Assembly: GCF_000150275.1 (NCBI RefSeq)
Contig: NW_002060956.1
Span: forward strand, 649,379-713,378
Direction of reading: 5' to 3'
Length of the DNA stretch: 64,000 nucleotides
From: Trichoplax adhaerens
Taxonomy: Eukaryota > Animalia > Placozoa
In this document: positions 1 to 64,000 of the stretch, in pieces
How the letters are laid out: each line of letters opens with the position of its first letter
Position numbering within the stretch: position 1 is the first letter of the stretch
Notes under the pieces: model-generated
What the model was told of the DNA's origin: nothing
Database searches by the model: none
What the model saw: only the letters and a program-made list of their open reading frames with translations
Position numbers and translations under genes: made by a program

Positions 1-1215
1 CCCAATACCGACGGTAATTACTAGCGAAAACACTCATTCGTGTTTGTCGACGTTGATAGGCGACAACACCTTTCGTTGCCTAACGTTGAAGAAGAAATCA
101 ACTGTTGAACGTTCAATTAGTTAATACCCAAAGTGAATCTTTGCCCTTTTCAGTCGATGTGGTTGTACTCTACTGTTGTACATACTGCAAATAAGATTGG
201 TCAAGCGAGAGAGTAGACTGTCAACAGCATAAAACCAAGGCGATTACAGTACAAGACTCGTCTAATAAGTAGAATTACAATCATTATAACTGGACACACA
301 TCTCTAAATGTGTCCTTGTTCAGGAAAGAGTCCATTGAAGAAAATACACCACAATTTGTAAACAACATTATTGGTGAGTCATTGCTTGTTCTCTTCTTAA
401 CAAATTATCATGATATCATGCATGGCGATTCTGTGTATTAGTGTATATAGTTGTTTTGTATTACAACACTCTTCACTTTGTCAATCAATAGCCATGTAGA
501 ATATTTCATCTTCGGCCAACTTGATAGTCATGATAAGATGGACGACACGGGTTGACGTAAATCTACCAATTTCAATTGATTGACAACGACAGTACTATGG
601 GACAGCATGTAGAGCATACAGCATAGCTGGAGTCATATGTACATTAACTATCTAGACTCAATTAACTTTATACAGTACGTATGTCTACCACTTTATTTAT
701 TTATTCTGATTCATAGCAGCTGATGTGCAACGTCATGAATCTCCAGACCCTACTGTACATCAGTAAATCAATATAAATCAACCTAACGCGTATAACGACA
801 TTATACCTTGAACAAGTAGACGCTACTAGAACAACATTAAATCCATTGAAATACAATCGACACTCATTTCAAGCGTGCATGCATGCTTATATTCATAGTC
901 AACTTCAGTTGAACTTTTCCAACATTGAGCACGTGGTATGTCATGGACGACAAATGATTTCATTAATAAGCCTATCCGATCATCTTTGATAGCATTAGTT
1001 AGCTGCAGGGTGTAAAACTAAAACCATTCTTTTCGTCCATCTCCTGCTGGATCCACTTGATACTCCAGTGCTGGATTTTGACTTAGTACGATCAATCGAG
1101 CAAGTGTAATAATGCGTAGACCTGTGCAATGTCAATTTCAACGACACCAAATTGGCTGATCAACTTATTTCTATAATTTTTTTTGGTGATAGATCTTCCT
1201 TACTAACAGTCAAAA

Positions 1216-4200
1216 ATGTCTTCATTATGGCAAAACTCAGCCGCGGTTGCGGGTATTGGTGTAGCGGCGGTAGTTTCCGCAGTTTATCTCTCCAAACGTA
1301 GCGCCGCTCCAGAAATACCAGCCATTGATATCAATCATCAATCAGTGGAACTAGAGGTAAGTCATTTGTGCTGTACTGCACTGTACTCATTTCGTGTTCT
1401 GTATGAATCGAGTGGCTAGCTTAAGCTTACACAACTCCTTCTCATCGATGCTTTTACTGTCAAGTTCAATAAAATGACAGTTAATTAATGAAAGACAATG
1501 ATCAATGCTCTTATGAACTACTAAATTGGGCAGTTGAATCATACTATACTGGATGGACGATGATAATAATAATCTTATACAGCATTCTGTATAGGTACTA
1601 TTTACTTTTGTTTCGCAAGCTACATTTTTATTTCTAGTCTGATGATTTAGCAAGCAATGCATACTGTACGATGGTGCTGGACCTCTGTTTACTGTTGAAT
1701 TGTTCCATGTGTAAACTACGGTATCTCTCTCTCTCTCTCTCTCTCTCTATAAGTATACACTGCACTCAGTGCTTAATTGCCTACTACGCAGTGACTCACT
1801 GTCATCAGTTGTTAGTAACTTGACCAAATCTTAAAATGAACTATAGGCGAATGTTTGAATTCCTTTTCTTCTACAGTATTTATTAACTCGAGCAAAGTTG
1901 TCTACGTGCTTTCCGCGTCGTCGCGTAATATGTCAGCATTCTTACCGGGAGGAGGCCTGCCACGATGCACAGTTCTGGATAAGGGTGTTATTTATGTCTT
2001 CCTATATCTGTTAATACTATTTAATACATACACTTACACTCACAAATTACACCATCATCCTCAAGGTGATTCTACGTCGGTAATATTGGCATGAGCCAGA
2101 GTTAGAAATTATAGTGCGGGACTTGCCAATTTCTGTAAGCTAGTTAAGTATAAGTGGAGGATGATGATACTAAAAATGAGACTCTTTTAAGGTGAAATTT
2201 GAACAGCTTTTACCAAGGAAATGAAAAGCTATGAACAATTTTCCATACATATTCACATCACTGTAACAAAAAAAATAATAATGTAATCTATATTGACTGC
2301 AACTCTAACCACAGACTACTAGATATTAAGGTATGACATCAGAGAGGCTAAAGATGCCTGCGGGCCTCACTCAAGTTCAAAGCTCTGCTAGATATGTGCA
2401 TTTATTAATCTATGCCCTAGTTAGTTAGATAGCTATTAAAAGATGTAATGTGATATAATTTGATATTGATGGTATATTGTCCTTTAATTAGCATTAGCTG
2501 ATTATATTAATTATTATGATCATTATCACAGAAATGATTTAAAAATAAATAATAAAGTCATAAGATTAGACTTCTTTTTATCACGATTAATACTGTAGTG
2601 TTGTTGCATCTTACTATGGTTAAAAATTATACTTATAAATTTTACTATTTGAGTCTCCTGTTAATTCACAGTTGTGGCTTTTTTATTCCTAATACGCGTA
2701 TATAAATGTGTATATCTATAGGATGGTTCGCGTGTACATGCCGGATTAGAGGACCCTAACCAATTATTAGAGTACTTATATGAAGATTCTAAAACAGTTT
2801 TAGAGTGTCTTCACCGTGGAGCTCGTGTATCAAGTAAGATACTTACTAATTGCTACTCATCCTGATCAATGCTATGAAAATACAAACTCTTCGATTGAAG
2901 CGTTCGATTTCATAAGTATGTACTTATGGCGATTTCACATCGTTAAATGTTCCTATTCATTGCTAGACAACGGACCTTGCCTCGGTTATAGAGATGGGGA
3001 TGGACCTTATCAATGGATCCACTACAACGAGGTAAAGACTGTAAAAAGTTCATTTCGAGCTATGTGTATTGAAATTCGACTTTGGACATAATCCTATCTT
3101 AAAAATATACCCTTTTATCAATATAACGATAATATGTGTAGATATACCCATTTAGACTGCACCTAAAGGTGTACGCAGCCACATATTATATTCTTAACAT
3201 TAATTTATAATTTATGTAACATAGGTTATAGAAAAAGCAGAGGCAATCGGATCTGGTCTTGTATCTCTCGGTTCCAGTCCTGGAGAAGATACATTCGTTG
3301 CTATCTACTCACAGAATCGTCCTGAGGTTTGATTTGATGATTTAAATCATTTCATCTGACTTAATTGCCATTTAATGCTAAACAAATTTATTTTGTGATA
3401 TAATATCCGAAAAATATTGTGTATTTCTTACACTAGTGGATTATGTGCGAGCACGCGTGTTACTCTTATTCAATGGTGGTTGTTGCTTTATATGATACGC
3501 TTGGAAAAGATTCTTGTCGATATATCCTAGACCAAAGTGGGTTGATTGCTACAATTGAATATCATCTGTATGATGAAACAATAGTACAATAGTAATACTT
3601 AACTAGCACCGCAAGGTAATTATTTTATGTCCACAATCAATTTTAATTTCAGCTAAATGCACCACTGCTATTTGCGATAATAGCGAAAAAGTTAACAGTT
3701 TACTACTGCTGTGTGACGAGCTACCAAATTTGCGTAATATTATCAAGATAGATGATGTAACACCGGAAGAAAAAGCGCGGGCTAGTAAAATAAATGTCAA
3801 CCTTCTTCAACTATCTGAGTTAGAAGTATGCCCTCAGATTTCCTTTTAAACTTTGCTAGCGTTGTCTGCTTGTTTTAAAACTGTTTTATATTCTTTATTT
3901 TAATATTAAAAGGCTTTGGGTAGAAAAGACAAACATAAATTGCAGGTATTTGTTGGATAACTATTCTGTATTAATTTAATAACATCAATACTTTCAATAC
4001 TTATGTGTAATAGTTGTAATTTATTAAAACGGTACTCCATTTGTTAGCCTGCAACTCCAAACAGTCTCGCAACACTTTGTTATACCAGCGGGACTACAGG
4101 TGAGTTTCGTACTAGTTTACAGCATCAGAAGTTATCACATACGACAACTAACATGGGCATAAACTTGAATATTTATTTCTTTCTTATTAGGTGACCCGAA

Positions 4201-6531
4201 GGGAGCTATGTTAGATCATCGTAGTGTTGTAGCTAATTCCGCCGGACTTTACAGTCAAATGAAAGTTAGTGTTGCTACAGCTTCGGCAGTTATTGTATTG
4301 TGTAATATTAAACTTTGTTGTATTTGGCTTTTACCTTTACGTAGGATTCCGTACGTATCGAACCTAATGACACGCTTCTTTCATACTTGCCTCTTGCTCA
4401 TATGCTTGAAAGGGTTATTGAGGTATCCTGAAATCTTACGCATTTCCTGCTCTACTCCTCTATAAACACAATTACAATTACGATATTAACTGACATTTTT
4501 TATAGACATTAATGTATTGTGAAGGTAGTCAAGTAGCATTCTATCGTGGCGATGTAAAACTCTTAATGGATGATTTAAAATGTGCAAGGTCTGTAACCTA
4601 TTATTAAGTTCATTGCCATGGTTTATTCATACAGATAAATTAATCTTTTTAACTTGCCTAGGCCTACAGTTTTTCCTTGTGTACCACGATTATTAAATCG
4701 TATATATGACAAGGTGAGCTGCGATTGCTCTACTACTACGTAGCTATTGCGTTTTCGTTAACAAATCTATGAATTTAGGTTTTGGCTGGTGTCGCAGAAA
4801 GCTGGTTAAAAAAGTCTATATTTGATATGGCCTTAAAGTATAAAGAAAGAGAAGTACAAAAGTAGGCATTTAGAGTAAAATCGTCTGTCTAGTGTTTTTA
4901 CTGATTAAATTACGATTATATTTTGAAACCAACTGTTACAAATTTTCCGGTAATTGTGACCGCACTTTACTCATTCTTACCTAGAGGTATTATTCGTCAA
5001 AATAGCATATGGGACACTCTGATATTTAAGAAGGTTCAGGTAACAATCTGAACAAATACATTTAGTAATCATTAATATGTGCACAGTAGCTTTCTTACAT
5101 TACTTTTTGCATTTATAGAATCTCCTTGGTGGACGTGTGCGTTTATTGGTTTCCGGTGCTGCTCCATTATCGCCGAAAGTCTTGCTATTTTTACGAGCAG
5201 TTCTAGGTGTTCCAGTAAGTTCGTACACAATTTAAGTTACCATATGAAAATAGTTCAGAACTTAATTGCTATACGTCGGTATGGTAGTACTGAATCTGTA
5301 ACGTTAACCTATTGTAACTGGATTCCTGTCAGGTTCTGGAGGGATACGGACAAACGGAAGCAACAGCCGGTACAAATTTGAATGTTCTTGGAGATCCAAC
5401 AGTTGGTATGCAATACTTTATAAAATTTTATCTTGTTATCTAAGCAAAGTAATTAATCATTTATAACTTGATTTTAAAAAATTAATAGGCCATGTTGGAC
5501 CGCCTTCGATGTCAGTGAAAATTAAATTGATTGATGTACCGGAAATGGACTACTATATAAAAGATAACAAGGGCGAGGTAGGGCTATCGAATTTTAGCTC
5601 AATATCATATACTCTGTACTAAAATTTTAATTTTAAATTTGGATATTCAGATTTGTTTTAAAGGTCCAATATGCTTTCGTGGGTATTTCGGAAATGCGAA
5701 GAAGACAGCAGACACTATTGACAGTGATGGATGGATACATTCTGGAGATATTGGTGAATGGTTACCGGTTTGTATACGATTAATTTATTAATTTAAATTC
5801 CTGTGAAAGTATGTAATATATTATTTATCACTTCTAGAACGGTGCATTAAAAATAATTGATAGGATAAAGCACATCTTTAAATTATCGCAAGTATGAATT
5901 ATTTAGGAATCGCTAATACAAATATTAATAAATGAGACTATGTGTTACTAATACTTATTGTACACTTTTAGGGTGAATATGTAGCGCCAGAAAAGATTGA
6001 GAACGTCTACATTAGATGCCCTCTAGTTGCTCAAATCTTCGTATATGGTGATAGCTTGCAGGTAGGGTGAAAAGTCAAAATACGTTCACATGCAGCATTA
6101 CTCAGTTAAGGGTATTAAAATCTTGTGTTTATACTTTGTTTTAGTCTTATCTTGTAGGGATTATTATGCCAGATGAAGAATCTGCTTTTGCATGGGCATC
6201 GAAGCGTGGCCTTAAGAAGGATCTCCAAGAATTAAGTGTAAACGAGACATTCAAAGAGGCTGTTATGACAGATTTGAATCGTTTAGGAAAAGAAAATGGC
6301 TTAAAATCATTCGAACAGGCAAATAAAATACAGTTTAATCTTGGCCATACGTGCATTCAATAAAGTACTCATATTTTATATTCAATACTCATCTAGATTA
6401 AGAAAATTTCAATTCAAACTGAATTGTTCTCTGTGGAAAATGGTCTTCTCACGCCTACTTTTAAGGCAAAACGACCACAAATTAAGAAAGTATATGAAGC
6501 TGAATTGATGAAAATGTATAAGTCAGCTTAA
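1216..6531 (+). CDS. Long-chain fatty acid-CoA ligase (ACSL1/5/6 family), about 22 coding exons
   Basis: Exon 1216-1356 encodes an N-terminal hydrophobic anchor. Spliced motifs include [15 protein letters not shown]|[48 protein letters not shown]|[11 protein letters not shown] and [21 protein letters not shown] at 6529-6531. A probable 5'UTR intron spans 374-1192. Confidence 0.95.
1724..1748. repeat. (TC)n microsatellite in ACSL intron
   Basis: About 12 consecutive TC units are visible. Confidence 0.9.
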
Positions 6532-8676
6532 ATAAATTCAACTACTAGTTCTCACATTTAACCTTATGTACTTGAAAACTATAATCAACATTAATACATA
6601 AAATATAGTATTTCGTTTTTCCACGGCGTGAAAACATATTTTTCTAGTTGACATATTGCCGGATATATCTATACCATAATAATAATTCTTCTCCGTAGTT
6701 CATTGTTTTCATTAGTTATATCTTAGAAAATATTGCCAATATTTATCGCTGATTTTTCTGGTCTTTTATTAACTTTGGAACTGATTGAATTAAGAATCTT
6801 ACTTTTATGTTGATTTCGGTCTATATTATGGCGTTTCCAACTCTACTGTTAATTTATAAGTGTACTAACTGAGATTGATCGTGACCGCAGATGTTCTGTT
6901 ATCACTTAAATGTTTATCGTTAGTATTCTCCGAATTAATAGTATATTATGGTTATTATAATAATTTTATTGTTGTAATTATTTTTAAGGTAACTGGTATT
7001 TAGTTGATTTAAATATTTTGCATGTGCAAGTACCTCCTGCATGTGACATTTGACTTAAAACGCTTTTACCACTACCAGCTCATCGGCTATGACTGCATAT
7101 CGTGTCAGATATTCTATTTAGAATTTAATCGGTAATATATTGTGATCACTTTGACCTATATTGATTTTAATAAAAATAATTTATCATCGCTGTATAATAT
7201 TGTGGCAGTTCATATGTGTATCACAGGCGTGCGGCGTTGTAGTCCTTTAAACTAATAATGATAAAGATGTGGGACTTTTGATATACTGAACGATACTACT
7301 AATTCGTATACTACAGAAAGATATTCATATTTCGATACGGCATTATGTATACATTTATCTTCTATCTATCAACCATTTCAATTTAGTTTAAAATTATATC
7401 AAGTTATTTACATTAGTTAGTTAGTGTATTAGTGTCATGGTATGTAAGTGTCAAACAATGCAAGCGAGACTTGTCAGTATAGGTAATGTCGAATCTAGAC
7501 TAGGCAAATTCTATAGTTAATCGTGCATACTTGCGTTCTATTATTATCTTATTTAGTTTTAATTCATAATTCGATATAGAATTCTAGAATACACTGCTCG
7601 TCTTGACTGGGCTAGCGTCTTTAAGAAGCTCTCGCACTTTTACAAGCTTTCTTTGAATCTTATCAATTACACCTATTTATGAACATGTATTGAAAAGTAA
7701 TAATTAATAAAGTAATTGAAGTAATTATACTTAATCTCGATTGCGTGAATATTGCACAGTACTGTAGTTACTACAACTTACTTCCAATGTAATACGCAAG
7801 TTCTAAGATTTCAATGTGTGGGATGGGCTAGGATGGTGATAAACTATTCTTGTATTATTGTCAGGGCGCTCATACGTTATCTGTTTTAATCGCAAAATGT
7901 AAAATGAAAAGCATACTGTATACAAATGCTAGAGTAGTAGGGCAGGGATTATAACATGGTAGGCCTATGTCCTTCGTGTGCAGATTTCGACTGCTTTATT
8001 ATTATTACATAATAGTGATCCATTTACAACCTCATTAGACTGGAGTTGTTATCTAACTGCCGTATACGCTGTATTTGTTATTCAGTGATCTCATTTCTTA
8101 TCATTAGCCTATAAATATCCTTTTTATAATAATTACTCATAATACTACAGTAATGATAACAATATAGTGAAATATATTGGAGTTACTTGTAAACGATATA
8201 GCGATTGAAGAATATTAAACACTATAATCAGATATTATAGCTACATCTCGCACGAAATTGTGTAAATATGGATAAAAGTTGACAGTTTAATGTTAGCATA
8301 TCGTCATCATTGAATATAACAAAATCATCAGAGTAAACTGTCAAGGCAATGATAACTGACTGGTATACACATCATTGTGATTTACACAAAGTACAGGACA
8401 ATGTAATCACACCTTTCAGTTTACCATCGAATGAAAATTAAGTAGAATATAAAGCAGCATTTATGTCAATGTTACCCACTTTCATTCATCTTAGCAATGC
8501 AAAAAATACTTTATAAACTTTCTATCTTAAGTATTTTAGGATTAACTTCTAATAATATCTACTACTAGAGCAATATGAAGTTTGATTGCACAGTTGACAT
8601 AAACACGATAAATGATTAAATGTGATACAGGATATAGCTTTACATCCGATTTCGAATATATGAATATCATTTTACT

Positions 8677-11600
8677 TTACGATTCCGAGGCAACTTTGGC
8701 ACTTTCGGATGAAGTCAAGAATTGAGCAAGGTCGATGCTAGTAACTATTCCATATACAGATTGTCTTTCTGTAACTTCCTTAGAATCTAAGTTTTGATTA
8801 AATATGAAATTAGAACGAGTAATAAGGGATGACTCTTTATTAATTGTAGCCTATTGTATAAAAAATCTTGACCCGTATCCTTACAATGTTTTTGATTGTG
8901 GACAATCAAAGCAAAGTGATCACGCTCGAGAATGCGGGAAAGTTCTCCTAACGTTCTCTTTAGGGTAATCTAGATTGAATAATACATCTCTATTAACCTT
9001 AGTACGAAAACAGTCATAGCACCTGATGTCATTACTATAATAAATTAATTTTAACCATTTATACTCTATGCAAACTTTAATCTCGTGCTTCTACGTAAAT
9101 TACCGTATTAAATCTTTTGTATGCCATAACGGAAATTGGATCAGTATTATTAGCTCTTCCTGCCAGTAACCAGGCTACAATACTGCCAAGTGTTACAACG
9201 CCAACAGGGACACTATTACAATATAAAAATGAACAAATAAGTCGTTGAAGTACGGTGGCGTATAGATTAGATGTTTTCGAGCGAAGTAGACTGGTAACTA
9301 AAAGACAAGTTAACATGTTCTTTGTGTTATAATCATTTGATAATTACCCTGATTCATCAACGATAGGCAATTGGTTGAATAATTCTCTATTATTAAAATT
9401 TAAAGGCATTTTATAAGATTTTTTAATACAATGTAGATATTTGTGCGTATAAACTTGATACCAAGGTTGTATTGTAAAACAATTGAGAGATTCTATTTGA
9501 TTTTTACCTTTTCATGATTTCAACAACCTCACCAATGGTTACAGTAGGTGTAATAACTAAAGGGGTAGAGATATCGAGTCTGCTGACTGGTAAATTCCAC
9601 CACCTAGTTTTACATATATCATACGTAAAATTTAGCATCAGCGAAACCGGCGTTTAAAGAGTTATCCATAAAGACTATAAACAGAAAAATGAGGCTTTCC
9701 ATCTAACTCACCAATGTTTTAAACCAACAGCGACAGCCGGGTCTTCCATAAATCCGTTCTCTATCATCCAATCATCGTTAACGAATTTGGTCCTATGTTA
9801 TAGTATAAAAGAGGATATCACAGCTTAACTGCAGGGATTCTACCAACGCAATCTTAATCATTTATCCTAATTTATGAAAAATCGCTGAAACATAAACGAA
9901 CATGTAATTACGAATGGAGTCCGGGAGGATGACTACGCAAGTTTGATTTTCATTTAAGTCTTTGGCAGTCTGCAACGCTATCGAGAGAGCACTACCACTA
10001 GAACCGCCTAAGCATAGCCACATAAAGAGGTAAGAATACGCGTATACAGTAATTACTGAAAGACTTTAGAGATGAAATGTTATCTAGGGAGGGCATTGTA
10101 ATCGTACCACACAGTAAACCCTCCTCTCGAATGAGATATCTTGCATATTCGAATGAATCTTTGTCATTACACTTGTACCACTGATCCACAACATTTCGGT
10201 CTATAACTGTTGGAATGAAGTCGTATCCAATGCCTTCCACCTTGTGAATAATTATAAAATTATCAATTAGTCACATACTGAAACGCTTATTTTATATTTA
10301 CTACTAATAATTAAAATGTACATGATATCCTGAGGAATCAACGTTCAATTCTTTCGGTTGAGCAAGGATCGATCCTAATGGATCCACTCCGATAATCTTT
10401 TTTGTAAAAATGTGATAAGACATACAGCATTTTAAATTATGACGATTTATCCCGCCGTCAAGATATATCAAAGGTTACATTATACATATTCTTTAAAAGT
10501 TTCAAGTAATACCTTGACATTTTTAATCTTTTCCTTTAATTTCCGACCGATACCGCTAACAGTTCCACCAGTTCCGGCCCCAGCAACCAAAACATCAATT
10601 TTACCTATTAAGATGTAAATCATGAGTGAAATTAAAACAAATAGGGCAGCTAGAATACATAATTGTGTGATTGCATAATATCATAAATCATTAAAAATTA
10701 TTAATTTTTTGCACTTACTATCGCATTGATACAATAGTTCTTCGGCAGTAGTATCGTAGTGTGCCAATGGATTGCCGGCATTGACGTACTATGCAATAAA
10801 ACGTGATAATTTTGAATAGTGTCAATAATATTAGCGTTCGTTGTTAAAAAGATTATCTAGTTATCAAACGTATTTTACGGTGAAGCTGCGGACTAACACT
10901 ATAAATCTGCCAACCTGATTTAAAATTATAGCATTTTTAGTTTCTTTCTGTAATCTTTCAGCGACCGCAATATGCGATTCTAAATTGAGATTAATATATA
11001 TACAATAATGTATTAGGATAGTTGATGGGCCGAATAGAAAACTTTTTTCTCAAAATTTACAACATCGACATTATACTCGGTATAAGGAATTCATTTTTAA
11101 GGTGAAAAGTCGCTGATACTTTAACTTATGAGAAATGTATCATCTTGAAAACTACTGTAATCAATTATTATGATGGTATGCTTTTTAATTAATACTAAAC
11201 CTGGCGAATCGAAGCTAGCATTAGTTGGAGTTCGGACGATTTCAGCTCCTAAAGCCCTTAGCGTCAAAACCTAGTAGTATAACAGATCAACTATTTATAA
11301 CATGATTGATTACGGATTGCATCTGTAAACAATACGAATAGGAAATTTCTTTTCCATGACGCATACATTGATTATAATTAACCTTTTCTGCGCTCATTTT
11401 TTCTGGCATAACAATAATACATCGGTAGCCTTTAACCGCCGCAACGAGGGCTAAACCAATGCCTTAAATCATTTAGGAAATTGTATGATATTTTAATTGT
11501 GTTACCCCTACTACTGTATACTGTAATAACGCCATTATTGGCTGAAATAAACTTAATACAACTAGTGTGAAATGAATTAATAAACCATGTGATGTTACCA

Positions 11601-13588
11601 GTATTTCCCGAAGTTGGCTCGATCAATGTATACCCTGGTTTAATTTTTCCTTCTCTTTCTGCTTCTTCTACCATACGCAAAGCAATGCGATCCTTGACAG
11701 AACCGCCAGCATTCATAAATTCGCACTTTGCCACTAGAAAACAAAGAGGCATACATGCATCAAGATTTTATATATAAAATATACATTAACATGAGCGTCA
11801 TGCAAACGAGTTGTATCCGATAGTTGCTACCAGAGGTGAACTACTCGATTTACCTACAGTAGTTTAAGGCGCAGTATTTTAATCAGGTCAAAAGAGTAGG
11901 TAATATGCAACGATAGCGTCAACATTCTATAAAATATTGTATACTTACATAGTCTACATTTTAAGCCAAATTTCTTTTCAATTTTATTTAATCGAACAAC
12001 AGGTGTAAAGCCTATGTTATCCAATGCTGTTTGTCTGACTTTGTCATTGATTTTCCTATAAAGTAAAATAGCAAACGCCGATGAGCAAAATTTTCATTTA
12101 ATCCTGTGCTCAGTATCGTCTAGTATAATCGCTAAACTGGATTCCATACAGTAGTTAATTTGAGATGCTATAAGAGCACAAGAGACACGTTGATTGAGAA
12201 ATTTTTGAATCATAGGCTCCTACTATCGCTCCACTATTATCGAAGATGGTAGGATTACGATGGATATGCAGCTGCATTTACTGTATGTGATCAACTTGAC
12301 TATAGACTGTGAGTATTGATGTTCTTGTTATGCAGTCCATGGTCAATTGTGGCAGATCGATCAGAGTTTACGAGTAGTTGTATGAATAAAATCTTAACAC
12401 GTAATGTGAGATAGTAACAATATCGGATGTATTTTACCTAATTTGGTTGATTGACCATTTCTTACTTAGCGAAGAAATTGCTTTAAGAGTAGAGAATAAC
12501 AAGAGTTGTAGGTCTTAAGGGGACAGCACTCATGCCTTACTAAGTACAGTAGTGTAGAGTAACGACCACAAAAGTTTAGAAAAGGAGTAGCAGTAACAAA
12601 TGTAAAAGTGTTTGAACGTTAAGCAAATGCTTCTTCTTCAGGTATTTTCCAACATGTTGAAAGGAGTTTATTTTCCAGCTCCATCGTCAAGTCGTTGATG
12701 TATCTATTGGTGTGCGTTCTTGTGCTCAAGTTAGCGTAGGCCCCGGGCGGAATGATTGGTGCTAATGTTCTTCTCTGCTGTGTAGTACCTTGCTCCCAGT
12801 ACTGTATAGCAATAGGTTCGGTGGACTGTTGTTGTAGCAAAAGCATTGCTACTGTCTAGTCCAACTCAGCAATTGGTTAATGTACGCTTTTAATGTATTG
12901 AAACTATCAGTGGTAACAAGGTCAATATGTTCAACTACTAAGAGAAGAGAAAAGAAAAGAAAGTAGACTAAGAGTTGAAATTGAACTTTTGTAGGAGAAA
13001 TAAGACAGTAAGATACTGCAGTCAAAGGGTGAGTGAGTATGGTATGCAAGATGGCAAAGCAATCCAGTAACAGACTGTTTGTTTAACCTGTACACAGTAT
13101 GCGGTCTTGGCAAGCTGTGCTTGGATTTGATAGATATATTTGTACTAAAATAAGTTAGTGAACATCGTCCATGATGATCATCTTTCTCTTTTCTACTATT
13201 CAAGAAAGTAAGAGAAGATGCTTCAATGTATGTTTCAGTTCACGGTAGCGAGCACCAACAAGATTGAAGATCGAAAGGGGGGGAAAAAAATGAGAAAATT
13301 TTCGATTGTCTTTCGTCTCACTTGATGATGAGGCTGTATAATTTGAAACGACTTGTTCAGTATGACATAGTCAAGTGGATTGGCCATAGTTTTACGCCAT
13401 GTTGAATAATGTACTCGTCATCAAGACTAGAAATAGAGCATGATTGATGTCAAGGCGAGTATCCAACCTTACCGAACTTGATGATGATGCGGCGAATTGG
13501 CAGTCGTGTCTAACGCCCAAGTACATTTAGAAGGTCGATCAGGCCTATCTCGTAATCCACTTTGACTTTCAGAAGTAGCATCCGACAT
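8677..13588 (-). CDS. CBS: Cystathionine beta-synthase, about 17 exons, with heme-binding N-terminus and CBS domains
   Basis: Exon 1 (13588-13473) encodes [39 protein letters not shown], the Cys/His heme-ligand motif. Later exons give [15 protein letters not shown] (PLP lysine), [25 protein letters not shown] and [12 protein letters not shown]. The protein ends ...[22 protein letters not shown] with the stop at 8679-8677. Confidence 0.95.
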
Positions 13589-13718
13589 AATTTTCAATTT
13601 TTTCTCACAAGATTGGCACAGTTGTCAAATATCCACAAGGGAATGGAAGTCAAAATCGCTTTCAATTGCTTGAACTTTCTGGACTTGAAATTGGATCGAC
13701 GGCAATGGACTCCAATCG

Positions 13719-14130
13719 GACTGAGTGACACACTAGTAGCGTGTCAACTGTAGTAGTGGGAATGACGCTCGTATGGAGAGTGAAGCGAGTAACGTAGACG
13801 ACACTGTCGAGTCGACTGCAACAACAGACTGAGTGACACACTAGTGGCGGTGTCAACTGTAGTAGTGGGAATGACGCTCGTATGGAGAGTGAAGCGAGTA
13901 ACGTAGACGACACTGTCGAGTCGAGTGCAACAACAGACTGAGTGACACACTAGTGGCGTGTCAACTGTAGTAGTGGGAATGACGCTCGTATGGAGAGTGA
14001 AGCGAGTAACGTAGAGTCGACTGCAACAAAGGACGAGTGACACAGTAGTGGCGTGTCAGCAGTAGTAGTGGGATGACGCCAGTAACGTACACGACACGAC
14101 ACTGTCGAGTCGACTGCAACAAAAGACGAT
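13719..14130. repeat. GC-rich tandem repeat, unit about 108 bp, about 3.8 copies, just upstream of CBS
   Basis: The unit GACTGAGTGACACACTAGT...GTCGACTGCAACAACA starts at 13719, 13827 and 13936, with a degenerate copy at 14032. Confidence 0.9.
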
Positions 14131-16267
14131 TGATTGGTCAAGGGCTGCGTGACGATATCAAGGTGGCCTGTCATGTGGTCAATACGCTCCTGGAGAGAGT
14201 ATCACATCGCATTCAATACATTACAGTCAGTACGCGCGCCTACACCTTTTCCATGCCTCGTGCCACATCAAAACACCTGCTCGATTGTGGTGCTTTTCTG
14301 GACCATGACGGACACGGATCGGTACTAGTAGGTACCGTTTAATGGAAAGGCGTGCCCAAACGTAACAGCCAGTCAAAAACGGCGAGAGGGACATGTCCCC
14401 CCTTCCCTTTTTCAAAGCGCTATTAATTGCACTGTTAAGACATACGTACGCCCCCCCCCCAAAAAGGCAAAAAGAAAAAGTTCTTTCTTGGACTAGAAAG
14501 ACCCTCAGGCAAATGATTTCACTACTTTCACTGCCGTCACTAAAGCAGAACAAGATGGAGGGACGATTGGATTGTTTTCTAATCGCTTTATTGTAGAGTC
14601 GTTTCTTTTTTTTGGGGGGTACCTTGATGATTGCTTTAAACAATCGGACATGGGTAGAAATTACATACTGTATGTTTTCCCAATGAAAAACTTGGTGATA
14701 TCCAAGAATGTCCATTCTGCCACACCTGGTAATGGTAGTAAATGGCCACATCCACTGTAGGAGAGTAGATCATACTATCCTTGAAACTACAATTGTGGGT
14801 TAAGCGTATTGAAATGAAGGATTAATGTTGTTGGAGATGTGCTAGATACCTGCCACTATCGTGGTAGCCATTGGGCGAGGGGAGCCTTATTTCGGTCAAG
14901 ATAGTGTACTGTATGACAGCTTTTCTGACTAGCGATCTATCTTGATTTACAGCTATTGTAGTCAGCGACTTTATTAAAGATACTGTACACAGCATGGATT
15001 AGGAAATAGACAGCTGTGCCAATTAAATGCCAGTCTTGCCATGTGTCAAAGTCTTGTGGTTACTGGATGGATATTTCCAATTTGTGCCTAATGTTAGGGT
15101 TTGATTGCATTACACAATAAGAAAATAAATTTCCTTCAATGAAAAAACAATCTCGTCTACGGATTCTTCCACACTCCATTCACAATGATATGTGTGCAGA
15201 ACAGCTTGATCGCATCAATACATTCAAGAAATGCTTGATGTTAAAGCCAATTTCTACTCAATACTGAATTGATTACAGTATACAAGTGATATAGATCTTA
15301 TGGTCAATGTCCAATCAATGGGGTAGTGTGGATTACAACGGAACATTAGTTCCATCACTGCATGGTAGCGCAACAAACATTTTCAATCAGTGCGACGCCA
15401 TTCAAGCCAATGATAATCAATAAATCAATACCTCACAAAACCATGATCAGTGTTTGATATCACGCACATCTACCTAAATCCGCTACTGTTATCCATAATT
15501 ACTACCTTTCAATAAGCCACATACAGATATAACCAGTCGATGTATTGCACCCAAAATCCATTTGTGGCTCAACAACCGTCCAATGTCCACAGTAGTTAAC
15601 CAAGAGTAAAAGTGTGCATCAATAATAACTCATGATTTTGGTTATACTGCCGCCACAATTGTACTTAACAGCTAAAAGAGATAACCAATTTGCTTCCACA
15701 GACTACTACAATAATTGGCATTTTATTGTATGCATGAATCATCTTTATCTCAATATTTATAACAATCGTAATACTTATTCATATATCATCTCTATAGACA
15801 ATCACTGAAAATTAAAAGTACTACGACTAGTAATTCATTAGCCATTCGATATTTACTAACGTCTCATTTTGTGACTAAACTGTTCCAAAGGGAGTAAAAT
15901 CAAATAGGCTAGTTTCCTCCTACTTCCATACAATTGGAATGCAGCTAGGAACCTTAATTATTCTAAACCGATCCAGGGCTACATTGATACTTTCGATATG
16001 GTAAATACTTGCAGAATAGACTTTGTATTTTATATTGGCTTAATCTTTCCTATGTAGGTACTGTGCGCAGTAGCCGACACTCAACTGCCAATATACTATA
16101 ATTATATCGCAAATCAATTCGTTCAAAAGTCATGCTATTAAACCGATAATAGTCATCTTATTGCCATTATAACCTCGTACAGTGTATGGTTTGAATTATA
16201 GTACAATATCAACAAAATATGGTGGCATACCTAAACGCTACATGTTATCGCTAATAACAGTCTAGAA

Positions 16268-18310
16268 TCAATTTTTGAGAGAGCGAAAGTAGTCCGGCGC
16301 CATTTCCGATAGCCACTCTGGTTCAATAAGACTTAAATCTCTCATATAACATTTGGTTGTTTGAACTAAATCGGTATATACAACATAGGCCGGCTTAGCG
16401 CCAAATAAGCATGAGGTTGGATGTATAGCTACTGGTAAATGATTAGCAATGGTGAGGTATCCACTGTCCGTTTGCAGTTCAGCTGTATTTAAAAATAATC
16501 CAGCAAGAAGGCACCGTCTTACTAATGAAGTATCGTGATTACAAGATACCAATGGTATCCCAATCGTTTGGCATATCTGGCATAATTGTTGACGAATAGC
16601 TATAGCACTTTTCATGGCGCGAATGTTAATAAAGTTCTGATAGCACCAATCTTTGCTACCTTTCGCCGATTTAAAAGCTTTATATAGATTTAATAAAGTA
16701 ACATGATCCCCTTCAGATGATGTTAATTTTCTTCTTACTTCCAAAGCTTGTTCACGCTTATCATAAGGCGTATACAATATTGAATCTTCAGAAAGTAAGG
16801 CTACAAGTGTAACTATCTCTTCTGTACAGTTGTAATTTTTAGCCGTGAGAAGAATTTTGGAGAATCGTGGTTCAAGCGGAAATCGAGCCATAGTTTTACC
16901 TAATTGAGTCAACTGAATATAGTCCATTTTTTCCACTGCACCTAATTGATAAAGTTGTTCAAGTGCATTGCGTAAATTATTAACTGGTGGCCTATCAATA
17001 AAATCGAAATTGATTACATCCTTGATACCAATGGCTAACATTTGCAAAGCAACACCAGTTAGGTTACATCGTTGTATTTCTGGTCTCGTATGAGACGATA
17101 GCTCGTGATACGAATCTTCAGTGTACAGCCGATAGCACATTCCACTTGATTCTCGACCCGCTCGGCCAGTACGCTGCAGTGCTTGATCTTTGGCAATAGG
17201 TTGGACAGTCAAAACATCAAAACCAGTACGTGAATTATATTGTCGAACTTTGACCATACCGGTGTCAATGACAATTTTAATATCTTTAATTGTAACCGAA
17301 GTCTCGGCAAGATTTGTAGCTAGGACTACCTTGCGACTATTAGACGGAGAAGGCTCGAACACTTTCATTTGCTGACGTGGTGGTAGTCCAGCAAACATTG
17401 GACAGATTAGTATTTCTGCTACATTATTCACTAGATGCTTCAGATGACTTTTAAGCAATCTCTCTAAAGATTCAATCTCTTCTTGACCGGTCAAAAATAC
17501 TACAATTCCCCAATGGGGTGGATGGAGCTTGTGGACTTGAAGGATAGCTACTAGAGCAGAATGGAGATAATCTGGTTGAGGCTGAGAGGTATACATAATT
17601 TGTATTGGAAATTGTCTGCCTTCGATATAAATAACTTTGGCATTATCCAGATAATTGATAAAGTGTTGGGGATCCAATGTTGCAGACATAATCATAATCT
17701 TAAGTGGATTTAATTGCGGATTAGTGGCCCTTAACTGTTGACAATTTTTAATAACACCAAATAAAATATCTGTATGGATGGTACGAACATGAGCTTCATC
17801 TAATATTATGATATTGTAGCGGCGTAATAACTGATCATTCATAGCTTCGCGTAGTAACATGCCATCAGTCATATATTTAATTTTGGTAGCAGGTGAACTA
17901 GTATCATCGAATCGCACAGTATAGCCAACTTTAGAACCTAAGCGAGTACCCATCTCTGATGCTACCCGTTCTGCAATAGTGACCGCAGCAACACGTCGAG
18001 GTTGTGTACAAGCAATAATGCCATTACCGCCTAAACCGCTATGATACAGAAATTGAGGTATTTGTGTTGTTTTACCACTACCAGTTTCACCAATGACAAT
18101 TAAGGATGCATTATTTTTAACCTGCAAGCAAATTTCTTTTCTCACTGGGTAAATAGGTAAACGTTTCCTTTCATTAGCAAGATTGGCTGTAATCTTTTGC
18201 ATGTCCTTAGTACGAAATTTTTCGGTTGTGTTACTATTCCATTTTTGTTTGTTGTCAAGTAGTCCAGTGTGCAAATTACCTTGCTTCATATCATCATTAT
18301 TAGTAGCCAT
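16268..18310 (-). CDS. DHX33: DEAH-box RNA helicase DHX33-like, intronless, 680 aa
   Basis: Motifs GETGSGKTTQIPQ, TQPRRVAA, DEAH, SAT, ATNLAETSVT and QRTGRAGR, followed by HA2 and OB-fold regions. A short N-terminus and TKCYMRDL...EWL.E.APDYF fit DHX33. Confidence 0.88.
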   Translation of the reverse strand: MATNNDDMKQGNLHTGLLDNKQKWNSNTTEKFRTKDMQKITANLANERKRLPIYPVRKEICLQVKNNASLIVIGETGSGKTTQIPQFLYHSGLGGNGIIACTQPRRVAAVTIAERVASEMGTRLGSKVGYTVRFDDTSSPATKIKYMTDGMLLREAMNDQLLRRYNIIILDEAHVRTIHTDILFGVIKNCQQLRATNPQLNPLKIMIMSATLDPQHFINYLDNAKVIYIEGRQFPIQIMYTSQPQPDYLHSALVAILQVHKLHPPHWGIVVFLTGQEEIESLERLLKSHLKHLVNNVAEILICPMFAGLPPRQQMKVFEPSPSNSRKVVLATNLAETSVTIKDIKIVIDTGMVKVRQYNSRTGFDVLTVQPIAKDQALQRTGRAGRESSGMCYRLYTEDSYHELSSHTRPEIQRCNLTGVALQMLAIGIKDVINFDFIDRPPVNNLRNALEQLYQLGAVEKMDYIQLTQLGKTMARFPLEPRFSKILLTAKNYNCTEEIVTLVALLSEDSILYTPYDKREQALEVRRKLTSSEGDHVTLLNLYKAFKSAKGSKDWCYQNFINIRAMKSAIAIRQQLCQICQTIGIPLVSCNHDTSLVRRCLLAGLFLNTAELQTDSGYLTIANHLPVAIHPTSCLFGAKPAYVVYTDLVQTTKCYMRDLSLIEPEWLSEMAPDYFRSLKN

Positions 18311-21043
18311 CGTTCAAGTCGATATTGCAATAATCAGCCAAGTTCTATCGATTCATTAACTATCCTATTGGGTGAGTAGTGATCGGTACAGATAGAGCAT
18401 CCCATGCGAAGCAGTGATGATTAAAAATAGAAAATTGAAGATTGTCAATATGCTACACTATTACTGTACTTATTCGTAGTACTGTATCGCGACAGGCCAT
18501 GTGCTGTACTTACTGCTATTCTTGTCCACTTTTTAAAGGTACGTATTATTCATCCTTTGCAATTCAATTTTCATACAAGTTTTAGCACTGTCGTTTTACT
18601 GTATGCCCTATATTATTCACTAAGTTAGAAGTGCAATAACATCGACAGTCAATCATTTCAACAAGACATAGATACTTTTAGACTACTGTATATGGGAATT
18701 GAAAGACACCGTGGCTCAATTACGATACCTTACATGAATAAAGGAAAGCATGGAGCCATTTTAATCATGCAATGCGATACCCTCCCACAAGTAGAGATGA
18801 GCAATACCAATAGTAGTCTTCTCTGTCCGCAGTTTGTGGTCTTGATGGAGATGCCAAATTGTTATACTGTAACTTGGTAAGCGCTAAAGAGTTTCCACGA
18901 TCTCCAAATGAATGATTCCAATGATGAGAGGAAACTATTACTATAATCTAGTCGATATGTTACTACGGCAGCTATGGCAACGTTTCTCAGCACTGCCTTG
19001 ACCCTAAGATTGACGAGTACAGTATACTAAAATCTTACCGGTAAGGTTTACATAGTAGTCTATGTATCAGCGTATGGCGATATCGACTGTACAGTACAGT
19101 ACTGTAGCATGGACTACTACTATAAATCTTACAGGTAAAGATGTAGTCGTCTATGACAGTATAAAAAATGTGTAAAATCGATGTCGTATTATTTTCTTGC
19201 TATTATAACGCAACAACGCCTAAGTTGACGACATCTGTTTTACATCTACTACGATAACAGTCTTTTCCATATTCATTTCTGCCTCCATCAAACTTTTTTC
19301 TCATCAACTTGTTTAATAATTCGGATCAAATCCATTAGACAGACTCAGAATATTTTTACACTATATCATATACAAATAGGCGAAATACATGTCGAAACTT
19401 GTCTATCATCAATTTTTACCATCATTCTTTTCTATGTAACGAAAACCAATTTTCGTCATGATTTGGTCAAGTTCAATTTTCATTCAAGTAATTTCTATTT
19501 CATTTTCCATCCGAATTGATTTTGATACTAACTACTGTTTTTACCTATTTTCCTACCTAAAGCAATGCGATCTTAATACTTACTATACTTCCATCATAAC
19601 GATGCATTCCTCGTTGTGAAAGAGCTCTTCTGTGAATGTTTCCTAAGCGATTTATACCGCATATTCTACTGTTACTTCGAAGTATTACAAATCACCATTT
19701 GGGACACTCTATCTGTGCAATGTGATCAATAAATATCAAGTACAGTAGCCTATCGACTTTGCAGACAGTAAGCGGTTACTTACTGATCCTGTCAGCCTGC
19801 AAGAATATTTACTACAGTGCAGTATCGAGAATGATTACCGCAGAATAAGAAACGAGATTCGCTCTCGTAAGTACCTGTAGGAAAACTACATTATGTTGAG
19901 GCCACAGGTAAATAAGATCGTAGATTAGAATTAGCGGTGTTCATAGATACACCCTATTAGGTGTTATGGCCATCACAGACAACGAGAGGATAATGTTTTA
20001 GATGTCAATTGCAGGAGCCATATTGAACGTTAAGTAGAGTAAGGAATAGTATAGGGAAGGTTAAATAAGATTTTACTTCAATTGATTGAAACGGGGATTT
20101 GATAAACATACTTATCAATCCTCCTTTCTACCAATGTGTAAAAGGCCAACTCCTTGGAGGGGGAGAGAGGTCGATAGCCTTGAGCTAACTGTGTATGTAA
20201 TTACGTTATCTTAAGTTTTACTGCTGCAATATTCAACAATAATATTTTAGGTAAATAAACTATTTTTCACTGCTACGTTGAGGGCTTACTTCGTTGTGTG
20301 ACTGGATACTGTAGGGCTAAAAGTAGTACTTATTAGCAGTACCGGAGAATGGACGAGAAAGAATTCTGATTCTCTCTCATATGCACTGAACGCTGAACCA
20401 AAACGAATTCTTAGTTCCGCTCATAGATCCATTGGATGCTGAATGAGAAGGAATTGTGATTCGCTCTCAACAATTAATTTATAAGCTCTGCATGATAAGT
20501 TGGTATTTATGCTAGTATACAAAATGGAGAGTGAACATCATTTGATTCGCCTTCATACTGTATTTACTGGATGCTGAGATGATAGGAGAATGAATCAGAA
20601 TTCGTTTCTTGTTTTGTGGTGAGATAGACAGTTGTTATAGGACGAGAGATTGTAAAGAGGATGAAGAATAGATTTTAAATTTTGCTATGAAAGTTAAAAA
20701 TCGATACAGTAGAGTGAATCTCGTTATATTAGACCAAAGTTATGAACTACTAAATTATGGTGTATCTAGTAGTCCATGCCAAAGCATTAGTTTCGTTTAT
20801 TTTGTATTTTTTTTAGGGAGGATTAGTAAAGTGCTAGAAAAGATCGCAGGAAACTCATCTACTGCATTGCGGACTCTGCAGTGACGTAAAATACTTCTCG
20901 TACATCTGACCTACAAGCATGATTTATTACGGGCCTGTAGCACAAGTAGCAATGACAATTATTGAATTAAGCTCCTGCTTGATATTTTATGAAATGGTAA
21001 TCGCAGTCGAGGTAATTTAGTTATACGCGTCAATAAAGTAGAT

Positions 21044-21405
21044 AGCAGTCTAAGAAAATGAGATTTTAATTGAATTTGTCATTAGATTTTATCAAAGTAA
21101 AGTACATTAGTCTAAAAGAAATTTTGCGTAATCGATCATTTATGACAGTTGTGACAATTTCACTATAAGTACACAATAACAGTCAGCAGTCGAAGAAAAT
21201 AATATTTTAATTTGATTCATTTACTTGACTTATCAATGTAAAGTAGTTTAATTTAAAAGTAATTTTATCTAATTGATCATTTATGGCAGTTGAGATAATT
21301 TAGTTAAAAATACAGTATAGAAGTCAGCAATTTAAGGAAGTAATATTTTAATTTAAATTATCAATAGACTTTATAAGTGTAAAGTAGTTTAAGAGTCATT
21401 TTATC
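21044..21405. repeat. Diverged 141-bp tandem repeat, about 2.5 copies
   Basis: AGCAGT...TTTTAATT...GTAAAGTA blocks start at 21044, 21185 and 21326; the GATCATTTATG.CAGTTG segment is present in the first two copies. Confidence 0.8.
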
Positions 21406-21811
21406 CGAAACGTAAAAGATGACTTTACTGAAAGATTAGCTTAAACGAAAAAATCATAAGTATTGCGACTCATGTGTGTAATAAAAAGACATTGATAAAT
21501 CAGGTTTGTAGTTAATATCAATCTCTAACGCAATCAGTATTACCGATGCTTTAATTTGCTTTAATTGACCAATGCTTTTAACTTAAATTCTACCATACAA
21601 AATTGAACAAGAACACTAGATCATATTCTACTCTTGAAGCAGCAGGCAAACAAATTGAAGTACGGATATAAAACTGCCTATCAATATTTAACATGAATGT
21701 GAACAAAAGTAATATTTCAATGATTGCAACGATTGTGAGTTAGTAGCTAACATAATGGTACACGGTCGCTTAACCACATAATAAAGATGGCGCTAAAGGA
21801 GGTTGATTAAA

Positions 21812-22387
21812 TCATAAAGTCTCAAAGTCCAAAAAAAATTGATTCAAATTCAATCCATGCAAAAATAAGCTAACAATTGCTACTGTCACTGTAACAATAA
21901 AAATAGTCAATATCGAACTGACAAATAACAGAATCGTTACAAGTAAAATAATGTTGAAAATATGAAGAGTGGGTATCAACGTAAAGAATGTTAACAAATA
22001 GGCAATGATAACCTAGCCAATCTTGCCTATTTTATAAAGTGAAAACGAACGATGCGATAGTAATAGGAACTACCAAATAGATCATTTAAGAAATAATATG
22101 GTTTCGATAACCTTGACAAATATATTGTTAACTACGCCAAAATAAGAATTCATCGACAAGCACAACAACAGCTGTCTATTGGGAAGGGTAACAGTCTGAA
22201 TTGAATAAATCCAGAGTACAACTAAAATCCACTGCGGTATCGAGGTGAAAGCAATAGCAAAGAGGAATAATTGAAATAAAGCAATTTTTAAACCAAAATG
22301 CTATATGATTACAAGAAGTAGAAAGCTAAAAGAATAATATAAGCAGCTGATAGCCAAGTAGATTATAAAGGAAGTAAATGTAGCCAT
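21812..22387 (-). pseudogene. Possible decayed multi-pass membrane protein gene
   Basis: One 192-codon frame starts ATG (MATFTSFIIYLAISCL...), has only 4 internal stops and several long hydrophobic segments, and is continuous with ORF 21812-21997. Confidence 0.4.
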
Positions 22388-25300
22388 TCAAGGTGTAATA
22401 AGAAGTTATAAATTACGGTAAATCATATAGTAATGGACAAATCATAGGCATGAAGAGATTAAACTGTAAGTTGTTGCACACCCTATGCTGTGGATCTTGA
22501 TGATAAAAAAATTGATAGAAAAATCCTGACACATAAAAAGTAATGTTGTAGGTTTCAAGTATTTTCAAGGAGCAAAGTTTTGAACCCTAAACAATACTGT
22601 ATTCCAAATTCGATTTTGGGAGAGACTATTTAAGTTAAATGGGTATGAACATCCACTAATACAGTATGTTGTATTAATCCTGCATAGGTGTCTACATAAG
22701 CATCTAGAACGAACAACATTAAATATTCTTTAATAAATATTTTAATGATCTTAAATTGGATGAATTTCGTTCATTAAGGTATTTCATAACAAACGATTAT
22801 ATTTTCTATCACTAGAATTAATCTGTATATTTATTATTAAAAAATTAAATTGTCCTTATATACTGAATTAAATATAAATGTTTAAGAAAATTGTATTTTA
22901 ATCATCAATATATCATACTATTAATGAAGTATAGAAAGACGATGTAGCCTTAAAACGAATTAAAAAATATACCATCGAAATCTTATCTACAGTAACTTAA
23001 CTGTTATTAATATGCATCGAAATCACAAATTATTATTGTTATCTTACAAGATACAATCAAAGCAGGATAAAAATAGGTTAAATTTATCGCCATAAACTCA
23101 AGCTATTGATAAAAAGTGATAAAGATTGATGATTGCCATTTATTACAGTAAACAAATAGTAGAGTTGATTGTTTTGATATTGCGATAACTTTAAAATAGA
23201 TATGTAATATTACCATTTTGTGGGGAAGGGATAAGATTAGATTGATTATGTCACCTTAAAAAAAATGTTAGCAATTGATGCCCGAATCAACGATAGGTCG
23301 AAGAATTGCATTGCAATATATTGTGCGCGAATCATAATTATTTTATATCTAATGAAACGACTGTTTATTTTACTATTGAAGCGATGATTTCACTTGAAGC
23401 AGTTAACCATATTTTTCTTTACACACTATCTGCAATAAGTCTGAATTAAAATAATCATTGAATTATATCACTGAAATGAAGATAAAAATCAAAGAAATTA
23501 TCCTATCAGAGCTTATCCTGTCACTGAACAATGTATTCCATCTGCATCATTATTGCAGACTTGTTAATTATTGACTATAATTATCATCTATAGCAAATAG
23601 CTTTCTCGTTTCTGCCCTTTATGGAATTAATTATTATCATTTTTATTTTATTGTTATAGAAAATTTAAAGTGAAACTTGAAAAAATTTGTATTATACGTT
23701 CTATCCCATTCATTTCTAGCTTTTATTAAGAAGGATACTGTAGCATCCACTGAAAGACGTCAACATCAAGAGAAATGATGAAGATTATGCACATACTTTT
23801 ACAGATAAAGAGCTAGATAGCGCTACTATATTGTTATTAGAGATAAAGATTGATATGTATCCTTGTTAATCAAATAATAGAACATGAAAAGAACGCAAGT
23901 TAATAAATTAAGCAATCGACATCGATATATTATATATTAATTTTAAAATATTGCATCGTCTTGCTTATCACAAGAGTGATCCTATATGCGACAGCTAATG
24001 ATGAAGTATAAACAAAACATTATTTCGATTATATAAAATTTTATCAGCCCTAATTAGCAAATAATTTCTAAATAAAAATCGTCTAGAAATGAATAAAATA
24101 GGTAAAAACTAATTATTGTAACAACTCAGAAAATACTACTGGTATTTTACAAAAATTGCCTATTTTCACTTAATTTATCATCTAAAGATATGTTATATTA
24201 GATTATATGTCGTATTGATATTATAGAAGCGGAATTCTTGAGACTAGGATCACCAACGCCTCTTTACAGTGGTGTATTAATGTCAAAAAATTATACAGTT
24301 TATAGATTGCTACGATATCTATTGTTGCAAGCGTAAGATAGAAATTAATGTTAAGTAAAATCAGTTAAATCAATTTTGCGCTAGAAAATAAAGAGGAAAT
24401 AAAAGTAATTATAATTTTTTTGAAATAATAGCCAAAGAAACTATCTCACTCTAATTAATTTTATGCAAATATTCTAGTCTAATTTTAACTAAAACTACTA
24501 TTTACTTTTTTTGACTTCCTCAAAAATTTTACTATCAGAAAATGAAATTGTATATAAAAAATAACATCAATGCCAATTAAAATAGCGAAATTATGACAAT
24601 TGCAACATTAGGAACAGGTAATCAAACAATCAGAGTCATCTAAAAACTTCTTCCATATAATCATTTCCTAAATTTTTTGTTATCATTCATCAATCGATAA
24701 AAATGATTGGAAGAGCTATCTTTCAGTATTGCTAAAATTACCGCAAATGATTGGAATATTTTTGCAATTAGTAAACATGAATAACTGCTTGAGTCATTCT
24801 CATAATGGTAATCAAAATAGACTAAGAGATTTCTCTTCGAAACCAATGAGAAAGAGGTTGACTATAAAAGCTCCCGAACTACAATATTATAATCTAATTT
24901 TTTTCCATTGCCCAATGCTGATTGCTATTTATGGGCAATTTTTATTATATTGAAAGGAGATCGTGAAGATTGAATAGGGAGGATCTCGTATGATGTCGGA
25001 TTAAAAGTAATGGTAGGTAAATAAAGTTGATACCATTCTATGAAGCGGATGCTTGACGTAATTACTGAATTGAGAGTAATCAAAATTCTATCAAGGAACT
25101 ATTGCAATCCCATTGCGTAATTGTTAATAATTTAATTTTAAATTTCCGTAGTACAATTTTTTTCTCATCTACTTTGAGCTAAAGAGAATCCTATACCATA
25201 AAGTCAACATAAATGAAATAATCGAACAATTCTAATAATACTGATATTATTTGAAATATTAATAATAGCCATTAATTGTTCCAATCTTTCTATAAAATTT

Positions 25301-28300
25301 AGCTATTTAAGGAATATACTTCTATTGCTAGATGAGATAAGAGCCCGCTGTAGTATTATTACAAAGCAATTCTTGTGCATTGTAAGGGTAATATCAAATC
25401 TTGGATTATCCACTTCAACTAAAAAATATTTTTTCTCTGAATAGCGATAGTAACATATTAACATATTTGTCTTCAACAGTTGTAAAAATAGGCTTTATCA
25501 TACAAATATCCGTTTATTTTAACTTGTAAATAAGAGATTGTTGTTCATAGAAAAGTGAGTCCTTTAGTATGGTAAAATACTAAAACAGATCATTTCTCGT
25601 TAGAGTAAGGAATTAAAGTTATCTTTCTATAAAAAAAATAAGATCTATTATGCTGATAATAGATCATCGTTTACTGTAATATAAGATTGCAATAATTTGA
25701 CATCGATTTAAGTGAAACATATTAAAACGTTACACAAATATTAAAATAAGCAAATATTTCTCAATGAAACAGATGTAACTAGCATCCGTTCCAGTCTTAA
25801 ACTGTTAATTTGTAATTTAAACTATCTGCTACTACCACTATAGCAATTAATAAAGAAATATGCATTGTTAATTACCTTTAATTGAAGTATTTTACGTCAT
25901 GCAAAGACAAGGAATATAAATTATAATAGCTATAGAGAGCTATAAATAGTTTTAATAGCGATATATTCGAAAAAATTTCATAATGTATACGGCTGTATCA
26001 TAATATAACTTCTAGCATATACGGTACTAATAAGCAATTCTGATAATCTTTCAAGAAAGTCAATTAATTAGAGATAATAATAACAATTAATATATATAAA
26101 ATAGCCATAAAGTAGAGATTCTTGTTCTGCTATAGAATATCCTAAGAAATGAAATTAGATTAAGAGCATGTGGTCCTGATCAAGAAGAATAGCATGAAAT
26201 TATTAATGTTTGAAAATAGATGATGTTAGAATATTAGTTAATAGATTTCTGTTTCACGATCGTTAGGCTACGATTATATTAATAATGATGATGTTGACAA
26301 GATGGGTTCATCTCAATATTCAATCCATTTATATTAGCCCACATTGTTGGAGATAGCATCAATAACAATACGCTTAGTGTAAAATTCTAGCCTACCCTTT
26401 ATCCTAGTGACCCTTGATCATAAAAAAGTTAGAATATTAAAAATGGAGAGTTACCTATTTAATATTTTTTTGAATAGCGCAATAATTACTCTGTTATGGA
26501 ATTCCATACCTTTTGAATTTATATTTCAATTTTTCCAGTAGAAGAATAAAACTACCGATTGTCAGTATTCAGCATCAGAATGATTTATAATTTTGACTAT
26601 AATGAGATATAACTTTGTTACAAGATAATAGATAGATACGTATTCACATTAAACGGTAGTTATTGGCATTAGATCTCAGTTTGTAACTCTATCCAGTAAT
26701 CTCAAAAAGAAGACGAAAACGAAAATTTTCACTAAGAAGATAATAATTAATGTGAATAGTTCGTCTATTACAAGTCAACTTTCGATATGTTACGATTTTC
26801 ATCATCTAATTAAGATTTAAGTCAATTTATTCATTAAGAGGTCGAATATAACAAATAATTTTACGAATCATATGCAACTGATTTTTTGTTGCATTGATAT
26901 ACGAGTATGTGATTTATGTATATCAGGATCTAAATACTATAGATTACTAAATAAATCGCTCTCATTATCAATTGTAATGATAAAAAAGGACCATGGCGAT
27001 CAGTAGTGTCATTTTAAATGTGATTTACTACATCCATTAATTACTTTCTTGGATTACAACGATGTCTAATATCTTTAATTTCAGTTGAGATGATAGTAGA
27101 AATACTAAAGATCGACCTGGAAGTAGAATAATTTACAACAACATTGATTGATTAGACAGGTTCATAGAAATTATCTAGCAATAAGAATGATTATACAGCT
27201 TAACTTAATGGTAGCTGTCTAGTCTTGTGACAGTAGTTATCCACGATTGTAGTATTTTGTGCTCTCCATTTAGGCTAAGATGAGCACGACAACTAAAATT
27301 GAAATAATAAACAATCATGATTCTAGCCAATGTTGATTAATGTACAGTACCTGCTATGACTAGATTTGCTAGAACCAGCTGGCAATAATGAAAAGTCAAA
27401 TCCCTTTGAAATCTTAGTTCTAATAGTCATTGTGTTATCTCACCTTTCACTATCATCAACCACATTAGCAGGGCTGCAGTGAAAGTGTACGTCCTACATT
27501 AAAATAACTTATATGTCTTTATTTGATAAATTCAAATTCAAATTGTCTTCATGAGTCGACTGACTTAGTCTCTTTAGCTTATTTAAAATTTTTAACTTAT
27601 AATTATTAATTTGTAATATCCATTCATCTATAATATAGACAAACGTAGACAACCTAGTATGCATATTAAAACTGATGTAATTAATTTTGAACACTAAAAG
27701 AATGTAGTTTTAGGGGATAAAGTCATTAATCATGATCATTTATTATTCATTGAATCCATTAAAATTATCTGAAGATCGTCTGTATTTAATGTAATTGAAC
27801 TGTGATCTTTTATTTCGATCACTATTGTCTCCAACAGTGACTCTCAATGTAAACATTGCGACTTTGGATACCATGCCATATTTAATCGTAAGTAAAAGAG
27901 ATGATTTCACGTAGAAAAATAAATAGTTAACAAAAGAAAGGTAAAGAATGGACTATGTAATAAATTTGATGAGACAACTAGACATTAGAATATTTAAAAT
28001 TTAAACTGTAAAATTTTTATTCTGTAATTAGAATAAAATAAAACAACTATTACCTATAGCTAACCAAATCAATTTTATCGACAAATTGGACTATTTCTTG
28101 CTAAACAATACCACAAACCTCTTACTAAACAATATCACAAACCCTTTAGTAAATTTGGTTACTATATTCTTGAGATATTGTTGTCTTCTCTACATTAGTA
28201 TTATCAACTGAGGACGCTTTTGCTTCAATTTCGTTTCGTATCCGTAAGATCTTATCGCGTAAAATATTTTACGTCTATAATTTGTAAAAATTTTAGGCCT

Positions 28301-30686
28301 GAGGTATTTCAATTTTATTTTTAGATTAACGGTCGTGTAGCAGGATGGAACGATAATTAAAGTAAATAAATAAGATCATACTTGCTATTTTTGTTTTTGC
28401 TCTACTTTCCTTGTAATGCATTATTTGGTAAGGCTAAATAAAGAGAGCAGCACTTATAAAAGATACGAAATAACAAGACTATTAATTATCGTACCATCAT
28501 AAAACAGCAATAATGCATTAGACCATATATTATGTAATACGTAAGAGATAAAATAGTTAAAAAATTTAGTAACCAAATTTTAGAATACTGTACCGTATCA
28601 AAATCAATAGATCTAGAAGTAGCTGAAAAAGTAAAAGATCTCATCATTTCTCATTTTGAAAACTAAGACTTTTAGTCTTAGATAACATAAAAAAAAGTTT
28701 GAATTACGTTAGTGGTTAACACTGTTAAATTTTATTTATTCCTATCCAAAATCGATTCAAATTGGTCCATAAAAGAAGTATCACTATTATTAGTAGTAGT
28801 ATTTGTAAAAGTAAAGAAACAGAAAAATCCGGTAGACGCACACATGATATAGTACTATGAACGGAAGAGAAAATATTCTTTTAAAAAACTAAATAAAGAA
28901 TCGATATTTGATATTTTCAAAAGATGCGCCGTCATCAATTCAATCTATAGAGTATCGATGTAAGAGATCAATATCAAGTTTATTTGCAATATCCATAAGC
29001 GCGATTTATAAGTCAATACTAAACAGAATACTCAATATTTACGTTGAAATATCAATTTTGTTAACCACATAAACGATTGCCTGGATAGTTAAACAGAGCA
29101 TATATTTCAGTTGCAGTCAGTTTTAAACAAAATTCAGAATCATTCAATTACATGACAACATATGTCTATATAATTTTATCCGTTATTATTGACTTAAAAC
29201 TCATTTATTTTTTTAATAATCCCTCCCATATTTTCTATCTCTCCACCCACTCTACAATTTCAATTACCATTGTTGAATAAAGAGAATAAGTTTCTTTTTC
29301 TACTTTACAGAAATTGATAAAGCTAGTCAAGAGAGAAAGACAGACAGAATCGTAAAAAATCAAAAAATGAAAACATATGCTACCTTTCACGTCGAGAAAT
29401 ATCTCTTGTTTGGAAATTACTTAATCAATTTATCATAAATGAATGATTTAAAGTAGAAAATTTATGACTTCACATACTATAGTCCATGACTTAAAATTAG
29501 AATTGGTTAGGATTTAAAATGATAATCAATTGAAATTTTTTATTGGCTATATGAATTATTATTGACAGTATTACCTCAGGCTTGAGAATTAGGTATTGGA
29601 AATATCCTATCATAATAGAGGGAAAATATGGAAATCTTCTTCCGCAATGTCAATATATGTTATGTTATATTATAAATACGTCGACTAATTAAATATCGTA
29701 GATTGAGTCATGGTTGCGTATTTTTGGTTATGTGATATGAAATTGATCGCGGTCTAAGAATAACAGTTATTACAAGTTAGACTGTATATCAACGAATAAA
29801 GAAGTATATATAAATTTGTTCTCATATACAAATAATGATAATATGATTGCAAGTAGGTAAACAAGAAAAAAAGAGAAATATCGTAAGTGGGTGCTACTAC
29901 CTGATTTCTTGGATGAATCTTTTATTTCCATTTATAATGATAAATCGCCACTGATGTCACTTAGGTTATCGTCGCAACAAAGTAGATATATTTATAATTA
30001 TTCATATTTCGTAGACTTCACCCAAAAAATTTAATATATCATCGATGGATATTAGAATGCTGTCATAATAATATAAACAAATACTATAAAGAAAGTTATC
30101 TATAATGAAGCCATTACCTGTGATTACTCCTTAACAACGAACGTTAAATCTATATATAGCTAATCAGTCAATTAACTGCTATCCAATATGTATCTGCATG
30201 CATATGCGTATGCATTATCTTAGTGATATATTAACTTTTCGATAGTAAGCTACAATTGCCAAACGTTATAATGAAACAATTGCAAGATATCAATGCATAA
30301 TAACAGCAATGATTAATTGATTTCCATTTCTCCACCTCCAATTAAATCAGAAAACATTTCAACCATAAGATAATACATCTATATATGATTGGATTTTTTT
30401 TTCATTTCCTTCCTTGCTTGACTTACAGCGTTATTCAATTGATTTGAATGCAACTATTATCCTTATTTGATCTATTGATATTTAACTTCAATTGGATTCA
30501 ATTGCACATGTTATTATTGCAATCTATTGATTGCTTGTCAATGTGTCGAAGGTTGATATTGAGATAGGAAATCAATCACGACAATATTGTCAATAGTATA
30601 ATTGTTTTAATGTTTAATTAAAAAAAGCAACACGTTATAATTAGCCGATCACATCAGACGGTTAAAATACAATGCCCGTCCAACTG

Positions 30687-30784
30687 TATATAAGCTTGGC
30701 CAATTGACTTTCGTTAGTCATATTTAACTCGACGATTTCTCTTGTTGAAACTGATTTAAAAAAAATTGGGCAATCTTTCATCAG
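30687..30784 (+). promoter_or_regulatory. Putative TATA box and non-coding first exon of the YF prepropeptide gene
   Basis: TATATAA at 30687 and a strong donor CAG|GTAAGC at 30785. A matching acceptor TAG lies at 32921, just before the ATG. Confidence 0.5.
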
Positions 30785-32926
30785 GTAAGCTAATTTTCAT
30801 TTTATCTTTCTCAAAGATTGATACTATATTCTTCTCGTTAAATATACGAGTGGAAAAATGACACCATAAAATTGCCATTCCAATCATTAATACGATTTAA
30901 TTACGTTTTTCGATAGTATCATTTGATTTATTAGGATAGCAGTTAATTTAGAATGACTTTCTTTTCACTTTATTCTCATCGCTTCTATAAGTTATAATAA
31001 AGGTATTTTTAAGTGATAGAGCAAGTTCATCTTCATGTAAGCAATTTGTGAAAAGTGATAAAGATTTAGATCTACGTTTACTATAGTTAAATATTCTTGT
31101 TGTTATTGCTTCCATAGCTTGGATCAAGTACGAAGAAAGTAATTACATGATATGTCCTCAAACATTTGTTTTCAAGTTAATCGTAGATAACTGACACATT
31201 CCGATAGGTCTTATCCTGATAGTAATGGATAAATCATACATATAAGATGAATTAGAGTCAAATGGAGTCAATATCAATATGAAATTTAACTATTTCCCTA
31301 CTAATTGAGACATTGTTAACTGATAGATTCATTCATGACAGGAAATTAACACGTTTACTTACTTAGACTACTTAAAGTGAAAAAATAGTGTTGCCACTAG
31401 CATTAATATTAAAGATAGTTTTATGGCAAGCGCGATTTAATATTAATATTTAATAGCATTTTCTGAAGGTATGCTAACTCCTCTTACCCTTTCAATACCT
31501 ACATCATATTTACCAATAAGTTCATAATTTTTATCATGTGGGATGGTTAAGACAACAACTATCATTTCATTCAATCTTTCTTAACTTGATTATGAATATG
31601 TTTATAGCCATCGTTTATTAAATCTATTAAAATGAAGCTAGCTATTGACAACAGCAAGATATATACAATTTATTTTTTTATTCATAGAAAAATTATTAAA
31701 TCCTGTAGCCATGTTTCTTGTATCTACTGATATAAATATTCAATACTTTATGGCATTTTCTGTTTAGCCAGTATGCTTTCTTTAATAAAAATGAATACAT
31801 ATAGAAATTTATTTAGATACATTATGTATTTGCAATCAGAATCATTGTTAACTTTGCCTTACTTGAATATCATTGAAGATAATACCTACTTTATGTAAAT
31901 TCAAGTAGACAACTATGGCATTCTCTAGACTTTATTTTATATAACATTGTATTTATATCCAGACGGCAGCTTATTTTGATTAGAAATTCATTAAAAAAAA
32001 TATAATTGTTGAAGTTGTGAATCAATCCCCTAATTAGACTCAGCAAAGTGTTATGTCTATTCATGCATGGGTGCATTACTTAACTATTCATAGCACTGAA
32101 ACATAGGAAAAATGTTTCCTATACCTCATCATTATTTCAGAAAGTACAGAAAATATGAAAATTTTCCTAATTTATGTTGCAGTGTAGTGACTTCTTCCTT
32201 ATCTAGTCGATGATTGCTTTTAATTATGGCTTGATCTTCTCATTAGCTATTGATTAAATTATAATTTACTATATTTAATACTATTTTCAGGCTGAAATCT
32301 GATAGGCTTTCTTTAGTATTACCATTTTTAATTTAATCATAGGTTATATCCTTCCTTTTCTGTCATCACTCTGATTTATTTGAAATTCAATGGATCAAAT
32401 AAAATCTATGTAATATTTTCTATTCCTATTAGCTATAACGTGCATAGACAATGTCATTAACGTTAGCAATAATCTTGATTTAATAAAAAGGAAACAAAGG
32501 ATACCTTGATATAAAACGTTGCAGTTACTGTTCGATCAATACTTACTGTTGCATAATGGTATTGATTTTTGATTAAATTAACCTTTCTTTTCCTATGAAA
32601 CTAAATATATAAGAATTTACAGTATTAAACACCTACGATTTCTTCTAGGAATACATATATAAAGACATAATAATTCAATATTTTGCGTCTATCATTTCAT
32701 CCTTTGATTGCTACTTCATCGATGTAGGCATTTATTTTTTTTTGTAATACCCTACAGCTAAAATACTTTGTTTCATGTACACCTGTTTTCTTCAAATAAA
32801 AACTGATGTTCCTAAATTAATTTAGTTAACGGCAAGTTATTGCCTTAAAAATTATTGTTGATTTCCAATCACATATATCTATCCTTCTTCTAATCCTTAC
32901 TATTTTAACTTTATTATGTAGATATC

Positions 32927-33844
32927 ATGGTAAAATTACTGATTCTTGTTGCTTTGGTAGCTATTCTTGCTACGACTATTGAAGGTAAAGTAAAATAAGG
33001 ATTACCTGGACTGATATACTGACCTCAATATAACAGTTTTAATTTAGGAATTCAGAACATTATTCTCATATAAAATTTTTTTATCAACTACATAGTCTCT
33101 ACTTTCTTCTTATATACAATTACCCTTTAATAAATCACTATTTTGGTGTCGACTTTTTAAGTTTACTCATTTAATCAGACACAGGATACTGTACTGTCGA
33201 ATCTAATAATGATTATTACCATCATCGGAAAGCTATTACTAGATTAATTTTTTGTCCATACCTTAATATTACCAGTGTGCTCAGCTTTTACCCACTAGTA
33301 ATAGCATATACGTAGCGTCTAAGAAAACGAAGAAAGCGAAATATATCTCATTTTTTTGTGACATTAAAATGTATCCAAACTATCTCTCATAATAAACAAA
33401 ATTGATAGATTGAGTTCAATCATTTTCTACAATGATAACAGGTAAAGCTATTAAACAATCTCAGCCTATGGATTTGGGTCTTATCTACTCTGGTTTTCAA
33501 GGACCTCCAGGCAAACGCCAAATGGATTGGAATTATTTCAAAAGAAGTCCATTACGCTATTTCAGAAGATTGGATGGTGACTACATATTGGTAAGGCAAG
33601 ACGATCTTTTGGATAGCTATTTCAAGAAATCAGCTGATAGGACACAGCCGGCACTCGATGAAACTTTCTCACCATAAATGGTTAGTATACTACTACAGCG
33701 TGATACCTTTAAAATGCAAGTTGTTATTTATCCGAGATATTATTCACTATCGATGCTAACTGAATCATTTTTTTATCTATTTCAATGGGTTATTAGCCTT
33801 ACGATGACGAGGAAGAAAAGAAGGGATATTATAATACACATTGA
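32927..33844 (+). CDS. Secreted neuropeptide-like precursor (GPPamide and YF peptides)
   Basis: Signal exon 32927-32984 (MVKLLILVALVAILATTIEG) is followed by a phase-1 intron. The exon from 33442 reads KAIKQSQPMDLGLIYSGFQGPP-GKR-QMDWNYF-KR-SPLRYF-RR-LDGDYIL... It ends either at TAA 33677 or via terminal exon 33797-33844 (PYDDEEEKKGYYNTH*). Confidence 0.85.
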
Positions 33845-36237
33845 ATAGTGATTTGAAAGTAATCTTCCAAAAAGTTATAAATGACTTGCTTCACGAATCA
33901 AATCGCCTATACCGACTTATGGAATATATATTTAAAATTCGTATAAATTATTGCTAGATCATGACGTTAATGATATGATTCTGTTATTGTATGTAGAGTT
34001 AGTATATTCATAATAATGTTCGTGTAATAGGTAGGAAAAATTAGTTAGAAAATCTGAAAATTATACAATCGAATACCACTCCAGCTGTAACAGAGAACTT
34101 GGCCATTTTAAGTTAGTTACAGTAAACAGATTATGTAGACATTTTTCATAGTAATGAAAATAATATATGGCAATGATGATATAATTACCAAATTCCCTAT
34201 TGAAATTTTCTTTCTCGCTCTCTTCCTCTCTATGATTCTATCTACACTTACATGCTCCCCATTTCACAACAATGATAATGTATGATGTTCAGTATACTCT
34301 AGTACAGTATAATATCTGAACTCTAACATTTTTAAACAGCTTCTATCAATGGCTATCGCTTACCATTAAAATGATGAAATAGAATAAAATCGCAATAAAA
34401 TAATAAATACTTAATATCCACGGAAAATCTCGGCTTGTTGAATTGTTTCTTATTCTGAAAAAATTGAATATGTAACATTTAAATTGTTGGTAGCATCTTT
34501 TAGTTTATAGAAAATAGAAAACTTTAATTAATTTGATAGTGAGTGTAATAAATGGCTATAATTAATTATTTATTACAACTATACTGATACTGAAGATGAG
34601 ACAGATTAAGTGGTTGAAAGTTGACATCATAAAATGCAAAAATGTCATTAAATTTATTTGTATTAACACTTCTGATACTGTTATCTACTAGTTCCTTCCT
34701 AATTGATATACACATGCATGCATATATCAATAAAGTTATAATTCATTCCGTGCAGGTCATGAAAATAGAATTAAAATGAAGAATAAGTTCTTAATTCGTA
34801 GGCTACTATGGAAAATTATTATGACTATAATGACGGTATAAAGCTAGGAAGATTGCCACAGTTAAGCGCCAAAATGACAAAATTGTAATCGTGTACTATA
34901 GTCTTTGCTTATTTCATGTGATAAATATCATAGCAATTTAATATACAGAATACCTAATGCGACATAAGATTTAGACTTAGTTTGATCTTTGGTAATAGCG
35001 ATATCGCAACTATAAAATATGAGAAAGTTGAAAATAAAGAATTTTTGTAACTTGCATCGGAATTGTGATTTAATACCATAGAAAGCACCATCAATTGCTT
35101 GATATTTCTATTTTTCGTAGAATAGTAGTGTTGAAATTAGCAAAAGCTTTCTCTGAAATACCGGCATGCTGATGGAATTTGTAAGCTACCTCAAGTGAAT
35201 ACTCGCATATCCAATTTATCACTGTCGCCGATATCATCGACATATTATAGTCCTTCCTTTTGATAATAATTTACCGTGATAGTTGCCTAAATTTTTCCAT
35301 AGAGATAACTTACTAAATTTTTGAGATTTTGCTTGTAAGCTAAGAGCATTTTAAATTCTTAATGTTATGAATAACCTTTAAATAGTGGGGAAATTTCAAA
35401 TGTTGAAGGTAAATTAGAAATAACACTATCAAAGAAAGGACCTTGTGCCAAAAACATTTGAGGTGTTTGATTAAAAATCCATAAAATTTCTAAGCTGCTG
35501 TTGTATCTCGAATCTTAAAGGTAAATTAAATTAACATGGGATGAATTTAGTCCGGCTTTTGCGTGTACGAGTATCGTGCACTTTCAGAGGGAAAGAAAGT
35601 GATCTTGCCATGCCAGTACCGCTATCCGTAGGATTAAAGAATTTCGGTTAATAATGTTAATACGGTGCTATTTTTAACAGGTAATAGCGTATGAAGAAAG
35701 TAGATTTAATCTTTGTTCTAATCCATTTATGGATTGCAGTATTATGACAATCGTATAGCTCAAGGTCTTAGCGTAGTTAGTCATATCGTATTAAGAATGC
35801 TTTCCTAAGCCACTCATTTGGAGGATAGTTACCATTTATATCAGCAGTAAAGTTTTGGTAATTGACGACTCGAATATTTTCCATTTGAAACAAAGTTATT
35901 GTAGCTATAAGTGGAAGCTCTAATAACATTGAGAACACGATAATTAGTAAAGCTGCTATGTACATCCATTAGATACTCTTATAGCTATATTCTACGGCCG
36001 TATCTGATCGTCTAATGAAGCTAATTGTTTGTTATGCATAACGATTCCAATGCAATTTTAATGAAATTACCAAGGTATTATCGGCAACTGCCAGTATTAC
36101 TTTGAAAATGATGCAGTAATAGCATTTATGTCTAAAGAAAATATTGTCATAAACCACACTTGCGATAGAGATTTATAGAGAACTCTAACATAAGATAAGT
36201 TACTTATTTAAATCTACTTTCCCTATTTTTTCAATCT

Positions 36238-36738
36238 GTATGCGAGCGATATAAAGAGCTCGATTTCTCGGTTGTGCTTCACAGACAACTGATTGATTGC
36301 TACACTTTTCTTTACATTACCACTCCTGTACACTTCTTAAGCAATTGCTACTTTATTTTACAACACACGTTTAAGTAGATTTCTACAGTGAATTCTAGTG
36401 TTAACAGGAATTCATATATTACAAGTTAAATAAATTAGTGGTTGCAGCTAGATAATCCTTAGTAGTTGTAAGACGAACCTAATCTTATGTAATAAAGTAA
36501 GACTTACAAGAAACTGTAGTTCTTGTTGTATTTTAAAGAAGACGCTTTATCACAACTTTGTATACGAGTGATACATGAGAACTCGGTTTCTCGGCTACAC
36601 CACAGAGCGTAGACACAGGCAACTGATTAGTTACTACATCTTCCTTTAAGTTACGATTCTTATACGCTTCGTAAGCAATTAATTTATTTTACTGCCGCAT
36701 ACTGTTCAGTAGATTTCCGCAGTGAACTTCAATGTTAA
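36238..36738. repeat. Diverged direct duplication of about 170 bp (36238-36404 and 36560-36738)
   Basis: Both copies share GTAT.CGAG.GATA...TTTCTCGG...CAACTGATT...TAAGCAATT...AGTAGATTTC..CAGTGAA...TGTTAA. Confidence 0.8.
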
Positions 36739-36841
36739 TTGGCATGAATTCTTATTTTTGTATTCTATTATATATGTTATATACAGTGGAAGGCTTAACT
36801 AGTTACTAGAAGCTGGACTTTGAATGAACGTTTAGAGGCTC

Positions 36842-36936
36842 TAGAAGTTCGAAAGATGTTATTTACATTCATACTTCATCATATGCTTGATTGCATTGAT
36901 GAAATATGAATGTAAATAACATCTTTTGAACTTCTA
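36842..36936. mobile_element. Near-perfect 95-nt foldback (MITE-like or hairpin RNA)
   Basis: 40-bp inverted arms with 2 mismatches around a 15-nt loop; it begins and ends in TA. Confidence 0.55.
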
Positions 36937-39900
36937 TAGCTAATAGGCTAACAGGTGTTGAAGTAATCATCCTTCGATCTTAGATGGTTCTATTGTTAGA
37001 GCTTAGCACACTTTTCAATCTATAGTAAATTAGCTTGCAATAGTTTGTATTTCATGTTACGATTCTACTACCGTAGTAAAAATTATAAGCTCAGCAAGAT
37101 TAAGCTTAAACATCAAACATAGCATATGACCATATCTAGACTATTTAAATGTATTTATTATTCACTAATCAATAACTCAATAGGCGACACAGTACTGTGA
37201 TAAATTTACCAATGTCTCTAGAGTAAGCTTAAATGTAGATCATTTAATCGGGTAGTGCCAATGCCAATGCGAGATAGTGCACTAGAATCTAACTTTGAGA
37301 ATTAATTTACTTTGGATGTAATAGGAAATTAGCTTTGATAGTACCTTATTGCGACAGTGTTATGTACTGCATTAGAGTAGAAATATCTATGTTAGGATAA
37401 TTCTGTTAGCCTATCCTTATTTAGTTAACTTCTAATTTGGATATACTGTGTTTTAATATAGCACTGACTTTTTATGACAGCGACACTTTATACACCTACT
37501 GAAATTAATAGTTATAATAGGGAATGCAAATCATCTACTTACAGTTAGAATCATTGTGATTGTAATTTACTTATGGTAGATCGTAAATTATCATGGAAAT
37601 GTTCCGTGATAGGACATATCGTAATCTGACTATTCTGTATTAGTCATTACATGTCTATGTTCGTAAATACTGTTGTCTGCATTAAGGTTGCAGTAGCTAA
37701 AATTAATATCTAATTCAGTAAATGATTCCAATGTTAATTGTATTAACTATGACTCATGAACTATTGAGGAATAGTATATAAATGCAGCATATCGTGAAAT
37801 AAAGTAAATTCTCAAACTTAGTGTTTAACGTAAAATACGAGACGTTTAAGTCTTTGCGTAATCTGGTAGTAGAGCAAAAGTGTTTGTGATAGTGTAGATA
37901 TCGTTCCTTGATACGTGGTTTAAGGAATTGACTTATTGATCGTATATTACGTTGTCTTGTTGCAAAGCTGTTTTGTGACACCTATACAGATCTAACTGAT
38001 AAACCCTTTTCAAATTTCCTGACATGGAATCATTAATGATTGCAACATTTCGCTGACCGGAATGCTATACTATATTGCCGGCAAGTATACCTAGGAATAA
38101 GATACTATTGGCTCCTCTATTATGAGTTGACTAATGCTTCATAGGCCTTATTACAACGTCTTTAACTCCAGGATATTGGAAGGATATGGCTAGCTAACAG
38201 TATAGTAGTACTTCAGAACGAACATGAAACTTTTAAATATAGATTTAGTGATCGTGAAATCTCTATAAATTAATAGTATCTTTGCTAAAAACTGGAAATG
38301 CTAAAAAGATAAAAAAACTACACAGGAATTCCTTACATACCTCCGTACTTTATAAACAAGCAATTTTTAAATTAATTTTTAATCGTAATTCTTTACTGAT
38401 GTACCGGAATGTGTAAAAATGCATCTGTTAAATTTAATTTCCTACTGTTCTGCAGTCCGAACGCGCTGCTAATGTGTAGGTATTTACTGTTAATTCAAAT
38501 TACGGTATCGTAAGTTCTAATATGACTGGAATAAAACCGAATTCTTATACCGGGAAATAAGTATAGTGTATATATATTGATAACCTTCAATGATGAGATA
38601 ATGTTATGTTTTTCTAAGTGATAACATGCTGTAGAAGAGGTGTATTTATGGTGTTATAAAAAATGTGGTAAAAATAACGGGACTGGAACTTTGATTTCTC
38701 GTAAACTTCATTTTATGACGGTAGTGTATTTGAGAGAGAAGCAACTATATAGAGCAAATAAATGTAGTAAAATTAAACAGTTTATTATTTCATCACATTG
38801 CATAAGTAAATCGATAAAAGATCAGAATTATCATAGAATAGCTCAAGCATATACAGTAGCTCAGCTTAAACTGTTTATCAACAGTACAGAACATGGTTCT
38901 ATAATTAATATATCACAACCTAAATATACCACATCTTAGTTCTAAGCAACCATACAAAAAAAGGGGTATTATCGACTACAGTTCATAATCGATTGCTTCT
39001 CTAAAACAAGGCCTTTTACTACCGTAAACGGATTTTCCAGACAGATAGCTGCACATGATCTTACATACAATCGTACGTTTAAAAATTAATCTATTCCTTC
39101 TTTAACTAGGATACAGGGGCCAACTAACTACCGTACTCTAAATTCGTATCACAGATAGATCAGAACACATTCTCTAAATATGAAATACAAAATTTATGCT
39201 TCAATCTTGAACTAAGTAAAGACGACGTGATACTTAAAATACTAGAACGTCTTGACGGTTTACCGGTTATACTGTTCATTCAAAGGAAACTCATGTATTG
39301 AATATCATACAGGAAATAGTATTTGTTAGTTTAGGAGTAACTCGCTAGTGATTAGATGGAGTTAATATCTGGAGTTTATTATAATGAAAGAGGCAAAATT
39401 AATAGAAGTTACGATTTATGATTCTAAATCTGCAGTTAATTATTTAAGATTTAAGGTTCAGCATTTATTGATTACATTGCTTTAAGAATTAATAGCTATT
39501 CGTGCCAAATGGTTACGATATTTTATATCTAGAATAACCAACTTAAATATAATTTCATATATAACTAATAAGTTACAAAATTAAAATCAATTTGCTATCT
39601 TAATTTATGGAAATAGACCTTATAAATTGCATATGGATGATCGATTATCGGAAAACTGTTATCGTGTGATAAAAGAAGTTAAGAGTGGTTACGTAAGGAT
39701 ATTTCATTTAAGCCGGCTCCTTAATATATCACTGCTGTACAACATGAAATGTAACAGTATTTCATACGAATTGTAGTTATAGGACATAGATTGGATAATG
39801 TTAGTTTCTACATTTTACATACGGAGAAGATACCTAACGTATACACAACTGTAAGGAGGTGGTGTACTGTTGTATACGAATATTTCGCCTTAATTACATT

Positions 39901-42900
39901 GTATTATTTTAATAATTTAATAGAATAGTATTCATTTACATAGTTACAATTCTCTTGATAGGCACAGGACTAGTATAGTGCAGTTTTATTCTGCAAGCAG
40001 CAAATAGAACTTGCATTACATCCAATCTATCAGGGATGTGTGTACAATATCTACACTTATTAGCCTAAAAATATCTAATGTATGGCACCAAAAACAGATT
40101 ATAAAGTCTTGTTATTAAAGCGATTACTTAGAAGATTTTATGATTATATTAAAGGATATCTCCACTATTCTATTCAATAAAAATATCAGTTTTATTCAAC
40201 AATAATTTGAATGTAGAAAATTTTAATTGAATATGATAACTTATAAATCCTTATTACCATCTGCCGAAGACTCCTTATGAAAATGGAAAACTTTTCAATA
40301 TGCGTGTCAAAGTGTAACTTATAACTTCTAGATTGAGTTCAATAACTTTATAACAGTCTAGCAATAGCTGTTAGGCTTACTAAATATATTATAGCGGTAA
40401 CAAGGCACTGGCTGCTACTGCTATAAATCAACGAAGGTTTGCAGGTAAAACGGATATGAATGGACTCATAGTATTGTTATTCGCGGTTAATTAAATTTTG
40501 TGCTATTGGTATGCGCCATTTATAATATCTGATTTAAATTAAGAAGATATCAGATCAATGATTAGTTGTTATCATAGATAAAGCGATAGAAATTTTACTA
40601 TCAACGAAGGAATCATTAACAAAATACATGTAAATTGACAGCGATATTTATTTTCCAGTTAATTAGAGCTCGTACTATTAATATGTGGGGGATATTTATC
40701 CTAGATCTGCAATCTTTACTAAAAACAATAGCTATAAATGGAAAGACTGCTTCTGCTACTTAACAGACGAACTAGAATAACGGTTGACTTTCATGAAATA
40801 AAATGTATCATTTAGATCGTTTGTTGTTAATTTTATAAATTCAGGTAATAGCAATCTTACCTAGCAAAATAGCCTATAAATAGTATCATTCAAATTAAGG
40901 AAAGGTATTGCACAAAGACTACAAAGAAAAATACAATAAAATTATAATTAAATGTGTTATGTACTCTTGACAAATCTATTTTTAATCGTAAGTAAAAAAT
41001 AAAGTTTACTATGACGAATTTATTCATTTTACGTTATTACTCATTATAAATTATAGACACTAAAGAATTTCATTACCTGTATAAAATTACAGATAGTACA
41101 GCTTAATGATGATTTGGGCAATAATGTTTTGGAAAATTGCTATTAAATCTATCATTATCTAGAGTATCTAGATGGCTTTATAAGATCCATCTATTTCCAA
41201 GCATATTAAATTTTAATCAATGCGAAATTACTTTCCTTGAACATAATTTACATATTAAGCAATGAGCTGATTTTCAGACGTTTATATCTAATAAAGGAAA
41301 TTAAATTACTTTTTTGTAGATAGTAGACTACAGGGATTTCGATGTTAATATTTTACCATATTTTATTTAATTATTATTCAATTAGTACACAGATTGCCTT
41401 GTCTAAAAGCTGTAAAAATTATCTTCAATATAACTCTTCTGCACTATATTGATTTATTGTATGTGATATTTAAACTTTAACTTATGAAGTGGTCAGTATT
41501 TCTTATGATTACTGAATATACATACTACCAAGTTGTAATAATGTTTAACAAATTATTATCATCGGGATGAATTTTAGTCATAACTATATCATTAATAAGC
41601 AATTTAATAAATAATATTTCAGTTATGATTATTAAATATTCCTTATAATAACAAAAAGGAAATATGATAGCAAAGAGAAGGAAAGTGCTAAAAATTAATA
41701 CTTTACAACTTGACGCTTCATCATACTGCAAGATAAAATCCACTATCATTGTGATGAAATAATATCATAACAACATCAAAATAATATACAGAATTCTAGA
41801 GGTGTTAGTCATTAGTTCAAAATATTTATCAGATCAAAAATTTGATAGGTAAAATACTTCGCTATTGTCGATACTCTATTAATGAATGATAGAGGCACGT
41901 TGTGCGTACACTTAGGATATAATACTGAGCACAAATAGAATTGCGTAACAAATTGTATTATTCAATTAAAAAGTTCTGCTGAAAATTTTCACCTCAATTT
42001 TCTCACGAATCATCTTCAATTATAAGTTCAACGCTTAAATTTTACTCTTGGATAAATTATACTGTCTTTTGTCTATTTATTTGATTCTCTGGTAGTTAAT
42101 GCAGATTATTCATTTTTTACATCTAAATCCGTAACGTATACTACTAAACCTGAATTTTCAAATCCATATTGATATACAATATAGAACTGATTGCTACATA
42201 ACTAAAAGAGCAGCTATATCGTAACTATTATTCAAGATCTCAAATATTCTTTATTTCAGTTGACTCTTGGGGTTATTCTTCAACGACAAAAATTTTAATG
42301 ACTAATCAATCTTCAAAGTCACTTAGTGCTATAATTGATCACTATATTTAAAATCTATTGAGGATGGCATTAATCTTTTCATAGCACATTTATGTCACAG
42401 TACACACTATCAAGGCAAAAAAATCTCTGTGGCGTTATTTGTATATATAGAAACATTACATAATTATTAAACTTACAAGATCGTAAACTTACTGTCTCTA
42501 TATATAATTTTTACAGTACAGAATGCCATTGTATCCAAGTTGAGAAAAATTGTTGATAGGTGTTACTTCCCGTTTAACTGCTAAAGCTAATAAAATTGAT
42601 CTGACCTTAACAATCTATTATTATTAATGATTTCAATGCGTTGCAGTATTTTTAAATACTAATTTATCATAAATAAAACAAAAACATTCCGGATATTTAG
42701 TTACATTGGATCGATACGCTATGTTTTTATTTTACTTTTGTTTCATTTACTATTTGTTCCTGAGCATATGCGTACATAATAGTTATCGGCGTAATTTATC
42801 TGTTCCTAATTTAGGCTATTTATTTACAACTTTTTTAGTAGATATATCAGTTTAAAAATTACATCATTTTTGTTATAGTGACTTAATCGAATGGCAACAA

Positions 42901-45900
42901 TATAACGGCGATGGGAATCCGCCAGTAGTGCGTCTTATTAAGTAAATAATTATGACTGCTATTAATGAGTTCAATTTTACTAATTAAATAGTAATTAATA
43001 ATTTCAAAGCTGGGAATCTCATTTTAGACATGTTAAGTTTAGATAGCAAATTTCTGTAGTTAACATGGAAATTTTAACTTATTCTTAAAGTATTCCTTTC
43101 AGATGCTAAGTTAATTAAATCCTATCGAGTAAAACTACATTAATAGAATCGAATTTAAGATATTATCGAAATTGTGTCGTGACGTAATTAATGTAGATTA
43201 CACTTAATAATGGCTAATTTATAAATTTGAGTCAATTAAGTTTGTCGTGTCAATCTATCGTAGACTGGCACTTAGCAAGAGAGATTATTCGATCCTATCC
43301 TGAAAAAGTGCTACCAACGTTTTTCTTATTTTGAGTAAGACCTAATTTACTATATCAAATGTACAATATCCATTTAAGTATTTTAGATTAGTGATAAGTT
43401 ACTGAAAATTGTAGTCAATGCATCCTTTGGGATTATATTTTACTGTGAAGGATTTATTCTAGATCATTGTTATCTAATTTTCAATATTATTGTAATTCAA
43501 TGAAAAAATTGATTTGTGTCCTTTTTGACTAGACTAACTACATACTAAAAGTTGTTCTATAGCGATACCATCTGTTTTAAATGAAAATCAATCATTTCAT
43601 TTCCGCTCATTTTTAATCCTTATTCCAAACTTACTAGGTTAATAAGGATAGATCTGTATAATAAACCTATAAGGAAAAAAATTATCCAAAGTTTATGAAT
43701 GAATAAGTAATAGGGATTGCTACAGCTGTAATTCAGGGCATGAATTTAGCTAATATCTTGAGATTAAATATCTTTTGGTCTATCATGCATGTATACAGTA
43801 TAATGCATCTCTGATAATAGCATCTTCGCTAATGAGTTAAAGGTTATTGATATAAAATCAGTTACTATTTGAATACATTTGAAAAACTAGAAGTATTCGA
43901 GTCGATTTTGGGATGCTATTGTGTTAACATCTGAGCAATTTTGAATGGTTATAGACGTTAACATAAAACGAAATATTCCACCCGCAAAAGATTAATTTGA
44001 TTTTTTTGTCTAGACATCTATCGAAAACTTTTATTTGTAAAATAACAAGAATTGATACCTACTTCTGGCACAACGGCTTTTAAACAGGTGCTAGACCAGA
44101 TAATAATATCAATAACAACAAAAGACAATCTTCTATATATTAATGACAATATCTAATTACTAATATGGAGATGATGTACTTCAGTAGTTCTAATTGAAAT
44201 GCTAAAAATGAAATTATCAGATCATATTAATCATTGCATTGTATATTTTTAATATATAAATATCGGCTACAATAGATTCAATAGGCGTTCACTGTACAAC
44301 GAAATATATGTAGGTATATATAACATATATATTACGGTATTTAGGCTACTTTTGTAGCATTATATTGCTGTATTTAAGCAGTTAGGATATATAATAAGAT
44401 ATACGATAATGCTAGATAAAATATTTGAATAAGATTACAATGAAACTATAGAAATAAATTCATTAGCATCAAATTATTTACTACCGGTTTTAAGATGATT
44501 TTCTAAATGCCTGGTTGTCATATTTTCCTATTAAATTAATAGCTATTACTCCAATTGTTTTTTCCTTTTGATTTTGCTTACACTCACTTACGTCAATTCT
44601 TGCAACAAAGCTATTTGTGGTAATTATTATCGATGGTATTGTTTACAATTAATAAAAATCTAGACTAATGAGGCATATTATTGTGATATCATAAAATATC
44701 ATCTGATTTTTTCCAAAATAGGAAAATGAAGTAAGTAATAGATATAATGAGGAACATCGATTATAAAAATTGGGAGAATAAATATACTTATATGTATTTC
44801 TTTATGTCGTTAGCAGCTTGTATAATATTTAATCCTAAAAAATAGAGTATAGTAATTATCACAGTTTAATTAGCCAATAGCTGATATAATTTTCCAATTA
44901 CGCTACTGGCATAATCTTAAAATAGCAATTTGTTTTAGGTATAGAATAGAAATAAGACAGAGTAAAAACTTTGCAGATTGAGTATATACAGTATATATTA
45001 TATGTTATTGTATTGGCATGTTCAAAGGCACTTTAATTGCCTTTATTAATTCTATTTTAAAGTTTTAGAATTTAAGACGAACGATATTAATTCTAATAAT
45101 AGTTAAATCAATCAATTGTGAATACATGTGGTGTTGATCAATTGAAACGTAGACCAATACCAATAGACAGGTGATCAGTTGCACTTGAATTAAAAAGCTT
45201 ACTATTAAATAAAAAAGCAAACAGTAAAAAGTTAAAGCAATACCATTGGGAACAATGATATACTTATCAATAAGATTGAATATGTGATCTACTAAGGTAA
45301 CTTTAATTTAATCTTCGCAAAACAGTATAAATAGGATTGACTGATGAAAAATTCGTCATTCTCATTAACCGATTTTAATATTTGGAAATCCTTGTTAGCA
45401 CAACTTATCGCGAAAGCAAATATATTATAGGTGAGAAAATTAAGAAAATCAGTTAAATTTTAATCATATCTCGTAATTCAATTTACAAATTTTGATTTTA
45501 CCTTTGTAAATGATCTACGACATATGCTGTATGACTATATTCACATTGAGTTTATACTCCTTTCCAATATCTTTGTTGAAAATTTATCGACTACTCCAAT
45601 TTTTATCTACTCTTTATTAACTTGATATTAGTCTAATTGAAGTTATAGAGTAGCAATTGAAAATAGTTTTATTTGCATTAAAAAATATCTTGTCTAAGTA
45701 CGGTATAATTGCATCCAAATTCACTTCAACGATATCACGCATAAATATGAGATGGATAATTAGTTTTCTTTACCTAATATGAATTAGTTGCGATATGTTT
45801 TAATGACAAATGGTAAAGGAGATACAAGAGAAAATATAGGCATTCAGCCGTGATGATTACATGTTTATTTTTAGCATTAATTTTTATCCGCCATTGACTG

Positions 45901-46683
45901 TTTACTGTGTTTTAGGGTCAAAAAATAACTCTCACGTTATAAATCAGTAAATATAAGTAAATCTTGCTTTATAGTTTTATGCCTAGAGCAAATTTTATTT
46001 ATTACATAGCAGATGCATTCCTTAAAGGTTAGGTTCATTTATAAAATGAAAAATTATCGTAAAGCTAATCAATCATGTTGTCCTTGAGAAATGGTTTACT
46101 TAGTATGATACACACATTGCGCAATAACTAAGTTATTAGTTGTTTTTTATTGTTATCATTATACTTTTTGACATTTTGTCCAATATTTTTATCTTTTCGA
46201 GTGATTACGCCTTATTTTTCTGATCTGAATTGGCTGATTTATGTAATAATACAAACCGGTTTAAATGAATCGATTTCCTGAAAGAAATCCTTCATTAGAT
46301 ATATTATAACTCTGTGTAATTTTGCATAATTATATGAAAATATTTAGTACTGTATAGTATTAGTTGCTTGACGGATGATCAATACTGCTTTCTCATGATG
46401 AATAGCTACTAACTGTTGGGATACATCTTTATCGGATATGTAACCAAAGTGAGTAGTCATGGCTACTTAATTAAAGAAGATGAAACATACTATTACTTTG
46501 TTTGAGTGTTATTGTTACGTGAACAACTGTTATCGAGATCTTTTCTCTAAACATAATTTTTGTTTAAACTAATTACAAATGATATGTTTTTCATTAGGTT
46601 TGATTTAGGCGTGTTAACATTGAACTATTAAAAATAAATGTATTCATGTATTTATACTATCTTCCTGATTATATCTTTTAGAA

Positions 46684-48928
46684 ATGAAGCAAATTGCCCT
46701 CATTTTTTTCTTGACAGCAGCTATCGTATTTGCTACGGTTAATGCAGAAGGTGAGAATGTGTTTAGAATCCATTCGCTATATATTTTAGCAAATTATTTC
46801 CTTTAAATTCTAATCTGTTGGGATCTATGGCGAAAAATTGACTTTTTGATTTTTTGCCGTAAAAATTTTCTTAGCCACAAATATGATGAATAATACGACT
46901 TGTGTTCTTAACTACTTTATCTTTATGAAGTTAAAATAGAAATCCCAATTTATATTACGGATTCGAAACAAAAATAACTCCATCAATGTGTTATTGTTTA
47001 ATTTTGCACAATCCCCATTATCGATCTAATCGTTATATAATGCTTTAGGAAATTTGGAAAGTATATTCAATGCCAAGCGCGAAGATCAGGCCAATTTAAA
47101 AAGTATATTCGGCGGTAAGCGTGAAGATCAAGCTAATTTGAAAAGTATATTTGGTGGTAAGCGTGAAGATCAAGCTAATTTGAAGAGCATATTCGGTGGT
47201 AAACGTGAAGATCAAGCTAATTTGAAGAGCATATTCGGTGGTAAACGCGAAGATCAAGCTAATTTGAAAAGTATATTCGGTGGTAAACGCGAAGATCAAG
47301 CTAATTTGAAAAGTATATTCGGTGGTAAACGCGAAGATCAAGCTAATTTGAAGAGTATATTCGGTGGTAAACGCGAAGATCAAGCTAATTTGAAGAGTAT
47401 ATTCGGTGGTAAACGCGAAGATCAAGCTAATTTGAAAAGTATATTCGGTGGTAAACGCGAAGATCAAGCTAATTTGAAAAGTATATTCGGCGGTAAACGC
47501 GAAGATCAAGCTAATTTGAAGAGTATTTTCGGCGGTAAACGTGAAGATCAAGCTAATTTGAAGAGTATCTTCGGTGGTAAACGCGAAGATCAAGCTAATT
47601 TGAAGAGTATATTCGGTGGTAAACGCGACGATCAAGCTAATTTGAAGAGTATTTTCGGCGGTAAACGCGACGATCAAGCTAATTTGAAAAGTATTTTCGG
47701 CGGTAAACGCGAAGATCAAGCTAATTTGAAGAGTATCTTCGGTGGTAAACGCGACGATCAAGCTAATTTAAAAAGTATATTTGGCGGTAAACGCGAAGAT
47801 CAAGCTAATTTAAAAAGTATTTTCGGCGGTAAACGTGAAGATCAAGCTAACTTAAAGAGTATTTTCGGCGGTAAACGTGAAGATCAAGCTAATTTGAAAA
47901 GTATTTTCGGTGGCAGACGTGAAGATCAAGCAAACTTAAAGAGTATTTTCGGTGGTAAACGCGAAGATCAGGCTAATTTGAAGAGCATATTCGGCGGCAA
48001 GCGTGAAGATCAAGCTAACTTGAAGAGTATTTTCGGCGGTAAACGCGAAGATCAAGCTAATTTGAAGAGTATCTTCGGTGGTAAACGCGAAGATCAAGCT
48101 AATTTAAAAAGTATATTTGGCGGTAAACGCGAAGATCAAGCTAATTTGAAGAGTATTTTCGGTGGTAAACGTGAAGATCAAGCTAATTTAAAAAGTATTT
48201 TCGGTGGCAGACGTGAAGATCAAGCAAACTTAAAGAGTATTTTCGGTGGTAAACGCGAAGATCAGGCTAATTTGAAGAGCATCTTCGGCGGCAAGCGTGA
48301 AGATCAAGCTAACTTGAAGAGTATTTTCGGTGGTAAACGCGAAGATCAAGCTAATTTGAAGAGTATCTTCGGCGGTAAGCGTGAAGATCAAGCTAACTTG
48401 AAGAGTATTTTCGGTGGTAAACGCGAAGATCAAGCTAATTTGAAGAGTATCTTCGGCGGTAAGCGTGAAGATCAAGCTAATTTGAAAAGCATTTTCGGTG
48501 GTAAACGTGAAGATCAAGCTAATTTGAAAAGTATTTTTGGTGGTAAACGCGAAGATCAAGCAAACTTGAAAAGTATATTCGGCGGCAAGCGTAAAGATCG
48601 AGCCAATTCGAAGAAAAAATTTGGCTGTAAATGCAAAGGTCGAGGTAATATGAAGAGCATGCTCGGTGGTAAACGTGAAGATCAAGCAAACTTGAAAAGT
48701 ATTTTTGATGGAAAGCGTGAAGATCAAGCTAATTTGAAAAGTATTTTCGGTGGTAAACGCGAAGATCAAGCTAATTTAAAGAGTATTTTCGGTGGTAAAC
48801 GTGGAGATCAAGCTAATTTGAAGAGTATTTACGGTGGTAAACGCGAAGATCAAGCTAATTTGAAGAGTATTTACGGTGGTAAACGCGAAGATCAAGCTAA
48901 TTTGAAGAGTATTTTCGGTGGCAAATAG
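46684..48928 (+). CDS. Placozoan SIFGamide neuropeptide precursor
   Basis: Signal exon 46684-46750 (MKQIALIFFLTAAIVFATVNAEG) and a phase-1 intron to 47049, then NLESIFNAKR and 44 units of 14 codons (the last is 13), mostly EDQANLKSIFG-G-KR with amidation and dibasic cleavage sites. Confidence 0.97.
47081..48925 (+). repeat. Coding tandem array of 44 x 42-bp units
   Basis: GAAGATCAAGCTAATTTGAAGAGTATTTTCGGTGGTAAACGC repeated, with mostly synonymous variation. Confidence 0.97.
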
Positions 48929-49895
48929 AAATAGAATATATTATAAATTAGCTTATTTAGACAATAAACTAAACGAATATTAGACTGAAATGAACATGCA
49001 TACACTAAAGAAATGGGGACGATTGCAATTATAATTCACTAAAAAATTAACATATCATATATTCTATATAAAATGATCGCCTAATCGCTTCGTATTACGG
49101 TTGATAACTTTTAATTCGGGATAATAGTCTAGTTTATTATCATCGTTTACTGCCTATAATCCAGAAAACCTCTATTTACTGGAATAAATATCATTGATTA
49201 CTACCAAGATTTAAATATTAAAATTCGTTTTATGATCTTTCGGTAATAACTAAAATTTAAATAATTATCTTTGGTTCCTTACAACTATCTTTGTCATTAC
49301 TTGATTTCATTTTCGTGAAAATTGTAGTTTATCTTGTGGTTCGCCGATAATAAATACTGATCAACAAAATAAAATTGTACTGTTATGAATGTTTTTCTAG
49401 TCTTACTTATTTTCATTAACCGCAATTTGAATGTGGATAAGCTAGTGCAAACGGCAAAGTCAAAACAGTAAACCCGGTGTCGCCGTTTACAGTAATGAGT
49501 AAAAGTATGATCATAGATGCTACGTATATGAGCTATATACTCTTATGTCAAAGTGGGATCGGGTAGTAAAAGTAACGAAAATATAAAATAACGTTAGACA
49601 AGCTAGTTTTAGAAATAGTGAACATTTACTATAGTAACATGTGCTGACTTGGAACAGTTAATCACTGATGAATCAAACTTTAGCGGCTTTTATTTTGGAG
49701 TGCCCCAAATTTTCTTACTGGATGCGGAGTTTACCAGACTCATACAATGATTGAAATTATTCCGCTACATTAAAGCCAATTTTTAAAGTCCGATTTTGGC
49801 AGATTGTTTAACAAGATAGCAGTCTGATAAGTTTAAGATTTTTATTAATATAATATGTATGAATTAAACATTGAATTTCAGAATAGCACATTAAA

Positions 49896-49965
49896 GAGTA
49901 TGTAGCTTCAGCTCTAAAACCTATCAGATATTGATCGTTAGTAAAAGAGCGTCATATTTATACTC
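49896..49965 (-). promoter_or_regulatory. SECIS element (type II) in the SELENOS 3'UTR
   Basis: Minus strand: helix I GAGUAU/AUACUC, core AUGAC...UGAA, helix II GCUCUUUUACU/GGUUUUAGAGC (three U-U pairs), unpaired AA and apical mini-stem AUCA/UGAU. It lies about 490 nt after the stop. Confidence 0.85.
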
Positions 49966-50451
49966 AAATAGTAAATACCTGTATTAAACCAATTACTCAA
50001 GAATTATAATTTTAGAATAAAGCACTTTAAAAACTAATAGTAAGTTATTTTAGTCAGTGAAATATTGATATTAAATGAACATGGAATAAAATTCATCGAT
50101 TGTAAAAGTAGTCATTTACACAGTAGGCTTCATCCAATACATGAAAATTACAGTAGCATGTTCCAATTTAATATTATACGCGTATCTAATCATTTTATGA
50201 AGCAAAACCATCAATGCAGGTTCTTAAGCATTGTAGCAGTTTTACATGCATACTATGTCTCTCTCTCTATATCGTTTAATCAATAGTCCATTTACATACT
50301 GCATGGCAAGGTACAAACCTACTGTATTTGGATTGATACCATGATCATCCCGTAGATTATTAGATACATCTCGTCATTATTGTAATTTAATACAGAATAT
50401 CATTATACAATCGTAATTGGTTCCACTAGGCTGCTAAATTGCAGGCTTGAT

Positions 50452-53418
50452 TTAACCTCATCCACCACCTCCTCGAGCACCACCTTTACCGTGGATTAGT
50501 ACGATAAATAAAGCAATAATTAAGGATCAATTAGCTGTTTAAAATTTGTAATTTTGGGGGTAGAAATCAAACTATGAGATCAAAAAGTCTAATCATTGAA
50601 ATGTTCATCGATAGAAACGTATTTAAAATTGTACATTTGCATGAACAAAGTGATAATTTCGTTGTAATGTTTTCTTACTTATTACATTATAAATGCTTTA
50701 CAAGCACAAGCGCAGTTAGAGAATGATAAATATAGTGTACCTGAACGGCGACTGGGCCGGTATGAAGACATTGCTCCACCTCCAGTTAAAGGATTATAAT
50801 TATCTTTTAAAGAAAGCACATAAATTAGCTCATCTCTTTTTTTTAAGTATCGCCTGGTATTATGACTTACGAACGGTATTGTAATTATTTGTGCATGTAA
50901 AACTTATAACAAATCATTTCTTGTCAAGAATTATAGTTAAAAAACTAAGTTAATATATCTTAATGATGTGAAGGTCATGGTCAAAGTTAACGAAACAGCG
51001 TTTGATTAGAGTATTTACAAAAAATTTCTGATAATTCTAATTAAGATCATTATGGCAGAAATTATCATTTTAATGCATAGCTATTAATACTTCCGCCAGC
51101 AGTGCTAAACAGCCAGATGATGTTGCTATCTATTCACTGCGATAATACTCCGAAAAATGTTTACAATGATAGATTATGTGTTAATAAGTGGACCATTATT
51201 ATCAAATATGGGTATGATACAGATATATCAGTTTTTGTTAATACGCGTGTACATAGCATTATAAAACCAAGACATTTAGCATCTTTCTACCATATTACCT
51301 CTCCAAGATGTTTTATTAGCATTACGTTTGTTTTGAGCTTTAGAATTCTAAAATTCGACATATATATGCATAAAACAGTACGAGTTTTATTTGACGTTCA
51401 CTGTATGAGGAGTCAAGCAGTAGAAGTAGTATCAATAACATACATGACTTACATCAGGTTTATCCTTTGAATCAGGGTCATGTAATCTTCGACCATTACC
51501 GAGTAATTTACTTTCAAGTTTTAAAATATCATTTTGGCGTTTGATTTCATCTTGCTAATTGGTTTCATATCGCAAAATAAAGATTGTCATACAATACGAG
51601 AAAGGAAATTATTATCATTGTCATAATAAAGCTCTCTGCATATGATAAGATGAGTGTATTGGATATAAATTCACGAATACATTGTAATTTATTTTACTCT
51701 TATCATCTATCATCATGTTCTGTAGTGTATACTCAGTGTGGCTACGGATATATATAATTAATTACTATAAGAGCAAGTTTTATATTTTATAGCGTAATTT
51801 ACAATAAGATCCTAGAAATAATTAATAAGGTCAGCGTGTAAATTAACTAGTTGGATGGCATTTATTGAGATTAGCATATCATCTAACGACATATCTTTAA
51901 TGTAAACAGTAAATATTATATATTGTAGCGTAAAATATGGTAAAGACTCAACAGAGTATAGTATCCAGCGTGAGCAATATTTTATTTTGAAATTCAATTC
52001 AATTTAACTTACTGACCTGTTTCCTTTTTTCAATGTATGATTGCACATTAAGATTATAGTCTTCCTGCAACTTTGCTCGGGCAGCAAGCATTTTTTCATT
52101 TCTGGCCAATGCTTCAGATGAGTCTAATTTAAACAAACGATGTATAGCCAATACTAAATTTAGCCAGATGACTCATCCGTGTTATAATATATCAAGTGTA
52201 TTAAATTGTGCTTTGAGGTTGAACTTTTTTGCACTACATACAATATTACTGTACAGTACATATTTACTCTGCGTTAATTTAACAAATACACAATTAACTT
52301 GTAATGTTATGTAAGTTCAACTTGACCACAACAGTTTAGAAACATTGACATTATGAGTCATAATCAAAAACTTCTTGTCAATAGTATCATACACATATCT
52401 GCATCTTATACAAGTATAATGTATGAAGCAACCATCATAGTCCTGTACTTAATACCGTCATTGGGTTGAATTCTTACCATTTTTTTTTGCATTGGCTGCC
52501 TTATTCTGGTGATATTGAATCTTTTGACGATTGCTGATTGCAGGTTTTAATTTATTGGTCCATAAATAGTACCCAATGGCAGCAACAATAACAGCCAACC
52601 AACAGAATATCCCAAGGTATTCTAACAGTCAAAATCTATCGATTAACGCTAAAGATTTTTTTTACATAATACAAAACTATCGAAACTATACTACGGTTAC
52701 GTCATGGAATCAGTTACTATCATGATTATCTATCTTAGTAGTCAAGTGGGAAAAGGTATACTTTATCATTTTTGTACAACGTTTTTTTTTATGTAAATAC
52801 AGATATTTTCATACTATCATTTTGCATAGAATTCTACGCAAAATGTCGGGCATATACAGTATATACGTAAGATTGTACAAGATATGTAAAAAATACAGAA
52901 CGCTGATAGTTCGATTATTAATGCTTGCTCAGTAGAATTGTGAATGTCTACAGATTAATTCGTATAGTACAAGTCGATTTCTTGGCAACAATTAGAAAAT
53001 GCATCCAAATGTCGCCCTAAAGCTTCTAGTATATTAATACCTATTTGCTACTAGAGAAATCGGATCACCCTGAAAGAACAACTCCTATAAATACTGTACA
53101 TGGATAAGGAGCATCCACTTGCACAAAGGCAATCTAGACTTCGAAAAGACGCTTCCCCCTGCCGATACTTTTAGTAGTTTTACTTTACACTCATCACTCA
53201 TGTCGCTTTTAACCCCTTCATTCATCAGTGGGTTATTATGATAATCCCATAGCCGTTGGCTAGCTAGTAGGCGATTATTCCTAGGTTGTCTCCAATCCGG
53301 TTAATAATAAAGGTCAAAAATTTGCTAGTGTACATCAAATTTGGTAAATACCTGTCGAGATGTAATCCGTCCGTTGACTTGAATTGTCTTCAAATGGGGG
53401 GGCATCATCTTGAGCCAT
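50452..53418 (-). CDS. SELENOS: Selenoprotein S (VIMP), 7 exons, 187 aa, Sec as the penultimate residue
   Basis: Exons 53418-53352, 52621-52478, 52123-52017, 51554-51453, 51347-51299, 50803-50741 and 50483-50452 are all GT-AG and in phase. The protein has a single TM helix (YLGIFCWLAVIVAAIGYYLW), the helix MLAARAKLQEDYN and the tail NYNPLTGGGAMSSYRPSRRSGGARGGGG-U(TGA 50460-50458)-G*. Confidence 0.92.
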
Positions 53419-53638
53419 TTTGCCAACTTTAAGACGCAACTATACTGTCTAATCCACTTTTAATAGTTATCTATTGTGCTGTAGAACATCAAGCGATGAC
53501 AATTAATGTATTCTACCAGCTTGTAATGAGTTTAGCATTAACGATATACCTACCAATGGCAATTTCATTAGAACATGTCAAGGAAATCTTGCCGGAGTCA
53601 AGGCAACAGCCCAGGAGAGTCAAATGGTTCTACTGTGA

Positions 53639-53692
53639 TGCTGACTCACACCGTGATGAATCAGTTGGTGTCAGCCCTCAGTAATGACGTGA
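53639..53692. promoter_or_regulatory. ARE/MARE-like site (TGCTGACTCA) and UPRE-like site (TGACGTGA) upstream of SELENOS
   Basis: Exact motif matches at 53639-53648 and 53685-53692 in the divergent SELENOS/ANKRD39 intergenic region. Confidence 0.4.
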
Positions 53693-53758
53693 CATCGCTT
53701 CAACCGTTCAATGAATAAAATGAGCTTCCCGTACACAGTACTGTAGTATACAGTACAC

Positions 53759-53791
53759 AGCACAGTACTCTACAGTGTAGAGTACTGTGCT
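53759..53791. repeat. Perfect 33-bp palindrome (16-bp arms, 1-nt spacer)
   Basis: AGCACAGTACTCTACA-G-TGTAGAGTACTGTGCT. Confidence 0.9.
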
Positions 53792-54347
53792 ATCAGAAAG
53801 AAAGAAAGAGATTGAGTACAAGCATTTGCTTCGTCAAGCATTTGTGATGTTATTATGGCTACTAGGCTACTGATAGAGACATACAGTATTTAGTGCTGAC
53901 GCCACTTGCAGAAATCATGACTCAGTAGAAGACTAACATGATTTCGCAACACCAATTAGATTGCAGTTGCAGCCATTTTAGCTTCTCGTTCTTGACCTTA
54001 GACTAGTAGTGTCCCAGATCGGATGCCATAGTGGTAATAAAAAAAGACTCTTCACCTTTATAGAGCTTTTACTAGTCTTTCTATGTGGCTAAAAGCAATT
54101 TAATTGAATCAACCTCTCTGTTCTTGGCATAAAGCGAGACTGTAGAAACACGTTCCTGTACTACAGCAGTGGTTGAAACGACTGCATGAAATCTCCTCAT
54201 CAACATATCCATTATCCAATTCCCTCTGTGATATCCTCTTGTAGGAATGATATCAATGGAGAATGGATTGAATTTCTGAGATTAATCACTGCTATGACTT
54301 TACTATTAGCGAGCTAGCTTGAATTGTACTATCTTATCACAATCATC

Positions 54348-55697
54348 ATGCCCAACGATAAGGATAAGCACAGTGCCTGCTGTGCTACTGCTCATTTTGG
54401 CCTAACTCAAACATTAGATGAAATGCAATTTGATCGAGGAATATGGGCAAGTGCTGTCAATGGTGACTTACAACGTCTTAAGCGATTCTTAGCTAAAGGA
54501 ACTGACGTCAATGTTACCGATAAAGCCGGCTATACCGCATTGGTAAACCATGGCTAAAAATAAGTAGATGTAAAACTGTATAACCATGGACGCCTTTAGT
54601 CAATACTCGATGGGCAGTGTACTTTACTGAACTAGATACTAAGCATAAACCAAAATACATATTTAAACCATGCATTCTACGTTGTAGATGAGCTGAACTA
54701 CACTTGACGACATGTACTGTATAGCAGATAGCATGCACAACTTAAATAAATATAATTACACATCAGAATGAAGGTCGTTCTCATGCTTGTTGATTCAGTT
54801 GTCCTCCATGTGACTATTATACACGTACAGTATGATTGAACATTAAATTCAATTTAATTTATAGAGCTAATTTGCTCCATCAGTCGTTGCAATTGCCTAG
54901 TGTAAACTACATAGATTTATTCAATTGATTAAAATGTTACTATGAATTTGGCTTACTTGCTCGTTTGGTTTGTCCACCTATAGCATTATGCTAGTCGTCA
55001 TGGACACTATGAATTTTGCAAAACCCTCCTGGAGAATAATGCCACAGTTGATTGTTTAACCGGCAGTGGTAAATCAACTCCTTTGCATCGTGCAGCTGGC
55101 CAGGGACATTTAAAGATTATAAATTTACTCTTAAAATACTCCGCTAGCTGCAGCCTTCAAGATGCAGATGGCAAGAATGCTGCTCATAAGGTATGACATT
55201 AATATGACTATAAAATAAATCTGGCGAAATAGTATAGCTATACAGTACAGTAGTTGCACTTGAGTTATCATGGGATCACTAAAGCATCATGATCCCTACA
55301 GAAGTGTTGTATTTTGTAATCGATGCAACAGTTTGCAGATTACCATTTTCATTTAATTCTAGCTATTCTAATTCTCGGATCATCCGAGTCGGATGTTCCT
55401 GCTGGCGTAATTGTATGCCTGTAAACTATATAGAATTTAAGTACAGTAATTATCACGCTTGTAAGATGATATCGAAATTGGTTACAGTAAAAATTCCTAT
55501 ACCATAAACATATTGCTCTGTAATATAAAATGACTCTTTCACAAATGATACAAGTTTATTATTATATACTGCTGTAGGCGGCGGAAAACGGATACAAGGA
55601 TATTGTCTATCTACTACAAAAATACAATCCGAATGTACTGGAGGTCAAGGATAACAAGGGCAAAACACCTCATGATTACCTTCATGTGGAGCATTGA
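54348..55697 (+). CDS. ANKRD39: Ankyrin repeat domain-containing protein 39, 3 exons
   Basis: Exons 54348-54542, 54984-55190 and 55578-55697. QTLDEMQFDRGIWASAVNGDL...AGYTALHYASRHGH...TPLHRAA matches the ANKRD39 signature. Confidence 0.9.
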
Positions 55698-56564
55698 AAC
55701 CTATTTTCTGAATTACTTTGATCTTTATTAACTTTAAAATACACATATGATATCGATAGAAAAATTTTTAAATTAATTATTAAAAGAGTTTATAAAACTC
55801 CTTTGCTATCAAATATTTAAAACTATTGCTCATTTTGATATACTGTACAATGTCGCATTTTTCACTACATGCAGTATACTAATAAGTCATATAAATAGTA
55901 ATAAATATACAGGAGCATAAGTAATGCACCTATCTTTACACTTTTAAGTTTTCTTCCGATATAAAAGTAATCATAAAAATATAAGAAGAAATAATTTGCA
56001 TCTTGGGTAAAAAATTAGGTCAATACAGTACATGCGGTCGATTGGTACTGATTCCGAATGTACCGGGGTCATGAACACGCAAACCACCTAATCCAAACTA
56101 GGATAAGAATTAATTGGCTTACGATAGATTAGACATGACTCCACATATGTTCGGACTGTAAAATCACATTAGATATATACGTGTATATATACATACATAT
56201 TATACATACTAGTCAATTAATTATTATAACACAAGTACTATCTCGGGTATCTCTGTTGTAGTCTCGATCTAGCATGTTTTGGTCCGATAAGTGGATCTAT
56301 TTTTGAACATAGAATCATCTTTAGCTATCATCAAGACAATGTCATAACATTTCCCTTGCAGTATGCCCTATGGAATGCAAGTGATCCGACGAGACTTTAT
56401 AGAATGTCAATATTTTACAGTATTAGCAGCTTCTCGACATTGTAATTAACAATTATCATACAGTGCAATTACAATTGACATAGAATCTTGGCTATACCAA
56501 GGCAACTACAGTTATTGGCCAAAATTGGTAGTAATATACTGAAAAAGTCAACTATGATTTAACG

Positions 56565-57386
56565 TTACTTCTTAACTGTAACGCTAACGCAAACATTATC
56601 TTTGATGTAAAATCTTAATGGTTGTGATGCCCAATAATTACCAGCATATTCAACACCGATTCTTTTGGCACTGACCAATTCTAGCTGCTTATCCTGTGGT
56701 TTAGGCTGAATCCATATCTCGTTACTTTGACATAAGTCAAGACAATTTATGGTTTTATCTATAGCCAAAGCTTGGCATAACTTGGCTGGTCCGTTACATA
56801 ATTTCTCGACGGCTGTATTTCTTTTATTCTTCTGCTTACCGTTTAATCTCAATTTAGTCATGTGGTCGATTCCATAAGTAGGTTGAAGAGCTCTAACCAA
56901 AACAGCAGCACCATCTCCTCGACTAGAAATATTAAAGCAAAAGTGTATACCGTATATTTGATAAACATAGGCGGTACCTGGTGCCATGAACATTGCTCGA
57001 TTACGTTCAGTTGCTTTGTTACCGCAGGAATGGGATGCTTTGTCATCACCGCCTAAGTAGGCTTCAGTCTCGACAATTCTTCCTGCTACCAGGCTATCAT
57101 CTTTTAATTTACGAACTAACTCGCACCCAAGTAATTTTTGACTTAAAGTACTACAGTCTTCATCAAAGAATGAATGATCTAATTTTGTTTGGCTAGATAG
57201 ATTGAACATGGCAGACTGCTCTTCATCACTGCTTACAGCTTCGGTCTTTCGCAATTTCTTCGATGTTGTAGCTTTCCTACTTTCGATCAAATCAAGTTGA
57301 TTGCCAGAGCTGCAATCTAATTGTCTTTTATAACTTGCAATTCGTTGCTTAAATTGGCGCAGATTGGAAGTATCACCATCGTCCAT
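56565..57386 (-). CDS. MPG: DNA-3-methyladenine glycosylase, intronless
   Basis: Motifs GRIVETEAYLG, MFMAPGTAYVYQIYG, GAAVLVRALQP, LCNGPAKLCQAL, RIGV and PLRFY. Confidence 0.95.
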   Translation of the reverse strand: MDDGDTSNLRQFKQRIASYKRQLDCSSGNQLDLIESRKATTSKKLRKTEAVSSDEEQSAMFNLSSQTKLDHSFFDEDCSTLSQKLLGCELVRKLKDDSLVAGRIVETEAYLGGDDKASHSCGNKATERNRAMFMAPGTAYVYQIYGIHFCFNISSRGDGAAVLVRALQPTYGIDHMTKLRLNGKQKNKRNTAVEKLCNGPAKLCQALAIDKTINCLDLCQSNEIWIQPKPQDKQLELVSAKRIGVEYAGNYWASQPLRFYIKDNVCVSVTVKK

Positions 57387-57635
57387 CCTGAATCTTACGT
57401 ACGGTACTCCTTTTCCTAATGCCTATGAGGCAGGCGTAATTAAACCCAATGATAATAGATAGAGAATAGCTAGAAACACCTAAGATGAGAAAGCTTGAAA
57501 TGCAGTTTAGACCTAGGGATGCCTAATGCATAGCTGCAGAGTTTGCTGGCTTGCTGCAACTTCCTTGCAAGAGTAGGTGGGATTGGCAATTTACATACAG
57601 CCGAACTGTAGCCTGTAAGTAAGTAATACTACGTA

Positions 57636-57876
57636 TACAGTAGTAACTGTCTACGCATGTGCATTACCGCAGTATTTCCATCTTCAATGCCCTATTAGGT
57701 ACTGTATCAAACTGTACACTGTACAGTAGTCACTGTCTACGCATGTGCAATATAGTAGTATTCCCATATCGAACTCGACAGTACAGTACAGTAGTCACTA
57801 TCTACGCATGTGCAACACAGTACTGTAGTATTCCTATCTCCAGTGCCCTATTACAGTAGGTACCGTATCGAACTGC
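57636..57876. repeat. Three imperfect direct repeats in the divergent MPG/OAF promoter
   Basis: TACAGTAGT(A/C)ACT(G/A)TCTACGCATGTGCA at 57636, 57722 and 57787. Confidence 0.85.
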
Positions 57877-58099
57877 TTTCCTCGGTGTACAGTGTACAGT
57901 ACTGTAAACTGAAGAGGGAAGATACTGTAGATTGGATTAAATCATCACCACTCGCCTTGTACCTTTACTCAGTTCGCTGACTAGCTAGCAATAATTGCAG
58001 CTTTAATCTTTAGTCATGAATTTACTGTGCTAAGCAATGGATTTTCTTACACTGTTATCCAGCATTACCTTTCGCTGCTTTTAATGTTTACGGATCCTG

Positions 58100-59841
58100 A
58101 TGGCAAGTATGTATCCTATCGGTAGGATGATGATGTGGTGGAGAATAGTTGTGATGATGATGATGACAACACATGCGTATGCATTACAGCTCTTCCTTAG
58201 CAATAGTCATGGAGACTTCTACACACAAAAGATAATTGTTAATAACGCTAACAACATGGTAGAGATGCAATGGACAACTCAAGATGAATCTCAGATTTCA
58301 GTTTTTATTAATTATCACCAGGTTAGTCAAGATAGATTGACTGTCAACACTTAAAAAGATAATCAATAAAGCTAATGACACATACAGTTTTCTGCGATAG
58401 ACTACTTTACGCTTACTCGAACAGTCGGTCCAAAAGTCAAAGGGTACCCTAGGAACTGTGATTTGTTTAATGTGGAATGTTATAGTAATTTAATAACCTA
58501 ATGGTGGAATATTACAATTGCTTTAGAAGAATCACTTACGATTATTCTATTCAGAAATGAAGTTACCGGGGTGACTACTTGAAAATTCTTATTTTACATG
58601 ATCAATAAACCTCGTGTATTCGTAGTACTCGTTGTGTAGCAATAGTTTGGATTTCAATTACAATTGTTAAAGATAAATCTTGTAAACTCAGTAGCAGTAA
58701 TCACTGGTACTATAGTACTCGTTAGCAATATTTTGAATTTCAATCAGAATTGTAGGGGATAGTTTTAGACATTCATGCTGTAAGACGTTTACCAACATGA
58801 TCCGAATGATGTCTTACTTTAGCTAATTGGAAGAACATCAAGTTCTCTAACTTATCACGCTACTAGAAATATTGTTTATTCATTTCGTTATCAGCCATGC
58901 GACAAGTTCAAGTATGCGACAGTAAAGTTACTATTGAGAACGAATATTTTGGCTGATTGATATCAATAAGAAAGACATTATTAAGTGAATAGGAAAACAC
59001 AAGTCTAACAATATCAATCCTTTAAAAATCATATTAATTAACTTGATAAATCAGCTTATAAGCGTTGTTCGATTGACTGGGCTCATTTCTTACCGGTGTT
59101 TGATCTAAAAGTAAAATGCGAGTATTTTGTACTTTTTAGTACTGGCAAATTTTTCGGATACGAACTCTAAGGGAGATGGACTATTACCAACACACTTCTG
59201 CGAAGCTCTCTACGTTCCAACAGCTTTGCTTCGTGAGAAAATTTCACTGGAAAGAGTTTATAGATTTCGAATCGATGACCAAATTATCTCATGTAAGTTT
59301 CTATGTGGTAAACGCTCGTACATTTAAAATCAATTTTTAAATTAAAAATATAATTCAATGATTTTTATCCGTTGTTAATTATTCTTTCTTGCTCTTATAA
59401 CTGCAACAGCAACATTCACGCAAGATTAATAAAGCTGATGAAGATCTTGGTGTAAAGAATGTTAATTTTAATTTTTCCATTCCTATGAATAAGATTATAG
59501 ACAACAATATTAGGGAAATTTGCCATGGTAGCAAAACTGTCTTAGTTAACAATATAACGATTGTAAATTCTATTTTAGGTAGTAAAAATGTCAATGACAG
59601 GACTACGATAAGAACTGCAAACAAAGATAGCTTATTTTGTTCTAAGATTACTGATAATATAATTTCACATCAATGTTTGTGTAATTATTCGTTATGTTTA
59701 AATTGGTATCCTTGCAATTATAAGAATTGCAAATTACTAGATAGTCAAGGAAGACAATCTTGCAGTATAGCAAGTTGTAAAAGATGTTATCATTTTCGAT
59801 ATACCAGCGATAGCGTGATGGATTGTTTATGGGACATTTAA
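58100..59841 (+). CDS. OAF: Out-at-first protein homologue (secreted)
   Basis: Exon 58100-58321 has a signal peptide. The last exon (59410-59841) has the OAF Cys pattern CLCNYSLCLNWYPCNYKNC...CSIASCKRCYHF...CLWD. The small internal exons (about 58400-58910) are less certain. Confidence 0.85.
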
Positions 59842-60715
59842 AAAGGTGTTGGTAGCTATTGGATAGCTTGCTTGATGAACAAGTAAATACTTGTTAGTGA
59901 TGGACAGTTTTACGTCATAACAATGCCATGTCTTACTGTATTTATTTGTAAATTTTTATCTATGGAAAGATCTTCTGCCGTCAGGGACTGCACTTACTGG
60001 TTAACTTACCAGCTGTAAATAATAGCTAGTGTAAATATTCATACTATCTATGATTATATTATTGGTCTTGAATTGGAGTAAAAGTGAACAAGCCGCGATG
60101 GAAAGGATACTAAACCCAATCTGTATCTAAAGATGCTATCAATATCTGCTGATAGTAGTTAGTCATATATAATAAACATCTACTACACTAGTATAGCGTG
60201 GATATAACTTATTGCTTGAATGGCATCACTTAGCCTTAGACGGAACCTTAATGCCGGGTATATAATAATGGTAACCATTAGAGGTAAAAAACACTGTTGA
60301 AAACAATGCATGTGAGGGCAAATCGTTGACGATACAATATTCGGGAGACATGATGCAAGGATAAATATATAGATTAGATTCTTATTTAGTTGCCTTGCCA
60401 CATGTTATTTATACAGTTCAATGCAAAACAGTGTACTGCGGTACGATATAATTTACTATTACATAGTAAAATGACTTTGTTAAACAAAGATTGCAAAATA
60501 TACTGATAAAATAAGAACTATATGTAAATGTCTAGATAATATCTTTAAAGCTGGTCTGTTTTATAGTTTAGATTTATTACATAGTAATTGGATCTGAAGA
60601 GTTCTAGTCTATTTGACGATTATATGACTGCATTGTTATCTTTGCGTATCAGCTTTCCCGGCCAGATAATTAATTAATTATGCATATAAGATCTCTACGC
60701 CCATAAAACTCTTCG

Positions 60716-60729
60716 GTGTCCATAGCAAC
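60716..60729. promoter_or_regulatory. RFX X-box-like element upstream of the IQ gene
   Basis: GTGTCCATAGCAAC resembles the X-box consensus GTNRCCATRGYAAC and sits in a GC-richer patch about 530 bp before the ATG. Confidence 0.45.
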
Positions 60730-61256
60730 GAGTGCGGGTGGGGCAAATTAATTAATGTGCTTTAGTAATACATATATGTTATATTAACGAGAGGGGAAAC
60801 AGTGCCTAAAGATTTGTGGGTTCCTAATCTACTTACTGTACCCTTTTGATAGAGCAATTACCTTCGATGTGGCAACTTGTAGTTCCTAGTCAAGACAGTT
60901 AACATTGATTTTATTGCTAGATGTTTCTAGAGACGTTTTTAATCTTTAATATCTAGTTTTTAAATACAAGCACAAACATATAATTGCATTAGCTCGGATT
61001 AATCATCCCTTATAAATAAGTGAGAATCAATTCTCAAATTAACGCAACGCAGCAACTTATTTACCTACCTACTATGTTATTTTCCCGCACAGTGTAGCAT
61101 AATGAGTGAACTGATTTGTAATACCTAAATAATACATAGTTATTACGTATTTTAAAGTTGTAAAGTTAACATTCGATAAGATTCGATTATTGCGTTTTCA
61201 CAAGTATAAAATCCGCTAGTTGATTGCCAATCTTTTGTAAATATAGTTGGTTTACG

Positions 61257-63340
61257 ATGGAAAATAAATACCACCAAACAAGAGAAGATCTAAGTACATC
61301 ATTAGGCTATACTGAAGAGGTTAGAAATTCGCTGACTATTTCTAAGCCAAATCTAGAATTAATTCGACATGATCGCCAGGAACGAGTCAATAAAATTATG
61401 AAGGTAAGTTTAAATGTAATACTTTAAAATAAAATAGTAATTAATAGCATAAACTTCAATATAGCATTTTATCCAAACTACAACAAAAATCTCTTTTAAA
61501 ATGGATGTATCAAATATACTAAAATTAATTAACATCACGACAAATATTCTAGGATGCAAATCCCTACGTGGCGAGGAATATCATACCTAAAGTAGGATTG
61601 ATTTAAGTTGTAATTTTAAAGCAATAATTATTAGGCAAATTTACATAAAATCAGTACAAATTTTATGAGATCTATTTAATTTACTTCACTAAAAGCGGAA
61701 TTAAATGTGCATGTATCGGTTAGGCTAAACTATCTCTCGAGGCATCAGCTGCAATCAAAATACAGTCTTACTTTCGCGGAATGTTAGCCCGCCGAGAGTA
61801 TCTTAAAAGGCTGATACAAAAGATGGAAGAGGTAAAATGGATTGTTATATCATTGTAATCTAAAAATTAAAGGCTGCCATTCAGAAGTACACTGTACATT
61901 ATATTTCGATTATTTTGAATATATTTGCACTCAGGAAGCGGAGAAAATGGAAAGAAAACGAATGGCGCAAGTTGAAGAAGGCGAAATGTTGATTGAGAAG
62001 TGAGTTTAATTTAAGTATATTACTGTAAAATGCCATTACAGCATTTATAGTCAGGGAAATAAATTTGCTATTTTAATCATCAGCTATCGCTTGCGAGCAG
62101 AATTCGAAGACAATAAAGCAGTAAGAAGGAATAAAAAAAGATTATATGAAACACAGGTTACAAGGTAGCAACTAAATCAAAACTCTATAGATTACAACTT
62201 ACCTAATACATGCAGTTAAAAAGTTAGTTAATCACTCTTGATTGATTATGATTTAAACATAAGGATTCAACGGGCTTGGAGAGGATTCAAACGTCGACAA
62301 AGTCAGGCGTCGCTTGCTGATGAAGAAGTCAATCAAGAAGAGAAACCTATTGAAGATGATAAGAACGAAAACTCAAATATGCCATCTAAAATAGCTGAGC
62401 TAGTTGCTGAAGACGTTAGTGATTATAGTGTTACTACAAATATAGAAGAACAAGTCTTTAACGGAGGTCAACCAAAATCAGAGATGGACGTGATAGCGAT
62501 ATTATTATCAGAGATAATTAATAAAGCGATAGATAACGAAACAGAAAGCCAAACCGAATCTCACACAATTTCGCGAGATCATCACTCAAAAATTAATGAG
62601 CACAAAGCAGTTTTTGACGACGATAAGTTAGATATTTCTTCTGATGAAAAAATACAATTGAATGCTACTCCATTACCCAATGACAGTAATTTATCTAATA
62701 AGGATATTCAGTCTGAGGCAGGTTAGTTATATTATACCTAATGTGATCATTTTAGTAAACTGTTATACATAACCATAGGTATTTTTAACACTTGTAATAA
62801 ATCGTATTGTTTTTTTCATGCTGCAATTACTGCACTGTGTATTTATATTTGCAAGGATTGAATATCGAAAGTATCCAAAAGTCCTTCGGTGATGGCTACA
62901 AGCCATTACTCAATTATTCTAACGATGATTTGAGTGAGAAAAAAGTGAAACTAGAAAATTTGATCCAAGGTTGTTCTTTCAGTCTGATATTACTTTATAT
63001 AATTTTTTAATTATGCTTGTGAATGCAATAATTTCGTAGCTAGGATAGCTAACTATAATTATTTACGTTAATTTTGCAGATACGTCCAAAAGCCTAATCC
63101 TACTTCTAGTAGAGCAGGATGAACTGAAATCGGCTAATGTTGCATTAACTACTCACGTTGAAGAGTTAACTCGGTAATAACAAATCTCATACGAAAATGA
63201 ATAAAAATCAGTTAAAATGCAATTTTAGGATCCGTTTGTCTTTAAATTTTTGATTATGAACGCTCGTAGTGGAGAATAAATCATTGAACGAACGCTTCTT
63301 TTACTTGATTATTTACAGAGTTGTACAAAAGCGAAACTAA
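61257..63340 (+). CDS. IQ-motif protein with an IQCJ-like N-terminal half and a SCHIP1-like C-terminal coiled coil, 9 exons
   Basis: Exons 61257-61403, 61553-61591, 61724-61831, 61935-61999, 62084-62164, 62264-62721, 62856-62969, 63080-63173 and 63319-63340 are in phase. IQ motifs IQSYFRGMLARR and IQRAWRGFKRR; C-terminus LILLLVEQDELKSANVALTTHVEELTRVVQKRN*. Confidence 0.8.
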
Positions 63341-64000
63341 AGTTGAAGAAAGACATATTTTTAAGATCTTGAGAAGGAAGTTGGTATAATGACAATTTGG
63401 ATTGTTTCTTGCTTTAGAAATTCGTATTTGCGATGCTGATTCATCATGCATGCTTTCATTAATAAATCAGTGATTAATAGATATAATCAGAACTGATAAC
63501 AATGTTATGTTATACATTGCAATGTAAAGACATTATCCAAAAATTTAGGCTCAAAAATGACTACTATAACAGGATCATAATGTTTATTTGTCAGTCTGTA
63601 TACAAGGTACAGAAAAGTACGGTACAATTTTTGCATTTCTTTAATTAGCAGTAAGTTAACTTTCCTAACATTTCGTTGCCTTTTAAAACAAAAAATCGTA
63701 AATCCTATTTATTTTTTATTCCTACGCAATTTGATGTAATAATTTTAGTATTGGCATTCGATAATGTATTTTTCATTGACTCTTGATTTTTCTGACGAAA
63801 ATTTAAGTTAAAAGTTCAACCCATTACAGTGCGATAGATGGGTATCAACGCTTACTTGTCGCTTACACATTCTACAAAATTAGACATTCAGATTCACCAT
63901 TAAAGATTTTAAGATGTAAATGTCAACGTAGTACGGTCTTCGCTTAAAATAATGATTAGCATCATACACATCTTCTAGCGCCAAGATAGCGTGTTATAAC

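Follow-up and report, generated by a model that had tools for sequence, protein, structure and literature searches.

Does a short open frame in AT-rich DNA of the Trichoplax adhaerens H1 genome encode a genuine precursor of secreted peptides and, if so, is that precursor a new one? The earlier note on this locus, made from the raw sequence, had read it as a peptidergic precursor with a signal peptide, an amidation site (GKR) after ...SGFQGPP and three peptides ending in YF, each placed before a dibasic site. Having analysed the whole surrounding stretch of DNA (64 kb, hereafter the window), we find that the gene is real, ordinary in kind, already known and poorly characterised. We consider it highly probable that it is the H1 copy of a placozoan-specific neuropeptide-like prepropeptide gene, the peptides of which are stored in eta cells and act as paracrine signals.

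The gene consists of two exons and its product is a secreted precursor of 97 residues, the parts of which are listed in Table 1. The ATG at 32927 starts MVKLLILVALVAILATTIEG, and its frame meets the GTAAAG donor at 32985; exon 1 translates as MVKLLILVALVAILATTIE, followed by the first base of the Gly20 codon. When the two exons were joined by a script run on the window sequence, the CDS of 294 nt was open across 97 codons, and the splice sites of this two-exon model fit the consensus. Exon 2 reads, in order, G KAIKQSQPMDLGLIYSGFQGPP-GKR-QMDWNYF-KR-SPLRYF-RR-LDGDYILV-R-QDDLLDSYF-KK-SADRTQPALDETFSP-stop, with dibasic sites at residues 44, 53, 61 and 81, so the amidation site and all three YF peptides with their dibasic sites are present in one reading frame, as had been claimed. 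The N-terminus has the features of a signal peptide as read from the sequence, with Lys3 in the n-region, then a hydrophobic core of 12 residues and a Gly at −1. In addition, the N-termini found by mass spectrometry in the orthologues are [G].KAVKQ.. in Hoilungia hongkongensis H13 and [K].AIKQ.. in Trichoplax sp. H2, and the orthologue is flagged ‘wSP_nTM’ (signal peptide present, no transmembrane segment) in the same source (Table S5 of Najle et al. 2023, Cell 186:4676; PMC10580291). As these N-termini lie at K21 or A22, signal cleavage is placed after Gly20, and both the hydrophobic core of exon 1 and the orthologue N-termini bear out the signal peptide of the earlier reading.

Table 1. Features of the precursor gene and of its neighbours in the window
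Feature	Position	Strand	Description
Exon 1	32927..32984	+	Start codon, signal peptide M1-E19, first base of Gly20 codon; 58 nt identical in H2
Intron	32985..33441	+	457 nt, phase 1, GTAAAG...AG; acceptor AG 33440-33441; splits Gly20 codon
Exon 2	33442..33677	+	Remainder of Gly20, entire propeptide K21-P97, stop TAA 33675-33677
N-terminal propeptide fragment AIKQSQPMDL (A22-L31)	33447..33476	+	Mass spectrometry in H2
GLIYSGFQGPP (G32-P42), then Gly43-Lys44-Arg45 amidation/cleavage signal	33477..33518	+	Amidated form in H2
QMDWNYF (Q46-F52) + Lys53-Arg54	33519..33545	+	Predicted pyroGlu heptapeptide from sequence; QIDWNYF in H2
SPLRYF (S55-F60) + Arg61-Arg62	33546..33569	+	Mass spectrometry in H2
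LDGDYILV (L63-V70) + monobasic Arg71	33570..33596	+	H13 counterparts by mass spectrometry
QDDLLDSYF (Q72-F80) + Lys81-Lys82	33597..33629	+	Predicted pyroGlu peptide from sequence
C-terminal peptide SADRTQPALDETFSP (S83-P97)	33630..33674	+	Mass spectrometry in H2 and H13 orthologues
Unsupported ‘third exon’, PYDDEEEKKGYYNTH and stop	33797..33844	+	Probably 3′ UTR or flank; reachable from 33591 donor only
SIFGamide precursor	46684-48928	+	Signal-peptide-like exon from 46684 (MKQIALIFFLTAAIVFATVNAEG...), then repeat open frame
DEAH-box helicase exon	16268-18310	-	DEAD, Helicase_C, HA2, OB_NTP_bind domains
Methylpurine-DNA glycosylase	56565-57386	-	Pur_DNA_glyco, E 7e-63

That the frame is no more than a chance product of AT-rich intergenic sequence would suit the gene-poor surroundings (~28 kb at 26–30% GC) and the apparent lack of a public protein model: at 90% identity the H2 protein clusters with no other entry, from which we infer that an H1 protein model is absent from the public protein collection, and the gene seems to be missing from the public H1 protein set. 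The motif statistics, however, rule chance out. The 77-residue mature part holds three YF[KR][KR] motifs, which is well beyond chance expectation: at least three were found in none of 1000000 composition-preserving shuffles, and two in 21 of them. In a six-frame translation of the 64-kb window, the precursor frame was the only open frame with at least two YF-dibasic motifs. A six-frame search of the organism's own genome assembly (105.6 Mb in 1414 contigs) returned no paralogue, and the gene is single-copy.

Protein searches were run with exon 2 and with the H2 database protein (P0001), which stood in for the joined H1 protein. In a word-indexed protein search, exon 2 retrieved two proteins, TrispH2_000750 and an 82-residue fragment from ENA with 55% identity. 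TrispH2_000750, from Trichoplax sp. H2, has 97 residues and is 99% identical with the H1 product, the sole difference being QIDWNYF in place of H1 QMDWNYF, and the H2 locus (L001) has 99% DNA identity with the window over exons, intron and flanks. As the two are 99% identical throughout this region, the H1/H2 comparison is powerless for testing constraint. Judged by identity, gene structure and synteny, the H1-type gene is the orthologue of TrispH2_000750 and a member of orthogroup OG_1414.

A more distant comparison was provided by a complete orthologue (L002) in a metagenome assembly (ENA ERZ27263980, contig k141_1102019; 1150 bp). A prokaryote-style gene caller had cut this gene to an 82-residue ORF, starting at a TTG within exon 2. 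Its exon 1 is MAKLLIVLALVAIIAVTIE plus G, followed by a GTATGG donor, and its acceptor AG is followed by GT AAA GCT; the intron, of 420 nt, has the same position and phase as that of the window gene. The peptides known from H13 recur in its product, with TPVRYF standing in for SPVRYF, and on account of these shared peptides we assign L002 to a Hoilungia-like lineage. Nucleotide identity between the two genes is 84% in exon 1 and 61% in exon 2, whereas the intron and 5′ flank, at 37–42% in a forced global alignment (37% for the intron), are essentially unalignable AT-rich DNA. Over 95 aligned codons, the Nei–Gojobori method gave a pN of 0.19 and a pS of 0.52, i.e. a dN/dS of ~0.25 at a dS of ~0.9. 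These orthologues with their conserved intron and dN/dS of 0.25, together with the motif statistics and the detection by mass spectrometry of peptides from two orthologues, refute the chance reading, to which we attach a negligible probability.

The pattern of conservation within the precursor is informative. Invariant or conservatively kept between the H1 and Hoilungia-like sequences are GPP-GKR, W-x-YF-KR and P-x-RYF-[RK]R, and also LD...IL-x-R-Q, DD-x-LD-x-YF-KK and SAD...QP-x-LDETF-x-P. Residue by residue, W49, Y51, F52, K53 and R54 are invariant in the QMDWNYF region, where the Hoilungia-like peptide is N-terminally longer; P56, R58, Y59 and F60 in the SPLRYF region, where R61 is replaced by K and the site is still basic; L63, D64, I68, L69, R71 and Q72 in the LDGDYILV region; and Q72, D73, D74, L76, D77, Y79, F80, K81 and K82 in the QDDLLDSYF region. 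The three YF ends, the Gly used for amidation and the C-terminal half of each peptide are thus invariant between the lineages and all cleavage sites are kept basic, whereas the N-terminal halves of the peptides differ, with the Hoilungia-like sequence adding a 12-residue acidic insertion ahead of ...GWEYF. Constant C-termini and processing sites with variable N-termini are typical of the precursors of bioactive peptides.

The earlier note had extended the gene to 33844, which is too far, and this raises the question of its 3′ end. A form with three exons, either as the sole transcript or as an additional one, would join the GTAAGG donor at 33591 to a third exon that runs from 33797 to the TGA at 33844, with PYDDEEEKKGYYNTH in place of QDDLLDSYF and of the C-terminal peptide. 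Both splice sites of this form (donor 33591, acceptor 33795-33796) look sound, and the reading frame is kept across the junction. However, the H2 gene model stops at the equivalent of 33677, peptides coded past the putative donor have been detected in H2, including the true C-terminus RTQPALDETFSP.[-], and the Hoilungia-like orthologue, with TTA ATA AGG at this point, lacks the donor GT. On these three grounds we place the end of the CDS at 33677 and reject the three-exon model to 33844 as the main form; we regard a three-exon form in any role as very unlikely, and the same holds for its survival as a minor isoform. The fragments of the C-terminal peptide reported by mass spectrometry, SADRTQPALD(E), RTQPALDETFSP.[-] and ETFSP in H2 and KQPSLDETFAP and ADKQPSLD in H13 (PMC10580291), likewise show that translation continues to the stop at 33675.

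The question of novelty was settled by the published record. The earlier note had suggested a comparison with published placozoan peptide sets, and a match was found: Table S5 of Najle et al. includes TrH2_TrispH2_000750 under the label ‘hypothetical_zebrafish-like’, within an orthogroup, OG_1414, that is represented in all four placozoans (Tadh, TrH2, Hhon and HoiH23), and this gene is called ‘hypothetical’ there, with no named known precursor (PMC10580291). As the precursor was thereby catalogued in 2023 with mass-spectrometry evidence, its novelty is removed, and of the earlier suggestion that it might be ‘undescribed or poorly characterised’ only the second half holds: the precursor is known only through a supplementary table and has had no functional characterisation. 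In the full-text literature, no paper carries these peptide strings or the gene identifier in its main text.

All of the evidence on expression and on peptides was obtained from the orthologues in H2 and H13 rather than from the H1 genome studied here. Single-cell expression, which the earlier note had named as a further check, places the orthologues firmly among the peptidergic cells, with an enrichment of ~520–590-fold in eta cells: the top cell type of TrispH2_000750 is peptidergic_eta, with a fold change of 589.9, and Hoilungia H13 Hhon_g04984.t1 is found in eta cells with a fold change of 523.7 (Table S5, PMC10580291). According to the main text of the same study, peptidergic cells co-express prohormone convertase, two carboxypeptidases, PAM and glutaminyl cyclase (PMC10580291). 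By extension from these orthologue data, the H1 precursor would be expressed in secretory cells that bear the processing enzymes. The reading of the locus as a peptidergic precursor is thus supported by published peptidomic and single-cell data on its H2 and H13 orthologues.

The peptides detected in Hhon_g04984.t1 match the layout of the H1 precursor. From the N-terminal part of the propeptide, AIKQSQPMDL and the extended forms ..DLG and ..DLGL were found in H2 by mass spectrometry, with (K)AVKQGPLDL(G)(Y) as the H13 counterpart (PMC10580291). The amidated GPP peptide predicted from the GKR site was detected in both species, as GLIYSGFQGPP with a C-terminal amide in H2 and as (G)YVLSGVYGPP-amide, plus shorter amidated forms, in H13 (PMC10580291), and the Gly that donates the amide (GPP-G-KR) is invariant against the Hoilungia-like orthologue. 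The amidation of the proposed GPPamide therefore stands, although the actual form is the N-terminally trimmed (G)LIYSGFQGPP-amide, which results from a non-basic cut after Asp-Leu. SPLRYF in H2 and SPVRYF in H13 were found exactly as predicted and rank at abundance percentiles of 0.977 and 0.976 respectively (PMC10580291). The region between the second and third YF peptides is represented in H13 by LDKNTILI, LDKNTIL and DKNTILI (PMC10580291), and the detection of LDKNTILI proves cleavage at the equivalent of the single Arg71. Potential cleavage sites are present at KR45, KR54, RR62, R71 and KK82, and the boundaries of the detected SPLRYF and LDKNTILI match them. In contrast, pQMDWNYF, for which the earlier note had also proposed a peptidomic search, was not among the peptides detected: neither Q(I/M)DWNYF nor QDDLLDSYF is listed for the H2 or the H13 gene in Table S5 (PMC10580291), and the strings DWNYF, WEYF and DSYF gave no match in the part of that table available to us. 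With a blocked N-terminus and no basic residue, pQ(M/I)DWNYF and QDDLLDSYF would ionise poorly in positive mode, which may explain their missing signal.

Could these species be by-products of a protein with another role? The precursor might be a small secreted cargo protein of granules or mucus (antimicrobial, digestive-adjunct or sorting) that does not signal, the detected species being by-products or fragments of it. Many of the detected peptide species do carry ragged, non-basic ends, which degradation could produce, and no receptor or activity is established for any peptide of this precursor. Najle et al. identified 60 peptides from 53 precursors and docked the 60 peptides in silico, including GLIYSGFQGPP (H2NP006) and AIKQSQPMDL (H2NP007) (PMC10580291); neither of these two is in the 30 positive receptor pairs of that docking, a result that also suits a cargo protein, and SPLRYF was not found by name in the portion of the docking sheets that we could consult (PMC10580291). 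Against this, the ends of SP(L/V)RYF coincide exactly with dibasic sites and the peptide lies near the top of the abundance range in two species, C-terminal amidation is found in both of them, conservation of the peptide C-termini over the Trichoplax–Hoilungia split is strict, at a dN/dS of 0.25, and expression is limited to one peptidergic cell type, not to gland or lipophil cells. We therefore regard a non-signalling cargo role as improbable and retain the precursor of secreted peptide signals as our reading.

Outside the placozoans no relatives came to light. When 1.84 billion cluster representatives were searched exhaustively with a HMMER profile, nothing beyond the H2 protein and the ENA fragment was returned. 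No cnidarian, bilaterian or other relative is therefore detectable, the ‘zebrafish-like’ label is unsupported as a statement of homology and, within the reach of sequence methods, the family is restricted to placozoans. Pfam gave nothing meaningful for exon 2, the H2 protein or the ENA fragment; a lone match to KaiA, at an E-value of 0.11, fell short of the cut-off. The ESM Atlas model is disordered, with a pLDDT of 0.35 at which structural neighbours are meaningless, and its nearest neighbours by language model are a mixture of unrelated neuropeptide precursors (PDH, galanin, NPY, tachykinin and others); this likeness would fit a prohormone without a fold, and it concerns the class of protein and is no sign of homology. 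With the multi-peptide prohormones of bilaterians the precursor shares its general build, in which the signal peptide is followed by a short, disordered propeptide with dibasic sites and a Gly that donates the amide, whereas sequence homology to PDH, galanin, NPY or tachykinin precursors is absent from the Pfam and profile searches. Despite its RYF terminus, SPLRYF stands directly before RR without a Gly and was detected unmodified, and it is accordingly not of the RYamide/RFamide type; the amidation motif of RYamide/RFamide/NPY-type peptides is missing here, and Pfam and profile searches gave no match to them.

The closest comparison is with the classical placozoan precursors (SIFGamide, FFNPamide, PRWamide, WPPF, LF, PWN and others; Nikitin 2015; Varoqueaux 2018), among which the earlier note had been unable to place this sequence. 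These also have a signal peptide, and they have in common processing by convertase and carboxypeptidase, amidation, pyroGlu chemistry and an unorthodox N-terminal cut beside an acidic residue; several of them, such as the WPPF and LF precursors, likewise release non-amidated peptides with aromatic C-termini. However, the classical precursors carry many tandem copies of one peptide (Table S5 gives 42 SIFGamide matches in H1 and 37 in H2; PMC10580291), whereas the precursor studied here has 97 residues with single copies of five to six peptides and lacks such tandem repetition, only the YF terminus recurring, and sequence similarity between the two is undetectable. The gene is indeed not one of the named repetitive precursors, a placement with which its single-copy peptides and its lack of any main-text mention agree.

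The gene lies alone in an AT-rich, ORF-poor stretch from ~18.5 to 46.7 kb of the window (~28 kb, 26–30% GC). From ~18500 to 46700, the 97-residue precursor gene is the only recognisable coding feature, and long open frames are almost absent. The next gene downstream, on the same strand and ~13 kb away, is the SIFGamide precursor, the repeat frame of which (47054-48928) has 624 codons and repeats the unit (E/D)DQANLKSIFG-GKR in tandem, a few of the copies toward the 3′ end being degenerate. Farther away are two housekeeping neighbours on the minus strand, the large DEAH-box helicase exon and the methylpurine-DNA glycosylase of Table 1. This gene corresponds to TrispH2_000751, numbered directly after TrispH2_000750 in H2, and is expressed in omicron and not in eta cells (Table S5, PMC10580291); two peptide precursor genes of different cell types (eta and omicron) thus adjoin on one strand. 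A Pfam search of 47054-48925 on this strand gave matches to Nucleoporin_FG (E 1e-67) and MC1, which we rejected as low-complexity artefacts of the repeated ...SIFGGKR... unit and from which automatic annotation could misname the SIFGamide gene. Outside the window, consecutive H2 gene numbers are also found for TrispH2_000335 (pQLSVSKMPF, eta), 000336 (delta) and 000337 (PWN precursor, delta) (PMC10580291), and the runs 000335-000337 and 000750-000751 hint that placozoan peptide precursor genes tend toward small neighbourhoods.

These observations can be combined into a course of processing, which the H1 sequence or the published peptidomics of the orthologues demonstrate, and a proposed course of signalling. 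The 20-residue signal peptide, largely encoded by exon 1, routes the 97-residue product to the secretory pathway and is removed after Gly20, and the propeptide is then cut at the four dibasic sites and at the single R71, the basic residues being trimmed thereafter. Gly43 is converted into the C-terminal amide of ...GPP-NH2, and an additional non-basic cut after Asp30-Leu31 yields (G)LIYSGFQGPP-NH2; such ‘unorthodox’ N-terminal processing has been reported for Cnidaria and Placozoa (PMC9545775). SPLRYF is freed as an abundant free-acid hexapeptide, and Q(M)DWNYF and QDDLLDSYF would presumably be freed too, their N-terminal Gln being cyclised by glutaminyl cyclase. The peptides would probably be stored in granules of the ‘eta’ peptidergic cells, and they may act on other cells in a paracrine manner, through GPCRs or DEG/ENaC-type channels. 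A further suggestion, which we put forward tentatively and regard as rather doubtful, is that the three conserved YF peptides (x-W-x-YF, x-P-x-RYF and L-D-x-YF) form a placozoan-specific ligand family, set apart from the co-released GPPamide, with one dedicated orphan receptor group, and that the adjacency to SIFGamide marks an old neuropeptide neighbourhood with cell-type-specific regulation (eta versus omicron).

The analysis adds no new entity, the precursor having been catalogued before with peptidomic and single-cell support; it adds the conservation of intron position and phase, the invariance of the processing sites, the lack of non-placozoan relatives, the single copy and the adjacency to SIFGamide, and an annotation update could supply the missing H1 gene model. 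A reading of raw DNA made without tools had recovered a real precursor, and its predictions of SPLRYF and of the GPPamide were confirmed by mass spectrometry. Placozoans coordinate their behaviour without neurons, through secreted peptides, and each validated precursor is therefore a piece of the pre-neuronal signalling repertoire.
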